This document shows positions 1 through 64,000 of a stretch of DNA of 64,000 nucleotides, piece by piece. This DNA comes from Myxococcales bacterium (GTDB taxonomy: Bacteria > Myxococcota_A > UBA9160 > UBA4427). The stretch is taken from the NCBI GenBank assembly GCA_012960035.1, contig DUBZ01000013.1, forward strand, positions 3,228-67,227, written 5' to 3'. Position numbers and translations under genes: made by a program. The notes below the pieces were generated by a model. The model was given only the letters and a program-made list of their open reading frames with translations. It had not been told where the DNA came from and did not search any database. Positions within the stretch are counted from its first letter, which is position 1; each line of letters opens with the position of its first letter.

Positions 1-732
1 CTGGCGGCGGTCGAGCGCTTCGCGAGCGAAGGCGCACAGATCGTCGCGGTGGACTTGAAACAGAGCCCGCTAGAGGACGCGCTGGCGCTCGCAAAGACTG
101 CCGGTGTTGACGCCATCGCGGTTGGAGCCGATGTTTCTGACGCGGCTGACGTGCGGCGCTACATCGGCGAAGCGGTCTCGCGCTTCGGCGGCGTCGACGG
201 CTTGTTCAATAATGCGGGGATCGAAGGGGCGGTGGCTCCCATCGAAGAATATCCCGACGATGTTTTTGACAAGGTCATGTCCGTCAATGTGAAGGGCGTC
301 TTCCTTGGCATGAAGCACATCGCACCCGTGCTGCGAAACCGAGGTGGCGGAGCGATCGTGAACACGTCGTCCGTCGCAGGGCTCACGGGCAACGCTGTCA
401 TTTCGGCCTACGTGGCGAGCAAGCATGCGGTGATCGGCTTGACGCGTTGTGGCGCGCAGGCGTACGCGGCCGAAGGCATTCGTGTGAACGCGGTCTGCCC
501 GTCTCCGATCGACACGCGAATGATGCGTTCGCTCGAAGAGGGTTTGCGCGCAAACATGGACGATGCGGAGGAACCCGTTGATGTGGTGGCCGCCATGCAG
601 GCGTCGATCCCGGCCGGTCGCTACGGAACGCCGGCTGAGGTCGCAGCGTTGGTCGCGTTCTTGATGAGCGATGAAGCGTCGTTCATGAACGGCGGCGTCC
701 ACACGATCGATGGCGGCATGACGTCAGCTTGA
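1..732 (+). CDS. SDR family oxidoreductase, 5'-truncated by window edge
   Basis: Frame open from base 1 (LAAVERFASEGAQIVAVD); NNAG, YxxxK (YVASK), NAVCP and IDGG motifs. Confidence 0.9.
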   Translation: MAAVERFASEGAQIVAVDLKQSPLEDALALAKTAGVDAIAVGADVSDAADVRRYIGEAVSRFGGVDGLFNNAGIEGAVAPIEEYPDDVFDKVMSVNVKGVFLGMKHIAPVLRNRGGGAIVNTSSVAGLTGNAVISAYVASKHAVIGLTRCGAQAYAAEGIRVNAVCPSPIDTRMMRSLEEGLRANMDDAEEPVDVVAAMQASIPAGRYGTPAEVAALVAFLMSDEASFMNGGVHTIDGGMTSA

Positions 733-769
733 ACGATTTCGTTCTGCGGAGCGATCGATTGGCGCGGGG

Positions 770-2200
770 TTACAAGGCGATCAATAAGTAAACGACCGCT
801 ATCGCCAATTGCATTGCAGCGTAGGGGACCGCACGCTTGACGAAGTCTGCGAACGAAAGTGCGATTTTGTTTTTGTGGATGATCGTGACGGCGACGAGGG
901 TCGAGGCGGAGCCGATCGGGGTGATGTTGCCCCCGAGGTTGGCGCCAAAGATGACGGCCCACCAGTAGGGCGAGTCCCCGCTCAGTTCGAGTCCAGCCAA
1001 GATCTTCGCCAGCATTGCGGCGAGCGGGATGTTGTCTGTCACGCTGCTCGCTACCGCGCTTGCGACGAGCAGCGCGCTGGGCCCGGCGGTTTCGCCAAGA
1101 CTCAAGATCGGTTCGAGACCCAGGCCGATCAAGTGAAGGACCTGCGCGTGCTCCATCACGTTAATGACGATGAAGAGTGCGGCAAAGAAGGCAAGCAGGT
1201 CCCAGTCTATTTCCCGGTAGAAGCGGTCGGCCGTCGCCTTGTGTTGCACGAGTGCCACGATCGCGAACGAAAGCGCGACGTACCCCATGCCGAGATCGTT
1301 GAGCAGGGTGTCTGGGATCGAGGCCGAGGCAATGACGGCGATGAACAACACGAGCGTGGCCCCACCAAACCAGAATTGAAAGTTGGATGAAATGCCGTCG
1401 TTCTCGTCGAAGCCCGCGACGAGTCGCGCCGCGTCTTCAACTTCGGCGTCGCCCGAAAGCCGGTGAATCCCGAAGAGCTTCGCCCCCAACGCAACCGTGA
1501 TGGCGGTCGTCACGACGACATAAGGGGCCGCTGTCACAAAGAAGCTCGCGAAACTGATCCCGGCCGCATTGCCCACGATGATGTTCGGGACCGAGCTGAT
1601 CAAGGTAAGCAGGCCACCGACGTTCGTGAGGAAGCCTTCGATCAACAAGAACCCCAGAAGCTTGTCCGAAATGCCAAGTCTGCGCAGCGAGACACCGGTG
1701 AGCGAACCCACGATGATCATCGCGGTGACGTTGTTCAGGACCGCGGAAAACACCACCGTCATACAGCCGTACGCGATCAGCAAAATGAGGGGGTCGCCCT
1801 TCGAGGCTTTGGTGAGGCGCAGCGCGATCCAGGTGAAGAGCCCCGACTTTGCCGTGACATCGACAAAGAGCGAAGAGCCAAGGATGATCGATATCACCCC
1901 CCAGTCGATCGCCGGGATGTATACGGGCAGATGGATGTCTGCATCGCCTATGTGAATGTCCATCGCAGAAAATGGAAGTAGGCCGAAGAGACCGCCGAGC
2001 AAGAGCGTTGCAACGGCAAAGACGCCGACGATCACCGACTTCTTTGCATGGAGTTTCTCTTCGAACGCGAGACAAAGGATCATCGCGACCAGGAGCGCCG
2101 CGAAGAAGATGCTGGTGCCGAGGGCGACTTCGTGCCCGCCCCCATGCGCTGTGGCGAGGGCCGCGTCGTTTACTTGTTGCACGCCCGGATTCTCCATCAA
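770..2200 (-). CDS. ArsB/NhaD-family (IT superfamily) ion transporter
   Basis: Many hydrophobic segments; SAVLNNVT, SSVPNII, SSVTDNIP and GANLGGNITPIGS motifs. Confidence 0.85.
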   Translation of the reverse strand: MMENPGVQQVNDAALATAHGGGHEVALGTSIFFAALLVAMILCLAFEEKLHAKKSVIVGVFAVATLLLGGLFGLLPFSAMDIHIGDADIHLPVYIPAIDWGVISIILGSSLFVDVTAKSGLFTWIALRLTKASKGDPLILLIAYGCMTVVFSAVLNNVTAMIIVGSLTGVSLRRLGISDKLLGFLLIEGFLTNVGGLLTLISSVPNIIVGNAAGISFASFFVTAAPYVVVTTAITVALGAKLFGIHRLSGDAEVEDAARLVAGFDENDGISSNFQFWFGGATLVLFIAVIASASIPDTLLNDLGMGYVALSFAIVALVQHKATADRFYREIDWDLLAFFAALFIVINVMEHAQVLHLIGLGLEPILSLGETAGPSALLVASAVASSVTDNIPLAAMLAKILAGLELSGDSPYWWAVIFGANLGGNITPIGSASTLVAVTIIHKNKIALSFADFVKRAVPYAAMQLAIAVVYLLIAL

Positions 2201-3054
2201 AGCAAAAGCAACGGGATGCCCCGCAGTTCGACTGCGAGAGGGTAAGCCTGGCCGTGCATCGCGAGCTGGTCGCCATCCATGGTGTTCATGACAAGCAGAT
2301 TGATTTCGTGCTCTTCGATGAGGCCCCGGTACGCAGAGATGCGATCCCCCATATACACGAGCGTTTCAATGTTGGCTTCGACGCCCGCCGCAGCTGCAAC
2401 TTCTCGACATGACGCGATGTAGTCCCGGGGTTCTTTCAACAACTGTGCTTCGACGAGTTCGCGCGCGTCTTCGGTTTCGATTTCGGGGACCTTCTCGACT
2501 GCCGCGATGAAGTGATTGAACTGGAGTCGGCTTTCGATGTGGGTAAGCCAGCAAGTTTCGCCCGCTGCCGTAAACCGCAAGGCAAAATTAACGAGCCGCG
2601 CGTCGCCCAAAATGTGATCGGTGATCGCCATGACGCGTTTGGTGTTCGCAAAGGCATGGGGGAGGGCGCGGTCTGCATCCGGGTGAGGGAGGACGAGGAC
2701 CGGGTAATGCGTCGCCTGGGTGAGCACGTCGAGGTACTCGCCCAGACTGTGCGGCCACTGCCATGCGTGAGAATGCAAGTGACGATAGGTGACGATGAGG
2801 TCTGGCTGCGCCCGTTCGACGACTTCGAGCAGCGCACCGACAGAATTAAAATCACCGCCGCCGACGTGCTGCCATTCAACGTTCTCGCCAAGCACGGACA
2901 AAAACGAAAGCGCCTGGTCGATCAGGCCCGTTGCGGCTTCGTCAGCGAGATCAGTTACGAACAGGAGGCGGCGAACGTCAATAGAACTGTGGGTGTGGAC
3001 GGGTTTGTCCGCGGCTTTGAACACAGACTCGAAGGTGTTGAGGTTGGTCATCAA
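2197..3054 (-). CDS. Hypothetical protein, probable tandem universal-stress-protein-like fold
   Basis: Two repeats of a USP-like pattern (RRLLFVTD..PDLIVT..PVLVLP and KRVMAITD..NLLVM..PLLLL); stop overlaps the transporter start. Confidence 0.6.
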   Translation of the reverse strand: MMTNLNTFESVFKAADKPVHTHSSIDVRRLLFVTDLADEAATGLIDQALSFLSVLGENVEWQHVGGGDFNSVGALLEVVERAQPDLIVTYRHLHSHAWQWPHSLGEYLDVLTQATHYPVLVLPHPDADRALPHAFANTKRVMAITDHILGDARLVNFALRFTAAGETCWLTHIESRLQFNHFIAAVEKVPEIETEDARELVEAQLLKEPRDYIASCREVAAAAGVEANIETLVYMGDRISAYRGLIEEHEINLLVMNTMDGDQLAMHGQAYPLAVELRGIPLLLL

Positions 3055-3112
3055 CCTGGGAGCCTACCGAAGATGGCTGCGCGGCGGGACGGAACCGAGG
3101 AAGCGCAATCGC

Positions 3113-4222
3113 TTACGTTGCGGGCGTTTGCATTTCGACGCGGAGAGGTTTGCGCTGATCGTCGAAGACGAGTTTCCATTCCGGTATGCGAAGGGCGGCG
3201 AGACAGCCGTTGAATTCGACGCCGTGGCGAGGGTCGGGGCGGTTCATCAAGTTCTTCGAGTAGGCCCCGCCGCCTCGTTCCGCGAACCGCAGTCCGACCG
3301 AGTAGTCGATGCACATCACTCGGCGCTTCGGGCCCAGCGGTTGTTCGGGGGGCGTAGACCCGAAGACGTCGGATTCACGGAGTTCGGCCAACGGCAGTGG
3401 GTCCGCGAAGTAGCGGCGCCAGTAGTGACCGATGACAACCGGCGGCCCGTCGTATTCCCCCCACCACGGCACCCGTCGTACCATGCGCCACTTGCCGGAA
3501 GCAAAGAAACTCTCGCCCGCGGCGCGTTCCATGCCGGAGGTCGCGACCTTGACCGCGTTCCCCATCTGGTTTGCTTCGTCGAACGCCGCAAGTTCGGGGA
3601 AGAAGTCCACTTTTTGTGCGGGGTTCTTCAGGATTGCTGACGTGAGTCCCCGCTCGCGCCACAGGGTTCGAAGGCTTTCGCCCATTGTCTTGAGCCTGGG
3701 ACGCAATGCTTGCTCTTCTTCGTCGAACGCGTCGATGACACTTGATGCCCCTCGCAATTTTTCAACGGAGGGTTCGTGCCAGCAGGCGTGGATGATCCGT
3801 AGATCTTCGCGTTCGAATGCACCCGGTAGGCTGCGAAGAAATGGTAGAAATGTCCGCGCCTTTTCGTCGGCGTCGACCACGACGCTGTTGTAGCCGGCTT
3901 CCTCGCGTCCGTACCACCAGCCTTCTCCCGAGCGATTTTGATCCGCTTGGTCCCGGACGGCATTGAGTTCGTGGTTGCCCGTGATGCACTGGGCGTTGCC
4001 GGAATCCACCAAGCGCTTGACTGCGCGAAGGACGCCCGGGCTGTCGGGGCCTCGGTCGATCAAGTCACCGACGAACACGAGCTTGCGCTGCTGCGCGTGT
4101 CGGCCGTCGTGGTCGTAGCCGAGTTTCTTTAACAGGGACACGAGCGCACCGAGTTCCCCGTGGATGTCACCGATGATGTCGATCGGGGTCTCGGGAATCG
4201 TTGCGATACAAGAGGACGGCAG
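3113..4222 (-). CDS. Metallophosphoesterase (ApaH/PrpE-like), probable CTG start
   Basis: GDIHG (in frame upstream of the ORF-track start at 4141), GDLIDRG, GNHE, IIHA and GHYW motifs. Confidence 0.85.
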   Translation of the reverse strand: MPSSCIATIPETPIDIIGDIHGELGALVSLLKKLGYDHDGRHAQQRKLVFVGDLIDRGPDSPGVLRAVKRLVDSGNAQCITGNHELNAVRDQADQNRSGEGWWYGREEAGYNSVVVDADEKARTFLPFLRSLPGAFEREDLRIIHACWHEPSVEKLRGASSVIDAFDEEEQALRPRLKTMGESLRTLWRERGLTSAILKNPAQKVDFFPELAAFDEANQMGNAVKVATSGMERAAGESFFASGKWRMVRRVPWWGEYDGPPVVIGHYWRRYFADPLPLAELRESDVFGSTPPEQPLGPKRRVMCIDYSVGLRFAERGGGAYSKNLMNRPDPRHGVEFNGCLAALRIPEWKLVFDDQRKPLRVEMQTPAT

Positions 4223-4598
4223 GGCGAACCTTCTGGGCTGTTGTTGCGGGGGATCCAGCGAGATCGGAGTCTAGCAGGCTGCGGAAAAACCCCGGACCGA
4301 GCAGCGCAGTTCCACTGCCGATGTTTCCGACTTCGGCCCGGAGCCTGTAGGTCGTGTTGGGTTCCAGGCACCGGGGTGAGTGTCTGTTCGACTCCGACCA
4401 CAGCACTTCCCGCCTACACCGGCGGCCATGCGTGAGGTGTTCTAGGCGCATGGGTTCTCTTTGGGCGCGAGCCGAATGGACCGTTGGGTGCGAGATGTTC
4501 CCAGCATCCGCGCTCCTTCGAGAGCGGTCGATCACTCGTATTGAGGACACGTTTGGCAGCGGGAAAGTTTTATCCAAAATTTCCGTTATCTTGGCTGA

Positions 4599-5756
4599 AT
4601 GTCGGACATTGCGTCTCTATTGATCGAACGCGCTCAGGCTCTCGTACCCCTGCTCGCCGAGCACGCAGCGGAAGCTGAGCGCCAACGCAAACCTCACGAC
4701 GACGTGATTGCTGCACTTGAAGAAGCCGAAATTTTCAAGCTTATGGTGCCCGCTGAGCACGGTGGCTTCGGCTTGGATCTCGACACGTTTCTTGAAGTGG
4801 GGCTCACACTCGCCGAAGGCGACGCGTCAATGGCCTGGGTGACGACCTTCTACATCGAGCATTGCTGGATGTTCTGCCACTTTCCAGAAGCGACGCAGAA
4901 ACAAATCTTCGCCGAGCGTAGCTATGCGTTGGCGCCGGCTGTCATCGCACCAAACGGAACCGCAGAGCCTGTGGACGGCGGCTTTCGCTTGAACGGTCGT
5001 TGGCAATGGGGCACCGGGGCCATGCACGCGCACTGGATCATCGTGGGGGCTCGCGTGCTTCGTGAAGACGACGCCCTGGATTTTCGATTTCTCGTGATGC
5101 CGCCCGAAGACGTCACGATCGATGACACCTGGTACGTCGACGGCATGCAGGGCACCGGGAGCAATGACATCGTGATTAAAGATCTCTTCGTTCCCGAAAC
5201 GCATTCGACATCGATGATGGACATGCTCTCGGGGAAAGGGCACGGCGCGAAACTTTATTCCGGGCCGCTCTACAGCACTCCAATGATTCCCATCTTGGCG
5301 CTTGCGGCTTCGATGCCCGCAGTAGGGCAAGCACGCGCCGCAGTGAAGCGCTTTCGAGACACGATGCAGGAACGCATCTTGTACGGCAGCGCGGACAAGC
5401 AGGCAGACAAACCCGCGGCGCAGATCCGTCTCGCCCGCGCGGACATCGAAGCAAAACAAGCCGAACTCTTGTTGCGTGACGTCGTGCGAGAAGTCATGGA
5501 ACTTCGAACGGACGCGACTGTCGACGACCGAGCGCGATGGGTCGCGTCATTCGCATACGCGGTCGATCAGAGCAAGCGTGTCTTGCAGTCGATCGCAGAG
5601 GCGAGTGGGGCGCATGCGCACTTTCAATCGCACCCGTTGCAACGGGCCGTGCGGGACGTCAACACGATGGCGTGCCACGTGGTGTTCGATCTCGATCAGA
5701 ACCTGGAGCGGCTAGGCAAGGCGATGCTCGGCCAAGAACCCAAAGGGCTCTTGTAG
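4599..5756 (+). CDS. Acyl-CoA dehydrogenase-fold flavin-dependent monooxygenase, HsaA-like oxygenase subunit
   Basis: VPAEHGG, LNGRWQWGTG, DTWYVDGMQGTGSND and HPLQRAVRD..H motifs. Confidence 0.85.
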   Translation: MSDIASLLIERAQALVPLLAEHAAEAERQRKPHDDVIAALEEAEIFKLMVPAEHGGFGLDLDTFLEVGLTLAEGDASMAWVTTFYIEHCWMFCHFPEATQKQIFAERSYALAPAVIAPNGTAEPVDGGFRLNGRWQWGTGAMHAHWIIVGARVLREDDALDFRFLVMPPEDVTIDDTWYVDGMQGTGSNDIVIKDLFVPETHSTSMMDMLSGKGHGAKLYSGPLYSTPMIPILALAASMPAVGQARAAVKRFRDTMQERILYGSADKQADKPAAQIRLARADIEAKQAELLLRDVVREVMELRTDATVDDRARWVASFAYAVDQSKRVLQSIAEASGAHAHFQSHPLQRAVRDVNTMACHVVFDLDQNLERLGKAMLGQEPKGLL

Positions 5757-5762
5757 CTGTCG

Positions 5763-6131
5763 CTACAACTTGGCAGTCGGAAACGGGCCCTTGGCGTCGC
5801 GAGGAATGATGCCTTCCTTGAGGGCGACCGGCTCCTTGAACGACACGATGTATACGACGCGACCCACGACTGCGCCTTCGGCGTGCCAGGCGCCCTTGGG
5901 AATCACCATGCGGTCGCCCGCTTCGACCGGGATATGCTCGCCGTCTTCGTCGACCATGTAGGTCTCACCTTCGACCACATAGCCGATCACGTCGTGGTCG
6001 TGTCGGTGAATGGGGAGTTCAGGCGATGCACCCGAAACGAACGTGTGCGGCCAGTAACCTGTCTGCTGGATGTCTTGCATCGCACCGGCGCGGTCGCTGA
6101 AGTGACCTTTGTCGATCGTCATCTTCGCCAT
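5763..6131 (-). CDS. Cupin domain protein
   Basis: HRHDHD..YVVEGE and GDRMVIPKGAWH cupin motifs; AGGAGG RBS before ATG at 6131. Confidence 0.8.
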   Translation of the reverse strand: MAKMTIDKGHFSDRAGAMQDIQQTGYWPHTFVSGASPELPIHRHDHDVIGYVVEGETYMVDEDGEHIPVEAGDRMVIPKGAWHAEGAVVGRVVYIVSFKEPVALKEGIIPRDAKGPFPTAKL

Positions 6132-6211
6132 TTGTGCCTCCTGCCCGAGTCGTTTGACAGTACAATAGCCCGGCGTCGCCACCTGATGTGACGTTCTTCC
6201 GCTGGAGTTTG

Positions 6212-6838
6212 ATGATGATCCGCATCGTACTGATCGCGCTTGTGCTGGGGCTCACGGATCTCGCGATGGCGGCGGACGAACCTGTCGGTGAAGACGGCGG
6301 CAGCGAAGCGTCGACCGGCGAAGCTGAGCCCTTCGAGCCCTCAAAATATGGCTCGCTGGGGCTGGCGATCGGCGTCGATCAATTCAGCCGCTTCGATCCA
6401 GTTGACCTCAATGGATCCAATCGCATCAAGCTGGATGCCAACGAGGGCATTGGTTTGGACTTGGCGTTCGGTTACCGCTGGCACCGCAACGCTTCGGTCG
6501 AAGCGCACTTCGTCTATATGCAGGGGCTCGACGACAATAGGAAGAAGGCCGAAGTCGAATATGAAGCCTTCACTGCAAACTTGAAGGTTTACCCGGTCAC
6601 AGGTCAGATCGAGCCGTACGCTTTTGCTGGGATGGGTGTGGGTCGCTTTCAGGTGGAGGCGGCGCGCGCAAAAGATTCACAGTGGGGCAACGTGTTTCGC
6701 CTCGGCGCGGGGGTAGATCTGCACTACACCGAAACGCTCGCCGTGTCCGTCGGGGGGGCTTATCTCTTTACCCGAGGCGATGTAGACGGCCGCGACATGC
6801 TCGAGTTCAAACTCGGTCTAACAAGCCGGTTCTGGTAG
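6212..6838 (+). CDS. Outer membrane beta-barrel protein (8-stranded OmpA/OmpW-like)
   Basis: Signal peptide ending AMA, alternating beta strands, PYAFAGMG, aromatic C-terminus (RFW). Confidence 0.75.
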   Translation: MMIRIVLIALVLGLTDLAMAADEPVGEDGGSEASTGEAEPFEPSKYGSLGLAIGVDQFSRFDPVDLNGSNRIKLDANEGIGLDLAFGYRWHRNASVEAHFVYMQGLDDNRKKAEVEYEAFTANLKVYPVTGQIEPYAFAGMGVGRFQVEAARAKDSQWGNVFRLGAGVDLHYTETLAVSVGGAYLFTRGDVDGRDMLEFKLGLTSRFW

Positions 6839-6903
6839 CGTACCCCGGCCCCCGGGCGTCCCCGGCGCCGGCATTCACCGCGCTTCAAATTACGGAGTCC
6901 CCG

Positions 6904-7524
6904 ATGCGCACTCGCGCCTTTTCACTGACTGCGCTCTCCTACGTTGTCGCTTTCGCCGCCGCCGCAATCACGGTTGCTGTGTTGTCGAGCGAGAGTCCCT
7001 TGGTCCGCGCCTTCTGGGCGGATGTCGTCGCAACCTGCGTGGTCTTCGGCTTCAGCTTCAAATTCAATAACTCGAGTTTTTACGACGCGTACTGGAGCGT
7101 CGCACCGGTCCCGATCGCGATCTACTGGATGCTGCTCCCCGAAGCCGCTGCAGCGGACGGTTTGCGGCAGCTGGTCGTCGCAACGTTGGTCACCGCATGG
7201 GCTTTGCGGCTTACCTACAACTGGGCGCGTGGCTGGACCGGGCTCGATCACGAAGACTGGCGTTATGTCGATCAACGCGAAAACACAGGCTCACTCTATT
7301 GGGGCGTAAGTTTCGTGGGTCTTCACATGATGCCGACTCTGCTCGTCTTCGCAGGATGCACCGCGCTATGGCCGGCGCTTGCGATCACGTTGCTATTTCG
7401 CTTTGTCAGTCTGAAGCTCATCGACGATCGGATGCTGGCGCGCCGTCCAGGCTACAGAGCGAGGATCGAAACGGTTCCGGCGCTCCTGCCGAGGCTGCGA
7501 AGAGGCGAGACCACAAATGCCTGA
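6904..7524 (+). pseudogene. DUF1295 (steroid 5-alpha-reductase-like) membrane protein with apparent in-frame internal deletion
   Basis: NSSFYDAYWS, WALRLT and HEDWRY present; GLW-x-SRHPNYFGE segment absent; 206 aa. Confidence 0.6.
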
Positions 7525-8734
7525 AACTGCAGGGTTTCAACTCGGAGACTTGAAGAATTCCCAAGACCCCTACGCGATCCTTGAAGCCGCGCGGGCGAAG
7601 AGCGGCGCGGTCTTTGATGCGGGCGGAAGCTGGTTGATTTTTGGCCACGCCGAAGGAACGGAAGTCTTGCGCAACTCGTCGACGCGTTCGGGCTTCATCG
7701 CCGACGGCTTTCGTCGGCGCTTGCCGGCGGGGGCTGCGCAAGACGAAATGGCGCATCGGATTAACTTTCTCGACCCTCCCGATCACACCCGGGTTCGCCG
7801 CCTCGTCGGAAAGGCTTTTACGCCGCGTCTGACCGCCAGCTTACGCCCCTTCGTGGAAACCATCGTTCGAGACTTGCTCGCGAAGTTTCCCGAAGACGAG
7901 CCCGTCGATTTTGTGCACGACTTCGCGCACGAAGTTCCGTCTCTCGTCATATCCGAGTTACTCGGTGTGCCCGTAAGGGATCGCGACCGCCTGACACAGT
8001 TGTCGGATCAGGTTTCGCGTTTGCTCGGTACCGACAACACCGAAGACGAGATGTCCAATGCGATCGTCGGTGCAGAAGAAATGCATGAGACACTTCGCGC
8101 GCTTCTTGCCGAACGGCGCGCGCAGCCCAAAGACGATTTGTTGAGCGCGCTGCTCGCCGCTGAAGACGAGCGCGAAAAGCTTTCGGAAACCGAACTGCTT
8201 TCGTTGGCCGCGACACTGTATTCAGCGGGTCATCGCACCACGCGCGACCTGTTCTCAAACGGACTCACCGCACTGCTCCCGCGCCCGGACTTCATCGCGG
8301 CGATCCAAGGCGGTGAACTCCCCGTCGCGGCGGTCGTCGAAGAGTTTCTTCGTTACGAAACGCCGACCCATATGATCGGACGCATGCTGACCGAACCGCT
8401 CGAAGTCGGGGGACACAAGATCGAGCCTGGGCAATACATTGGCGTGCTGCTTGCGGCGGCGAATCGAGACCCCGAAGCTTATGACCGCCCCAACGATTTC
8501 GACCCATGGCGATGGACCCGCAAGCCCGAGCCGCCGGCGCCGCTTTCATTTGCTCTCGGTGCCCATTTCTGTGTCGGGGCGAGCCTTGCTCGACTCGAAG
8601 TCGGTGTCATGCTCGAAATTCTGCTCCAAACATTTCCGAAAATTCGCTTGCACGACGCCGCATTGTCTTGGCACCACACCGGCGTCTTCCGAGGCGTTGA
8701 TTCACTGCCGGTTATCTTGGGTCCGCGCAGCTAA
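7517..8734 (+). CDS. Cytochrome P450
   Basis: DPPDHTRVR, EEFLR (ExxR), AANRDP and FALGAHFCVG heme-thiolate motif. Confidence 0.95.
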   Translation: MPETAGFQLGDLKNSQDPYAILEAARAKSGAVFDAGGSWLIFGHAEGTEVLRNSSTRSGFIADGFRRRLPAGAAQDEMAHRINFLDPPDHTRVRRLVGKAFTPRLTASLRPFVETIVRDLLAKFPEDEPVDFVHDFAHEVPSLVISELLGVPVRDRDRLTQLSDQVSRLLGTDNTEDEMSNAIVGAEEMHETLRALLAERRAQPKDDLLSALLAAEDEREKLSETELLSLAATLYSAGHRTTRDLFSNGLTALLPRPDFIAAIQGGELPVAAVVEEFLRYETPTHMIGRMLTEPLEVGGHKIEPGQYIGVLLAAANRDPEAYDRPNDFDPWRWTRKPEPPAPLSFALGAHFCVGASLARLEVGVMLEILLQTFPKIRLHDAALSWHHTGVFRGVDSLPVILGPRS

Positions 8735-8773
8735 GCGCATGGTCGTCGTGTGCTTATCTCGTATAGTCACCTG

Positions 8774-8851
8774 TAGTTGATTGAGATAGTTGATTGCGAT
8801 AGTTGATTGAGATAGCTGATCGCGATCGTTGATTACGATCATTAATTACGC
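8774..8851. repeat. 13-bp tandem repeat, six progressively degenerate units (consensus TAGTTGATTGMGA)
   Basis: tagttgattgaga, tagttgattgcga, tagttgattgaga, tagctgatcgcga, tcgttgattacga, tcattaattacgc. Confidence 0.9.
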
Positions 8852-8886
8852 CGCGCGGAGCCCCCTTTCGTGCGCAAGGAGGTCCG

Positions 8887-10044
8887 ATGGCACGCGAAGG
8901 CATTCGCGACAAAGTTTCGATCGTTGGGGTCGGGTGTTGTCAGTTCGGCGAGAACTGGGACCAAAGTCCTTCGGACATGATTGTTGACGCCGCTTACGAG
9001 GCCTACGCCGACGCGGGCATCGACGAACCCCAAAAACAGATCGAAGCGGTCTTTACCGGCAGCATCTATTCCAACGCCGGTCCCCATGAATGTGCGGACG
9101 CACTCAAGATGTTCGATAAACCGGTGAGCATGGTGTCGAACTACTGCGCAACCGGAACCGACGTGTTTCGCTATGGCGTCATGAGCATTGCGGCCGGCAT
9201 GTACGACACGGTGTTGGTCGTCGGGTACGACAAGCCCAAAGACCGAGGCGTGTCCGGCCCAAGCGTGATGATGGACGGTGTGCGAGACCTGCCAAAAACT
9301 CCGGCGGGTTGGTTTTCACTTTGCGCCGCGACGTACTTTGAAAAGTACGGCGCCGGTCGGGAAGACCTTGCAAAGATCGCGGTCAAAAATCATCACAACG
9401 GGACGCTCGCTCCGAAAAGTTTTTTGAAGCGCGAAATTACGGTGGATGATGCACTGAACGCGCGCATGATCTCCTGGCCGTTTGGGCTCTACGACTGCGC
9501 GGCCCAGACAGACGGAGCAGCGGCGGTGGTGCTTACGCGTAGCGACTTGGCCCGTAGCTTCCGCGACGACGCCGTGAAGGTCAAGGCTGTAGGGATCCGG
9601 TCGGGTCCGAACCCACAAAAGGACCCGGGGAACGATTTTCTTTCCTGGAAGCCGAATGGCTGGGCGGCACGCGATGTCTACGAACAAGCTGGCATTACCG
9701 ACCCGCGCAGTCAAATCGGTGTGGCGCAGGTACACGACTGCTTCTCGCTCACCGAATTGCTCGCCTACGAAGATCTGGGGTTTTGCGAAAAGGGCAGTGC
9801 AAAAGAACACATCGCCGCGGGGACGTTCGAATTGACCGGCGAGCTTCCGGTGAACACCGATGGCGGTCTCAAGACTTTCGGACACCCAACAGGTGCGACG
9901 GGTGTGCGCATGCTTTACGAAAACACGTTGCAGCTTCAAGGCCGCGCCGGTGCGCGCCAAGTCGCTGAACCCAAACTCGCGTTGTCCCACAACCTTGGCG
10001 GTCATCCGACCGTCTGTGGGATCGCGATCTTGGGGCGGGATTAA
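8887..10044 (+). CDS. Thiolase, SCP-x/lipid-transfer-protein type
   Basis: NYCATG, DGAAAVV, QVHDCF, NTDGG and GHPTGATG motifs; AAGGAGG RBS. Confidence 0.9.
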   Translation: MAREGIRDKVSIVGVGCCQFGENWDQSPSDMIVDAAYEAYADAGIDEPQKQIEAVFTGSIYSNAGPHECADALKMFDKPVSMVSNYCATGTDVFRYGVMSIAAGMYDTVLVVGYDKPKDRGVSGPSVMMDGVRDLPKTPAGWFSLCAATYFEKYGAGREDLAKIAVKNHHNGTLAPKSFLKREITVDDALNARMISWPFGLYDCAAQTDGAAAVVLTRSDLARSFRDDAVKVKAVGIRSGPNPQKDPGNDFLSWKPNGWAARDVYEQAGITDPRSQIGVAQVHDCFSLTELLAYEDLGFCEKGSAKEHIAAGTFELTGELPVNTDGGLKTFGHPTGATGVRMLYENTLQLQGRAGARQVAEPKLALSHNLGGHPTVCGIAILGRD

Positions 10045-10266
10045 TGTTGGAGTCCTTCATGAAGAGGGCGCGAACTCTTTCGCGGTTACCGGCTCCCTGA
10101 AGACTGGGCCGTGTTCCTGCCCGCCAAACCCGTCTGATCCTCGGCACACCACGAAACGATTCAACCACTAAACCACTAGACCGCGACGCCCCCACTGGTC
10201 AGCGGGCGAATTCTCCGCGAGACTCGTTTTCTACTTTTTGTCTTATTGAGTTCGAGGAGACCTCCC

Positions 10267-11217
10267 ATGCCCGCAACCACACGACCGAGTCACTTTGGTG
10301 TGACGCTTCCGCAGATCAAACGAACTTGGCAAGAAGCGCGCGACACCGCGCTAGCGATCGACGCGCTGAAGTACGACTCGGTTTGGGTTTGCGACCACAT
10401 GTACGGTGTTCCCAACCCCGCGCTACCGATCTTTGAAGCCTGGAGCCAGCTTGCCGCGATTGCGGCCATCACCGAGCACGTTGAACTCGGTACGTTGGTC
10501 ACGCCGCCATTTTTTCGCAACGTGGGCGTCCTGGCAAAGCAGGTCGCGACGATCGACCACGTTTCTTCGGGGCGAACCATCATGGGTCTTGGAGCGGGAT
10601 GGTTCCCGCCCGAGTTCGAAGCCTATGGCAATCCCTTTCCGACCCTCGGCCAGCGCATGCGGGGCCTCGACGAAACTGCGCAAGCACTGCGCGCACTTTG
10701 GACCGAACCGAGCGTCACGCTGGACGGCGAGCACGTTCATTTGAAGGACGCTGTCTGCGAACCCAAGCCCGTGCGTACGCCGCCGATTCTCATCGGGGGA
10801 ACGGGCGAGAAGGTCTTGATGGGCATCGTCGCGCGACATGCTGACATCTGGAACAACATGGCGATCACGCAGGCACAGCTCGGCAACAAGGTCGAAGTCC
10901 TCGAGCGACGCTGCGGGGAAGAAGGGCGCGACTTCGGCACGCTCACAGTGAGTCAGCAGACCGTTGTGATTATCGAAGAAACCGAAGAAGCCGCGCGTGC
11001 ATCCCTCGCGAAGGCGAGCAAAGTCTATGGGGGGCACATGGGTGCCGGCATCGAAGAGCACGGCATCTGGGGAACGCCCGACCGTGTCATCGAGTGCATC
11101 GAACGTCACCGCGCTCTGGGCTGCTCGAGCTTTGTGATCGAGTTCTTCGGACGAGATACAAAGGTGCCCGCAGAACTATTCGCGGAAACGGTGATGCCGC
11201 ACTTTCGAGCCAACTAG
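10267..11217 (+). CDS. LLM-class (luciferase-like) flavin/F420-dependent oxidoreductase
   Basis: DSVWVCDH, LGTLVT, SSGR..GLGAGW and PPILIGG motifs. Confidence 0.9.
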   Translation: MPATTRPSHFGVTLPQIKRTWQEARDTALAIDALKYDSVWVCDHMYGVPNPALPIFEAWSQLAAIAAITEHVELGTLVTPPFFRNVGVLAKQVATIDHVSSGRTIMGLGAGWFPPEFEAYGNPFPTLGQRMRGLDETAQALRALWTEPSVTLDGEHVHLKDAVCEPKPVRTPPILIGGTGEKVLMGIVARHADIWNNMAITQAQLGNKVEVLERRCGEEGRDFGTLTVSQQTVVIIEETEEAARASLAKASKVYGGHMGAGIEEHGIWGTPDRVIECIERHRALGCSSFVIEFFGRDTKVPAELFAETVMPHFRAN

Positions 11218-11514
11218 GAGCCTGGCTCGTTGCGGTGACGATTCGCGATCGGAATCTGGCGCGTCTGGAGCTGTGTTCGCGGGTTGGGCACCGACGTAGA
11301 GCCGGTGTATGTCGTCAGACCATTTCGGACAGAAGAACGATTTTGAGCATAGGCGGTTTTAGTTTTGCCGAGGCCGCCCTTGCAGCCAGGTACTCCCTCT
11401 TCACTTTTCTTCATCGTGTACCGACTGCGGGGCCTTGTTCCAAATCCCCAAAGCCGAGATCACTCAAACATTCCCGGTTCGCGTGCTTACGCGGCCCAAA
11501 TCGTGCTCTTCCCA

Positions 11515-11551
11515 CAAAAAACAAAACCCACTCCAACCCTCTGAAGTGGGT
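11515..11551 (-). terminator. Probable intrinsic terminator downstream of tRNA-Phe
   Basis: ACCCACT/AGTGGGT stem followed on the minus strand by a T-rich tract. Confidence 0.6.
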
Positions 11552-11562
11552 AAACAATTTGG

Positions 11563-11638
11563 TGGTGGCCCGGAGTGGACTTGAACCACTGACACCTCGA
11601 TTTTCAGTCGAGTGCTCTACCAACTGAGCTACCAGGCC
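11563..11638 (-). tRNA. tRNA-Phe (GAA)
   Basis: GGCCTGGTAGCTCAGTTGGTAGAGCACTCGACTGAAAATCGAGG..GGTTCAAGTCCACTCCGGGCCACCA; 76 nt with encoded CCA. Confidence 0.97.
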
Positions 11639-11743
11639 ACGCGGCGCGGACTCTAGCTATTCCCTGGGTAGGGGGCTAGCCGCTTCGATAATCTTGCCGT
11701 CGTCTTCAATTGCCCATTTCGGCACTTGAAAGGCAACTCCCTG

Positions 11744-12550
11744 CTAATGGCTGGTTTCTTCTTCGGTCGCCGGCAGCGAAGGGTTGATTCCTGATTCGTC
11801 GCGAGACGGCTCCTCGAAAGTCCGAGTCCCCTTCGCCATCACTCCGCGTTCGAGGAGTGCGCGCGTGAGCACGACGTTTTCGAGGGGGGTGTCTTTGCTT
11901 CCCCAGCGTCCGACCGTATCGGTTTCGATTTCCGTGATCCCATCGACGACTTCAATGCCCGAGATCACGCGACCGAAGGCGGTGTACTTCCCGTCGAGGT
12001 GGGGACTGTCTTGGTGGACAATGAAAAACTGGCTACCGGCGCTGCCGGGACGACCTCGATTCGCAAGGGACACGACGCCGCGGTCGTGATGGATCGGCTG
12101 GTATTCGTCTTCAACCGATAGGTCGCCCCAGTCTCCTTGGGTCGAGTCGGGACCGCGCTTGCGCGTGCTGGGGTCGCCACCCTGGATCATGAAGCCTTTG
12201 ATGACCCGGTGGAAAAGCGTGTCGTCGTAAACGCCGCGGGTCACGCAGTCGACAAAGTGTGCCACGGTCGTCGGGGAGACTTGATCGTAGAGGCCGATGC
12301 GGACCGTTCCGCGGTCCGCGAATTCGAGGGCGACCACGTGACTCGGTTCGCCTGGCCAAGCGAAGGCGGCTGCTTGCTCGGCGAAACCGTCCACTTGATG
12401 GACCTGGTTTCGGCTCGACGGAGGGCCCTTTTCGTCGCACGCCACGGCGACCCACGAGCCCAGGATCGCCGCGAATGCGACGAGCCACAACCGCGCACGA
12501 GCGGGTGCGGGTTCAAGGTGCTGCTTCGCAATGTCGGAAGAATACTTCAT
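11744..12550 (-). CDS. Cyclophilin-type peptidyl-prolyl isomerase, probable lipoprotein
   Basis: FHRVIKGFMIQGGD, GSQFFI and HLDGKYTAFGRV; hydrophobic stretch ending VAVAC; start uncertain. Confidence 0.9.
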   Translation of the reverse strand: MKYSSDIAKQHLEPAPARARLWLVAFAAILGSWVAVACDEKGPPSSRNQVHQVDGFAEQAAAFAWPGEPSHVVALEFADRGTVRIGLYDQVSPTTVAHFVDCVTRGVYDDTLFHRVIKGFMIQGGDPSTRKRGPDSTQGDWGDLSVEDEYQPIHHDRGVVSLANRGRPGSAGSQFFIVHQDSPHLDGKYTAFGRVISGIEVVDGITEIETDTVGRWGSKDTPLENVVLTRALLERGVMAKGTRTFEEPSRDESGINPSLPATEEETSH

Positions 12551-12711
12551 GATTTCATGGTCTTGAGTTGTGGGCTCCGTACTCGGCTCGGTGCGGGCGT
12601 GGGTGTGATAATTTTGATCGCATGTCAAAACAACCGCACGCGCACGTCACTTCATCTTTGACCTCGCCTCTTTCTCATCGGCAGGGGTTGTTGAACTTTT
12701 CAGTCTATCGT

Positions 12712-14445
12712 GTGTTCGCGCCGGTAACGCGGTGGTTGTTTGTGGCAATGCTGCCCGCGCTGTTGCTCGCTCCCTACGCACAGGCGGCGAGTAAGACGCC
12801 CCAGCAGAGTCAACGCGGCATGGTGGTGACGTCCCAAGTCGACGCTGCCAACGTTGGACGCGAAATGCTCGCGAAGGGAGGCAACGCGGTTGACGCCGCG
12901 GTGGCGACGGCTTTTGCACTGAGTGTCACGCAACCGTTTTCGTCGGGTCTCGGTGGTGGCGCGTTCGTTTTGATTCGAACCGCAGACGGCGAAACGATCG
13001 CGATCGACGCGCGCGAAACGGCGCCCGCCAAAGCCCATCGCGATATGTATATAGAAGAAGGAGTGCCGAAGTTTGCGTCGCGGTCGGGACCACTCGCGGT
13101 TGCAACTCCGGGCCTCGTGCAGGGACTCGCGCTGGCACTTGATCGATGGGGGACCCTGCCGCTTGCGACTGTGATCGCACCGGCCATCAAACTCGCGAAG
13201 GACGGTTTCGAAATCGGCCCTTACCACGCGCGGATGGTTTCACGAATGCGCAAATACTTGGACGCCGAACGATTTCCAGAGACTGCACGCATTCAATTTA
13301 ACGGGGGCGGGGCCGTCGAAGTCGGATGGCGTCTCGTCCAAAAAGATCTTGCAAAGACCATGAAGGCCATCGCGAAGAAAGGTCCCAAAGCGATGTACTC
13401 CGGTTCGGTCGGCAAGGCGATCGCGAGCGAGGTAGCAAAGCGGGGCGGCATCCTGACCCTCGCGGACCTCAAGGCCTACAAGCCTGTCTTGCGCGAAGCG
13501 GTTAGCGGCAACTATCGCGGCCTTGAAATTCATAGTTATCCGCCGCCTTCTTCGGGCGGGGTGGTTCTACTCGAAGTGCTGAACATCCTCGAGGGCTACG
13601 ACCTGGCGCAACACGGTGCGGGCAGTAGCGCGAGCGTTCATCTGATCGGCGAAGCCATGAAGCTCGCCTTCGCGGACCGTGCGGCCTACATGGGGGACGC
13701 CGACTTCGTGGATGTGCCTGTTGCGAAGTTGATCTCAAAGGAATACGCGAAGAAGCAGCGCGCTCGCATCAATGCACCGAATGCCGATCGCGCCCTCGGC
13801 ACCGGCTTCGACAAAGAGATGGCGATCACCGTCGAGGGCCCGGGCTTGCCGAACAATGATTCGGGAACTGCGCATTTGTCGGTCGTCGACGGAGCCGGCA
13901 ACGCGGTCTCGATCACGAAGACGATCAACACCCCCTTTGGTTCGGGCATCACCGTCCCGGGTACCGGCGTCATCCTCAACAACGAGATGGACGACTTCGC
14001 GGTCGCGCCGGACACGCCGAACGCTTACGGGCTGGTCGACACGCGAGGCTCGAACGCGATCGCACCGCTAAAACGACCGCTTTCGAGCATGACGCCCACG
14101 ATCGTCGTCAAAGACGGCAAGCCCATGATGGTGAGCGGCAGCCCCGGCGGACCGCGCATTATCACGACGACATTGCTCACGATCTTAAACGTGGTCGACT
14201 TCGGGATGAACGTCCAAGAAGCCGTGGCGGCGCCGCGCTTCCACCATCAGTGGGTTCCCGACAAGTTGTTCTTGGAACCAGAGTTTTCTAAAGACGTGGT
14301 GCGCGCCCTCGAAGCGAGAGGGCATACCGTAGACATCTCTGGTCGACGATGGTCATCCGCGCAGAGTATTGTGATCGACCCCGAAACGGGTCTCATCACT
14401 GGAGGCAGTGATCCGCGAGCCGATGGCGAAGCCGTTCCCTATTAG
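12712..14445 (+). CDS. ggt: Gamma-glutamyltransferase
   Basis: GGNAVDAAVA, DARETAP, nucleophile Thr in GTAHLSVVD, LNNEMDDF, RPLSSMTP, GSPGG; start approximate. Confidence 0.95.
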   Translation: MFAPVTRWLFVAMLPALLLAPYAQAASKTPQQSQRGMVVTSQVDAANVGREMLAKGGNAVDAAVATAFALSVTQPFSSGLGGGAFVLIRTADGETIAIDARETAPAKAHRDMYIEEGVPKFASRSGPLAVATPGLVQGLALALDRWGTLPLATVIAPAIKLAKDGFEIGPYHARMVSRMRKYLDAERFPETARIQFNGGGAVEVGWRLVQKDLAKTMKAIAKKGPKAMYSGSVGKAIASEVAKRGGILTLADLKAYKPVLREAVSGNYRGLEIHSYPPPSSGGVVLLEVLNILEGYDLAQHGAGSSASVHLIGEAMKLAFADRAAYMGDADFVDVPVAKLISKEYAKKQRARINAPNADRALGTGFDKEMAITVEGPGLPNNDSGTAHLSVVDGAGNAVSITKTINTPFGSGITVPGTGVILNNEMDDFAVAPDTPNAYGLVDTRGSNAIAPLKRPLSSMTPTIVVKDGKPMMVSGSPGGPRIITTTLLTILNVVDFGMNVQEAVAAPRFHHQWVPDKLFLEPEFSKDVVRALEARGHTVDISGRRWSSAQSIVIDPETGLITGGSDPRADGEAVPY

Positions 14446-14476
14446 GTCGGCGTAGGCCGGGGCCTTATTGCTGTGC

Positions 14477-17230
14477 TTACGGTTGAACGAGCGCTTCGGT
14501 ATAGGCGTCGAGAGTCACAATGCGGGTCGCCACACGCATGATGTCCTCTTGATCGACGGCTTCTACGCGCTCGGTGAACTGCTGACTGTGCAACGGGCCG
14601 AGGCCGTAGAGTCCATCGAGGGCCAGGTGTCCTGCGTGTCCCGAGTTCCGCTGCTGACCAATGACGTGGTTGCCCGTGAGGTTGCGCTTGGCGTGCTTCA
14701 ACTCTTCAGCACCCGGCGGTTCGCTGAGTAACTTCGAAAGTTCTTCGAGCATGCCCGCGCGCGCCTCTTCGACTTTTTCGGGGGCCGTTGCGATATAGAC
14801 GACGAAGAAACCCGGCGCGTAGCCTTCGACGCTCATCGCACTCACGGTATAAGCGAGGCTCTTCTTGTCGCGCAGCTCGAGGAACAACCTGCCGCTTTGC
14901 CCCGCGAGCAATTGGGAGATGACGTCGAGGGTGTAGCGGTCGTCGTCGAGAATGCTGAGGCCGCGAAAGCCCATCACGAGATGTGCCTGTGCCCGGTCTT
15001 TTTGCAATGAAGCCCGTCGGATCTCTTGGGGGATCGGATCTACGGTCGGGAGTTCGCCACCGAAGCTCTTGCCGGCCGGCAGCGCGCTTAGGCGGCGGGA
15101 CAGGCCGGCCGCGATGGCGTCGGGGTCGACGTCTCCCGCGACGCCGATCGACAAGTTGTTCCCGACGATAAAGCGGTCCTGATGCGCGCGCAGATGTTCG
15201 AGGCTGAGATTCTTGATCGAGTCTCGTGTTCCGATCATTGGCAAGCGATAAGGATGCGCGTCGAAATGCGTGCGTGAGAAGAGGGCGAACGCCTGTTGGG
15301 AAAGTTGATCTTCCATTCGCTCGATCGTTGCGAGGGTTTCGCGTCTTTCCTTTTCGATCTCTTCGGGTGCGAGTGCGGGTTCGAGCATGATCTCGGCAAA
15401 CAAGTCGAGGGAAGGTTCGAGTTGGTCGGTCGCAACGTCCAACGTGAGACCGAGACTGCTTCGTCCGCTAAAGCCATCGATCTCGGAGGCCATGTCTTCC
15501 ATCGTGCGTGCAAGGTCGGCGGCCGAGCGTGATTCGGTTCCCCGGGTCCAAGCGGACGAGAGAAAATGCGAGATGCCGGCGTTGTCGGGCGTCTGCGCGA
15601 GAAGCCCACCGAAAAACGCGGCGCGTACTGCCACCACCGGTATGTCGTGCCGAGGTTTGACGAAGAGCTGGGCGCCATTGTCGAGGGTGTAGCTGACGAC
15701 TTCGTCAGCCTTCTTTGAGCGTGCCTTGGTCTTCTTGGTTTTGCGCGCAGCACCTTTGGCCTTGCCGTCCGTGCGCCGTGGCACCGTCGATTCTTGTTTC
15801 GAGATCTCGATGCCCGCATTGACTGCCGCCAGCACGGACTTTTCGGTGAGCGAGCCGTTCGCGCTTTCGGGCAGCAACACGCCTGCGGTGAGTTGTTCTG
15901 GCGCGAGATACTTCTGTGCGACACGTTGCAAGTCTTCCGGCGTCGCGCGTTTGAGTGTCTCGAAGTAGGTGTCTTCGCTGCGCCAATCTCCACCGATGAC
16001 ATGAAAATTGCCAAGCTTGCTCGCGAGCCCCGAAACGCTTTCGCGTTCAAAGTGCTCACTCGCCAAGAAGTTGGCGCGGGCACGTTCGAGTTCTTCATTG
16101 CTCACCGGACGCGAACGAATGCGTTCGACCTCACGCAGGCTCGCTGCGATGGCCGCATGGGCCTTGCTCTGCTCAACGTCCATATTGATCGAAAAGACAC
16201 CGGGGTCGAGCGGGGTATAGGACGAGCTGTCAATGCGGTCGGCGAGTCCTTCGTCTTCGCGTATCCGTCGCACCAGCCGACTCGATTCGCATTCGCCGAG
16301 GACGAAAGAAAGCAGGTCGAGGTAGGTGGCGTCTTCTTCGTGGAAGGCGGCGCTTGGCCAGGTGAGGTCGAGCTTGGTGCGTTCGAACTGGCGATGCAGA
16401 ATTACACTGCGCATCGTTTTTTGTTTGGGCTCGCGCCGCCGTCCGCGTTGCTTCGTCCCCGCTTCCGCGTCCGCGAACTGCACTTTGATCTGCTTCGCGA
16501 GCTTTTTTGCATTGAAGTCGCCCGCGGCGACGATCACCATGTTGTCCGGGGTGTACCAGCTCTTCCAGAACGTCGTGACCTTCTTGCGGTTGAAGCTTGC
16601 AACACTTTCGGCGGGGCCCAAGATCGGCAGGCCGTAGCGATGCTTCTGGAAGTGCTCGCGAAACACAGCGTCACTCAAAACGTGTCCGGGAGAGTCTTCG
16701 CCCCGGCGAATTTCTTCGAGCACCACTTCGATCTCGCGGTCGATCTCAACCGGATCGAATGTTGAGTTGCGAACCGCGTCCACCAGCACGTCGAGCCCGG
16801 TGCCAAGTGCGTCGCTGGGAAGGGTTGCGTAATAGACCGTGACGTCGAAGGAGGTGTAGGCGTTGATGCGCCCGCCCGCGCCTTCGATTTCTCCGGCAAC
16901 CTCGCCAACTCCGCGGCGGTCCGTGCCCTTGAAAAGCATGTGCTCGTGAAAGTGCGCGAGCCCAGCTTCGTTTGCGCGCTCGTCCGCGCTCCCGACTTTG
17001 GCCCAGATCTGCAAGTCGACGACCGGGGCAAAATGGCTTTCGCGCAACAGAAGCGTCAAGCCGTTGGGCAGGACTTCGTGATGTACGCTCTGTTCAAGCG
17101 GAGTCAGCGCGGCTTTTGAGCGCTTTCTTCGGGGGCTGCGGGTCGTCGTCTGCACGGTGGATGTTGCACTAGATCCAATAATCGAAGAGTGATTGCCAAA
17201 CGTGCTGAACGGGCCCGAAAACATCGTCAT
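14477..17230 (-). CDS. M16-family zinc peptidase (two-lobe, pitrilysin-like)
   Basis: Inverted zinc motif HFHEH, INAYTS, LRDKKSLAY; start uncertain (17155-17230). Confidence 0.9.
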   Translation of the reverse strand: MTMFSGPFSTFGNHSSIIGSSATSTVQTTTRSPRRKRSKAALTPLEQSVHHEVLPNGLTLLLRESHFAPVVDLQIWAKVGSADERANEAGLAHFHEHMLFKGTDRRGVGEVAGEIEGAGGRINAYTSFDVTVYYATLPSDALGTGLDVLVDAVRNSTFDPVEIDREIEVVLEEIRRGEDSPGHVLSDAVFREHFQKHRYGLPILGPAESVASFNRKKVTTFWKSWYTPDNMVIVAAGDFNAKKLAKQIKVQFADAEAGTKQRGRRREPKQKTMRSVILHRQFERTKLDLTWPSAAFHEEDATYLDLLSFVLGECESSRLVRRIREDEGLADRIDSSSYTPLDPGVFSINMDVEQSKAHAAIAASLREVERIRSRPVSNEELERARANFLASEHFERESVSGLASKLGNFHVIGGDWRSEDTYFETLKRATPEDLQRVAQKYLAPEQLTAGVLLPESANGSLTEKSVLAAVNAGIEISKQESTVPRRTDGKAKGAARKTKKTKARSKKADEVVSYTLDNGAQLFVKPRHDIPVVAVRAAFFGGLLAQTPDNAGISHFLSSAWTRGTESRSAADLARTMEDMASEIDGFSGRSSLGLTLDVATDQLEPSLDLFAEIMLEPALAPEEIEKERRETLATIERMEDQLSQQAFALFSRTHFDAHPYRLPMIGTRDSIKNLSLEHLRAHQDRFIVGNNLSIGVAGDVDPDAIAAGLSRRLSALPAGKSFGGELPTVDPIPQEIRRASLQKDRAQAHLVMGFRGLSILDDDRYTLDVISQLLAGQSGRLFLELRDKKSLAYTVSAMSVEGYAPGFFVVYIATAPEKVEEARAGMLEELSKLLSEPPGAEELKHAKRNLTGNHVIGQQRNSGHAGHLALDGLYGLGPLHSQQFTERVEAVDQEDIMRVATRIVTLDAYTEALVQP

Positions 17231-17341
17231 AGGGGCCGAACGTAACCAACGGGTGGGACGGATGCCTGCTTCTTTTACGGGTGACCCGGTGTGGCACCGG
17301 GCAACGAAACGATCGTTTGAAACAAAAGGTGCGGAAACCGC

Positions 17342-18574
17342 GTGACCTCTTCCGACTCGCAGACGCAAAAAATTCGTAAAATCCCTTCGGGCGCAACCGA
17401 CGCCGACCACGGTGTTGGCGTCTACGTCCATATCCCATTTTGCGAGCGCGTTTGTCCGTATTGCGATTTCGCGGTGGTCGCGGCGCGGCAGATCGATCCT
17501 GGGGTTGAGGAGCGGTATGTCGACGCGCTGCTTCGCGAGCTCGAAACGCGAAGGCACGTCTTTGCGGACCGGCAGCTTGCGACGGTGTACTTCGGGGGCG
17601 GGACGCCGTCTTTATTTAGCCCAGACTCATTGGGTCGAATCGTCGCCGCCGCGCGCGCTGCCTTTGCGAGCGGGGCTGAGCCTGGCGAAGTGACCCTGGA
17701 GATGAACCCCAGTACGACCGAGCGCGCTCGGCTCGCCGCTTTTCGTTCGGTCGGGATCAACCGGCTTTCGATGGGGATCCAGAGCTTCGACGACACCACC
17801 CTCAAAAAACTTGGGCGTGCCCACAAGGCTCACGAGAGTCACGCAATGATCGAAGCCGCTCGTTCGGCGGGTTTCGAAAACCTCTCCCTCGACCTCATTC
17901 TTGCTTGCCCCGGGCAGACCTTTGCGAGTTTTGAACGGGACCTCGACGCTGCGCTCGCGCATTCCCCGGAACATCTTTCCGTCTACGAACTCACGATCGA
18001 AAGTGGGACTCCCTTTGCGCTTGCAAATGAACGCGGCCAACTCGACCGTCCCGACGAGGACCTAGCCTCAGAAATGCTCGAACACACCGTTCTGTCTGGT
18101 GCTGCGGCAGGTGTCGAACGCTACGAAGTCTCAAACTTTGCGAAGCCCGGTTTCGAATCGGTCCATAACCGCCGCTACTGGGCGCGTAGCCCGGTGTTGG
18201 GCCTCGGCATGGGAGCGTGGTCGGCAGAAGTGCGCGGCGGCGACATGCCATACGGGGGTCGCCTCATGAATCCGCGCGATCTGCTCAGCTATCTCGCCGC
18301 AATCGAGGAAGAGGAGAGCGACTTCCGTGTGATCGACTGCCTAAACGAAGAACAGGCACGAGGTGAGGCCGTATTTCTCGGTCTTCGTACCCGAAAAGGA
18401 CTCAACGCTCGGGCGTTCGAAACGGAGTTTGGCAGCCCACCTCGAACGTTCTATGCGGAGCAGATCGAGCGCCTCATGGCCCAGGGGCTCATGACCGAAA
18501 CGAATGACGGAGGCCTGTGTCTGACGGATCGAGGCGTGCTCCTGTCCGACACCGTCTTCACTGATTTTGTATGA
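17342..18574 (+). CDS. hemW: Radical SAM heme chaperone HemW
   Basis: YVHIPFC-x3-C-x2-C, YFGGGTPS, YEVSNF, HNRRYW; directly upstream of hrcA. Confidence 0.9.
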   Translation: MTSSDSQTQKIRKIPSGATDADHGVGVYVHIPFCERVCPYCDFAVVAARQIDPGVEERYVDALLRELETRRHVFADRQLATVYFGGGTPSLFSPDSLGRIVAAARAAFASGAEPGEVTLEMNPSTTERARLAAFRSVGINRLSMGIQSFDDTTLKKLGRAHKAHESHAMIEAARSAGFENLSLDLILACPGQTFASFERDLDAALAHSPEHLSVYELTIESGTPFALANERGQLDRPDEDLASEMLEHTVLSGAAAGVERYEVSNFAKPGFESVHNRRYWARSPVLGLGMGAWSAEVRGGDMPYGGRLMNPRDLLSYLAAIEEEESDFRVIDCLNEEQARGEAVFLGLRTRKGLNARAFETEFGSPPRTFYAEQIERLMAQGLMTETNDGGLCLTDRGVLLSDTVFTDFV

Positions 18575-18659
18575 TCGCGTCATCGCTAGACCGGCTGCTC
18601 GGATTTGAGTCGGCCTAGACGGGGCAACTAAGGCCGCAGGTCAATCAAGGGATACAGAC

Positions 18660-19757
18660 GTGTCCGAAGATCTGAATACATTGAGTTCCAACCTGCTCGG
18701 AGATCGCCAGGCGCGGGTTCTTCGTGCTGTCGTCGCCGCTTATGTTGGCGGTGCGGCGCCGGTGGGTTCCTCGACAATTTCAAACTTGTTGGCCACACCA
18801 CTTTCGAGCGCGAGCATTCGCAACACCATGAGCGAGCTCGCGGCATTTGGGTTGATCGAAAAGCCGCACTCGTCTGCCGGCCGAATTCCCACCGAAATGG
18901 GACTCCGGTTGTTCGTGGACCATCTGCTCCAGCCCAGGGAAGTTGCAGCGGAGCAACGTCGCCAACTGCACCACAGCTTTGGCAACACCGACATCGACGG
19001 TGCCATGCATGCGGTGTCCCAGTTTCTGTCCGACAACACGCGTCAACTTGGGTTTGTTCTGATGCCCAGGCTCGAACGCGTGCGGTTGCAGCACATCTCT
19101 TTTATTCGACTTTCAACGGAACGTTTGCTCGTTGTCCTCGTTACCCGGTCTGGTCGCACATTTCACCGCGAAATGGACGACCGGGAGAGCGGGGCACAGC
19201 TCGAACTCGACCGCATTGCAACGCTTTTGAATCAGCGAATTGCGGGGCGAACACTTACTGAAGTGCGTGAGGCGATGGCCGAAGAAGCGCTTGGCTTGCG
19301 CAACCAAGCTGGGAGCCTGCTCGCAAGAGCGGTGAATCTCGGCCAGCGCGGGCTCGAACTGGCCGGCGACGTAGCAGAACCCATGGATCTTGTGGTTGCA
19401 ACTCGACTCGCACTGCTCGATCAACCTGAATTCAACGACACCGAACGCTTGCGCGATTTATTCGCCGCGATGGAAGACAACGAGAGGCTCATGTCGCTGA
19501 TGGGTGGGTTGCTTGAAAGTGATCGGCCGAGTGTCGCGATCGGCGACGAACTCGAGGCACCGGGGTTGCGGCATTGTGCCCTAGTCTCTGCGCCGTATCG
19601 GGCCCATGATGTCGATATCGGTGCGCAGGGCCTTGTAGGTGTCATCGGTCCGAGTCGGATGGATTACCCACGTATTATTCCGTTGGTGAGTTATTGCTCT
19701 CAACTGGTGGCCGAAAAATTCAATGAGAACGCGACTAACGAAGAGATGAACCGTTGA
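18660..19757 (+). CDS. hrcA: Heat-inducible transcription repressor HrcA
   Basis: PVGS, SSASIRN, PHSSAGRIPT and GVIGPSRMDY motifs. Confidence 0.95.
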   Translation: MSEDLNTLSSNLLGDRQARVLRAVVAAYVGGAAPVGSSTISNLLATPLSSASIRNTMSELAAFGLIEKPHSSAGRIPTEMGLRLFVDHLLQPREVAAEQRRQLHHSFGNTDIDGAMHAVSQFLSDNTRQLGFVLMPRLERVRLQHISFIRLSTERLLVVLVTRSGRTFHREMDDRESGAQLELDRIATLLNQRIAGRTLTEVREAMAEEALGLRNQAGSLLARAVNLGQRGLELAGDVAEPMDLVVATRLALLDQPEFNDTERLRDLFAAMEDNERLMSLMGGLLESDRPSVAIGDELEAPGLRHCALVSAPYRAHDVDIGAQGLVGVIGPSRMDYPRIIPLVSYCSQLVAEKFNENATNEEMNR

Positions 19758-20515
19758 TTGAGATTGAGAACGACGAAGCAAAAGATTCAGAAACGATCGG
19801 CACCGAAGAAGAAGGCCTCGAAAGCATCCAGGCGGGCGACGAGCTCGAAGCCGCGTTACGCGAAGCCGAGGAGGCGGTAGACCAACGCGCTGCCGACCGT
19901 GCTGCAGGCCCGATTGATGCCGAGGATGGAAACAGCGCCGACAAAATGACGATTGAGCTGCTTTCTCAGGAATTGCAGAGCCTGAAAGCCGATTACGACA
20001 CGGCACTTGCCGCGAAAGTCGAGGAAGACGACAAGCTGCTTCGCCTGACAGCAGAATTCGAGAACTTCCGGCGCCGCACCCTCAAAGAGAAGCAGGACAC
20101 CTTCAAGTACGGCCACCAGAATCTCGTCAAGGATCTCCTGGCTACGGTCGATAACTTGGAACGAGCCGTCGTGCACGTTGAGGGAAATAAGGACGGGGAC
20201 TTCCAGAGTTTGTTGCAGGGCGTTGAGCTTGTGCAGCGAGAGCTTTTGGGTGTTTTGACCAAGCACGGCGTTGAAAATATCGAGGCGGAAGGGCAACTAT
20301 TCGATCCGAACGTGCATGAGGCCATGGCACAAATTCCCAGTCCCGACCATCCCGAAAACACAGTGATTGAAGTACTACAAACGGGTTACATGCTGCGCGA
20401 TCGCATGCTTCGCCCAGCCAGAGTGGTGTTTTCCAAAGCCGCAGACGAAGGCACGGAGCAGCAAGGCAGTACAGAAGTTGAGCAAGGTGAGACTCCCGGA
20501 GACGGCGAGTCGTAG
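19754..20515 (+). CDS. grpE: Nucleotide exchange factor GrpE
   Basis: AEFENFRRR, DNLERA, FDPNVHEA, GYMLRDRMLRPARV. Confidence 0.95.
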   Translation: MIEIENDEAKDSETIGTEEEGLESIQAGDELEAALREAEEAVDQRAADRAAGPIDAEDGNSADKMTIELLSQELQSLKADYDTALAAKVEEDDKLLRLTAEFENFRRRTLKEKQDTFKYGHQNLVKDLLATVDNLERAVVHVEGNKDGDFQSLLQGVELVQRELLGVLTKHGVENIEAEGQLFDPNVHEAMAQIPSPDHPENTVIEVLQTGYMLRDRMLRPARVVFSKAADEGTEQQGSTEVEQGETPGDGES

Positions 20516-20562
20516 CGTTTGGGGCGAGTCAACACTTCCCCGAGCCATAAGGGGAGTCGTTG

Positions 20563-22452
20563 ATGGGCAAGGTCATCGGGATCGATCTCGGTACCACCAA
20601 CTCGTGTGTTTCAGTGATGGTTGGGGGTACGGTTGAAGTCATCGCCAACGCCGAGGGCTCTCGTACAACGCCTTCGATGGTCGCCTACACGGGCGCGGGT
20701 GAAAAGCTCGTCGGTCAGATCGCCAAGCGTCAAGCCGTGACCAACCCCGAACGAACCATTTTCGCCTGCAAGCGCTTGATCGGACGCACGATGACGTGCC
20801 CCGAAGTCGAGAGCTTCGCAAAGGTGGCGCCGTTTCCGATCGTCGCGGCTGAGAACGATGACGCGTGGGTCGACGTTGCCGACAGCCATCGATCACCCCA
20901 AGAGATATCGGCGTTGATTCTCGCCAAGATGAAAGACACCGCGTCTGAATACATCGGCGAACCCGTGACCGACGCTGTTGTGACCGTTCCGGCGTACTTC
21001 AACGACGCGCAGCGCCAGGCAACGAAAGAAGCCGGCACCATCGCGGGGCTCAACGTTCAGCGCATCATCAACGAGCCCACCGCGGCGGCACTCGCTTACG
21101 GGTTGAAGGACGACGACAACAAGAAGATCGTGGTGTTCGACCTCGGCGGCGGCACCTTCGATGTCTCGGTTCTCGAAATTGGTGACGGCGTATTCGAAGT
21201 GAAGAGCACCCACGGCGACACGTTCCTCGGCGGTGAGGACTTCGACAATCAGATCGTCGGTCACTTGGCGAAGCTCTTCGAAGACGAAAACGGCATCGAC
21301 CTTTCGAATGATTCGATGGCGCTCCAGAGACTCAAAGAAGCTGCGGAGCGTGCCAAGCACGAACTTTCGTCCGCGGAAGAGACGGACATCAACTTGCCCT
21401 TCATCAGCGCAACGGATGACGGGCCGAAGCATCTCGCGCTGTCGCTTTCGCGCGCGTCCCTCGAAGAATTGATTTCTGAGTTCATTGACCGTCTCGAGGC
21501 TCCTTGCGTGACGGCACTCGAAGATGCGGGATTCACGACGGCCGACATCGACGACGTGATCCTGGTTGGCGGCATGACGCGCATGCCGCGGGTACAGGCG
21601 AAGGTTGAAGAAATTTTTGGTCGCGCGCCGAACAAGACCGTGAACCCTGACGAAGTCGTTGCGGTTGGCGCCGCGATTCAAGGTGCGGTGCTCAACGGCG
21701 AAGTCGAAGACGTGTTGCTCCTTGATGTCACGCCTCTTTCGTTAGGTGTCGAAACCCAGGGCGGCGTCTCCACCAAGATCATCGAGAAAAATACAACGAT
21801 CCCGACGACGAAGAGCCAGGTCTTCTCGACCACCGAAGACAACCAGGACGTCGTACGGATTCACGTGCTCCAGGGCGAGCGCGACATGGCGTCAGACAAC
21901 ATGAGCCTCGGCCGATTCGAGTTGCTCGGGATTCCACCGGTACCCCGCGGTGTTCCGCAGATTGAAGTGACCTTCGCGATCGACACCGATGGTGTGACGA
22001 GCGTGGGGGCAAAGGATCTCGGTACGGGCAAGTCACAGGGCATCCGCGTCATGGCCCAGAGTGGCTTGAGCGAAGAGCAGGTTAAGGCCCTCGTGTCTGA
22101 GGCGGAAGAACATGCGGACGACGATCGCAATCGTCGTGGCCTGATCGAGCTCAAGAACAAGGCGACGGGTCTTGTGTACTCGACTGAGCGCACCCTCGAC
22201 GAATTCGGTGCCGACATCACTTCCGACGACTCCGAGGCCGTTCGCAAAGCGGTTGAGAACACGTCCGAGCTGATTGCGTCGGGTGACTACGAAGTCCTCA
22301 AGGAGTCCGTCGAGGCGCTCTCGATCCTTTCATACGGCATGACCGAAAAGCTCTACGCCGCGTTGGGTGGAGACGACGATGGCTCCCCCCCGCCCGCCGC
22401 CGCGATCGAGATCACGGATGAGGAAATCGAGTCCGAGGACGACGCCGAATAA
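20563..22452 (+). CDS. dnaK: Molecular chaperone DnaK
   Basis: [47 protein letters not shown]. Confidence 0.97.
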
Positions 22453-22595
22453 TCGGCCGAAAGCTCAGGTTCCTCCGGCAGTCGCCTTGCGCGATCAGTC
22501 CATGTGTCTAGAGTCCGACGCCGTGTCCCGCCGCTTGGTGGATGTGCACATGCAACTATTTTTCTGAAATGATTCCGAAGGCTTAGGGCGACGTT

Positions 22596-23726
22596 GTGAG
22601 CAAGCGCGACTACTACGAAATACTCGGGGTGGACCGACAGGTCTCCGAGGGCGACCTGAAAAAGTCCTATCGCAAGCTCGCGATGGAATTTCACCCGGAC
22701 CGAAATCCGGGTGACTCCGTGGCCGAGGACAAGTTCAAGGTACTTTCTGAAGCCTACGCGGTGCTCTCGGACGCTCAGAAGCGCCAGGCCTACGACCAGT
22801 ACGGGCACGCCGGCGTTTCGGGTGCGGGAGGCGCCCAAGACTTCGGCGATCTCGGTGGCTTCGCGGACATCTTCGGTGATCTATTCGGAGACATGTTCGG
22901 CGGGAGCCGCGGCGGTCGAGGTCGTGGACAGCGTGGTGCCGATCTTCGTTACAACCTCGAAATCGATCTCGACGATGTCCTGAACGGTACGAAGCCCAGT
23001 CTCGACATCCCCAAAACGAAAGCGTGCGACACATGCGAGGGGTCGGGCGCGCGTCCCGGGACGAGCAGGAAGCGTTGCGGACGCTGTGAGGGTCGGGGTC
23101 AGCTCGCCTTCCAGCAGGGCTTCTTTCGTGTGAACCGTCCGTGCGACGCTTGCCACGGTGCGGGCGAAGTCATCGAAGAACATTGTCGCGACTGCCGAGG
23201 GGCGGGTCGCGTCGAAACCGTGCAGTCGATTCAGGTCTCGGTCCCACCCGGCGTCGAGGAAGGCTCGCGCTTGCGGCTAACGGGAGAAGGCGAGGCAGGG
23301 CTCTCGGGCGGAGGCCCAGGCGACCTCTATGTCGTGCTCAGCATCAAGGCTCATCCACTGTTCGAACGCGAGGGCACCGACCTTCACTGCGAAATCCCGG
23401 TTCCTTTTGTCACCGCGGCGCTCGGTGGTGAAATTGAAGTTCCGACCCTCGAAGGGAAGGTCAAAACCAGCATTCCCGAGGGCACGCAATCGGGAAAAAT
23501 GTTGCGATTGCGCGGCAAGGGGCTCCCACCCCTCGAACCCCGTCTATCCACAGAGCAGCTCAAGAAGATGCGCGGCAATTTTTACGCTCGCATCTTTGTC
23601 GAAGTTCCCTCCAAGCTCAATGAGCGCCAGCGTGCATTGCTAGAGCAGTTTGCAGCCGAAAGTGGAACTGAGGTGTCGCCCGCGACATCGGGTTTCCTGG
23701 ACCGATTGAAGGACTTCTTCGATTGA
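22596..23726 (+). CDS. dnaJ: Molecular chaperone DnaJ
   Basis: J domain with HPD, G/F-rich region, four CxxCxGxG repeats. Confidence 0.97.
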   Translation: MSKRDYYEILGVDRQVSEGDLKKSYRKLAMEFHPDRNPGDSVAEDKFKVLSEAYAVLSDAQKRQAYDQYGHAGVSGAGGAQDFGDLGGFADIFGDLFGDMFGGSRGGRGRGQRGADLRYNLEIDLDDVLNGTKPSLDIPKTKACDTCEGSGARPGTSRKRCGRCEGRGQLAFQQGFFRVNRPCDACHGAGEVIEEHCRDCRGAGRVETVQSIQVSVPPGVEEGSRLRLTGEGEAGLSGGGPGDLYVVLSIKAHPLFEREGTDLHCEIPVPFVTAALGGEIEVPTLEGKVKTSIPEGTQSGKMLRLRGKGLPPLEPRLSTEQLKKMRGNFYARIFVEVPSKLNERQRALLEQFAAESGTEVSPATSGFLDRLKDFFD

Positions 23727-23993
23727 TTTGTCGCTTTCCGCGACATTGAGCCCAGTTTTCGCCGCGCGTTGGCAGCAAGTAGTGTCGGCCACTGCACGAT
23801 GCTGCCCAGCTTCGGTTTTCCCCACACTGTGCGACGCCCCTGAACTACACCCCTGAAAACAGCCGCGGCGATTTTGTAAAACTCGACCCATTCGGACCAT
23901 TGCCGCCGGCGGTCGCGAATGCGACGGTTCGCCCGAGGCAACGCCTCTAATCACCTTTCGCGAACATTGATGCCAAGTGGGGAAACCAGCGCC

Positions 23994-26153
23994 ATGAAAT
24001 TCAACCGAGCGAGCAAACCCAACCGGCTCGCTCTGATTGCGACTGCGTGCCTTGCCTGGTTCGCACTTTCTTGTGCCGGGACTTCGCGCGAGGCCAACGA
24101 CGCGGAAAGCAAGCAGTACCAGGTGGCGGCTCAAGTAGCGAAGCAAGACGCGGAAGAGGGCAAGCGACTCTTTATGGAGTTCCTCGATCAAAACCCGACG
24201 AGCCCACTCGCCGATGACGCCGCGGCGCAGCTCGCCGACCTTTCGCTTCAGGGTGCAGATGAGCAGGGCGCAGCCGGCTGGTTGCAATTGATCGTGCGCG
24301 ACTACCCGGATGAGGCCAACGCCGATCGCGCCAGGGTATTGCTCGCGGGAATGGAAGCGCGCAACGGTCGTGTCGTCGAAGCGCGCCGACTCCTCACGAA
24401 GGTTCGTTTCGAAAGACTGAATCCCGCAGAGGCGCGGCTCGCCTATCGGTTGTTCGCGGGCTTGAGCGACGACCCCGTTGATCGATTGAACTGGCAAGTG
24501 CGAGAGCGTTTCGCCGTGGTCGAAGAGCTCAAGAACGCCGACTACGAATCCCCGGTGTTGGGCGGCGGGCTCGAAGATCTAGAGCGCGAGATCATCACCT
24601 TGGTCGACAGTTTTGCGGATGAAGACCTGAACCGCGCGTCGCGTTTATTGCGCCGAGACCTTCCGGCCGGGCGAATCCTATTGCTTCTGTCCCGTCGCGC
24701 TTTGCAACGGGGTGACTTTGAAGCGGCGAACAACTACTTCGAGCGCGCTGATGGACACGATTTTATGTCCTCGGACAAAGCGTTGTTCGACGAAGTCGTG
24801 CTGGCACTCGAACTGCGAGAACGCATCGTTGAAGACGGTGGAACGATGCCGAGCTTTGCCGACGTCGCGGCGATTCCCCGCCCCGACTATTCCAACGTTG
24901 GAGGCGTGATCGGGGTTGTGCTTCCTTTGAGTGGTCGCTTTGCGAAGTACGGTGAACAGAGCCTCAACGGTATCGTCGCCGCCGCACGGATCTTTGGCAT
25001 CGAAGCCGAGATTTCGTCCACGATCGACATCGCAAACGAACAGAAAAGCGAGCCTCGTAATGAGGGCAATGAGGGCAGAGACGAGAACCGGCTGCGCCTA
25101 GTCGTTCGCGACAGCGAAGGCCTGCCGGAAACGGCCGCGTTGGCGGTTGTGTCTCTCGCGGCTGAAGACGATCTCATTGCGATCATTGGCCCGCTGCTCG
25201 GCGACACGGCCGAGGCCGCAGCGCCTGTTGCGGACCAGCTTGGGATCCCGCTTATCTCACTGACGTCCCGCGAAGAAGTGCCACAGAACCGGTCGTACGT
25301 CTTTCGCCTTCGCACGTCACCCCGAGATGAAATCCGCGCGTTGGTCGACTACGCGTCGAGTGAACTCGGCGCCAAGCGCTATGCGATTCTCTACCCCAAA
25401 GACAACTATGGGCGAGGCATGCGCGATCACTTTTGGGAAGCCGTATCGGCGGAGGGCGGCATGGTGGTGGCGTCTTCGGGGTACGAAACCGACGCCACGG
25501 ACTTTGCGCGCCCGATCCGTGACATGGTCGGGTACAAGCTTCTCACTCAAAAAGAAAAGGCAGCGCTTGAACGTAGAGAGACGGTTCTCCGGCGCTCTCG
25601 CAGACTCGACCCAGAGGAGCAGCGCTTGGTACGGGACGTTGCCAATGCCCTCGCGGGACCCGAAGGTGACCCGCTACCGCCTCAGGTCGATTTTGACGTT
25701 CTCTTTATTCCCGACTCGCACGACAAGATCATCTTGATCTCGCCCCAGCTTACGTTCCATGAAATCGATGACGTCAATCTCATGGGACCGAGTGGATGGA
25801 ATCATCCTGAACTTGTTTCGATCGGTCGCAAGCATGTGCGGGGTGCAGTGATCAGCGCATTGTTTCACGAGGAAAGCCGGTTCGAGTTCGTCTCCGATTT
25901 TGTTCGGCACTACACGGAAACCTTCGGAGAAACTCCCGACGTATTCGCGGCACACGGTTTCGATGCTGCGCGTCTCGTGATGGCCCAGTTAATTGCCGGG
26001 GCGAACGATCGCGAAGAGGTTCGCAACGGTATCTTGCGCACCCAGGGTTTTCCCGGTGCGTCCGGGGTGATCAACATGGCGCCCGACGGGAATGCGAGGA
26101 AGCGGCCGTTCCTCTTGAAGGTGCGGGGCGGCAAATTCGTTTCCCTCGATTGA
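23994..26153 (+). CDS. LpoA/LppC-like lipoprotein (penicillin-binding protein activator family)
   Basis: Lipobox ALSC, TPR-like N-terminal half, periplasmic-binding-fold C-terminal half (GVVLPLSG, IIGPL, GFDAA). Confidence 0.75.
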   Translation: MKFNRASKPNRLALIATACLAWFALSCAGTSREANDAESKQYQVAAQVAKQDAEEGKRLFMEFLDQNPTSPLADDAAAQLADLSLQGADEQGAAGWLQLIVRDYPDEANADRARVLLAGMEARNGRVVEARRLLTKVRFERLNPAEARLAYRLFAGLSDDPVDRLNWQVRERFAVVEELKNADYESPVLGGGLEDLEREIITLVDSFADEDLNRASRLLRRDLPAGRILLLLSRRALQRGDFEAANNYFERADGHDFMSSDKALFDEVVLALELRERIVEDGGTMPSFADVAAIPRPDYSNVGGVIGVVLPLSGRFAKYGEQSLNGIVAAARIFGIEAEISSTIDIANEQKSEPRNEGNEGRDENRLRLVVRDSEGLPETAALAVVSLAAEDDLIAIIGPLLGDTAEAAAPVADQLGIPLISLTSREEVPQNRSYVFRLRTSPRDEIRALVDYASSELGAKRYAILYPKDNYGRGMRDHFWEAVSAEGGMVVASSGYETDATDFARPIRDMVGYKLLTQKEKAALERRETVLRRSRRLDPEEQRLVRDVANALAGPEGDPLPPQVDFDVLFIPDSHDKIILISPQLTFHEIDDVNLMGPSGWNHPELVSIGRKHVRGAVISALFHEESRFEFVSDFVRHYTETFGETPDVFAAHGFDAARLVMAQLIAGANDREEVRNGILRTQGFPGASGVINMAPDGNARKRPFLLKVRGGKFVSLD

Positions 26154-26426
26154 GCGTTTTTACGCGAGTATTTTCGCTTTCAAGTCGAGTTGTGTTTTGA
26201 AATTCTGCGGAGCGTTCTGACCCTAGTGCGGTACTTCGCTGTGTGACCTGGATCACTTTTCTCGGCTCATTGGCCGCGGTTTACGGTTGCGATGGGGACG
26301 AAATTTCCGAGTCGCCGTTTGGTTGCCGACGCCCGCATTCACGCGAGTGTTTTCTCCTCACGAGAATTCCAGTTGATCGATCTCGGCCTCTCAAGTCGCT
26401 TCGGCGCCCGGACGAAACGGGCTTTA

Positions 26427-28844
26427 ATGATTGAATCTCCTTCTGACAAAGTTGCGCAAGAAGAACTTCCGATTCTTCCACTTCGTGAGTTCGTTCTTTT
26501 TCCCTATATGGTTCTCCCGCTCTTCGTTTCGCGGCAAAGCTCGATCGCCGCAGTAGAGGACGCGCTTGCGTCAGGCGGGCGGATCTTGCTCGTGGCGCAG
26601 CGCGATCCCGAGACCCAGGAACCAGGGAACGAAGACCTCTACAGCGTTGGCACCATTGCCATGGTGATGCGTAGCCTGCGTATGCCTGATGGTCGCCTGA
26701 AGGTGATGTTCCAGGGGTTGAGCAAGGCCCGTATCGACGCCTTTGTAGATCGCGAGTCGAGTAGTACCTGGGCAAGTGTCTCCTCGATTCCGAGCGACGA
26801 GACAGGCGTCTGGTGCGTCGAGAGCGAAGCACTCGTGCGTGCGGTTCGCACCCGAGTGGAAGAGCTACTGCCGCTTAAGGATTTACCCCCCGAAGTGCTG
26901 TCGATTATGACCAACATCGACGAACCCGGGCGTCTCGCGGACATCGTCGCCACGAATTTGCGTTTGCGACTCACCGAAGCGCAGGAAGTGCTCGAAGTCG
27001 AAGATTCGCTTTCTCGACTTCGCAAAGTCGATGCATTGGTGCGACGCGAGCTCGAAGTCACCACGATGCAGGCCGAAATCCAGCATCAAGCGAAAGAAGA
27101 GATGTCTCGCGGACAGCGCGAAGTCTTTCTCCGCGAACAATTGAGCGCGATCCAGAACGAATTGGGTGAAGTCGATTCGCGTGGTGGTGAAGAGACTGAC
27201 GAATACAGGCACAAGATCGAAGAAGCCGGGCTCGATCCCGAAGCACACGAGGAAGCGCTGAAGCAGCTGCGACGACTCGAGCGGATGCACCCCGACGGGC
27301 CCGAAGCGCAGGTTGCACGCAACTATCTCGACTGGATTGTAGCCCTGCCATGGTCCAATACTTCGCCAGATCAACTCGACCTGATGAACGCGCGTGCGAT
27401 CCTCGACGCCGACCACGCGTACTTGCACGAAGTCAAGGAGCGCATCCTCGAGTTCTTGGGCGTTCGCAAGCTCCGCGCTGACTCGCGGGGTCCGATCCTG
27501 TGTTTCGTAGGCCCGCCCGGCGTTGGAAAGACGTCGCTGGGTCGCTCGATTGCCCGCTCGATGGGACGCGAATTCGTTCGCGTGTCTCTTGGTGGCGTGC
27601 GGGACGAAGCCGAGATCCGCGGTCACCGACGGACATACGTCGGTGCGCTTCCCGGACGGATCATCCAGAGCCTGAAGTCTGCGGGCACGAACAACCCGGT
27701 CTTCATGCTCGACGAACTCGACAAGCTCGGTTCCGACTTCCGCGGCGACCCGTCTTCCGCGCTACTCGAAGTTCTTGATCCAGAGCAGAACTCGAATTTT
27801 GATGACCACTTTTTGAACGTCCCCTTTGATCTCTCGAAGGTGATGTTCATCGCGACCGCCAACACGATGGACACGATCCCAGCGCCGCTGCGGGACCGTA
27901 TGGAAGTGATTCAACTCTCGGGCTACACGCCGGAAGAGAAGTCTTCGATTGCCAACCGGTTCTTGATTCCGCGACAGCTGGCCGAACACGGCTTGCCTGA
28001 GACCAGCATCGAATGGGCGCCGAGTGCGGTCGACAAGATCTGCACGGGGTACACCCACGAAGCCGGTGTCCGTAGCCTCGAACGTCAGGTGGCCCAGGTT
28101 TGCCGCAAGGTTGCGCGCCGCACCGCAGAGGGCAATTCGGACGTCGTCCGCGTGACGTGCCGGAACCTCAAGAACTATCTTGGCATCGCACGCTTCGAAA
28201 GCGAAGTGCACTCGAAGCAAAATCAAATCGGCGTGGCCAATGGCCTTGCGTGGACGGAGGCGGGCGGTGAAGTCCTTACCATCGAAGCGTCCCTGACCAG
28301 AGGTGACGGGTTACTCCTCACGGGGCAGTTGGGCGACGTGATGAAGGAATCGGTGCAGACGGCATTGAGCTATGCCCGCTCGATCTTGTTCGACCTGGGA
28401 GTCGACGATCGCGCGCTGACCGGCAACCAGATTCATGTTCATGTCCCGGCAGGTGCCACGCCAAAGGACGGTCCGTCCGCAGGCGTCACCATGGCGACAA
28501 CGTTGCTCTCTCTCGCGACCCACAACCCGATTCGCGGCGACGTTGCGATGACGGGCGAAGTTACTTTGCGAGGCCGTGTGCTTCCGGTGGGTGGCATTCG
28601 CGAGAAGGCGCTCGCTGCGCTGCGCTGCGGGATCGATACTGTGATCGTTCCGAAGTCGTGCATGGCCGAAGTCGACGAGATTCCGAAGAAACTGAGGCGC
28701 AAGCTCAAGTTCGTTCCGGTCGAGACCATGCGAGAGGTTCTCGACGCGGTACTGTCGCAACCCCTGTCGTGGCGCGACAAAGCAGCGCAGCCCCCGATGG
28801 TGACCCACGCTCCTAGGCCGGTGGCTTCGGTAAAGGGTCGATAG
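26427..28844 (+). CDS. lon: ATP-dependent Lon protease
   Basis: LPILPLR N domain, GPPGVGKTS, RRTYVGALPG, catalytic PKDGPSAG and GGIREK. Confidence 0.97.
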   Translation: MIESPSDKVAQEELPILPLREFVLFPYMVLPLFVSRQSSIAAVEDALASGGRILLVAQRDPETQEPGNEDLYSVGTIAMVMRSLRMPDGRLKVMFQGLSKARIDAFVDRESSSTWASVSSIPSDETGVWCVESEALVRAVRTRVEELLPLKDLPPEVLSIMTNIDEPGRLADIVATNLRLRLTEAQEVLEVEDSLSRLRKVDALVRRELEVTTMQAEIQHQAKEEMSRGQREVFLREQLSAIQNELGEVDSRGGEETDEYRHKIEEAGLDPEAHEEALKQLRRLERMHPDGPEAQVARNYLDWIVALPWSNTSPDQLDLMNARAILDADHAYLHEVKERILEFLGVRKLRADSRGPILCFVGPPGVGKTSLGRSIARSMGREFVRVSLGGVRDEAEIRGHRRTYVGALPGRIIQSLKSAGTNNPVFMLDELDKLGSDFRGDPSSALLEVLDPEQNSNFDDHFLNVPFDLSKVMFIATANTMDTIPAPLRDRMEVIQLSGYTPEEKSSIANRFLIPRQLAEHGLPETSIEWAPSAVDKICTGYTHEAGVRSLERQVAQVCRKVARRTAEGNSDVVRVTCRNLKNYLGIARFESEVHSKQNQIGVANGLAWTEAGGEVLTIEASLTRGDGLLLTGQLGDVMKESVQTALSYARSILFDLGVDDRALTGNQIHVHVPAGATPKDGPSAGVTMATTLLSLATHNPIRGDVAMTGEVTLRGRVLPVGGIREKALAALRCGIDTVIVPKSCMAEVDEIPKKLRRKLKFVPVETMREVLDAVLSQPLSWRDKAAQPPMVTHAPRPVASVKGR

Positions 28845-28906
28845 CCTTTCGTTAGTCCGCCGATCAATCGGCTCGCGAAGCCGATTAGCAAGCTAGACTC
28901 GGCGCG

Positions 28907-29872
28907 ATGACCACCCTGGCAGAGCTTGGCGAGTTCGACCTCATTGCCCGCATCAAGGCGCGGGCAAGTCGCTTGCATAGTCGCGATGTCGTTGTTGGCA
29001 TTGGGGATGATGCCGCGGTTCTTAGGCCGCGTGCGAACGAGGACCTCGTCGTTTCAACCGATGCCCTCGTCGAAGACGTTCACTTCCGTTGGGACAATCA
29101 GTCGCCTGCAAGTCTCGGGCGTCGTGCGCTGCTCGCGAATCTTTCCGATCTCGCCGCAATGGGCGCTCGCCCGGTTGGCTTCACCCTGGCGCTCTCCGCT
29201 CCCACGTCTCTGACGCTTACCCGGATCGACGGAATGCTCGGCGGTTTGCTACGCGAAGCAAAGGCTTACGGGTGTCCCCTGATCGGCGGGAATCTGAGCC
29301 GCGCCAAGCAGACCACGATGGCGATTACCGTGCTGGGGGCTGTCCAGCGGGGGCGCGCTCTACGGCGCGACACTGCACAGCCAGGCGATGCCATCTGCGT
29401 CACCGGCACGCTCGGCGGTGCGGGCTTGGCCCTCCGCAAGAGCGGCGACTCAGGTTCCGCCCTGCGACATCTCCCAAAGGCGCGCGTCGCCGCGGGTCGG
29501 GCCCTCGCACGGTTGAAAAACGCGGGCGCGTGCATCGATATTTCTGACGGGTTTGTGTCCGACCTGGGCCACGTCCTCAAGGCGTCGGGAGTCGGGGCAG
29601 AGATCGATCTCTCTCGCATTCCAACTCCGCGGGCATTCGCTCGCGGTTGTGAACAACTCGGACTTGATGCCACCAAAATCGCGCTTCACGCGGGGGAAGA
29701 CTACGAGCTTCTCTTTACGCTCCGCTCGCTCAACGGAGTACGTCGACCGAGCGAAGCGGCTCTCTCGAAGCGGCTGGGCGTTCAAGTTACGGAAGTGGGG
29801 CGCGTCGAAAAGGCGCGCGGTTTGCGCGGGCTCGGTGCGTCAAGCTCGGCTGCTGGCTTTCGTCACTTCTGA
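28907..29872 (+). CDS. thiL: Thiamine-monophosphate kinase
   Basis: GEFDLI, GIGDDAA, NLSDLAAMGA, DISDG, GEDYEL. Confidence 0.95.
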   Translation: MTTLAELGEFDLIARIKARASRLHSRDVVVGIGDDAAVLRPRANEDLVVSTDALVEDVHFRWDNQSPASLGRRALLANLSDLAAMGARPVGFTLALSAPTSLTLTRIDGMLGGLLREAKAYGCPLIGGNLSRAKQTTMAITVLGAVQRGRALRRDTAQPGDAICVTGTLGGAGLALRKSGDSGSALRHLPKARVAAGRALARLKNAGACIDISDGFVSDLGHVLKASGVGAEIDLSRIPTPRAFARGCEQLGLDATKIALHAGEDYELLFTLRSLNGVRRPSEAALSKRLGVQVTEVGRVEKARGLRGLGASSSAAGFRHF

Positions 29873-29963
29873 AGTTGCACGTTCGTGACGGTGTCCTGCG
29901 ACTCGTCTAATTCGCATCTCATACGCCATCAAGGTGCACGTCGGTAGCGCCGATAGATTGTGA

Positions 29964-31250
29964 GTGAGAATCGCTCTGACCCACAAATTCCTTTCGGGAT
30001 CGCTACTCGTAGCGGCGTCTGGCGGGATCCTGCCTTGGGGCTTCCGAACCCTCGGACTCGAGTTTTCCGAGTGGGGATCGATGTTCATTGCACTCGGTGT
30101 CGGCGGTGGGCTCGGCTTTGCTTTGTCGCGAAGTCTGGGTCGCAAGCTCGAGGTGTTGCGCGAGGCGACTGACAGAATTCAAGCGGGTGACTTGACCGTG
30201 CAGTTGAAGGTTTCGGACCGCGAGTTTTTTGCGGACGAGACTGACGAACTCGCCGTTAGCGTGAAGGGCATGTTGAGCCAGCTCAATACGTTCGTACACC
30301 GCGTGCAAGACAACGCAGACTTGGTGACCACTGCCGCACACGACCTGACTCGAGAGATCGAAAACGTGCGCGAAGTCAATGAAGGCATTTCGAACACAGT
30401 CTCTACCGGGACCGAAGGCAATGCCCGAAAGCGAGAGCTTCTCGATCGCGCGACCAAGTTGATTGGACGGATCTCAAGCGACATCGAAGTGAACGCGGGT
30501 CGTGCGCGGGAAGCATTTGGCTTTGCTGCGGAAGCGAACCAGAAGGCAAGCAACGGTGTTGAAGTGTCGGGGCTCGCGATCGACAAGATGAGGGCCGTAT
30601 TCGAGCGCGTTGAAAAAACGGGGCAAATGGTGTTCGACCTCGAAGCCAAGACCGGCCACGTCCACCAGATCACCGAAATCATTACGAGCGTTGCGCACAG
30701 AACGAACTTGCTGTCGCTCAACGCTTCGATCGAAGCCGCACGAGCGGGTGAAGCGGGCCGCGGCTTTTCGGTTGTGGCGGACGAGATTCGCAAGCTCTCG
30801 GAAAGCGCCACGCGTAGCGCAGACGAGATCTCAAAACTGATCAACGAAATTCAGTCGGACACCAGTGAAGTCGCCGACGAAATGCGACAGTCGAGCGAAG
30901 TAATCACGGAAGGTCGCGAGGACGTCAATACGATCGTGGACTCACTCGGTGAGATCAGCATGGCGGTTGGCGAAGCCGCCGCACGTTCCGAAGCGATTTT
31001 TCACGATGCCGACGAGCACGCCATCAGTGCCGAGCGCATGGTGGCCGCGATGAGCGAGCTCAAGGGCAGCACTGAAGAAAGTGACAGTACCCACAGCGAA
31101 GTTGCCCGCATGGCTTCGGGCCAGCTTGGTGCCGTTTCAAAAATGGTGGGTGGGTCACTTGCGCTATCGACCGCCGCCGAAGAATTGCGCGAACTGCTGA
31201 GCCACTACCGAACCGCGGGTGGCGGAAGCGAAGGGGAGGGAGGAGCATGA
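29964..31250 (+). CDS. Methyl-accepting chemotaxis protein without periplasmic domain (DifA-like)
   Basis: Two closely spaced TM segments, HAMP region, [23 protein letters not shown] tip. Confidence 0.92.
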
Positions 31251-31720
31251 GCGAGCTTCCCGTTCCCGATGACAGCGTTTCAGGCAATCGTCTCATGACG
31301 TTTGAGGTGGGCGGCAACGTTTACGGACTACCGATTTCCGAAATTCTCGAAGTGGTGGAGCAGTCGGGTTTTAGCTGCGTCCCGACCCTGCCGCGGGAAT
31401 TGGGTGGCGTGATGAACTGGCACGGCGAAGCGCTGCCGGTGGTGGCGCCGCATTTGTTGCTGGGTGGATCTCCTGTAGTTGCACGCGAGTCGGGAACTCC
31501 GCAGCAGTTTCTCGTCGTGACCGATGGCTTGGATGTTGTCGCCCAGTTGGGATTGCCGATCGATTTTGTCTCTGGGTTGGTTGATGGAGAGCCGGGCCGC
31601 GCGCGGGGCGAAGACGTCGTCGTCGAACGCAGAACGGTGGATGACCGTGTTGTCAGTGTGATCAACCCGCAGCGCCTTGTGGCGCGAGCGGCAAAAATCA
31701 TAGAAGGTGCTGTTGCCTAG
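31247..31720 (+). CDS. cheW: CheW coupling protein (DifC-like)
   Basis: [28 protein letters not shown]. Confidence 0.85.
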
Positions 31721-31747
31721 CGGTATTGCAGCCAAGTTGGAGGAAAC

Positions 31748-32131
31748 ATGAAAGCTCGAGTTCTAATTGCTGATGACGCTTCTTTCATGCGGCAGATGAT
31801 TCGCGAGATCATCGAGCCCGAAGGTTACGAAGTCGTTGGAGAAGCAACGAATGGAATGGAGGCCGTGGAGCTTTACCTCAAACTGCAGCCCGACCTCGTC
31901 ACGATGGACATCGTGATGCCCAAGCGCAGTGGGATCGAGGCGGTTCGCGGCATTCTTGCCGAAGACCCGCTCGCACAGGTCGTGATGTGCAGTGCGCTCG
32001 GCCAAGAGACGTTGGTCATGGAAGCCCTTCATGCCGGTGCGAAGAACTTCATCGTGAAGCCCTTCAAGCCCGACGCAGTGCTTTCGACCCTCGACCGCCT
32101 TCTTGAAAAAGAAGACATGGCGGGCGAATAG
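31748..32131 (+). CDS. cheY: CheY-like response regulator (DifD-like)
   Basis: IADD, TMDIVMP (phospho-Asp), CSALG, IVKPF. Confidence 0.92.
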   Translation: MKARVLIADDASFMRQMIREIIEPEGYEVVGEATNGMEAVELYLKLQPDLVTMDIVMPKRSGIEAVRGILAEDPLAQVVMCSALGQETLVMEALHAGAKNFIVKPFKPDAVLSTLDRLLEKEDMAGE

Positions 32132-32134
32132 TCA

Positions 32135-33915
32135 GTGGCACTCGATATGGCCAAATACCGGGTCCTCTTCCTCGAAGAGGCCGCAGAACACCTTGCCGAC
32201 ATGGGCAAGGCTCTGCTCGATCTCGAAAAGGACACGGCGTCAGCCGAGTCGATCGACGTGATCTTTCGGATGGCCCACAGCATCAAGTCGATGGCGGCCT
32301 CGGTTGGCTACGACCCGGTGATGGAAGTGTCGCATGCGCTCGAAGACCGCATGGAAACCATTCGCAGTGCTGGCTGTGTTCCGCCCGGCGATTCGTTGAG
32401 CTTGTTGTTCCGGGGGCTCGAAGGCCTCGAACAGATGGTCGCGATCGTCAGCGAAACCGGTGAAGCGCCCCCGGAACGCCCCGATCTCGTTTCGGAACTG
32501 TCGGTGCCCATTGAAGCGACTCCGGTGACTTCAATGTGCGTTGAATCCGAATCAACCCCACCCCCCGAAAGTTTGCCCGAGCCTCCTGACGCTGCTGAAC
32601 TCGACGTTGAACTCGCCGCGGTGATGGCTGCCCTTGAGGCCGAGGCGGGAGCAAAAAAAAAACTCTTGAACTGACTCCGGTCGTCGCTCACGACGATGGG
32701 GCTTTTGCCTCCGGGGCGGGTCAAGAGAACGGCGCCGCCGTAACGGGTCCTGGGCAGAGTCTGCCCGTACCCGCGCCTACCGTCCGCGTTCGCACGCAGA
32801 CGCTCGACAAATTTCTCGGTGCCGTGGGCGAAGTGATTCTCAGCTCGCGGCAGCTACGTGGCGCTGCACAATCGGGTGTGAGCGGTGCCGAACGCGCCGA
32901 GCGCTTTGATCGCGTCGAACGCCGGGTCAACGAGCTCCAGCGACGCGTGCTCGACTTGCGCACGACCCCGCTCTTGCGCGTGATGGAAAATTTGCCCCGG
33001 GTCGCCCGTAAGGTTGCCGAAGCCCAGGGCAAGCGGGTTGACGTTCAGTTGCTCGGTACGGAGCTCGAACTCGATCGCTCGATCCTCGACAGACTCAGCG
33101 AACCCCTGCTCCACATTATTCGCAACGCCGTCGATCACGGGCTCGAAGTGATCGAGGAACGGATTCGCAAGGGGAAACCCGAAGTCGGCCAGGTGGTGAT
33201 CGAGGCGCGACGCGAACGTAATTCGATCGTCATTGAGGTGACCGACGACGGCAAGGGGATCGATCTTGCGGCGGTGCGCACCCGCGCCATCCAAGTGGGT
33301 CTGCTGCACCCGGACCTTGCCGACGATCTGCCAAAAGAAGAAAATCTAAATTTGATCTTTCAGCCGGGTCTCTCGACCGCGGCGCAGTTGAGTGATGTGT
33401 CGGGCCGCGGTGTGGGAATGGATGCCGTCAAAGCGACAGTCGAAGCGCTCGGCGGTTCGGTCAACCTTGCGAGCACCGAAGGACAGGGGACGACGACTCG
33501 ACTGGAAGTCCCGATTACCGCTGCCGTTCAGCGTGTGCTGTTGGTCGAGGTGTCGGGCGAGCGCATCGCGCTGCCGATCGCCAAGGTTGAACGCATTGTC
33601 GAAGTACCCCGGGCTTCGATCGAAGACAGTGGCGGCGAGATGTTTACGCTCGTCGACGACGAGCCCATCTTGGTGATCGATCTCGCAGAGTGCATGCAAA
33701 TGGATCGCACCGAAATGCCCGACCCGGTCCCCCTCGCCGTGACGGACGTGCGCGGTGAAATCGTTGCGCTCAGCGTCAACAAATTTGCCGGACAACAAGA
33801 AGTCTACGTGAAACCCGTGCCCGAACTCCTTGCTGGAGTGAAGGCGCTTGCGGGCATGACGATCCTCGAAGACGGAAGTCCCGTTTTCTTACTCGATCTC
33901 AACCACCTGGTCTAA
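32135..33915 (+). CDS. cheA: CheA histidine kinase (DifE-like) in two frames joined by a -1 shift at A10 (32653-32662)
   Basis: Frame 0 (32135-32674): Hpt domain FRMAHSIKSMA. Frame -1: TVRVRTQTLDKFLGAVGE dimerisation, HIIRNAVDHG, DDGKG, SGRGVGMD, CheW-like P5. Confidence 0.9.
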
Positions 33916-33928
33916 GTCGGAGTCCCGT

Positions 33929-34525
33929 GTGACGGCCGCCATGGAAGAACAGATCGACCGCTTGAGCGAACTCGCCAATATTGGTGCGGGCCACGCTGCG
34001 GGTGCGTTCTCTCTTCTTACCGGTCATACGATCAGGATGGCTGTGCCGCGCGTTCGATTGACCTCTGCCTTGACCGCAAATGAGCCGGCACCGGACGACC
34101 CGCTCGAATTCGTGAGCCTGGCGACTGCCGACCGCGGTTGGGAGTCAGGAGTCATCTTTGAGTTCGATGGTTGCTTGCACGCGATTCTCGCGATTCTTTT
34201 TCGGCGCCCAATGTGTGACGCGGTGGTGCGCAATTTGACTGGGCAGTCAGAAGGTTTCTTGCCTCCGGAAACGATCGAGAGTGCGTTGATGGAATTGGGC
34301 AATGTTCTTGCGTCCCACGTTGCGTCCGCGATCGCCGACACCCTCGGTGCACGGCTCTTGCCTTCGATCCCCATGCTTTCGGTTCACGATGCAATTCCGC
34401 AACTCGAAGCGTTGGCGGCGACGCATCCTGGTGCGGGCCAAGTCTGGATCGAAAGCGAGTTGCTCGATGGCGACGGCAATCTCGGCGGACTGGTTGTGAT
34501 GATCCCGGACCGTGAGACGGCCTGA
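33929..34525 (+). CDS. cheC: CheC-family phosphatase (DifG-like)
   Basis: Two ExxN motifs: ELANIGAG and ELGNVLAS. Confidence 0.85.
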   Translation: MTAAMEEQIDRLSELANIGAGHAAGAFSLLTGHTIRMAVPRVRLTSALTANEPAPDDPLEFVSLATADRGWESGVIFEFDGCLHAILAILFRRPMCDAVVRNLTGQSEGFLPPETIESALMELGNVLASHVASAIADTLGARLLPSIPMLSVHDAIPQLEALAATHPGAGQVWIESELLDGDGNLGGLVVMIPDRETA

Positions 34526-34620
34526 ACTCCGCGCGATCGCTCGGCCCAATCTCCCGGGGCCGCAACGGCAGCCGCGATCTGTATTTGATACCGTGCATCC
34601 CCTTCGGCGAAGGGTGTGAG

Positions 34621-35370
34621 ATGGAACGCGATCGGATCAGGCAACTTCTCGAAAAAGTGAAAGACGGCGACGTCGACATCGACGGTGCGATGAAGTCGCT
34701 GTCGAGCCTGCCGTTTATCGACACGCCGAACGCTCGGGTCGATACCCAGCGTTCGTTGCGGATGGGGATCCCCGAAGTTGTGTACGGACCGGGCAAGACG
34801 CCGGGACAAATCGTCGAAGTCGTCACAGCGCTTCGCGAAGCTGAACAAAGCGTGCTCGTAACAAGGGTCGAACCGTCCGCAGCACAAGATGTTTTACAGG
34901 CGTTTCCAGCTGGCGAGTACGACGAAGTCGCACGCACGCTCTGGTTCGGCCCTGCCGAAGTCCCTGTGATTGGAAAGGGCACGATCATGATCGTGTGCGC
35001 AGGGACGAGTGACCTGCCCGTCGCCGCTGAAGCATCGGCGGTTGCTCGCCGCTTCGGCAATAAGGTCGAGATGCTGATCGACGTGGGTGTTGCGGGTATT
35101 CATCGCTTGCTTGCGTCCCACGACGTTTTGCAGAACGCGCGGGTCTTGATTGTCATCGCCGGAATGGAAGGCGCGCTGCCGTCCGTCGTGGGAGGGCTTG
35201 TCGACAAGCCCGTCATCGCCGTGCCGACGAGCGTGGGGTACGGCGCCTCATTCGGAGGTGTCACTGCGTTGCTCGGCATGTTGACCAGTTGCGCGTCCAA
35301 TGTGACGGTGGTCAATATTGATAACGGGTATGGCGCCGCGTATGTCGCGACGCTCATCAACCGGCTCTAA
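34621..35370 (+). CDS. larB: Nickel pincer cofactor biosynthesis protein LarB
   Basis: AGTSDLPVA, DVGVAGIHRL, AGMEGALPS, VPTSVGYG, VVNIDNG. Confidence 0.93.
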   Translation: MERDRIRQLLEKVKDGDVDIDGAMKSLSSLPFIDTPNARVDTQRSLRMGIPEVVYGPGKTPGQIVEVVTALREAEQSVLVTRVEPSAAQDVLQAFPAGEYDEVARTLWFGPAEVPVIGKGTIMIVCAGTSDLPVAAEASAVARRFGNKVEMLIDVGVAGIHRLLASHDVLQNARVLIVIAGMEGALPSVVGGLVDKPVIAVPTSVGYGASFGGVTALLGMLTSCASNVTVVNIDNGYGAAYVATLINRL

Positions 35371-35380
35371 GGCTGTATCC

Positions 35381-36760
35381 GTGACCGCAAGGCCAAAGTC
35401 TCCGCGCAAGGCAAGACGAACGTCCGCCCCTAGAACGATTGCGGCTGGGCGGGTTCTTCATCTTGATTGTTTCTCCGGTATTTCGGGGAACATGTTTCTC
35501 GGCGCGCTGCTCGACCTCGGGCTTTCACGCAAAGAACTCGACGCAGAACTTGCGGGCCTTGGCGTCGACTACAAACTGAAGGTGTCGAAGGTCGCGCGAG
35601 GTGCGATTGCCGCGAAGTATGTGGACGTGTTGATGCCCGGCGCAAAGCGAGCGTCGAAAAAGGCACCTGCGAAAAAGAAGAAGGCCGCGAGTAGGGCGCA
35701 CACTGACCACCATCCGCACACGCGCGATGATCACACCCACGTCCATCCCCATCCCCACACGCATCCCCATGCGCACCCCCACGCCCAGCACAGCCACGGC
35801 AAGAGCTACAAACAGGTACGCGCGATCGTCGAAAAGGCGAAGCTGGCGGCAGCCGTTCGAGAGCGCGCGCTTGCGATCTTTGAAGGGCTCGCCGTTGCAG
35901 AAGGCAAGGTTCACGGTGTCGCCCCAGACGATGTCCACTTTCATGAAGTCGGCGCCATCGACGCGATCATCGACGTCACCGGGGCGGCGGTTGGCCTGCA
36001 CCTGCTCGGGGTGGAACGCGTGACATCGTCGCCGGTTGCACTCGGACACGGCACGGTGCAAACCGAACACGGACTTCTCCCGCTCCCGGCGCCTGCCACG
36101 ATGGAACTTCTGCGCGGGATGCCCACGGTCCCGGCCCACGTCGCCTGGGAAACTGTGACGCCGACTGGCGCGGCAATCCTTCGCAACATCGTCGACGAAT
36201 TTTCGCCGCTTCCCGCGATGACGATCGACAAGATCGGCCATGGCGCAGGCAACGACCGCGCAGGCGAGATGCCCAACATTTTGCGCGCGGTGCTGGGTTC
36301 CACCGGGCAAACGTCGTCAGATCGGATTAGCTGCCTCGAATGCAATCTTGACGACTTCAACCCCGAACACTTCGACTACCTGATGGAGCGTTTGTTCGAC
36401 GAGGGTGCCCTCGACGTTTCCTTGCAAAATATCCAGATGAAGAAGAACCGCCCTGGCTTCCTGGTGCGGGTCCTTGCACGCCCTGACCAACGGGTGCGCT
36501 TGTCTCAAGTGTTGATGAGCGAGTCGACAACGCTGGGGGTGCGAACAACCGATTGGGAGCGAGTGGTTCTGCCGCGGACCCGCCGCAAGGTTGCGACGGA
36601 CTACGGCCGCATCGCGGTGAAGGTCACGGAGACTCCCGACGGTCGGCTCGACTATTCTGCGGAATACGACGATTGCAAGCGAGCCGCGCGCAAGCACAAG
36701 GTTGCGTTGCGCGATGTGGTACGGGCTGCAGAACGGGCTGCCGAGAAGAACGCCGGTTAA
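35381..36760 (+). CDS. larC: Nickel insertase LarC with His-rich region
   Basis: DCFSGISGNMFLGAL, His-rich tract, VHFHEVGAIDAIID, TPTGAA, ECNLDD, MKKNRPG, EYDD. Confidence 0.93.
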   Translation: MTARPKSPRKARRTSAPRTIAAGRVLHLDCFSGISGNMFLGALLDLGLSRKELDAELAGLGVDYKLKVSKVARGAIAAKYVDVLMPGAKRASKKAPAKKKKAASRAHTDHHPHTRDDHTHVHPHPHTHPHAHPHAQHSHGKSYKQVRAIVEKAKLAAAVRERALAIFEGLAVAEGKVHGVAPDDVHFHEVGAIDAIIDVTGAAVGLHLLGVERVTSSPVALGHGTVQTEHGLLPLPAPATMELLRGMPTVPAHVAWETVTPTGAAILRNIVDEFSPLPAMTIDKIGHGAGNDRAGEMPNILRAVLGSTGQTSSDRISCLECNLDDFNPEHFDYLMERLFDEGALDVSLQNIQMKKNRPGFLVRVLARPDQRVRLSQVLMSESTTLGVRTTDWERVVLPRTRRKVATDYGRIAVKVTETPDGRLDYSAEYDDCKRAARKHKVALRDVVRAAERAAEKNAG

Positions 36761-36792
36761 GCGCGGTGGTACTCGGTCACCCCGAAGTGGTG

Positions 36793-36833
36793 AAAAAAAG
36801 AAAGCGGCCCCGAAGCGAAAGCTTCGAGGCCGC
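36793..36833 (-). terminator. Intrinsic terminator of groEL
   Basis: GCGGCCCCGAAGC-GAAA-GCTTCGAGGCCGC hairpin; T-tract follows on the minus strand. Confidence 0.85.
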
Positions 36834-36877
36834 AAAACTTGCCACAAGTTCCGTTCAGAACGGAACGAGCAACGGAC

Positions 36878-38521
<1,644 letters not shown>

Positions 38522-38592
38522 GATTCAATTTTCTCCTACTAGTCGTTTTTTCCGACCGGCTCTCAAAAGAAAGCCGTCGCAAAATCGACGAG

Positions 38593-38880
38593 TTATTCCA
38601 TGATTCCGAGGACGTCGTCTTCGCGGATGATCAGGTGCTCTCCACCGTCGACGGCGACTTCCGTCCCGCCGTACTTGCCGAACAGAACCACGTCACCCTT
38701 CTTTACGTCCAGGGGGCGTACCGTGCCGTCTTCGGCGATGCGACCGTTGCCTACTGCAACGACCTTGCCTTCCTGAGGCTTCTCTTTGGCGCTGTCGGGA
38801 ATGATGATCCCGCCTTTCGTCTGTTCTTCCTCGTCGATGCGCTTGACGAGAATGCGATCTTGGAGTGGACGAATTTTCAT
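38593..38880 (-). CDS. groS: Co-chaperonin GroES
   Basis: [28 protein letters not shown]. Confidence 0.98.
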
Positions 38881-39062
38881 GAGTCCGAATTCCTTCTCTC
38901 TGCTTCTAAAGTCCCGTCCACATCACCAACCTGGGAAACATGAAGAGTGGGACTGGGGATGATCTTGAGGTGCCCGCCACGGAGGGTTCGTGCTTGTGAT
39001 GCCCCTCGCCGATTCAGCGCCGGGCCGGGTGGCCTGGCTCGAATTGATGGCGGGTTGGGTCT

Positions 39063-39089
39063 TTGGCAGTCGAACCACTCGACTGCCAA
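39063..39089. promoter_or_regulatory. CIRCE operator (HrcA site) upstream of groES
   Basis: Perfect inverted repeat TTGGCAGTC-N9-GACTGCCAA versus consensus TTAGCACTC-N9-GAGTGCTAA. Confidence 0.85.
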
Positions 39090-39099
39090 GTGGCGCGCC

Positions 39100-39127
39100 A
39101 ACGTATGCCCTCACGCGGCAGCGTCAA
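39100..39127 (-). promoter_or_regulatory. Probable sigma70-type promoter of groESL
   Basis: TTGACG-N16-TACGTT on the minus strand, 10 bp before the CIRCE. Confidence 0.6.
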
Positions 39128-39349
39128 GTCGATGTCGCGAAGAATTTTTGAGATGTCGAGATTTTGGGACCGACACGTCGCTTCGACCCTTCAGCCGCCA
39201 CCCCAGATTTACCGAGGGTTCGAAGAGAGCGGGACGTACGCTCACGGGGCCACGTACTATGAAAGCCTCGAAATATCAAACACTTAGCGACGAAAAAACG
39301 ATGATCCCGCCCGCGCGATCACCCGGGTCGGTCGCATTGTCTGCGAACG

Positions 39350-39835
39350 TTATGGCATGGGGCTCGACGTAGACGATCACGACTATTTCGTCTCGCCTGT
39401 TCTCTCTCGCTCACTTCTTCCCGAACCTTTTCGCGCACTGGCGTTCTCGCGATCGAAGAAGAGGACGAACTCAAGCTCGGCGTGAATCTCGACCCTGACA
39501 ATCAGGCGAACTCGTTCGCATAAGTAGAAGAAACGAGTCATCTCGTCTGGCAAGCCGCAAACGATCTACCCGTCTCGCAACTCGTCCTCGAGTTTCAGTC
39601 GGAAGTGGATCGATTCCTTTATTTCTCCCACGATTTCAGTTACTTGGGCTTCTCGCGCTCCGAAGCGGGTCGGATCTACGACTGGGTGAATCGGCGCTAC
39701 GAAGCCCGGTACGAGATCGCTGGGAGTCGCCTCATCGCTACTGCCACGGTCTTGTCCAGGCGTTCGGACCACGGGGTCACACCGCAGGGTTGGCACGTGA
39801 ACTTCGTCGTTACTCCCGCTCGTCGTCCGCGATGA
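39350..39835 (+). pseudogene. Degraded gene of an uncharacterised protein
   Basis: Protein-like frame GVLAIEEEDELKLGVNLDPD..*VEETSHLVWQAANDLPVSQLVLEFQSEVDRFL with in-frame TAA at 39521 and a likely upstream frameshift. Confidence 0.5.
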
Positions 39836-39891
39836 AACTCGCAAGTTGAACCGCGAGCGCCCGTACTTCCTCAACTTTTTCTAGTCGACCC

Positions 39892-39940
39892 TTGACTTTC
39901 GCCACATTTTCGTGAACTCTGCGCCCGAAACTAACACGAA
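39892..39940 (+). promoter_or_regulatory. lexA promoter with two candidate SOS boxes
   Basis: TTGACT -35, TTCG-N7-TTCG (39898-39912) and CGAA-N7-CGAA (39926-39940). Confidence 0.55.
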
Positions 39941-39953
39941 GGTGGCGTATCCG

Positions 39954-40562
39954 ATGGCACTCACTCGGCGACAGCGAGAGATCTTTGACTTCATTTCGGC
40001 CTTTGTCGAAGAGCAGGGGTACTCCCCCAGTCTCGAGGAGATCGCGACCCAGTTCGGTCTGTCCTCCGTGGCCACGGTTCATCGCCACGTCCAGCACCTC
40101 GTCGAAAAAGGTCTGCTCCGCAAAGCCTGGAACCGGTCGCGCTCCCTAGAACCCGTTCCGCAAGAAGAAGATGAACCGGGCCTCACCATGCTCCCCCTCG
40201 TCGGCACGGTTGCCGCGGGTGCCCCGATCGAAGCCATCGAAGTCCACGAGCGCATTGCCGTCCCAGCCGACATGGCTGGCCGCCCAGGCGAGTGCTTCGT
40301 CCTCCGCGTTCGCGGCGACTCCATGATCGAGGACCAGATCTGCAACGGCGACCTCGTCGTCATCGAAAAACGAGATCAGGCGCGCAATGGCCAAACCGTC
40401 GTCGCCCTCATAGACGGCTCCGACGCCACCCTAAAGCGCTTCTACCAAAACGGCAGCCAAGTCAAACTCGTCCCCGCCAACCACACGATGGACCCCATCG
40501 AAGTCAACGCCGAACAAGTCACCATCCGAGGCATCGTCCGCGGCTTGATGCGGTCGTTCTGA
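39954..40562 (+). CDS. lexA: SOS repressor LexA
   Basis: LTRRQREI wHTH, VAAG cleavage site, GDSM Ser, TLKR Lys. Confidence 0.96.
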   Translation: MALTRRQREIFDFISAFVEEQGYSPSLEEIATQFGLSSVATVHRHVQHLVEKGLLRKAWNRSRSLEPVPQEEDEPGLTMLPLVGTVAAGAPIEAIEVHERIAVPADMAGRPGECFVLRVRGDSMIEDQICNGDLVVIEKRDQARNGQTVVALIDGSDATLKRFYQNGSQVKLVPANHTMDPIEVNAEQVTIRGIVRGLMRSF

Positions 40563-40883
40563 TTCCTTGAGCGCCTCCGCTGCGCTCCGGCTTTCCTAGT
40601 GTCACGTCTTTAAGGTGGATGGATTGGGCATGTGCGCCCGAATTGCGAGGGCGCCTGCCTGACCCCCTAGACGCGCCACGCCGAGACTCCGCCTTGCAAC
40701 TCACCTTCTCCGCCAAAGAATTTCGAAGCCACTCTTCTTCCCGCTTGCCCGTATTTGACTCATTGGACGCGTCGGACGCGCGAACAGACCCTCTCTCGGC
40801 ACTGGCCGCGGCATGCCGATTCGACGCACCCCAGTACGCTACTGTGACGCCGTTTTCCCCGAACACCTAGAGGACACACCCCC

Positions 40884-41282
40884 GTGGTCCGCGTCACAAA
40901 AGCGATAGAATTCTCCGCATCTCTGCGTTACCAAAACGGCCGCCTAACCGACGCCGAAAACGCCGAGCTGTTTGGACTCGCCGCCCACCAACACGGCCAC
41001 AACTACCGCCTCGAAGTCACCGTGAAAGGCGACCCCGATCCGCGGACCGGCATGGTGATGAACCTCGTCAACCTCAAGGCCATTCTCGAACGCGAGGTGA
41101 TGTCGCGCTTCGACCACAAAGACTTGAACCGCGATACCGACTTTTTCAAGGAAGCGCCGCCGACGCCGGAAAATCTTGCGTCCGTCATCCACGAAGTTCT
41201 TGTGGCGGCACTTCCCGACGGCATGTTCGATCGGCTGCGACTTTTTCAGGACGCCGACCTCTACGTCGACGTGGTGGGCTAG
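40884..41282 (+). CDS. PTPS/QueD-fold protein with degenerate active site
   Basis: HGHNY, TGMVMN, FDHKDLN, PTPEN present; Cys and first His absent. Confidence 0.8.
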   Translation: MVRVTKAIEFSASLRYQNGRLTDAENAELFGLAAHQHGHNYRLEVTVKGDPDPRTGMVMNLVNLKAILEREVMSRFDHKDLNRDTDFFKEAPPTPENLASVIHEVLVAALPDGMFDRLRLFQDADLYVDVVG

Positions 41283-41288
41283 GTCGTG

Positions 41289-41705
41289 ATGCTTGAAGTG
41301 ACTCACCGATACAAACTCCCAGCCGCGCACGTGCTCGCGAACCCGCGTCTTTCTGACGCCGAGAACACCGAAATTTTCGGCAAGTGTTCGAACGAAAACG
41401 GCCACGGCCATAACTACGAGTTTGAAGTGACGATCGCCGGGCCGGTGGATTTGAAAACGGGCCAGATCCTATCGAGTGATCGTCTCGACGAAATTTTTGG
41501 CGAATCGATCGCCGAGCGCTATTCGCACCGTCTCTTGAATGAATGCGAAGCCTTTGATGCGCTCGTTCCCACAACAGAAAACTTCGCTCAAATTGTTTAC
41601 CAAGATCTCGCGCCCGCCCTCGCGCGTGAGGGTTCGGTCCGGCTCGTCCGGGTTCGTCTCACCGAAACCCCGCGCAATTTTTTTGAATATGGAGACCCCA
41701 GATGA
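41289..41705 (+). CDS. 6-pyruvoyl-tetrahydropterin synthase family protein
   Basis: [27 protein letters not shown]. Confidence 0.88.
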
Positions 41706-42274
41706 GCGACCCGATCGAAAAATCGATCACTGAAATTCTGAACGAACTCGGCGAAGAGCCCGAGCGCGATGGATTGTCGCGCACGCCTGCCCGCGTGGCG
41801 GCCGCCATGCGTTTCTTTACTAAGGGCTATCAGCAAGACCCGGCCGAAACGTTGAACAACGCTTTGTTCGATGTCGACTATGACGAGATGGTCGTAGTGA
41901 AGGACATCGACTTTTACAGCCTTTGCGAGCACCACATGGTTCCGTTCTTTGGACGCGCACACGTGGGGTACATCCCAGACGGCAAGGTGGTCGGACTCTC
42001 GAAGATCCCGCGTCTCGTTGAGATGTTCGCGCGCAGGCTTCAGGTTCAAGAGCGCTTCACAATGCAGGTCGCGGGCATCATTGAAGAAGTCCTGAAGCCC
42101 AAGGGCGTCGCGGTCGTGGTTGAAGCCAAGCATCTCTGCATGGTGATGCGCGGTGTCGAAAAACAGAACTCTTCGGCGATCACGAGTTCGATGCGAGGTG
42201 TGTTTAACTCGGACTCGAAGACTCGCTCCGAGTTCATGGAACTGATCCGCCAACGTTCAGACTCGTTCGTTTAG
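41702..42274 (+). CDS. folE: GTP cyclohydrolase I
   Basis: [32 protein letters not shown]. Confidence 0.97.
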
Positions 42275-42291
42275 GCCATGGGTTTCACGTC

Positions 42292-43008
42292 GTGAGCGAA
42301 TCTGATTCTCTGCTCGAACAAATTCGGCTTGCGCGAGAAAAGTACGCCGAGGCGCCAGGCACCTGGCCGGCGAAGCGCGAACTCGCCGACGCCGTGCGTG
42401 AGCTGATGCACAACTTGGCTGCCACAGACGCGCCCGAAGAAGAGCTGCTTTCGATCGCCGAACAGGTGCGCGAAAGCGCTCGTCGTTTCGCGGTGCAGCC
42501 GGTGATGGACAACCCGCCGGGTGTTGCAGAAATGTCGCTCGCTGCGGGCATGGAGGTCTTTCGCGACCGCAGTCCGGTGGTCGGCATGGCGAACCCGCTC
42601 GCTCCGCCCGCTGAACTGGTGGTCGATCTCGACGAGAAGACCGTCACTGGCGACGTTTTTTTTGGAGCGGCCTATCAAGGTGCACCGGGTTGCGTCCACG
42701 GTGGCTTCGTTGCGGCGCTCTTCGACGAAGCCCTCGGCATGGCGACGATCTTTTCGGGTCAACCGGGCATGACGGGTTGGATCAAAGTTTCGTATCGCAG
42801 CCCTACGCCCCTTGAAACGCCGCTGCGCATCTCGGCGCGCATGGACGATTTCACAGGTCGAAAGATCATGACATCGGCCGAACTCATGGCCGGAGACACC
42901 CTTGTCGCCGAAGCCACGGGCCTGCTCATCACAATTCCAAACGAAAAATTTGCACAGCTGCGCAACGCAGCGGCTGAGCGAAAAGAGAAGTCCAAACGTC
43001 CGGCGTAA
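42292..43008 (+). CDS. PaaI-family (hotdog) thioesterase
   Basis: GAPGCVHGGFVAALFDE, YRSPTPL. Confidence 0.85.
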   Translation: MSESDSLLEQIRLAREKYAEAPGTWPAKRELADAVRELMHNLAATDAPEEELLSIAEQVRESARRFAVQPVMDNPPGVAEMSLAAGMEVFRDRSPVVGMANPLAPPAELVVDLDEKTVTGDVFFGAAYQGAPGCVHGGFVAALFDEALGMATIFSGQPGMTGWIKVSYRSPTPLETPLRISARMDDFTGRKIMTSAELMAGDTLVAEATGLLITIPNEKFAQLRNAAAERKEKSKRPA

Positions 43009-43026
43009 GCCGGTGGTCAACGCTCC

Positions 43027-44544
43027 TTAGCGACCCACCACCACTGCAGCATTGACCTGCAAACGTCCCTGACTCTCGAACGCTGCCCGGCGATCGTTAA
43101 TCCAGGCTTCGAGGATCTGGTTTTGTCGCTGCGCGTCGAGGCTCTGCTTTGCTGAAGCCACCGCAGCATCGAGGGTGCTGGGGTCGGGCTCTTGGCGTTC
43201 GAGCAACTGGATCAAAACCTTTTGCGTTCCCACGTCGAACACGGTCGATGAACTCGGCGCGTCGGCGGTCAACGTAAACGCTGTCGCGATGACCTCGGGA
43301 GAGGGCAGCGTCAAGCCGGGAACGAAGCCATCACGTCGTCGTGTAAAGAAGCTCGTGCGTTCGAGCGTCAGGCCGGCAGCGCGCGCGGCGTCTTCGAGGG
43401 ACTGTCCTCCATCTACCGAAGTGGAAAGGTCGCTTGCAAGCTTCGCTGCAGCTTCGGCACTTGCTCCTTCAGCTGCGAGGACGAGGCCCGCTTCGTCGAA
43501 ACTCTGCTTGCTCGCTTCGATCTTCGAGTCGACGCGAACGATGTGCAGACCTTCGGGACCCTCAATGATTTCGCTGTGGGTTCCGGCCACGAGGTCAAAG
43601 GCGGCAGCTTCAATCGCGGGTGCAACATCACCGCGCCCGATCGGCCCAAGATCGCCGCCATTCTCGCTGGAACTCGTGTCGTCCGAAAGCTCTTCGGCGA
43701 GGAGGGCGAAGTCTTCACCTGCCTGGAGCCGTGCCAGTGCTTCGTCGGCCCGGGTGCGATTGGCGGTGGCGTCACCGTCAGTTGCTCTGAACAGGATGTG
43801 GCGCAGCACGACCTGTTCAGGGGAATCGAAACGACTGGATTCAACGTCGTATGCGGCCTGCAGGGCTTCTCGATTGGCTTCGAAGTAGGCCTTGGCGTCT
43901 TCGTCGCTAGGTCGCTTGTTTTCGGGAAGGTTTCCCGTATCGAGAGCGACGTACGCGATCTGGACTTCTTCGGCCTTGTATCGCGCCGACCTCAATGCTT
44001 CCTCGTCGCTCACGCGACTCTGGGTCATGATCAATTCGAACATTTTCTGCTGTAAAAGGTCGCGTTGCATGGTGCTGAGGTAATTCGCCTGGCTGCCGTA
44101 CGTGTATCTCACGTTTGAATCGAAAGTTGCCTGGTCGAAACGCCCGTCTTCGTCGCGAAGGTTGGGGTTGTTTCGCAAGAGGTTCTTGACCTCTTCGGCA
44201 CTGACGACAAGCCCCACCTCCTTGGCGGACTGGGCGAGCACGAGGGAATTGACCAAGGACTGAAGCGTCTGAGAGTCGAGGAAGGAAGCCAGCGCGTCCG
44301 GGTCGAACTGAGCGCCGAGGGCGGCCTGCATGCGTTGTTGTTGTTGTTCCCGCACCCTACGAAAGTCCGAAACGAGAATGAGTTGGTCGTCGAGTGATGC
44401 GACCGTGTCATCCGACGCACCCGGCCCTGAGCCACCGCCGGGAACTTGTCCGTCGAGACCGAGGAAAAAGACGAAAACGATTCCGATGGCAAAAATGAAG
44501 ATTGCGGTAAGCCATCTTGAGCTCTTGCGAAATTTATCGAGCAC
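43027..44544 (-). CDS. Periplasmic folding chaperone PpiD-like (SurA-N plus parvulin domain)
   Basis: N-terminal TM anchor, RHILF, FALLAEELSDD, NGGDLG; AAGGAGG before GTG at 44544. Confidence 0.85.
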   Translation of the reverse strand: MLDKFRKSSRWLTAIFIFAIGIVFVFFLGLDGQVPGGGSGPGASDDTVASLDDQLILVSDFRRVREQQQQRMQAALGAQFDPDALASFLDSQTLQSLVNSLVLAQSAKEVGLVVSAEEVKNLLRNNPNLRDEDGRFDQATFDSNVRYTYGSQANYLSTMQRDLLQQKMFELIMTQSRVSDEEALRSARYKAEEVQIAYVALDTGNLPENKRPSDEDAKAYFEANREALQAAYDVESSRFDSPEQVVLRHILFRATDGDATANRTRADEALARLQAGEDFALLAEELSDDTSSSENGGDLGPIGRGDVAPAIEAAAFDLVAGTHSEIIEGPEGLHIVRVDSKIEASKQSFDEAGLVLAAEGASAEAAAKLASDLSTSVDGGQSLEDAARAAGLTLERTSFFTRRRDGFVPGLTLPSPEVIATAFTLTADAPSSSTVFDVGTQKVLIQLLERQEPDPSTLDAAVASAKQSLDAQRQNQILEAWINDRRAAFESQGRLQVNAAVVVGR

Positions 44545-45012
44545 AGGACCTCCTTTTAAATCGCGTACGAAGAACGACGGGGCCGATGACCGGCCCCAAA
44601 TGAATGAGAACAACATCCTAGGGCGCGGACAGTAGTGACGAGTTTTACCCGGAGCAAGCCAAGCCTTTCTTCGTACTTCGGCGAGTCGCGCGCCAAACGT
44701 GTTGGCCTTCGCCGACCCAGATTGCGAATGAAGCGGCGCCAGAGGTGCTTCTTCGCTTGTGATCGAAGGGGGCGATTGGTATTGTGCCCGCTTGAGGGCG
44801 CCAACCAAACATCCGCGAATTCGAGCACTTAGGTACGAGCGATGCGAATGGCTTTGGGCTCGAAGTCCAGAGCAAGTGGGTGCCCGGAAGATCCAGCAAT
44901 GTTAATTCCAGGACCAGGATCGACAACAAACTTGACAGACCGTTAAAAGATCGACCGGCGCTTCGAATCACAGTTCGTCAGCACGGAAAATGAACCACGA
45001 CGCCAAATATAG

Positions 45013-46137
<1,125 letters not shown>

Positions 46138-46219
46138 ACCGGGATTTCGCACGGCAGATCTCTGTAGCTGCCCGTGAAACCAGGGGTTTTTGCGTGATCG
46201 CCGGTCGCTGCGAGGGGCC

Positions 46220-47176
46220 ATGTTCGAGTTCCTGAAGCGATTTTCCGCACCGATTGCGTTCGTCTGCCTGCTCCTGCTGGCGGCGGTCGCGATGATTGGC
46301 GACTCGCGCGAAGAGCGCGCGCCAGGTGAGCAATTGCCTTGGTGGCGAGAACTCGTGCTCGAAGTTGTGGCGCCGGTTCAGCAGTTGGTTTCAGTCCCCG
46401 CCACCGCGGTGAGCGATGTATGGAATCGCTACATCAACTTGATTGCAGTTGGTGAAGAGAACGAACGCCTCGCCGAGCGCGTCGCCGATCTCGAAGAAGT
46501 CAACCTGCAGTACCGCGAGGCGTTGGTTGCGAGCGGCCACTTGCAACGCATTGCCGCGATGCGCGACGACTTCGAAGTTCCGATGCTGCCCGCGCAGGTT
46601 GTCGGGCTCGACATCTCTCTTTGGTTTCGCTCGGTCGTCATTGACCGCGGACGAGCTCACGGCGTGAGCGCGGGCAACCCCATCATTACCAACAGCGGTG
46701 TGGCGGGACTCGTCACTGCGGCGTCGGGGCATGCGGCAAAGGCCATGTTGTTGGTCGATCGCCAAAGTGCGGTCGACGGTGTGGTGCAGCGAAGCCGAAC
46801 CCGTGGAGTTGTTCGTGGCAATGGTTCCGGTGCGCTCGAGTTCGAATTTGTTGCGCGCGACGGAGACGTTCAGTCCGGGGACATTGTTCTGACTTCTGGA
46901 CTCGACGCGATCTATCCCAAGGGTCTTCGCATCGGTGAAGTGCAAATGGTTCGCGACCGCGGGAGCGACTTGATCCAGGCCGCGACCCTTGCGCCGGCAG
47001 TTGACTTCGAACGACTCGAACAAGTCTTCGTGATGTTCCATCAAGGCCCCACGATGGAACTCTTGTATGGCAACGCCGTCGAAGACGATGCCGACTTGAG
47101 TTCAGACAAAGTGGCGCCCAAGCCCGCGGCGGGCGACGTGGCTTTCGGCCCCGAAAACTTGAAGCCCGCGTCATGA
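46220..47176 (+). CDS. mreC: Rod shape-determining protein MreC
   Basis: TM, coiled coil, IDRG, TSGLDAIYPKG; operon position. Confidence 0.92.
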   Translation: MFEFLKRFSAPIAFVCLLLLAAVAMIGDSREERAPGEQLPWWRELVLEVVAPVQQLVSVPATAVSDVWNRYINLIAVGEENERLAERVADLEEVNLQYREALVASGHLQRIAAMRDDFEVPMLPAQVVGLDISLWFRSVVIDRGRAHGVSAGNPIITNSGVAGLVTAASGHAAKAMLLVDRQSAVDGVVQRSRTRGVVRGNGSGALEFEFVARDGDVQSGDIVLTSGLDAIYPKGLRIGEVQMVRDRGSDLIQAATLAPAVDFERLEQVFVMFHQGPTMELLYGNAVEDDADLSSDKVAPKPAAGDVAFGPENLKPAS

Positions 47177-47204
47177 AGCGCCCGCCGTTTCGAGCGGTGA
47201 ATTC

Positions 47205-47744
47205 ATGAAGCGGGTGCTTGTCATTTTTGCGCTCGGCTTGATCGCACTCGGCGTACAAGGTGGGCTCGCGAAAATTCTTCCCCGAGAATTGTGTCCTGAC
47301 CTTGGTCTCTTGGTCGTGATCGCAATTGGGTTGCACTGGCAAGAAACGACGCGCGGGTTGATCGTCGCTTCAGCACTTGGTTTCGCGGCGGACTTTCTTT
47401 CGAGTTCACTCTTTGGTGCTCACGCTTTATTGCGTGTAGTCGCTTACGCGATGACGACGGTTGGGCGTAGCCAAATGGATCTGCGCAGCGGCCTCGCCCT
47501 CGCATTGTTCGCCGGTGGGCTCACAGTTGCATACGCGATGGGGTTGCTTGGGCTGATGTCGATCGTCGATGGCCCGGGACAAAAAGCGGCTTGGACGGGA
47601 ATTGGGGGCATGCTCCCTCATGCCGTTGTGACGGCAATTGCCGCCCCGGTGATTTCGAGTTTGGTGAGTCGGTTGTCAGAATGGGCCGACGGAGAAGCGA
47701 GCCGACCCGGGCTGCAGATCGACGCGAGTAGGGCGCGATCATGA
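47205..47744 (+). CDS. mreD: Rod shape-determining protein MreD
   Basis: Hydrophobic protein with PDL and GFAAD..S motifs between mreC and mrdA. Confidence 0.8.
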   Translation: MKRVLVIFALGLIALGVQGGLAKILPRELCPDLGLLVVIAIGLHWQETTRGLIVASALGFAADFLSSSLFGAHALLRVVAYAMTTVGRSQMDLRSGLALALFAGGLTVAYAMGLLGLMSIVDGPGQKAAWTGIGGMLPHAVVTAIAAPVISSLVSRLSEWADGEASRPGLQIDASRARS

Positions 47745-49744
47745 ATAGCGGCTTCAACGACGGCAGACTTTCCCCAGGTGGTCCTCACGGCGTTGAGAGT
47801 CGCATTGGCATCATTGCCTTCCTGGTGATCGTTGCCTTTCTGATCTTCATCGGTCGGTTGTTTCAACTGCAGATCGTTGAAGGTGCAGACCTTCGAAGTC
47901 GCTCCGAGCAAAACTTCGTGCGCACCGTACGGCTCGAAGCACCGCGGGGCGACATTGTTGACCGCGAAGGTCGAATGCTCGCGACGACCCGCCCGGCGTA
48001 CCGTGTCGAAGTGATCCCGAACGAGATCCACGATGGCGACACGACCTTTCGAGCGCTTGGTCAGATCCTTGCCGAGCCCGCAAGCGAACTCAGCACCAAG
48101 GTCGGCGCACCTCGCGGACGCAAACGTTTCCAACCGGTGCTTTTGCGCGGCGACCTCGAGTATGAACGGTTCGCCCAGGTCGAGTCCCACCGTTACGCGC
48201 TGCCCGGCGTGGTGACCACGATCGGTCCGCGCAGGCTTTATGCCGAAGAGGCGATGGCTGCACACCTTTTGGGCACAATTGGCCAAGTTGGAACCCGACA
48301 GCTCGCGCTTCCTCAGTTCAGCGATTACGTCTCGGGCGAAGTGGTGGGCCAGTTCGGTCTCGAGGCCAAACTCGAAGCGCATCTCCGCGGGCGTGCGGGC
48401 GGTCGCAACATGGTGGTCGACGTCGCGGGGCGCGAAATCGAACTCCTCGAAGAGATCAAACCCGTTCCGGGCGGGCGGGTCGTGCTCAACCTCGATGCCG
48501 ATCTGCAGCGTGTCGCCGAACAAGCCTATCGATCCCTCGACCCCGAAGTGCCCGACCACATGGGTTCGCTCATCGCCATGGACCCGAATAACGGCGAAGT
48601 CCTCGCTTTGGTTTCGCTCCCGAGTTTCAACCCGAACTCCTTCGCGGGCGGCATCGATTCCGCGACATGGGACCAGCTGACTTCCGACCCGTGGAAGCCA
48701 CTGAGCAACCGCGCGATCTCGGGCGAGTACTCCCCGGGTTCAACCTATAAAGCCGTGGTCGCCGCGGCGGGCCTCGCCGAAAAAGTAATTGATCGTCAAG
48801 AGCAGATCTATTGTCCGGGGCACTACCGATTGGGCCGCCGGGTCTATCGATGTTGGAAACGCGGCGGACACGGCGACGTGAACATGGCCGCGGCGCTCAA
48901 AGGGTCCTGCGACGTTTACTTCTATGACCTAGGTGTGCGGCTCGGAATCGATCGCATCGCGCGATACGCGTTCGGGTTCGGCTTGGGGAGAGCGACGGGG
49001 ATCGGGCTCTCTGGAGAAAGGTCAGGCCTGATCCCAACTCGCGCATGGAAGAAGAAGGCGAAGAAGGAAGACTGGATCAAGGGAGAGACGGTATCCGCAG
49101 CGATCGGACAGGGATACAACCTCACGACGCCGATTCAATTGGCGGTTGCCTATTCGGCGATCGCCAACGGCGGTCGGGTGCTGCGGCCGCAGCTGGTGAG
49201 GCGTTATGAAACTTGGGATGGCCAAGTCATTTCGATCGAAACGCCCCAAGAGATTTCACGGGTTCCCGTGTCTCGCGAAATTCTTCAGGTTGTGACCGAC
49301 GGGTTGATTGCGGTTGTGCAGGGCGAAGAGGGTACTGGGGGGCGTGCGCGTGTTCCCGGTATTACCGTCGCGGGCAAGAGCGGAACCACCCAAGTCGTCA
49401 GTCTTGACCTCGTAAAAGACATGGAGCCCGAAGAGGTTCCGGTTCGCTACCGCGACCATGCGCTGTTTGCAGCGTTTGCCCCCGCCGGAGCCCCGGAGAT
49501 CGTTGTGGTCGCTTTGGTTCAGCACGCCGGAGCAGGCGGCGGAACCGTGGCTGCGCCGATTGTGCAGAAGGTGCTCGCGCGTTACTTCGAAAAGACGCGT
49601 CCGCCAGAGCCGAAGGTCGACGACCCCCTCGCACCGCAGCTTCCAGCCGAGCCGGCGGATGATGCCGAGATCGACACGCGCGTGACAGACGCCGCGGCTG
49701 CGCGCGCTTCGCAATTCGCCCAAGTGCGAGAGGCCGCAGAATGA
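47741..49744 (+). CDS. mrdA: Penicillin-binding protein 2
   Basis: APRGDIVDR, STYK (SxxK), SCD, KSG motifs. Confidence 0.95.
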   Translation: MNSGFNDGRLSPGGPHGVESRIGIIAFLVIVAFLIFIGRLFQLQIVEGADLRSRSEQNFVRTVRLEAPRGDIVDREGRMLATTRPAYRVEVIPNEIHDGDTTFRALGQILAEPASELSTKVGAPRGRKRFQPVLLRGDLEYERFAQVESHRYALPGVVTTIGPRRLYAEEAMAAHLLGTIGQVGTRQLALPQFSDYVSGEVVGQFGLEAKLEAHLRGRAGGRNMVVDVAGREIELLEEIKPVPGGRVVLNLDADLQRVAEQAYRSLDPEVPDHMGSLIAMDPNNGEVLALVSLPSFNPNSFAGGIDSATWDQLTSDPWKPLSNRAISGEYSPGSTYKAVVAAAGLAEKVIDRQEQIYCPGHYRLGRRVYRCWKRGGHGDVNMAAALKGSCDVYFYDLGVRLGIDRIARYAFGFGLGRATGIGLSGERSGLIPTRAWKKKAKKEDWIKGETVSAAIGQGYNLTTPIQLAVAYSAIANGGRVLRPQLVRRYETWDGQVISIETPQEISRVPVSREILQVVTDGLIAVVQGEEGTGGRARVPGITVAGKSGTTQVVSLDLVKDMEPEEVPVRYRDHALFAAFAPAGAPEIVVVALVQHAGAGGGTVAAPIVQKVLARYFEKTRPPEPKVDDPLAPQLPAEPADDAEIDTRVTDAAAARASQFAQVREAAE

Positions 49745-50841
49745 AAGTCGATCGTCGTTCTTTTCAATACTTCGACTGGGTGTTGTTCGTCATTGCGGCG
49801 GTCTTGATCGCACTGGCATTCGTCAACTTGACGTCGGCGACCAACGCAGGTGTCGAGGGTGGCGTGTCGGACATCGTGCGAAGACAGGGGTTGGTGGTCG
49901 GCTTCTGTACGCTGGTGATGATGGTGATCTTGATGATCGACTATCGACATTTCGAGCGCTTTGCACTGCTGCTCTACGGTGCCAGCTTGCTGCTCTTGAT
50001 CGCGACGTTGGCAATCGCGCCCGAAATCCGGGGTGCACGCGCGTGGTTGTTTGAAGGCCGCTTCCAACCGTCTGAGTTCGCGAAGATCACGTTGGTCCTC
50101 GTGATGGCTCGCCACTTTCATCGCAACCCTCCCGAGGCCAACGCGGGGTTGCGCCAACTCATTCGACCGGCCTTGATCGCGGCGCCGCCGGTCGGCTTGA
50201 TTGTCGCGCAGAAGGACATGGGTGTGGCACTGCTAACACTGCTCGTGGCGCTGACATTCTTGCCGTTCGTTCGCTTGAGCGGTCGAGCGTGGGGTGGGAT
50301 CGCAATGGCGGGCGTGGCTGCACTCACCGCGCTCTGGACTTATGGCCTTAGGCCGTATCAGCAGCAGCGTATTCTCGACTTCATCGATCCCGAGCGCGAT
50401 CCGCTTTCGTCGGGCTACCAGGCCATGCAGTCCCGCATCGCAGTGGGAGCCGGTGGTCTCTTCGGCAGCGGTTGGATGGAAGGCACCCAGACCCAGCTGC
50501 GTTTTCTCCCGACTCAACACACCGACTTCATTTTTTCTGTGCTCGCCGAAGAATGGGGCTTTGTGGGCAGCGTGTTCGTCCTCACTCTGTTTTTATCGAT
50601 GCTGCTCTGGGGACTTTGGATCGCAACGAACTCGAAAGATGGTTTCGGCGTGATGCTCGCAGTCGGGTTGGTGGGTACGCTCTTTTGGCCGGCGGTGATC
50701 AATATCGCGATGGTGCTCGGTTTGGCACCGGTGATCGGTGTGCCGCTCCCGCTCTTTTCGTACGGCGGCTCCGCCATGCTTTCCGCGTTTATCACGCTTG
50801 GCTTACTGCTCAATATCTCGATGCGTCGATATCTATTTTGA
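49741..50841 (+). CDS. rodA: SEDS glycosyltransferase RodA
   Basis: QPSEFAK, HTDFIFSVLAEEWG, PLPLFSYGGS. Confidence 0.95.
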   Translation: MKVDRRSFQYFDWVLFVIAAVLIALAFVNLTSATNAGVEGGVSDIVRRQGLVVGFCTLVMMVILMIDYRHFERFALLLYGASLLLLIATLAIAPEIRGARAWLFEGRFQPSEFAKITLVLVMARHFHRNPPEANAGLRQLIRPALIAAPPVGLIVAQKDMGVALLTLLVALTFLPFVRLSGRAWGGIAMAGVAALTALWTYGLRPYQQQRILDFIDPERDPLSSGYQAMQSRIAVGAGGLFGSGWMEGTQTQLRFLPTQHTDFIFSVLAEEWGFVGSVFVLTLFLSMLLWGLWIATNSKDGFGVMLAVGLVGTLFWPAVINIAMVLGLAPVIGVPLPLFSYGGSAMLSAFITLGLLLNISMRRYLF

Positions 50842-51509
50842 GCCAATCGAAGATCGGTGCGTTCTTCGACATGGACAAAACGCTCATCGCCGAAAATTCG
50901 GGGTCGATTTACTTCCGCGAAGCTTGGGAGCGCGGTGAGATCAAGACGCTTGACGTTGCTCGTGGCGTCGGGGCTTATCTGCAATACAAACTCGGGACCC
51001 TCGACATCACGCGCTGGACCGAGCGCATGCTCGGCGATCTCGCCGGCCAACGCGAAGCGTTCATGTACGACGAAGGTCGGGCACTCTTCGAACGTCGCGT
51101 GAAAGCGAAGATCTATCCCGAAGCCGCGCGCCTCGTCGCGGAACATCTCGCGGATGGGCATGTCGTCGCGATCGTGTCCGGGTCGATTCGCTACTTGGTT
51201 GAACCGCTCGCAAAGTCGCTCGACGTTGCGCATGTGCTCTGTACCGAACTCGAATCGGTCGACGGCGTTCTTACAGGTCGTTGTATCGAGCCTGCTTGCC
51301 TAGAAGAGGGCAAGGTGCATTGGCTTGAAGGCTTTATCGAAGAACACGACATCGATCTTGCGCGCAGTTGGTTTTATACGGACTCGATCACTGATCTCCC
51401 TGTGCTCGAGCTTGTTGGTCACCCCATCGCGACCAACCCCGACCCACGGCTGTACCGCACCGCGGTTCGTCGAGGTTGGCCTGTGAGGTTGTTCGATGTG
51501 AAGGCCTGA
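50838..51509 (+). CDS. HAD-IB family hydrolase (SerB-like)
   Basis: FFDMDKT, IVSGS, YTDSITDLP, NPD; TTG start overlaps the rodA stop. Confidence 0.88.
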   Translation: MSQSKIGAFFDMDKTLIAENSGSIYFREAWERGEIKTLDVARGVGAYLQYKLGTLDITRWTERMLGDLAGQREAFMYDEGRALFERRVKAKIYPEAARLVAEHLADGHVVAIVSGSIRYLVEPLAKSLDVAHVLCTELESVDGVLTGRCIEPACLEEGKVHWLEGFIEEHDIDLARSWFYTDSITDLPVLELVGHPIATNPDPRLYRTAVRRGWPVRLFDVKA

Positions 51510-51519
51510 CCTTCATCGT

Positions 51520-52692
51520 TTATTGAAGGGCTTCATCCAGGATCGGTGACAGGATCGCGATCATGTCGTCGATCTCACTTGGGCTTGTTGTCAGGGACGG
51601 CATAAAGCGCAGGACGTCTGGGCGCGGCGTATTGATGAGCAAGCCCGCTTCGAAGCAGCGTGCAGCAACCTCGCTCGCAACGGGTTTGGGTAAGACCATC
51701 GCCAGCAGATGTCCTTGGCCCCTCACACTCGCCGAGTACTTTTGCGCGGTGTTTTCGAGAGTCGATCGCAGGTGATCGCTCGCCTGTGAAGCAGCATGGG
51801 CAAAGTCGGCATCACACAGTGTGTGAAGGACCGCCAAACCCACCGCGCACATCAGCGGGTTTCCGTTGAAGGTCCCGCCTTGATCGCCGGGTTCGAAGCA
51901 CGACGCCTTTTCACTGGCCAATACCGCGGCGATCGGAACTCCGCCCCCAAGCCCTTTGCCCAAGGTCATGATGTCGGGGGCGATGGTGCTGCTCTGGTAC
52001 GCGAATAGTGGCCCCGTGCGACTCATGCCTGTTTGGATTTCGTCGAAGATCAAGAGCAAGCCATGCTCATCGCAGAGTCTGCGGAGTGACGCGAGAAAGC
52101 CTTGCGGGGGCTCGACTACGCCGGCTTCACCTTGAACGGGTTCCAGCATGATGCCGACGGTTTGACTCCCGATCGCGGCCTTCACCGCGGCGAGGTTTCC
52201 AAACTCGACTCGGCAAAAGCCGTCGACACCGGGGGCGAACAACGTGTCCCAACCCGGCTTGTCCGTCGCGGCCATCGTGGCGAGGGTTCTGCCGTGGAAC
52301 GCCCCGGTGAACGTGATGATTTCGGTAGCACCGCCGCGGTTTTGCTTGCCCCATTTTCGCGCGAGCTTGATCGCGCCTTCGTTGGCTTCGGCTCCGCTAT
52401 TGCAGAAGAAGACCCGGTCGAGTCCGCTCTTTTCGCAGAGTAGTGCCGCAAGGTCGAGTTGGGGCCGGTTGTAGTAGGCGGGGCTCGGGTTGAGAAGCTG
52501 GTCGGCTTGGTGGACCAGCGACTTGCGAATCACGTCCGAAGAATGGCCGAGGCAGTTCACCGCCCAACCTTGGACAAAATCCAAGTAGCGATTGCCGGTT
52601 TCATCATAGAGCCAGCTTCCTTCGCCCCGGGTCATGACGACATCGGGTCGAGGTGTAGGGGCCAAAAGGTGGGTCGTATCGATAGGGCTCAT
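51520..52692 (-). CDS. argD: Acetylornithine aminotransferase
   Basis: NSGAEANEGAIK, FHGRT, EPVQGE, DEIQTG, PLP Lys in LGKGLGGG. Confidence 0.9.
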   Translation of the reverse strand: MSPIDTTHLLAPTPRPDVVMTRGEGSWLYDETGNRYLDFVQGWAVNCLGHSSDVIRKSLVHQADQLLNPSPAYYNRPQLDLAALLCEKSGLDRVFFCNSGAEANEGAIKLARKWGKQNRGGATEIITFTGAFHGRTLATMAATDKPGWDTLFAPGVDGFCRVEFGNLAAVKAAIGSQTVGIMLEPVQGEAGVVEPPQGFLASLRRLCDEHGLLLIFDEIQTGMSRTGPLFAYQSSTIAPDIMTLGKGLGGGVPIAAVLASEKASCFEPGDQGGTFNGNPLMCAVGLAVLHTLCDADFAHAASQASDHLRSTLENTAQKYSASVRGQGHLLAMVLPKPVASEVAARCFEAGLLINTPRPDVLRFMPSLTTSPSEIDDMIAILSPILDEALQ

Positions 52693-52840
52693 TGCGATCT
52701 CCAGTTCGCGCCAAGGCGCGACACACGCGGGGGGGGGATCGCCGGCACTTCCGACGAGGTCGCCTCCCCAACGCGATGATGGGGCGGTGCCGCGGAAGCT
52801 TTTGAGAAGAGGGTCCTAGGTGGATCGAGGACCCGAAGAA

Positions 52841-52945
52841 CTAGGAGATGATCAAAATCCGCGCGGCCGCCGGCTGTGTACGCGAACGACGACGCAGCTG
52901 CGTGACGCAGACGGCTTCGGTCAGGCTTTGATCGGGGATCAACAT
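52841..52945 (-). CDS. Putative Arg-rich leader peptide of argD (34 aa)
   Basis: MLIPDQSLTEAVCVTQLRRRSRTQPAAARILIIS; CGT CGT CGT TCG CGT; hairpin follows the stop. Confidence 0.5.
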   Translation of the reverse strand: MLIPDQSLTEAVCVTQLRRRSRTQPAAARILIIS

Positions 52946-53032
52946 GGAAACCTAGTCCCGGAATGATCGGGTGATTCGGTGAGTAGGGAACTGAGAGGGT
53001 GTCACGCTTGCGCGACATCCAACCCAAGTGAA

Positions 53033-53356
53033 TTAAACCAGCTTTTCAGCCATCTCGACAAAGTCAGCCTTGGGGCGAGCGCCCTGAAGCTGTTGCACAA
53101 CCTGGCCAGCCTGAAACGCGAGAACCGTCGGCACGGCGCGTACGCCGTACTGCCCGGGTGCGCCGGGCGAGCTGTCGATGTCGACCTTCACGATCTTCAC
53201 GCGGCCGTCAAACTGGTCGGCGAGCTCCTTGATGACCGGAGCAATCTGCTTGCACGGGCCACACCATTCTGCCCAGAAGTCGACGATCACCGGGATATCA
53301 GAATCGATCACTTCGGCTTGGAAAGTGGCATCAGTTGCGTCGACGATTACGGCCAT
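53033..53356 (-). CDS. trxA: Thioredoxin
   Basis: DFWAEWCGPC, VRAVPT. Confidence 0.95.
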   Translation of the reverse strand: MAVIVDATDATFQAEVIDSDIPVIVDFWAEWCGPCKQIAPVIKELADQFDGRVKIVKVDIDSSPGAPGQYGVRAVPTVLAFQAGQVVQQLQGARPKADFVEMAEKLV

Positions 53357-53686
53357 CGGATGTCTCCTTGAAGATGCTTCTCATTGCTCTTCGTTTGGGG
53401 GTGCTTGGACTGCGCTTTTCGTGTTCTGTCGAGCGCGCTATTTCGGGTATGGCGGTCTGTTGCAGCGGATTTGATCGGCGCGATTCTCAATCCGTCAAGC
53501 TTCTCGCTCCACTGGAATCGGGTCGTATCTTTATAGCCCGCATTCTCGGTGCTTGCCTCCGGGCTATACCCGTTTCCCCCGATTGCGAAAATGACTCGAT
53601 ACAAGTACTGGGTCTCTGTATTCTCCCCCCAAGGTGACCGCCGTCAAAACGATGGAGAACATTATCGGCGCGGGGTTGAGGACGAC

Positions 53687-54280
53687 ATGGCCAACGCGAA
53701 CGAACGAGTGCGACAGACCTTTGCGGAGAGCATTCGGGTCAAACAGGCAACCGCAGAAGCTTGCAGTGACGAGATCGCTGCGGCAGCGGTGACCCTTGCC
53801 GAGTGCTTTCGAGCCGGGGGCAAACTGCTGATCTTCGGCAATGGCGGTTCGGCCGCGGATGCTCAGCATATCGCCAGCGAGTTTGTCGGACGCTACGTCC
53901 ACGACCGACCGGCGCTTCCCGCCATCGCACTCACGGCCAACAGTTCCGAATACACCGCGATCGGCAACGACTATGGCTTTGATCATGTCTTTGCGCGGGG
54001 GATCGAGGCCCACGGCCGCGCCGGCGATGTTGCGATCGCGGTTTCGACGTCGGGCAACAGTGGGAACCTTGTCGAAGCCATTCACGCCGCGAAGGACCAC
54101 GGGCTCACCACGATCGGCTTGCTTGGCAAAGGCGGCGGCAAGCTTCAGCTTCTTGTCGATCAGGCCATCATCGTGCCGAGTGAAGAAACACCGCGTATTC
54201 AGGAGACTCACATCACCATCGGGCACGTCTTGTGTGCGCTGGTCGAAGAGGCGTTGTTTCCCGAGATGTCGAACCGGTGA
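53687..54280 (+). CDS. gmhA: Sedoheptulose-7-phosphate isomerase
   Basis: GNGGSAADAQH, GNDYG, STSGNS, RIQETH. Confidence 0.95.
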   Translation: MANANERVRQTFAESIRVKQATAEACSDEIAAAAVTLAECFRAGGKLLIFGNGGSAADAQHIASEFVGRYVHDRPALPAIALTANSSEYTAIGNDYGFDHVFARGIEAHGRAGDVAIAVSTSGNSGNLVEAIHAAKDHGLTTIGLLGKGGGKLQLLVDQAIIVPSEETPRIQETHITIGHVLCALVEEALFPEMSNR

Positions 54281-55269
54281 CTGCCCGAAAGAAGCCGATC
54301 GATCGCTCCAAGGTGCATACCGTCCCCGCACGTCGCCGTCATAGCAAGGTGGCCGTTGCGCAGGAGGCCGTGCCTCACCAACCGGGTGGGTCGTTCAATG
54401 ATTTCGTCGCGAACTTGCCCGACGTACTCGGCGCGCGCGACTACCGCGAAGTTGTCGCCGCGTGGGAAAAGGCCTGGAGTGGAAATAAGACCGTTCTCTG
54501 GGGCCTTGGAGCACATCTCATCAAGGTGGGGCTCGCCCCGGTGGTGGTTGACCTGATGGAGCGCGGTGCGATCTCGGCGATCTTCATGAACGGTGCCGGG
54601 TGCGTACACGACCTCGAACTCGCCATGATGGGACGCACCAGCGAGGAAGTTGGGGCGGCGCTCGACGACGGCAGCTTTGGCATGGCGAAGGAAACAGGCG
54701 CAAGACTCAACGAAGCCATCAACGCGGGGGCGGCTGCCGGCTTGGGGATGGGCGAGGCGATCGGTCGCGCAATTGCCGACGGCAACGACCGACACAAAGA
54801 ACGTTCGGTGCTTGCGTGTGCCGCGCGACTCGGAATCCCCGCGACAGTCCATGTTGCGATCGGGAGCGATATCCATCACATGCATCCCAGCGCGGACGGC
54901 GCGTCACTCGGTGCGACGAGCTACCGGGACTTTGAAATTCTTGCGTCGGTGGTAGCCGGGCTCGACCGCGGGGTTGTGTTCAACGTCGGTTCGGCCGTGA
55001 TCTTGCCCGAAGTGTTCTTGAAGGCACTTTCGCTTGCGCGAAACCTCGGCAACCCCGTGCGTCGGATAACCGCGGTCAATCTCGATTTTATCCGCCACTA
55101 CAGGCCGCAAATGAACGTGGTCGATCGGCCGACGCGACTCGGTGGCAAAGGCTATTCGATCGTGGGGCAGCACGAACTGTTGGTGCCGCTACTTTCTGCT
55201 GGCGTCGTTGAAGCCCAGGCTGCACGAAAAACGAAGAAGGCACGCAAGCCCAAAGTGGGGGCAAAATAG
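54277..55269 (+). CDS. Conserved hypothetical protein, distant deoxyhypusine-synthase-like fold
   Basis: GAHLIKVG, MNGAGCVHD, PATVHVAIGSDI, GSAVILPEVFLKA. Confidence 0.65.
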   Translation: MTARKKPIDRSKVHTVPARRRHSKVAVAQEAVPHQPGGSFNDFVANLPDVLGARDYREVVAAWEKAWSGNKTVLWGLGAHLIKVGLAPVVVDLMERGAISAIFMNGAGCVHDLELAMMGRTSEEVGAALDDGSFGMAKETGARLNEAINAGAAAGLGMGEAIGRAIADGNDRHKERSVLACAARLGIPATVHVAIGSDIHHMHPSADGASLGATSYRDFEILASVVAGLDRGVVFNVGSAVILPEVFLKALSLARNLGNPVRRITAVNLDFIRHYRPQMNVVDRPTRLGGKGYSIVGQHELLVPLLSAGVVEAQAARKTKKARKPKVGAK

Positions 55270-55311
55270 TCGCAGCGCCGAATGGACTCGCACTGAATCA
55301 AGGGAAACTCT

Positions 55312-55863
55312 GTGGCCAGGATCACGTTGGTCGAAGGCGATATTTCTGAACAAGAGGTCGACGCGATTGTCAACGCGGCGAACAGCCACTTGATTCTGGG
55401 TGCGGGTGTTGCGGGTGTGATTCGAGAAAAAGGCGGCCCTACGATTCAGCAGCAGTGCGACGAAATTGGCCGAATTGAAGTTGGCGCGGCAGCGATCACC
55501 GATGCCGGTGAGTTGCCGGCCAAGCATGTCATCCATGCCGCGGGCATGGCGCCCGGCGGTGTTGCGGATGAGCAGAGCGTGCGGAAGTCGCTTCGCGCGT
55601 CACTCGAAATTGCGGCCCGCGAAAACCTCACGACCATCGCGATCCCGGCCATCGGAACCGGGGTCGGAGGCTTATCGTTGCAGCGCTGCGCTGAGGTGTC
55701 TCTAGAAGAGGCCAGGGCCTACACGGGCGATGGGACGAGTCTCGAAGAGATTCGCTTTGTTTTGTACGGCGAACCCGCTTTTAGGCTCTTCGAAATGGTG
55801 AACGACGCCGCAAAGGTCGCCGCGCAGATGGAACGACTCGCGAAGATGCGAGAACGGGACTGA
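55312..55863 (+). CDS. Macro domain protein
   Basis: GDI, DAIVNAAN, GAGVAG, VIHA, PAIGTGVGG. Confidence 0.92.
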   Translation: MARITLVEGDISEQEVDAIVNAANSHLILGAGVAGVIREKGGPTIQQQCDEIGRIEVGAAAITDAGELPAKHVIHAAGMAPGGVADEQSVRKSLRASLEIAARENLTTIAIPAIGTGVGGLSLQRCAEVSLEEARAYTGDGTSLEEIRFVLYGEPAFRLFEMVNDAAKVAAQMERLAKMRERD

Positions 55864-55988
55864 CGCGCCCTTGCGCGGCGCTTCCGGCGCCGCGGTCCTA
55901 TACTGCGCTCGGGTAAATCCCTAGGCCCCCTTTGCAAGCCGCAACGGTGCGGGTCCACAACTTCAAGACATTTTTACGGAGCACTTCG

Positions 55989-56771
55989 TTGGCCCTGTTC
56001 CTCCAACTCGCAGCTGCGATCTATCTCGCGTCAGGCATCGTCGCATTGGTCGGCGTGGTCCTCCCCGCGCCGAAACTGATCCGTGGGGGCGTGTGGGGGT
56101 TGATCCTCGGTGGGGTCTTGCAGGCAATCGCATTTGCGACCCTTCACCGGGCGGAGGCGTCCGCCATTACATCACTCCCGGTGGTTCTTTCTTCTAGCGC
56201 ATGGATGACCGTCGTATTCGCGATACTGCTCACGTGGCGCGTTCGCCTTCCGGGGATCGCGGCCATTATCGGTCCGCTGGCGTTTCTTTCCGTGGTCGTC
56301 GCTTCTGCGGGTTGGCAGACGACCGACGCGGCGAACGCAACCGGAACCTGGCCGCACATGCATGTGCTGCTCGCGAGCGCGGGTCTTGCACTGTTTGGAA
56401 TATCGGGGTTGGCGGGGCTGTTCTTTCTACTCGAGCATCGAAGACTCAAAGCCAAACGACCCATGGCCACCAGGATTTCGCTTCCATCCCTCGAAGCCCT
56501 AGACCGAGTCAACGTGGTGACGACCGCAGTTGGTTTTGTGCTGCTGACCCTCGGCATTATGACGGGTGTCGTGTGGCTGCAAAAAAGCGAGGGCGTGGTT
56601 TGGATGGGGACAAGCCACGAAGCCTGGATGGTCGTTTCGTGGATTTTGTACGCGGGACTCGTGCTTGCGCGGTATGCGGGTAGGCAAGGTGCACGTCAAG
56701 CCGCGGCGAGCGCACTCGCGGGTTTTGCGTTCTTGTTGGTCGGAGTCGTTGTCGTTGGGGTGATGGCGTGA
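55989..56771 (+). CDS. Cytochrome c assembly family protein (CcsA/HemX-like)
   Basis: Multi-TM, MHV, LPSLEALD, LTLGIMTG..W; overlaps hemA start. Confidence 0.8.
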   Translation: MALFLQLAAAIYLASGIVALVGVVLPAPKLIRGGVWGLILGGVLQAIAFATLHRAEASAITSLPVVLSSSAWMTVVFAILLTWRVRLPGIAAIIGPLAFLSVVVASAGWQTTDAANATGTWPHMHVLLASAGLALFGISGLAGLFFLLEHRRLKAKRPMATRISLPSLEALDRVNVVTTAVGFVLLTLGIMTGVVWLQKSEGVVWMGTSHEAWMVVSWILYAGLVLARYAGRQGARQAAASALAGFAFLLVGVVVVGVMA

Positions 56772-58159
56772 AGATCCTTTTGATCGGCATGAACCATCGC
56801 ACGGCACCGCTGGACTTACGCGAACGGTACGCCGCACAAGATCCGGGCCCGGCGCTGCGCAAACTGATTGCCGCTGAAGAAATTGAAGAAGCCGTGCTGG
56901 TGTCGACGTGCAATCGCGTCGATCTCGTCGTGACAACCCACCGTGTGGACGCCGCCGTCCTACGACTGCATCGCTTCTTCCGAACGGACCTTGGTAACGG
57001 CGACGACGTAGGGATGCCCCGAATTGAAGAGATCACGTATGAGCACCGCTGCGGTGATGCCGTGCGGCATGTGTTCCGGGTGGCGTCGTCACTCGATTCG
57101 ATGGTGGTCGGTGAGCCGCAGATCCTCGGGCAAATGAAGGTTGCCTACCGCCTCGCAGTGGAACACGAAACCTGCGGTCCGGTCCTTGCGCGCTTGTTTC
57201 AGCGTGCGTTTGCTACCGCGAAGCGCGTGAAGAACGAAACGCGCATTGCACAGCGACCGGTTTCCGTTGCCCGGGTCGCGGTAGACATCGCACGTCAAAT
57301 TTTTGAAGACTTGCACGACAAACGAGCACTCTTGCTCGGTGCTGGGGAAATGATTGAACTCTCCCTTTTTGCGTTGCATCGAGAAGGCTTGCGCGATGTC
57401 GCGGTAGTGAACCGGACAGTCGCCAACGCGGAGACTCTTGCCGCGCGCTTTGATGCAACGCCTCATCCCCTGAGCGATCTTTCGCAGCTTCTCTCCGGCG
57501 CAGACGTTGTATTGGCCTGCGTTGGCGGTGAGCAACCTATTCTCAGCTACTCGCTTGTAAAGAAAGCACTCAACTCGCGTCGTAGTCGTCCCGTGTTTTT
57601 TATCGACATGGGTGTACCGCGTAACGTCGCGCCCCGGGTCGAAACCCTCGACAACGCCTACGTCTATGACATGGACGATCTTCAGTCCGTGGCCGACGCG
57701 AACTCAAACGAACGACGACGCGAATCCGATTTTGGTGAAGGGATTGTAAGCGAGGAGCAACTGCAGTTCGAAAACTGGTTGAACGCATTGGAGGCGGTTC
57801 CGACGATTCGGCATCTGCGCGCACGCGCCGAAGCGATTCGCGAAAGAGAACTCGATCGCATGGCGGGTCGATTGGCCCTCGACTCCGATCAGCGCGAAGG
57901 CGTCGCCGCCATCACCCGAGCGATCGTGAACAAGCTCCTGCATGCGCCCGTCGCACACTTGAGAAACGAAATCGACGGCGAAGCCCGAACCGAATCGCTC
58001 GACTTAGCGCGGACGATGTTCGCCCTCGACGACGATGCGGCGCCGGGCGCCGAAGCCGACGCCGCTCTGCGCGAAGAAATGGAGCGCGTGCGCTTGGCAG
58101 ATTCGGTTGCGGACGACGACGCACTTTCGAACCAATGCGACGAAGAGGACGAACGATGA
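56768..58159 (+). CDS. hemA: Glutamyl-tRNA reductase
   Basis: NHRTAP, STCNR, SLDSMVVGEPQILGQ, GAGEM. Confidence 0.96.
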   Translation: MKILLIGMNHRTAPLDLRERYAAQDPGPALRKLIAAEEIEEAVLVSTCNRVDLVVTTHRVDAAVLRLHRFFRTDLGNGDDVGMPRIEEITYEHRCGDAVRHVFRVASSLDSMVVGEPQILGQMKVAYRLAVEHETCGPVLARLFQRAFATAKRVKNETRIAQRPVSVARVAVDIARQIFEDLHDKRALLLGAGEMIELSLFALHREGLRDVAVVNRTVANAETLAARFDATPHPLSDLSQLLSGADVVLACVGGEQPILSYSLVKKALNSRRSRPVFFIDMGVPRNVAPRVETLDNAYVYDMDDLQSVADANSNERRRESDFGEGIVSEEQLQFENWLNALEAVPTIRHLRARAEAIRERELDRMAGRLALDSDQREGVAAITRAIVNKLLHAPVAHLRNEIDGEARTESLDLARTMFALDDDAAPGAEADAALREEMERVRLADSVADDDALSNQCDEEDER

Positions 58160-59082
58160 GCCTGATCCGCATTGCAACTCGGGGAAGTGATCTCGCCCTC
58201 GCCCAGGCGCGCTACATCGCCGGAAGAATCGAAGGCGAACTCGGCCACGAAACTGAGCTGGTCATTTTGAAGACCAAGGGAGACAAGATTCTCGACATGC
58301 CTCTCGCCGAAATTGGCGGTAAAGGGCTCTTCGTAAAAGAGATCGAGGACGCGCTTCTCGACGGACGCGCCGACGTCGCAGTTCACAGCGCAAAGGATCT
58401 GCCGGCCAAACTCGAACCGGGGCTCGTGCTTACCGCGTTTCCCGAGCGTGTCGATGCAAGAGACGCGCTCGTGGCGCACGACAAGTCGATGACGATCGAG
58501 TCGCTACCCCAGAAAGCGCGGGTTGGAACCGGGAGCACCCGGCGCACAGCACTGCTCCTGGCGGCGCGCCCCGACCTCGAGATCATTCCGTTGCGCGGAA
58601 ACGTCCCAACCCGCATCGGCAAGATCGATAGCGATGGGCTCGACGCCGTCGTCCTCGCTTGCGCGGGTCTCGAGCGACTCGGCCTCGATGACCGGATCAG
58701 CGAACGCATTGCAAAGGAAGTTATGCTTCCCGCAGTTTGCCAAGGCACGCTCGCACTTGAAACAAGAGAAGGCGACGACGCGACGCCCGAAATCGCAAAG
58801 TTGAACGATCCTGTTGTCGCGCTGACGGTTGCGGGTGAGCGCGGATTTTTGGCCCGCATCGAGGGGGACTGCACGGTCCCGATGGCGGTCCATCTGATCG
58901 AACAAGATGATGGCAAAATCTGGCTACGGGGGTTGGTGGCGAGCCTCGATGGCACGAGGATCGTGCGGGCGGAACTGACCACCGACGCCTCGGAAGCCCA
59001 GGCAGCGGGCGAGCGCCTTGCCGAAGAAATACTGAATCGCGGTGGAGCGGAAATTCTGCGCAGCTTGCAGGGCAGCAGGTAG
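58156..59082 (+). CDS. hemC: Hydroxymethylbilane synthase
   Basis: TRGSDLALAQ, GKGLFVKE, VHSAKD, RGNV, EGDC. Confidence 0.96.
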   Translation: MSLIRIATRGSDLALAQARYIAGRIEGELGHETELVILKTKGDKILDMPLAEIGGKGLFVKEIEDALLDGRADVAVHSAKDLPAKLEPGLVLTAFPERVDARDALVAHDKSMTIESLPQKARVGTGSTRRTALLLAARPDLEIIPLRGNVPTRIGKIDSDGLDAVVLACAGLERLGLDDRISERIAKEVMLPAVCQGTLALETREGDDATPEIAKLNDPVVALTVAGERGFLARIEGDCTVPMAVHLIEQDDGKIWLRGLVASLDGTRIVRAELTTDASEAQAAGERLAEEILNRGGAEILRSLQGSR

Positions 59083-59087
59083 CCCTG

Positions 59088-60671
59088 ATGGCGAGTGAGC
59101 CCAAGTCATCAACGTCCAAGTCCCAAACGATGGGACGCGCCATTCTTGTCGGCGCCGGCCCGGGCGATCCTGACTTGATTACGTTGCGCGGTGCGTCCGC
59201 GCTTGGCCGAGCAGACGTCGTGCTATTCGACGAACTCGCGACAGATGAGTTGCTTCACCTTGCACCGGAACGGGCAGAAAAAATCAACGTCGGCAAGCGC
59301 GGACACGATGCGCCGACGCGAAGCCAGGAAGACATCAACGCCTTAATCGTGGAGCGGGCCAAAGCGGGACAAACCGTTGTGCGTCTCAAGGGTGGCGACC
59401 CTTTTGTCTTCGGGCGCGGCGGTGAAGAGGCCTGTTTCTGTGCCGAGAATGATGTTCCCTTCGAAGTGATCCCGGGTGTGAGCTCAATGGTTGGAGCGCT
59501 CGCGTACGCGGGCATCCCCGTGACGGACCGTCGATACGCAGCGTCGTTCGCAGTGGTGACGGGCCACAAAGATCCAACGCTCCCGGCGGAACAAACCCGT
59601 TGGCGAGAACTCGGCAGTGCGGTCGATACCCTCGTTATCCTCATGGGGATGAAGAAGCTCGACGAACTCGTTGCGAAGATCATTGAAGGCGGCCGTGCGC
59701 CGACGACACCCTCCGCTGCGGTCATGAACGGAACCTTGGCAAAGCAGCGGGTCGTCGAAGCGCCGCTCTCGGAACTGTCCGCTAGAGTCGTCGAAGCGGG
59801 TTTGAAATCGCCCGCGGTTGTTGTCATTGGTGACGTTGTGAAACTGCGTGATCAACTGGCGTGGTGGGAACGCTTGCCCATGTTCGGAAAGAGAGTGCTT
59901 GTAACACGGACCGGTGCCCAGGCCGGTGAAATGGCGAGCGCTCTACGCGCAGGTGGCGCTGAGCCCGTGCTGCTTCCGATGATTGACCTCGTCGCCTCCG
60001 ACAAGCTGGGTCCACTCGACACAGCCCTCGCCCAACTCGAAAGTTACGACGGCCTGCTTTTTACGAGCGCAAATGCCGTCCGGTTCTTCGCCGCGCGAGC
60101 GAGAGGGCAGGGTGTTGCGGGCGGGTTTTCGAAGCTCAATTCTCGCGTGCTCTGCGTGGGGCCCCAGTCGGCGCGGGCCGCACTTGAAGAAGGCTTGCCG
60201 GTTCACCTGACGGGATCGGGGCGCGGAGACTCAGAGTCGTTCCTTCGCGAGCTCATCGACATTCTTCCGCCAAAGGGGCGGCGCTTTCTGCTGCCCCGGT
60301 CCGACATTGGTCGCGACGTTGTGCCTGACGGACTGCGCGCTGCCGGCGCGGAAGTTGATGCCGTGGAGGCGTATCGCAATGTGCCCGCCCCCGTTGACGT
60401 CGCGGCCCTGCGTGATGACTTGCTCGCCGGAAGGCTCGACGTGTTGACGTTTGCGAGCCCGTCGTCGGTCGACAACTTCTTTGCGCTGCTTGACCCAGAA
60501 GCGAAAGCCGCGGCCGAGGGGCTCGTGATTGCGGCCGTGGGTAGAACGACCAGCCGTGCTCTCGTACGCGTGGGCGTAACCCCCGACGTGGTGCCCGATC
60601 GCCCGGGCGGCCCCGAGTTGGTTGCGGCGCTCGCCGACCATATGGCCCAAACTCAAGAACGTGGAGAATAG
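59088..60671 (+). CDS. cobA: Fused uroporphyrinogen-III C-methyltransferase / synthase (CobA-HemD)
   Basis: GAGPGDPDL, RLKGGDPFVFGRGGEE; C-terminal VLVTR, FTSANAV, FASPSS. Confidence 0.93.
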   Translation: MASEPKSSTSKSQTMGRAILVGAGPGDPDLITLRGASALGRADVVLFDELATDELLHLAPERAEKINVGKRGHDAPTRSQEDINALIVERAKAGQTVVRLKGGDPFVFGRGGEEACFCAENDVPFEVIPGVSSMVGALAYAGIPVTDRRYAASFAVVTGHKDPTLPAEQTRWRELGSAVDTLVILMGMKKLDELVAKIIEGGRAPTTPSAAVMNGTLAKQRVVEAPLSELSARVVEAGLKSPAVVVIGDVVKLRDQLAWWERLPMFGKRVLVTRTGAQAGEMASALRAGGAEPVLLPMIDLVASDKLGPLDTALAQLESYDGLLFTSANAVRFFAARARGQGVAGGFSKLNSRVLCVGPQSARAALEEGLPVHLTGSGRGDSESFLRELIDILPPKGRRFLLPRSDIGRDVVPDGLRAAGAEVDAVEAYRNVPAPVDVAALRDDLLAGRLDVLTFASPSSVDNFFALLDPEAKAAAEGLVIAAVGRTTSRALVRVGVTPDVVPDRPGGPELVAALADHMAQTQERGE

Positions 60672-60674
60672 GAA

Positions 60675-61649
<975 letters not shown>

Positions 61650-61704
61650 TCGGAGTTGCAATTTCTTGCGCGCGCAGAGCGCCTCGAACCGATCGGGAGT
61701 TTGC

Positions 61705-61887
61705 GTGGCTGTTAGGTACAAAATCGTTGAGTTGAGCATGGTGTCCGCAGAAGACATCGAAAACGCGCTGAATGAATGGACCGCCCTTGGCTGGACCTTC
61801 GAGAACACGCAGTTCGCAATGCGCGACTCATCGAAGCGACCCGCGATGGCGTTCATCACGTTTTCTAGAAACGACGAAAACGAATAA
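61705..61887 (+). CDS. Small DUF4177-like protein
   Basis: RYKIVEL..IENALNEW..GW pattern. Confidence 0.6.
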   Translation: MAVRYKIVELSMVSAEDIENALNEWTALGWTFENTQFAMRDSSKRPAMAFITFSRNDENE

Positions 61888-61911
61888 GCTGCCGGGACGA
61901 GTCGCGACCGA

Positions 61912-63288
61912 CTACTCCTCATCTTCGTAGTCGTATTCGTCCTCATACTCGTCTTCGCCTTCGGCGTCACCACCTCCAAACAAGGCGGGGCTCTTGTTGA
62001 GACACGACCATTCGGGCTCTTCTTCTTCGAACTCTTCTTCCTCTTCTTCGTCGAAGTAGTAGTTCCCGCTATACGAGCACTGGGTCCAAAGGCTTGCGTC
62101 GAACTCGAGAATGAAGCTGCTCCCGTATTCGTTGTATCGGTACTTCATTTCGTCGGCGAGGCCGATGAGTTCGAAAAACTGGAAGCCCACCCGGGGCTTC
62201 GGCATTTCGTCGAGGTACCCCGTTTCGACGAGTCCGTTGAGCGTCTCCGGATAAAACTCTTCGACCTTGATATGGTTTTGAAGCGCTTCGATGACCAGGG
62301 GCGCGCGCACGTTGCGATTGCTCGCGTAGTCCCCTGTAGCGAGGGCCTGGCCCGCAAAGATCGGAACGAAGGTCAGTGCCGCTCCGAGCCCCATCTTGTA
62401 TCCGCGCTGAAGCAAGTTGTTTTCGCGAGAGCCTGCGCCGGGTCGACTGACGCTGACGCCGATAAGCGCCATGGCGACCAAGGCCGGAATCAAACCGGTT
62501 TCGATCGGAAGTTCAGTCCCCGCGCAGGCGATCCAGCCGATCGGGATCGCAAACGCGGTCAACATTCCAGCGCCCGCTGCCCCGCTCATCTTTCCGCTCG
62601 CGAGGGATACGAGGCCAGTTGCGACCGCGAACAGCACAACGCTCACCAGCAATGCCAAAGTCACGAGGCCGTACGTGGTAAAGATCGGCCACGGAGACAC
62701 CATGAAGGCCATGTGCTCACTGGTTCCCGTGGCACCTCGAACCGCGGCCATCAAGCCGAAGAATATCGGGAAGTAGATCGCGATGCGCGCTGGCGATGAA
62801 AAGCGCAGCCAGCGTTCAACGAGTAGTGGGGCCATGCACGCGGCCGCGACCGCGCAACCGATACTGGTCATCACTACGGTGAATCGCCAGCTGAACAAAA
62901 CCCAAGGGCCTGCTCCCGCAAAGCCGCCGAGTGCAAACAGCACGGAGGTCAAACCGAACCCGAGCGAAAGGGTGCGCGCGATGGCCGAGCGTGTGGTGAG
63001 CACGGTCGTAATAAATAGAAGGACCGCCGGGATTCCGAACAGCAGCGCGCCGCTAACCGGGTCGTCGACGAAACCGCCCATCGTCTCATAGTCGAGGATG
63101 TATGTACGACCATGCCACCAATCGGTGGGCATTCCGTCGGGTGGCGGAGCGAACCCGTAGTACCCGTAAGCCGAAAATGCGAAGTTGAGTGCAACGCTCA
63201 ACCAACCCACTGGTGTGTGGACGGGGCGCGAGTCTGTCGTCGATGATTTTTGTTGTGCCGGTCCCATTCGCGGATCGTGCCCCATCAT
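61912..63288 (-). CDS. Hypothetical multi-pass membrane protein with acidic C-terminal tail
   Basis: About ten hydrophobic segments, soluble C-terminal domain, E/D-rich end; start uncertain. Confidence 0.7.
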   Translation of the reverse strand: MMGHDPRMGPAQQKSSTTDSRPVHTPVGWLSVALNFAFSAYGYYGFAPPPDGMPTDWWHGRTYILDYETMGGFVDDPVSGALLFGIPAVLLFITTVLTTRSAIARTLSLGFGLTSVLFALGGFAGAGPWVLFSWRFTVVMTSIGCAVAAACMAPLLVERWLRFSSPARIAIYFPIFFGLMAAVRGATGTSEHMAFMVSPWPIFTTYGLVTLALLVSVVLFAVATGLVSLASGKMSGAAGAGMLTAFAIPIGWIACAGTELPIETGLIPALVAMALIGVSVSRPGAGSRENNLLQRGYKMGLGAALTFVPIFAGQALATGDYASNRNVRAPLVIEALQNHIKVEEFYPETLNGLVETGYLDEMPKPRVGFQFFELIGLADEMKYRYNEYGSSFILEFDASLWTQCSYSGNYYFDEEEEEEFEEEEPEWSCLNKSPALFGGGDAEGEDEYEDEYDYEDEE

Positions 63289-63786
63289 TGTGGCCTTCGC
63301 TGCAGGCGCGGCGGTGTGAACGGTGAATGCGCAAGCGCAGGACGGACGATCGCTTGCCCGAAACATCGCTTGGGTGTGCAGTGATCGTCTTCGATTCGCG
63401 CCGGTGGATCCGGCTCTAAGTTCCGGGCAGCGAGGGGATCCAAAGGCCGCTCGACGGTGGGTAGGCGAGATCACGTGCGGACCGAGAACTGTCCGGCCAG
63501 ATCCCACACGTCTGATCGGCCCAGACGTGATAAGGATAAAAATCTTTTCATTTCAGAGAGTTGAGTGAGACGTGTGTTTTTGGGACTCGACCCACATCAA
63601 AGGTTTGCGTGTCCCTCGGGGGTATCGTAACTTAGTGGTCACCCCCCGGGCACCCGTGTGGAGACCGACTTTTCCCACAGGGACTCTTGGGTTCGCTGGG
63701 GCGCGCAGGGCAAAGCACATCGCACACGTACCTGGAAGGTCTGTGACCTCAGTTTCAGACAGACATGAAATGGTGGGAGCCTAAGA

Positions 63787-64000
63787 ATGATTGAATCAAT
63801 TTTGGTCGCGTCGGATGGGTCGGAATGCGCGATCGCCGCAGAGATTTGTGCAATCGCCCTGGCGTCAAAACTTGGCGCGTCGCTATCGGGTATCACTGTC
63901 GTTGAAGATCACTTGGTGCGCGCACCGAGCAGCGAGGGTTTGAACTTGCCCCCGTTTCCAGAAGCAGAAGCTTCTGCCTATTACCGGGCTCGCGGCGACG
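63787..64000 (+). CDS. Universal stress protein, 3'-truncated by window edge
   Basis: MIESILVASDGSECAIAA..LASKLGASLSGITVVED; GGGAG RBS. Confidence 0.8.
   Translation, partial: MIESILVASDGSECAIAAEICAIALASKLGASLSGITVVEDHLVRAPSSEGLNLPPFPEAEASAYYRARGD

What the first reader, a model, noticed from the sequence alone, without database searches (positions are those of the whole stretch)
32135..33915. cheA split at an A10 run: candidate programmed frameshift yielding a free Hpt protein plus full-length kinase
Seen: frame 0 encodes the Hpt domain and linker and ends GCA AAA AAA AAA CTC TTG AAC TGA (179 aa). The -1 frame opens only after TGA at 32635-32637, so any shift must occur in 32638-32674, which contains A10 (32653-32662). 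From there the -1 frame runs without stops through a linker into TVRVRTQTLDKFLGAVGE, the kinase and P5 (joined product 593 aa, no evident P2). It has no ATG/GTG/TTG before 32824, which lies inside the dimerisation helix. GAGG/GGGAG motifs sit at 32636-32651. Established: A-rich slippery heptamers with an upstream SD and 3' structure drive -1 frameshifting (dnaX, IS3 family), and long A runs drive transcriptional slippage. Inference: the break falls at a domain boundary, so recoding could set the ratio of free phosphotransfer domain (phosphate sink or shuttle) to kinase, or the tract could phase-vary the pathway. I am not aware of this being described for a Dif kinase but cannot check.
Basis: partly seen in the sequence, partly recalled or inferred. 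Interest (0 to 1): 0.9.

Follow-up and report, generated by a model that had tools for sequence, protein, structure and literature searches.

The report
Conserved recoding site inside cheA
A run of ten A's splits a chemotaxis-type kinase gene into two reading frames, and most related bacteria keep the same split, which suggests deliberate slippage that makes both a small free phosphotransfer protein and the full kinase from one gene.

Summary
Frame 0 (32135-32674) encodes an Hpt/P1 domain plus linker and stops 9 nt after an A10 run (32653-32662). The -1 frame is open from 32638 to 33915 and encodes P3, P4 and P5. It has no start codon before 32824.

This is not an assembly error. I examined 171 orthologous loci from the whole taxonomic class (13 families). 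Of these, 142 need a -1 shift, 3 need +1, and 26 are in frame. All 145 shifted loci carry an A7-A11 run inside the short overlap of the two frames. In the -1 loci the run sits in the A_AAA_AAA phase.

Five in-frame loci keep an A8 or A10 run. In each, the -1 frame stops within 2-5 codons, a mirrored, dnaX-like arrangement that again gives two products.

Downstream RNA structure is enriched, and it is stronger beside short runs than beside long ones.

Best reading: programmed recoding that gives a free Hpt protein plus full-length CheA. The route is unresolved between RNA-polymerase slippage and ribosomal -1 frameshifting. Expression was not measured.

My searches of the held literature found no report of recoding at this CheA site.

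The parts
32135..32674 (+). Frame-0 ORF: Hpt (P1) domain with the phospho-accepting His (H48 in the AHSIKS motif) plus about 70 aa of linker. The product of standard decoding is 179 aa and ends KKKLLN.
   Evidence: Pfam Hpt, E 7.8e-15
32635..32637 (+). TGA that closes the -1 frame upstream. It sets the 5' limit of any shift.
32653..32662 (+). A10 slippery run, read A AAA AAA AAA in frame 0. It is the proposed site of the -1 frame transition.
   Evidence: an A7-A11 run lies at the homologous place in all 145 shifted orthologues. It is the longest A/T run in the genome.
32672..32674 (+). Frame-0 stop (TGA), 9 nt after the run. It sets the 3' limit of the shift.
   Evidence: Across the class the median distance from the run to the end of the frame-0 stop is 15 nt.
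32638..33915 (+). Open -1 frame: linker, P3 dimerisation (32779-32955), P4 HATPase, P5 CheW-like. After the shift the expected product is 593 aa.
   Evidence: No start codon before 32824.
32663..32727 (+). Predicted branched RNA structure that starts directly 3' of the run. Its closing stem CUCUUGA/UCAAGAG is seen only in this lineage and its 97% relative.
   Evidence: -40 kcal/mol, z -4.38, 0 of 200 shuffles fold as well..
32680..32697 (+). Inner hairpin GUCGUCG-CUCA-CGACGAU, 18 nt 3' of the run. A hairpin is kept at this place in all 6 loci of the genus.
32647..32651 (+). GGGAG, Shine-Dalgarno-like, 1 nt 5' of the run. Its role is doubtful.
   Evidence: Not conserved outside the genus.
29964..32131 (+). 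Upstream genes of the cluster: MCP with HAMP (29964-31250), CheW (31247-31720), CheY (31748-32131).
33929..34525 (+). Downstream CheC/CheX-type phosphatase gene.

Best explanation
This is a programmed, evolutionarily maintained -1 frame transition in the P1-P3 linker of a P2-less CheA. Standard decoding of the genomic sequence ends 3 codons after the A10 run and releases a 179-aa free Hpt (P1) protein. A fraction of expression events move into the -1 frame on the run and continue through P3-P4-P5 to give a 593-aa complete CheA. Two routes give the identical protein: RNA polymerase adding one untemplated A (A10 to A11), or tandem -1 slippage of the two tRNA-Lys on A_AAA_AAA. For this A10 genome I judge polymerase slippage the larger contributor (about 0.5), ribosomal slippage main about 0.35 (the sub-variant listed first under rivals), the rest an even mix or another route. 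In relatives with only A7-A8 and a strong 3' hairpin, ribosomal -1 frameshifting is the more likely route. Shown: the anatomy, its conservation, the lack of an independent start, the mirrored in-frame variants and the structure enrichment. Inferred: that both products are made, their ratio, and that the free P1 serves as a trans-phosphorylated carrier or sink.
For: (1) In 171 orthologous loci of the class, 142 need -1, 3 need +1, 5 are in frame with an A-run and 21 are in frame without one. All 145 shifted loci have an A7-A11 run inside the frame overlap.
(2) The shift window is tight. The kinase frame opens as near as 6 nt 5' of the run, and the frame-0 stop ends as near as 5 nt 3' of it.
(3) In the -1 loci the run always ends in the phase ..A AAA AAA|N. 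Lengths 7-10 differ by 5' substitutions that keep the frame.
(4) 77 of 145 shifted loci have no ATG/GTG/TTG in the kinase frame between 60 nt 5' of the run and P3, and no start position is conserved.
(5) The 5 in-frame loci that keep A8/A10 have a TGA 2-5 codons into the -1 frame. Their +1 frame stays open for 43-76 codons in 4 of 5. Two products are therefore expected in either configuration.
(6) In-frame loci without a run have no KK(K) in the linker. Lys codons in the window's genes are AAG 79 to AAA 29. The A-run is therefore not kept for its lysines.
(7) The 50 nt downstream are more structured (mean z -1.18, 26% below -2) than the upstream 50 nt (-0.17) or kinase CDS controls (-0.21). 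A 9-bp hairpin in 28 loci of one genus is paired in 97.2% of cells, with 2 compensatory pairs and 0 of 500 shuffles reaching its covariation score. The window's own 3' region has z -4.38.
(8) Genera with A7-8 (n=30) have a stronger 3' structure than genera with A9-11 (n=24): MFE -24.3 vs -18.2, z -1.45 vs -0.71.
(9) Paralogous CheA genes in the same genomes are uninterrupted, with open frames of 650-1000 aa.
(10) Known precedents use the same logic: C. rodentium tssM with A11, and Thermus and 'reversed' dnaX.
Against: There is no direct evidence of expression. The only RNA data are assembled contigs, which show A10 with no indel (2 contigs bridge the run). That fits a minority of slipped transcripts or none, and the libraries may hold DNA.
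The 3' structures lie at variable distances (0-18 nt). The best-supported hairpin, in genus g14, starts 13 nt from the run, further than the 5-9 nt that I recall as usual for stimulators.
No upstream stimulator is conserved.
21 of 171 orthologues work without any run, so two products are not indispensable.
Kin are not independent, so the statistics overstate. The MFE contrast between short and long runs may partly reflect G+C content.
Free P1 can be phosphorylated in trans (cited), so a truly bipartite system would be biochemically viable.
Confidence: 0.82

Rival explanations
1. Sub-variant of the best explanation: in this genome too, the full-length kinase comes mainly from ribosomal -1 frameshifting at A_AAA_AAA, helped by the 3' structure, and polymerase slippage is minor.
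For: The direction is nearly uniform: 142 loci need -1 against 3 that need +1. Antonov et al. take a uniform direction as a sign of ribosomal frameshifting (section read). The minimal run is exactly the heptamer in the right phase; 71 of 145 are A7. Structure is enriched 3' and not 5'. The window's 3' region has z -4.38. tRNA-Lys(UUU) is present. RNA contigs carry A10.
Against: A10 is three bases longer than ribosomal slippage needs, and it is the longest A/T run in a 59% G+C genome. Runs of 9 or more A/T slip efficiently in RNA polymerase (review passage; tssM A11). 3' structure is weaker beside long runs. Insertion of A's dominates polymerase slippage, so a uniform -1 direction fits that route as well.
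Confidence: 0.35
2. A truly bipartite CheA: the Hpt protein and the P3-P5 core are two separately translated proteins, and no recoding occurs. The core phosphorylates free P1 in trans.
For: Berry et al. 2023 read CheA genes without Hpt that have a separate Hpt gene in the operon as bipartite systems, and they cite work showing that liberated P1 is functional (passages). The Rhodobacteraceae CheA3/CheA4 pair shows that such function-sharing exists.
Against: In the window the first possible start lies inside the P3 dimerisation helix. 77 of 145 loci have no start codon between the run and P3, and no start position is conserved. The kinase frame always stays open back to the run. This model explains neither the conserved A-run nor the mirrored in-frame variants.
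Confidence: 0.08
3. A phase-variable contingency locus: replication slippage changes the run length in DNA and switches the kinase ON or OFF in subpopulations.
For: A7-A11 runs are mutable in DNA. Genus g55 holds both A9 (-1) and A10 (in frame), and L017 is A8 in frame beside A7 relatives.
Against: 142 of 150 A-run loci are in the same -1 state and only 3 in +1. Random switching should populate both OFF frames, and ON often. Length differences arise by substitution at the 5' edge, with the frame unchanged. Independent DNA and RNA-library assemblies of this lineage all give A10.
Confidence: 0.05
4. An artefact or decay: a homopolymer miscall in the assembly, or a recently broken pseudogene.
For: The window comes from a 162-contig draft. 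Homopolymers are a classic source of error.
Against: The same break is present in 145 loci from 56 genera, most of them fragmented assemblies of many contigs. Both halves remain intact ORFs down to about 43-60% identity. Illumina-based RNA-library contigs show A10 with no gap. A nearby frame-0 stop is the rule (it ends within 15 nt of the run in 76 of 145 loci). In-frame relatives keep a -1-frame stop.
Confidence: 0.01

Closest known systems
dnaX tau/gamma recoding (E. coli -1 frameshift at A_AAA_AAG; Thermus thermophilus transcriptional slippage at an A9 run; 'reversed' dnaX genes with the long product made by the shift)
   Same: One gene gives a short and a long product with a shared N-terminus through an A-rich slippery site. 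A stop follows closely in one frame. Orthologues use either configuration, and apparently either a ribosomal or a polymerase route (review passages; Antonov passages).
   Different: The gene family differs: a chemosensory histidine kinase, not a clamp-loader subunit. The heptamer is A_AAA_AAA rather than A_AAA_AAG. No conserved 5' Shine-Dalgarno-like stimulator is present. The 3' structures differ between genera and lie at variable distance. No Rfam frameshift element matched.
Citrobacter rodentium / Yersinia pseudotuberculosis tssM transcriptional frameshifting (A11 tract)
   Same: A poly-A tract lies just before a premature stop. Extra A's added by RNA polymerase restore the frame. Truncated and full-length forms are both made, and their ratio matters (abstract and section 8).
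   Different: In tssM no nearby RNA signals were found, and the case is confined to a few species. Here the site is kept across a whole class, is often only A7, and is accompanied by 3' structure.
Bipartite or split CheA systems (separate Hpt gene plus core, Berry et al. 2023; CheA3/CheA4 of Cereibacter sphaeroides)
   Same: The P1 phosphotransfer domain exists apart from the P3-P4-P5 core and can be phosphorylated in trans (passages).
   Different: Those are read as two independently translated genes. Here the core has no start codon of its own, the frames overlap on a slippery run, and a fused full-length CheA is the predicted second product. Some CheAs listed as 'bipartite' may be this recoding case. 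I could not see that paper's supplementary lists.
E. coli CheA-L/CheA-S (two products from one cheA by alternative initiation; recalled, not checked in a call)
   Same: One cheA gene yields two proteins that differ in the P1 domain.
   Different: There the short form lacks P1 and arises by internal initiation. Here the short form is P1 alone and arises by termination after a slippery run.

Membership tests
CheA histidine kinase | N-terminal Hpt (P1) domain with a phospho-accepting His | tested here: met
   Pfam Hpt, E 7.8e-15, residues 8-77 of the frame-0 product. His48 lies in AHSIKS.
CheA histidine kinase | Core of H-kinase_dim (P3), HATPase_c (P4) and a CheW-like domain (P5), in that order | tested here: met
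   All three are in the -1 frame in the right order. NCBIfam CheA models match but score below their equivalog cut-offs.
CheA histidine kinase | Encoded with MCP, CheW and CheY | tested here: met
   MCP, CheW and CheY lie directly upstream and CheC/X downstream.
Programmed -1 ribosomal frameshift site (dnaX / IS3 type) | Slippery heptamer X_XXY_YYZ in the frame-0 phase, conserved among orthologues | tested here: met
   A_AAA_AAA is in phase in the -1 loci. 142 of 171 loci need -1.
Programmed -1 ribosomal frameshift site (dnaX / IS3 type) | 3' stimulatory stem-loop or pseudoknot about 5-9 nt from the heptamer (spacing recalled) | tested here: inconclusive
   Structure is enriched 3', and a hairpin with compensatory changes exists in g14. 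Spacers vary: about 5-7 nt in several genera, 12-13 nt in g14, g24 and g36, and 0 or 18 nt in the window.
Programmed -1 ribosomal frameshift site (dnaX / IS3 type) | 5' Shine-Dalgarno-like stimulator at about 10-14 nt (spacing recalled) | tested here: not met
   GGGAG lies 1 nt from the run in the window. G-rich motifs are confined to some genera. Upstream structure is at background.
Programmed -1 ribosomal frameshift site (dnaX / IS3 type) | Trans-frame protein detected | not testable with these tools
   No proteomic data are available.
Programmed transcriptional realignment (Thermus dnaX, tssM) | Homopolymer of about 9 or more A/T | tested here: met
   The window has A10. Among relatives 57 of 145 have A9-A11 and 88 have only A7-A8.
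Programmed transcriptional realignment (Thermus dnaX, tssM) | Heterogeneous run length in mRNA but not in DNA | tested here: inconclusive
   Only assembled RNA-library contigs could be laid. 2 bridge the run with A10 and no gap. Minor variants are dropped by assembly.
Programmed transcriptional realignment (Thermus dnaX, tssM) | Both shift directions among orthologues (criterion of Antonov et al. 2013) | tested here: inconclusive
   3 of 145 need +1 (two genera of family f9). 142 need -1.
Phase-variable contingency gene | Frame-changing run-length differences between close relatives or within populations | tested here: not met
   142 of 150 A-run loci share one state. Toggles are seen only in g55 and L017. 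Within-population data are not available.
Bipartite CheA (separate Hpt gene) | Independent start codon for the core gene | tested here: not met
   The window has no start before 32824, inside P3. 77 of 145 loci have none, and no position is conserved.
Dif chemosensory system of Myxococcus xanthus | Orthology to DifA-E/G and the same gene order (recalled) | not tested
   No Dif reference sequence was on hand. The order MCP-CheW-CheY-CheA-CheC resembles the recalled dif order without difB. The taxon is unnamed.

The most novel reading that the evidence does not exclude
The A-run is a tunable stoichiometry device that fixes the ratio of free P1 to array-bound CheA. In a kinase without a P2 docking domain, the excess free P1 would act as a diffusible phospho-carrier (or sink) between the kinase core and CheY. 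Lineages would reach the same ratio by two interchangeable molecular routes and trade one for the other over evolution: a short A7 heptamer plus a 3' hairpin (ribosomal slippage), or a long A9-A11 run with little structure (polymerase slippage). Some lineages would even invert which product needs the slip.
Probability: 0.3. Interest if true: 0.88.

Novelty: new member of a known kind. Interest (0 to 1): 0.75.

Why it matters
Recoding at A-runs is well known for dnaX, insertion-sequence transposases and tssM. I found no report of it for a chemosensory kinase or any two-component kinase.

If confirmed, it adds a cellular, non-mobile gene family with one of the broadest conservation ranges for a bacterial frameshift: a whole class, 56 genera.

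It offers a natural series (A7 to A11, with and without hairpins, in both configurations) for asking how ribosomal and transcriptional slippage substitute for each other.

It also matters for chemotaxis biology. It predicts a regulated pool of free P1 domain beside full-length CheA, and it means that CheA genes scored as 'Hpt-less' or 'bipartite' in genomic surveys may be mis-annotated.

Practically, gene callers will split or truncate this gene in every genome of the class.

Tried and rejected
1. The search for related loci in genome contigs with the kinase part returned only distant CheA genes of other phyla (30-40% identity).

2. A phylum-wide sample (301 genomes, 45 with a match at E<=1e-85, all inside the class) gave no outgroup orthologue. 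Whether the recoded or the fused state came first is therefore not settled. The FastTree tree needs at least 16 state changes, and many of its forks are weakly supported.

3. Rfam found nothing in 32400-33000.

4. RNA evidence: only Logan contigs could be laid. They cannot show minor A11 transcripts, transcript ends or expression level. Parts of the stretch without cover are not interpreted.

5. An automatic 'best hairpin' scan gave spacers spread over 0-24 nt, because weak outer pairs extend the stems. I use it only for individual clear hairpins.

6. An upstream hairpin as a polymerase-slippage stimulator (an idea recalled from work on IS elements): upstream structure is at background, so I rejected it as a general feature.

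7. The three A/T9 runs elsewhere in the genome lie outside long ORFs and show no frame break.

8. Literature: searches found no paper on recoding at this site in CheA. The only CheA frameshift item was a +1 candidate cassette in E. coli cheA, tested in a reporter (passages), which is unrelated. The Atkins 2016 review holds no 'CheA' or 'chemotaxis' in the 300,000 characters held, and the main text of Antonov 2013 holds none either.

9. About 13 weaker-scoring orthologue matches of the order (not listed there) were not fetched. 5 fetched loci were cut by contig ends and left out. L012 and L015 lacked the Hpt part. L198 (identical to L197) and L265 (probable paralogue) were dropped before the final count.
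Full report
OBSERVATION. The window lies in a 5.5 Mb draft assembly of 162 contigs. A GTG-started frame-0 ORF runs from 32135 to 32674 (179 aa) and ends GCA AAA AAA AAA CTC TTG AAC TGA. The A10 run is at 32653-32662. A TGA at 32635-32637 closes the -1 frame just upstream. The -1 frame is then open from 32638 to 33915. Pfam finds Hpt in frame 0, and H-kinase_dim, HATPase_c and a CheW-like domain in the -1 frame. No P2 family was hit. The first start codon in the -1 frame is the GTG at 32824, inside the dimerisation domain. The neighbours are an MCP with HAMP, CheW and CheY upstream and a CheC/CheX-type gene downstream. The A10 is the single longest A/T homopolymer of the genome: 234, 38, 3 and 1 runs of 7, 8, 9 and 10. 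The three 9-runs lie outside long ORFs.

IS IT AN ERROR? No. A first search of 31 related genomes, followed by my own tblastn of the Hpt and kinase parts on the fetched loci, gave this result. Of 18 loci that held both parts, 15 had the kinase in the -1 frame, each with an A-run in the overlap. One of them is a 97%-identical genome with the same A10. I then widened the sampling in three steps.
- Family: 57 of 68 genomes matched. Only 2 matched a fused relative over its full length in one frame.
- Order: 161 of 193 genomes matched at E<=1e-90. I fetched 84 further regions.
- Sister order of the class: 30 of 32 genomes matched.

After dropping duplicates, 5 loci cut by contig ends, 2 without the Hpt part, one identical copy (L198) and one probable paralogue (L265), 171 loci remain. 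About 13 weaker matches of the order were not fetched. The tally is:
- 142 need a -1 shift (54 genera, 10 of the 11 families that had an evaluable locus);
- 3 need +1;
- 5 are in frame but keep an A8 or A10 run;
- 21 are in frame without a run.

All 145 shifted loci carry a run of A7 (71), A8 (17), A9 (23), A10 (33) or A11 (1) inside the overlap of the two frames. The overlap can be very tight. The kinase frame opens as near as 6 nt 5' of the run, and the frame-0 stop ends as near as 5 nt 3' of it. The shift must therefore happen on the run. Most of these genomes are fragmented many-contig assemblies. Two contigs from Illumina RNA libraries of different studies bridge the window's run with no gap. 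Paralogous CheA genes in the same genomes are uninterrupted.

IS IT TWO GENES? The published reading of Hpt-less CheA genes with a separate Hpt gene is a 'bipartite system' (Berry et al. 2023, passages seen; that paper has no mention of frameshifting). Here that reading fails on the start codon. 77 of 145 shifted loci have no ATG, GTG or TTG in the kinase frame from 60 nt 5' of the run to the start of P3, and no start position is conserved. In every locus the kinase frame stays open back to the run.

SELECTION FOR TWO PRODUCTS. The five in-frame loci that keep a run are informative. In each, the -1 frame meets a TGA 2-5 codons after the run, while the +1 frame stays open for 43-76 codons in four of them. 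There, a -1 event would give the short Hpt-only protein and standard decoding the full kinase. That is the mirror image of the window and the classical E. coli dnaX layout. 'Reversed' dnaX genes like the window's layout are mentioned in the Atkins review (passage). In-frame loci without a run have no KK(K) in the linker. Lys in the window's genes is mostly AAG (79 against 29 AAA). The run is therefore not kept for its lysines. Run lengths differ through substitutions at the 5' edge, with the 3' phase constant (..A AAA AAA|N). That pattern, together with 142 of 150 run-bearing loci sharing one state, argues against phase variation. On a FastTree tree of Hpt plus P3-P4, fused run-less genes mostly sit as single tips inside recoded clades, which suggests repeated secondary fusion. 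Many forks are weak, and no outgroup orthologue was found in a sample of 301 genomes of the phylum. The polarity therefore stays open.

RNA STRUCTURE. The 50 nt 3' of the run fold better than dinucleotide shuffles (mean z -1.18; 26% below -2). The 50 nt 5' of it do not (-0.17), nor do 435 control windows in the kinase CDS (-0.21). Kin are not independent, so the p-values overstate. In the largest genus (28 loci, alignment A1), a 9-bp hairpin 13 nt from the A7 is paired in 97.2% of cells. It has two pairs with compensatory changes, and 0 of 500 shuffles reach its covariation score. Other genera have other, often very stable, hairpins 5-7 nt from the run. These include the two +1 loci of genus g50. 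In the window, the 65 nt after the run form a branched structure (-40 kcal/mol, z -4.38). Its inner hairpin at 32680-32697 is kept in all six loci of the genus. At genus level, short runs go with stronger 3' structure: A7-8, 30 genera, MFE -24.3, z -1.45; A9-11, 24 genera, -18.2, -0.71; Mann-Whitney p 3e-4 and 0.028. The MFE contrast may be partly compositional. Rfam has no match.

MECHANISM. Both known routes give the same 593-aa protein.

For ribosomal -1 frameshifting:
- the direction is nearly uniform, which is the criterion of Antonov et al. (section read);
- the minimal run is exactly an in-phase heptamer;
- structure is enriched 3' and not 5';
- a tRNA-Lys(UUU) is present beside tRNA-Lys(CUU).

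For polymerase slippage:
- 57 of 145 loci have A9-A11, far longer than a ribosome needs and extreme for genomes of this G+C content;
- runs of 9 A/T slip efficiently in vivo and mostly add A's (review passage);
- an A11 tract does exactly this in tssM, where both length variants are needed;
- 3' structure fades as runs lengthen;
- three loci need the other direction.

My reading is a dual system, as documented for dnaX. Ribosomal slippage with a hairpin would operate where the run is A7-A8, with a growing share of polymerase slippage at A9-A11. For the window's A10 I put about 0.5 on polymerase slippage as the main route and 0.35 on the ribosome. The RNA contigs (A10) only say that slipped transcripts are not the majority.

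FUNCTION (inferred). The frame-0 product is a complete P1 domain with His48 and a linker. Free P1 is known to be phosphorylated in trans by the CheA core and to function (cited). The same paper notes that over-expressed Hpt can make up for a missing P2 domain. A P2-less kinase that co-produces an excess of free P1 could use it as a mobile carrier to CheY, or as a sink. Alternatively, the shift may simply set a low CheA to CheW/CheY ratio. None of this was tested.

COMPARISON AND NOVELTY. The site works like dnaX and tssM recoding. It is not a member of those gene families, and it fails one classical feature of the dnaX signal, the 5' Shine-Dalgarno-like element. Six literature searches and term look-ups in two reference works on bacterial recoding found no description of recoding at this place in CheA. 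The only hit is an unrelated +1 candidate in E. coli cheA. I therefore rate it a new member of a known kind: a new, unusually widely conserved cellular recoding case.

VERDICT. The programmed-recoding interpretation is supported by comparative evidence (confidence about 0.82). The route is unresolved, and expression and function are untested.

Noticed in passing
L174, L184 (genus g50) and L181 (genus g61), family f9: Three orthologues need a +1 (or -2) shift instead of -1. Their frame 0 reads CAA AAA AAG GCC TGA. The two g50 loci have the strongest 3' hairpin of all genera (mean z -5.4), about 5 nt after the run. This could be -2 ribosomal slippage or loss of one A in the transcript.
   Followed up: partly
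L143, L145, L150, L175 versus L213 and L148 (genus g55): A single genus holds A10 in frame (4 loci), A9 needing -1 (1 locus) and a fused gene without a run (1 locus). It is a natural series for testing which state gives which product ratio.
   Followed up: partly
L247-L263, L266 (sister order, family f13): In the sister order the run lies only about 45 nt before the start of P3, and the frame-0 stop comes 36-87 nt after the run. The short product would therefore carry a 12-29 aa out-of-frame tail that overlaps the start of P3.
   Followed up: no
L198 (G103:C31) and L197 (G115:C78): One genome of family f7 holds a second copy of the locus that is identical over the compared part to that of a family f9 genome. 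This is probably a mis-binned contig.
   Followed up: no
window 34585-36760: Directly after the chemosensory cluster lie an AIR-carboxylase-like gene and a gene of the nickel-insertion family (LarB/LarC-like by Pfam). A Lon protease gene and an AIR-synthase-related gene lie upstream (26292-29872).
   Followed up: no
window 36839-38101: A 420-aa ORF on the + strand has no Pfam hit at E<=1e-4. It overlaps a 547-aa ORF on the other strand (36878-38521), so which of the two is real was not settled.
   Followed up: no
Loci of genera g14, g24 and g36 (e.g. L125, L207, L164): In these genera the conserved hairpin starts 1-2 nt after the frame-0 stop codon (12-13 nt from the run), not at the usual stimulator distance. 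Its role is unexplained; candidates are termination, transcript protection or long-spacer stimulation.
   Followed up: partly

Follow-up and report, generated by a model that had tools for sequence, protein, structure and literature searches.

The cheA locus and its A10 run

The window, i.e., the whole 64-kb stretch of DNA that was analyzed, comes from the draft assembly (162 contigs, 5.5 Mb, 59% GC) of an uncultured marine myxobacterium and contains a chemotaxis operon on the plus strand (positions 29964 to 34525), identified from Pfam domains and open reading frames (ORFs). All genes of the operon are on this strand, and the neighbors of cheA encode an MCP (29964 to 31250), CheW (31247 to 31720), a CheY-like receiver (31748 to 32131), and a CheC/CheX protein (33929 to 34525). 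The cheA gene is broken into two reading frames. The 0-frame ORF (plus strand, 32135 to 32674) encodes a 179-amino-acid (aa) product with the HPt (P1) domain (Pfam Hpt, E value of 7.8e-15) and ends at a TGA stop codon (plus strand, 32672 to 32674) located 9 nt past a run of A's, between the outer stem and stem 2 of the predicted RNA structure described below. The -1 frame is open from 32638 to 33915, and the continuation of cheA in this frame (plus strand, 32662 to 33915) encodes the linker, the P3 dimerization domain, the P4 ATPase, and the CheW-like P5 domain (Pfam H-kinase_dim, HATPase_c, and CheW). If the frames are joined at the run, P1, P3, P4, and P5 follow one another in the order found in CheA, within a che operon.

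The run, which is the putative slip site, consists of ten A's (A10; plus strand, 32653 to 32662) and is read in the 0 frame as GCA AAA AAA AAA CTC. Its 3' end coincides with a 0-frame codon boundary, and its last seven bases form the slippery heptamer A_AAA_AAA in the correct phase. It is the longest A/T homopolymer of the 5.5-Mb assembly; many long G/C homopolymers are present in the same genome. Just 5' of the run is a G-rich, Shine-Dalgarno (SD)-like motif, GGGAG (plus strand, 32647 to 32651), that might contribute to the shift; a G-rich block is also found 5' of the run in many relatives with seven A's. The genome encodes one tRNA-Lys(UUU) and one tRNA-Lys(CUU), and AAA accounts for about a third of its Lys codons.

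A10 was found without an indel in a DNA contig from a different study (X7, an independent DNA run) and in contigs of DNA run X1, which is possibly the source run; in all, three DNA contigs from two runs have no indel across it. Contigs from RNA libraries of two different studies (X15 and X16, the latter a sister variant) also have A10 and cross the site without a gap. Such libraries may contain DNA, and contigs hide minority forms. The RNA-library contigs thus exclude majority slippage at A10 and nothing more.

Recurrence of the frame break among uncultured Myxococcota

Searching 41 related genomes with the HPt part recovered orthologous loci in which the open frame ends after approximately 135 to 200 aa, with an A run at the same place. 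A scan of one genome per species added 50 further loci, all from metagenome-assembled genomes (MAGs) of uncultured Myxococcota, some of which are labeled Deltaproteobacteria or, apparently wrongly, Spirochaetaceae. When the N- and C-terminal parts were searched by tblastn against 70 loci, 62 had the -1 layout with a run of A7 to A10, 4 were in one frame, and 4 were cut by a contig end directly after A10. Two later batches of 13 and 20 loci were added, the second deliberately selected so that no match with a long open frame was left out. The resulting census of 82 nonredundant orthologous cheA loci contains 64 loci with the -1 layout and a run (36 with A7, 4 with A8, 8 with A9, and 16 with A10), and the run ends on a 0-frame codon boundary in all 64, which places the slippery heptamer in the correct phase in every one of them. 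The remaining loci comprise 2 that are cut, 15 in one frame (10 without a run, 1 with A8, and 4 with A10), and 1 with a +1 relation (A10). Overlapping 0- and -1-frame ORFs that fuse to a complete protein are therefore conserved across species.

The unbiased proportion comes from an order-wide search, in which an orthologue was found in 156 of 193 genomes (E value of ≤1e-30). Among the 150 matches listed, beyond which there were 8 further matches, 14 had an open frame of at least 530 aa, and all 14 proved on checking to be fused; open frames in the remaining 136 were 124 to 470 aa long. A quick IQ-TREE phylogeny of 53 rows (50 split and 3 fused loci) with SH-aLRT support places two fused genes within split clades: L048 is sister to the A7 locus L013_A7 (support of 99), and L018 lies inside a clade of A8 and A9 loci (support of 100). 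In L048, A8 precedes downstream bases identical to those of its split relatives, and the gene reads straight through in a single frame, thus showing the product expected from the shift. Judged from these comparisons, the -1 layout appears to be ancestral to an order of uncultured Myxococcota.

Given the census, the fused relatives, the absence of a conserved start, and the contigs, there is little to recommend a miscall, a pseudogene, or a split gene as the explanation of the break. One missing A would restore the frame, as expected if the assembly had miscalled an intact gene with a true run of A11, but A10 with the -1 layout was assembled independently in many projects and is present in DNA contig X7, and the A7 relatives have the same layout; the probability of a miscall is accordingly negligible. 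Phase variation at the DNA level through a hypermutable A10, or decay of the gene, would fit the mutability of A10 tracts, the four in-frame loci and one +1 locus with A10, and the many long G/C homopolymers of the genome. However, the same -1 register with both halves intact is present in 64 species-level genomes, 36 of which have the poorly mutable A7; no indel was seen in the three DNA contigs from two runs; and the conserved 3' hairpin with compensatory changes described below has no role in a DNA switch. We regard this reading as improbable. Hardly more credible is a kinase split without recoding, in which P1 and the P3-P4-P5 core are separate proteins and the core is made from its own start. 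Free P1 domains can be phosphorylated in trans by CheA cores in other systems (in Escherichia coli and, with CheA3/CheA4, in Rhodobacter sphaeroides), and some ATG, GTG, or TTG codon precedes P3 in the -1 frame in 38 of the 64 loci. Against this, the first such codon in the -1 frame of our window is the GTG at 32824, inside P3, and 26 of the 64 loci have no candidate from -90 to P3. Where candidates exist, their positions are not conserved; they include ATG in 7 loci and a start with an SD-like motif upstream in 8 loci only. A split kinase also leaves unexplained why all 64 runs are in phase 0 and why fused relatives are nested among split ones. Overall, we put the probability that cheA carries programmed -1 recoding at roughly 0.9.

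Predicted RNA structure 3' of the run

Directly 3' of the run, a three-way junction built on an extended lower stem is predicted by minimum free energy (MFE) folding (plus strand, 32663 to 32727). Its outer stem (32663 to 32669 paired with 32721 to 32727) starts 0 nt after the run, i.e., at +1, and is prolonged by a 3-bp extension (32671 to 32673 with 32717 to 32719). Stem 2 (32675 to 32679 with 32712 to 32716) encloses hairpin 1 (32680 to 32686 with 32691 to 32697) and the 5-bp hairpin 2 (32698 to 32702 with 32707 to 32711), and these three helices form the inner junction (32675 to 32716), which starts 13 nt after the run. The 65-nt segment has an MFE of -34.7 kcal/mol (z = -4.48), none of 200 dinucleotide shuffles was as stable, the centroid structure is the same as the MFE structure, and the fold is unchanged within a 211-nt context. 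The inner junction taken separately has an MFE of -20.8 kcal/mol (z = -2.79), which 2 of 200 shuffles reached. Synonymous resampling of the -1-frame codons gave a z value of -3.08 (4 of 1,000 reached the observed energy), and codon permutations gave -4.77 (1 of 1,000). Among 65-nt windows taken every 3 nt along the 64 kb, 16 of 21,312 on the plus strand and 21 of 21,312 on the minus strand were at or below -34.7 kcal/mol, placing the junction among the top ~0.1%. The earlier note had drawn the junction from four pairings, all of which are present and make up essentially the whole MFE and centroid fold, and the prediction retains three helices meeting 3' of an A-rich heptamer. The drawn topology is kept with two corrections, in that G32680 closes hairpin 1 rather than stem 2 and hairpin 2 has 5 bp. 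In the comparison with shuffled controls that the note had proposed, the predicted fold is better than the controls, and the modeling confirms that it exceeds the expectation from composition.

The arms of hairpin 1 consist of Val-Val (GTC GTC) and Asp-Asp (GAC GA.) codons, which are mutual reverse complements, and hairpin 1 could therefore come from protein conservation alone. Within the genus, a short GTCG...CGAC hairpin made of these Val-Val and Asp-Asp codons is kept, and protein constraint could explain it. One further variant of the whole junction exists; it is carried by L002, by L071 (a metagenome contig), and by the X16 contig. Compared with the window, this variant has two substitutions: A32690>G changes the hairpin 1 loop, and G32714>C disrupts the stem 2 pair C32677-G32714. 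It keeps the topology at -28.7 kcal/mol (z = -2.45). Exact pattern scans with the run plus 13 nt recovered one metagenome contig and three genome contigs, all of them already known variants. The other four loci of the same genus match over approximately 25 nt past the run and differ beyond that point, and two of them, L003 and L004, fold worse than the background of their own genes (z = +1.84 and +1.37). An RNAalifold consensus over all 50 aligned loci contained 0 pairs, and Rfam gave 0 matches at E values of up to 1 in the region from 32300 to 33100 and none at the site in four relatives. A Guanidine-III match on the other strand of L056 (E value of 0.99) was below the threshold. The three-way junction thus appears, from these comparisons, to be private to this lineage.

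The earlier note had read the fold as independent support for a programmed break. Its superiority to shuffles stands, but as independent support it is weak, because only this lineage and one near-identical variant have it and one of the two substitutions between them breaks a pair. That the break is programmed was nevertheless borne out, by its recurrence in 64 of 82 loci and by A10 in an independent DNA run and not by the fold. Folded RNA beside a frame break is suggestive; the decisive evidence here is comparative, and conservation does not extend to the three-way shape.

Structure 3' of the run is nevertheless common in the family. For each locus, all 65-nt windows of the gene served as the background for the best of those that began +0 to +9 from the run. 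For the first 50 loci, the mean z value was -1.80, and 29 of 50 were in the top 5% of their own gene; for all 64 loci, the corresponding values were -1.56 and 32 of 64. The profile by position is lowest where windows begin between +6 and +15. Dinucleotide-shuffle z values at fixed offsets of +1, +7, and +13 averaged -1.16, -1.52, and -1.16, with z ≤ -2 in 13, 18, and 15 of 50 loci, respectively, whereas control offsets of -72, +200, +400, +600, and +800 averaged -0.16, -0.06, -0.34, +0.15, and -0.08, with z ≤ -2 in 0 to 4 of 50 loci. Composition is therefore not the cause of the 3' structure. A hairpin upstream of the run, of the kind that could favor polymerase slippage, was not seen in the window ending 8 nt before it (mean z = -0.16; A7 loci, -0.07; A10 loci, -0.52).

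What the loci have in common is a GC-rich hairpin of 9 bp, capped by a 4-nt loop, whose start lies 14 nt past the run and one base beyond the 0-frame stop. In the 50 aligned loci, its columns (36 to 44 with 52 to 60) are paired in 72.2% of cells, compared with 58.0% for shuffled partners (0 of 500 reached the observed value) and 36 to 50% for slid partners, and the covariation score of the hairpin was 0.375 versus 0.191. Unaided, RNAalifold finds the hairpin at -21.8 kcal/mol in a 23-row clade, which was drawn from the protein tree and not from any feature of the hairpin. Two of its pairs vary in a compensatory manner (CG/UG/AU/UA and UG/CG/GC/UA), and in the A7 lineages a 9-bp hairpin is conserved with compensatory changes. 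An extended lower stem around the hairpin is present in L047 and L066 and, by eye, generally not in others, and it was rejected as a general feature.

In 37 of the 50 loci, the distance from the run to the 0-frame stop is exactly 9 nt (28 TAG and 9 TGA). The TAG stop is formed by the Leu codon CTA, which by a crude count makes up approximately 4% of the Leu codons of this genome. Because of this spacing and the rarity of CTA, the position of the stop looks to be under selection. The inner junction of the window, at +13, occupies the position typical of the family, and the outer stem is an addition.

The strength of the structure varies with the length of the run. The median percentile of the best window within its own gene was 0.011 for the 36 A7 loci (24 in the top 5%), 0.035 for the 4 A8 loci (2 in the top 5%), 0.185 for the 8 A9 loci (2 in the top 5%), and 0.382 for the 16 A10 loci. 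Four of the 16 A10 loci are in the top 5% of their own gene (L001, L002, L006, and L007), and the mean dinucleotide z value of A10 loci at +7 is -0.23. The difference between A7 and A9-A10 loci has a Mann-Whitney P value of 3.7e-5, which is overstated since the relatives are not independent. In the quick tree, the A10 label changed at least 4 times on well-supported branches, and clean sister pairs have weaker structure on the A10 side (L010 versus L042; L020/L030 versus L012). In E. coli reporters with another gene family, shifting was 10% at 7 A's, 40% at 9 A's, and 63% at 11 A's, as given in the accessible part of the report (PMC3711429). The comparison suggests that run length and 3' structure are interchangeable; we read it to mean that a short run needs the hairpin and that a long run largely does not, and A10 may need no stimulator.

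Possible mechanisms and comparison with known recoding systems

Ribosomes reading A10 would normally terminate three codons past it, yielding a free HPt (P1) domain 179 aa in length. Some of them would shift to the -1 frame on A_AAA_AAA, or would read mRNA containing one extra A, and would make full-length P1-P3-P4-P5 CheA. In the A7 lineages, the slip would be aided by the conserved GC-rich hairpin 14 nt after the run. The in-phase heptamer, the covarying 3' hairpin, and the 5' G-rich block together argue for a ribosomal -1 frameshift in those lineages, as in dnaX and the IS3 family, since a 3' hairpin that is not yet transcribed presumably cannot act on RNA polymerase. In the genome studied here, the run would have grown to A10, with a lineage-specific three-way junction as the 3' element and its inner part at +13. 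We infer the shift itself, its rate, its stimulation by the junction, and the use of both products from these features.

In that case, the junction could serve as an accessory 3' element that stimulates -1 slippage by ribosomes where the run by itself is already highly prone to it, a role to which we give even odds. The usual spacer between a slippery heptamer and a 3' structure is 5 to 9 nt. The spacing here is noncanonical, with the outer stem at +1 and the inner junction at +13, as is that of the hairpin of the A7 relatives at +14. Given the size of the ribosome footprint, the 5' arm of the outer stem would be inside a ribosome decoding the run. That would leave the inner part, from +13 on, as the sole possible barrier.

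At A10, the slippage could plausibly be that of the ribosome or that of the polymerase. In this lineage, programmed recoding may run mainly through RNA polymerase slippage that adds one A to part of the transcripts, with the junction a by-product, devoid of a role, of a GC-rich and weakly constrained linker. A10 is within the An, n > 7, range for transcriptional realignment, in which shifting rises with length according to the accessible part of the report cited above (PMC3711429), whereas the 36 A7 relatives are outside it. The fading of 3' structure with run length and the repeated changes of the A10 label are in line with this reading, as is the unfixed frame relation of A10 loci (16 with -1, 4 in frame, and 1 with +1), which agrees with a polymerase that inserts A's as well as skipping them, and structure 3' of the run, not yet being transcribed, would have no effect on the polymerase. 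However, the fold of the window is in the top ~0.1% of 64 kb and beats synonymous recoding, and the inner stem is at the family-typical +13/+14. A10 and not A11 is the main form in the contigs of two RNA libraries, which is a weak argument because minority forms are hidden. We consider that reading to have perhaps one chance in three, below that of the junction as an auxiliary ribosomal stimulator.

Slightly less likely still, and put forward tentatively, is a repeated exchange across the order between A7 with a covarying hairpin (ribosomal) and structure-free A9-A10 (polymerase or unaided ribosomal slippage), both keeping a set ratio of free P1 to full-length CheA, with a functional free P1 and with the window as an intermediate. 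If this is so, free P1 would be a phosphate sink or a trans-substrate that tunes chemotaxis signaling, and the window would represent an intermediate state that combines a long run with a strong, newly shaped structure.

To our knowledge, programmed -1 recoding in nonmobile chromosomal genes of bacteria is limited to a handful of cases. Conserved recoding in a central chemotaxis kinase would be a new way to make a free phosphotransfer domain and a full kinase from one gene. It would also bear on annotation, since well over a hundred Myxococcota genomes have such genes annotated either as pseudogenes or as two ORFs, and the graded loss of 3' structure with longer runs would offer a natural series for the trade-off between run length and an RNA barrier. 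Our search of the literature on cheA, on frameshifting in chemotaxis and histidine kinase genes, on transcriptional slippage, and on GeneTack yielded no account of a cheA -1 site; one could be listed in the cluster tables in the supplement of PMC3711429, which were outside the scope of this search. FSscan, in the accessible part of its report, concerns +1 hotspots in E. coli and mentions cheA (PMC2790909). New here are the assessment of the junction, the covarying hairpin at +14, the inverse relation of run length and structure, and the in-frame and +1 variants with A10.

Two forms of CheA are made in other bacteria by different means. CheA-L and CheA-S arise by alternative initiation, and CheA3 and CheA4 come from separate genes. 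As proposed for the present locus, these systems have kinase species with and without a covalent P1, but they involve no frame change at a slippery run.

The slippery motif of IS911 is A_AAA_AAG. Like the proposed cheA site, the orfA-orfAB arrangement of this IS3-family element combines an A-rich heptamer with overlapping ORFs joined by a -1 shift, yields a short 0-frame product next to the fusion, and has a three-way junction, which in cheA is a prediction. The 3' stimulator of IS911 is described, in the accessible part of the report, as a three-way junction with constituent stem-loops (PMC5009743). The likeness to IS911 raised by the earlier note holds for the predicted topology and goes no further: the gene encodes a kinase and not a transposase, the run is A10, the junction is not conserved even in the genus, the outer stem is at +1, and there is no Rfam match. 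With the Pfam domains Hpt, H-kinase_dim, HATPase_c, and CheW, the locus has neither an IS3-family orfA/orfB placement nor a match to a curated frameshift element, and the cheA site is not a member of the IS911 element family.

By analogy, the cheA site may work like the classical -1 cassettes and the A-run sites of chelatase genes. In Mg-chelatase and cobalt-chelatase genes of the chlD type, the frame changes by -1 at A runs 7 to 11 nt long, according to the accessible parts of two reports (PMC3711429; PMC9227772). Those genes, like cheA, are cellular genes annotated as two ORFs, with a run length that varies among species and fused homologues elsewhere. They belong to a different protein family, and a relation between run length and structure is not among the features given in those parts of the reports.

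The dnaX gene, with its tau and gamma products, is likewise chromosomal and nonmobile. In E. coli its site is a ribosomal -1 site with a G-rich 5' block, a heptamer, and a 3' hairpin approximately 6 nt away, and in Thermus the products depend on transcriptional slippage at an A run. The A7 relatives of our window are tripartite like the E. coli site, and the structure-free relatives with long runs resemble Thermus. The shifted product of cheA is the long, complete protein and the unshifted product is a truncated domain, unlike in dnaX, and the cheA hairpin begins 13 nt from the heptamer. A further difference from dnaX is that both styles appear to occur in one gene family of one order.

Reading registers of long and short A-runs at the proposed cheA slip site

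Registers are given for the kinase part of cheA relative to the 0-frame HPt (P1) part in orthologous loci of uncultured Myxococcota. Where the run at the slip site is seven adenines long (A7), the kinase part lies in the −1 register in every case. An in-frame run of 10 adenines (A10) is kept at about 688-703 of the oriented locus in four fused cheA genes, in which P1 and the kinase part share one open frame (L088, L091, L092, and L096, a single family of the same order). In L105, from that family too, A10 lies at 695-704 of the oriented locus and is followed by a kinase part in the +1 frame; together with the four fused genes and the −1 loci with A10, this means that long runs are found in all three registers. 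Several of the metagenome-assembled genomes with a Myxococcota-type cheA locus carry Spirochaetaceae or Desulfobacterales labels in the database records. These labels are probably taxonomic errors, since a quick IQ-TREE protein tree of the cheA loci places these genomes among the Myxococcota.

Other features of the window and its genome

The same genome encodes a second, conventional cheA paralogue with an open frame of 709 aa (G000:C146:24209-24493, G000 being the window's assembly), so that it has another CheA besides the recoded kinase. After the che operon lie larB (AIRC) and larC (Ni_insertion, formerly DUF111) at 34585-36760 of the window, where larC is one unsplit ORF of 480 aa. DUF111 is among the families with confirmed programmed frameshifting, at up to 39% (PMC3711429).

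The assembly contains 43 G/C homopolymers of 9 to 11 bases, including a G9 run at 52729-52737 of the window, and only 4 A/T runs of at least 9, an excess that is odd for a genome with 59% GC. The long G/C homopolymers may mark further slippage-prone or phase-variable sites.

Predicted structure 3′ of the junction and a putative 5′ stimulator

The 211-nt fold of the predicted three-way junction with its flanking sequence includes a predicted 12-bp interrupted hairpin at 32744-32773 (+), 17 nt 3′ of the junction. On the opposite strand, windows whose 5′ ends fall at 32803-32809, spanning approximately 32739-32809, belong to the 21 minus-strand windows that fold best.

In one large clade, an almost invariant G-rich block, GGTGGGGGGCGARCC, stands immediately 5′ of the A7 heptamer; the loci with this block in the 15 nt before the run are L043 to L056, L059, L063, L066, and L070. 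The block may represent a Shine-Dalgarno-like 5′ stimulator, although its spacing here, 6 nt, falls short of that in dnaX.
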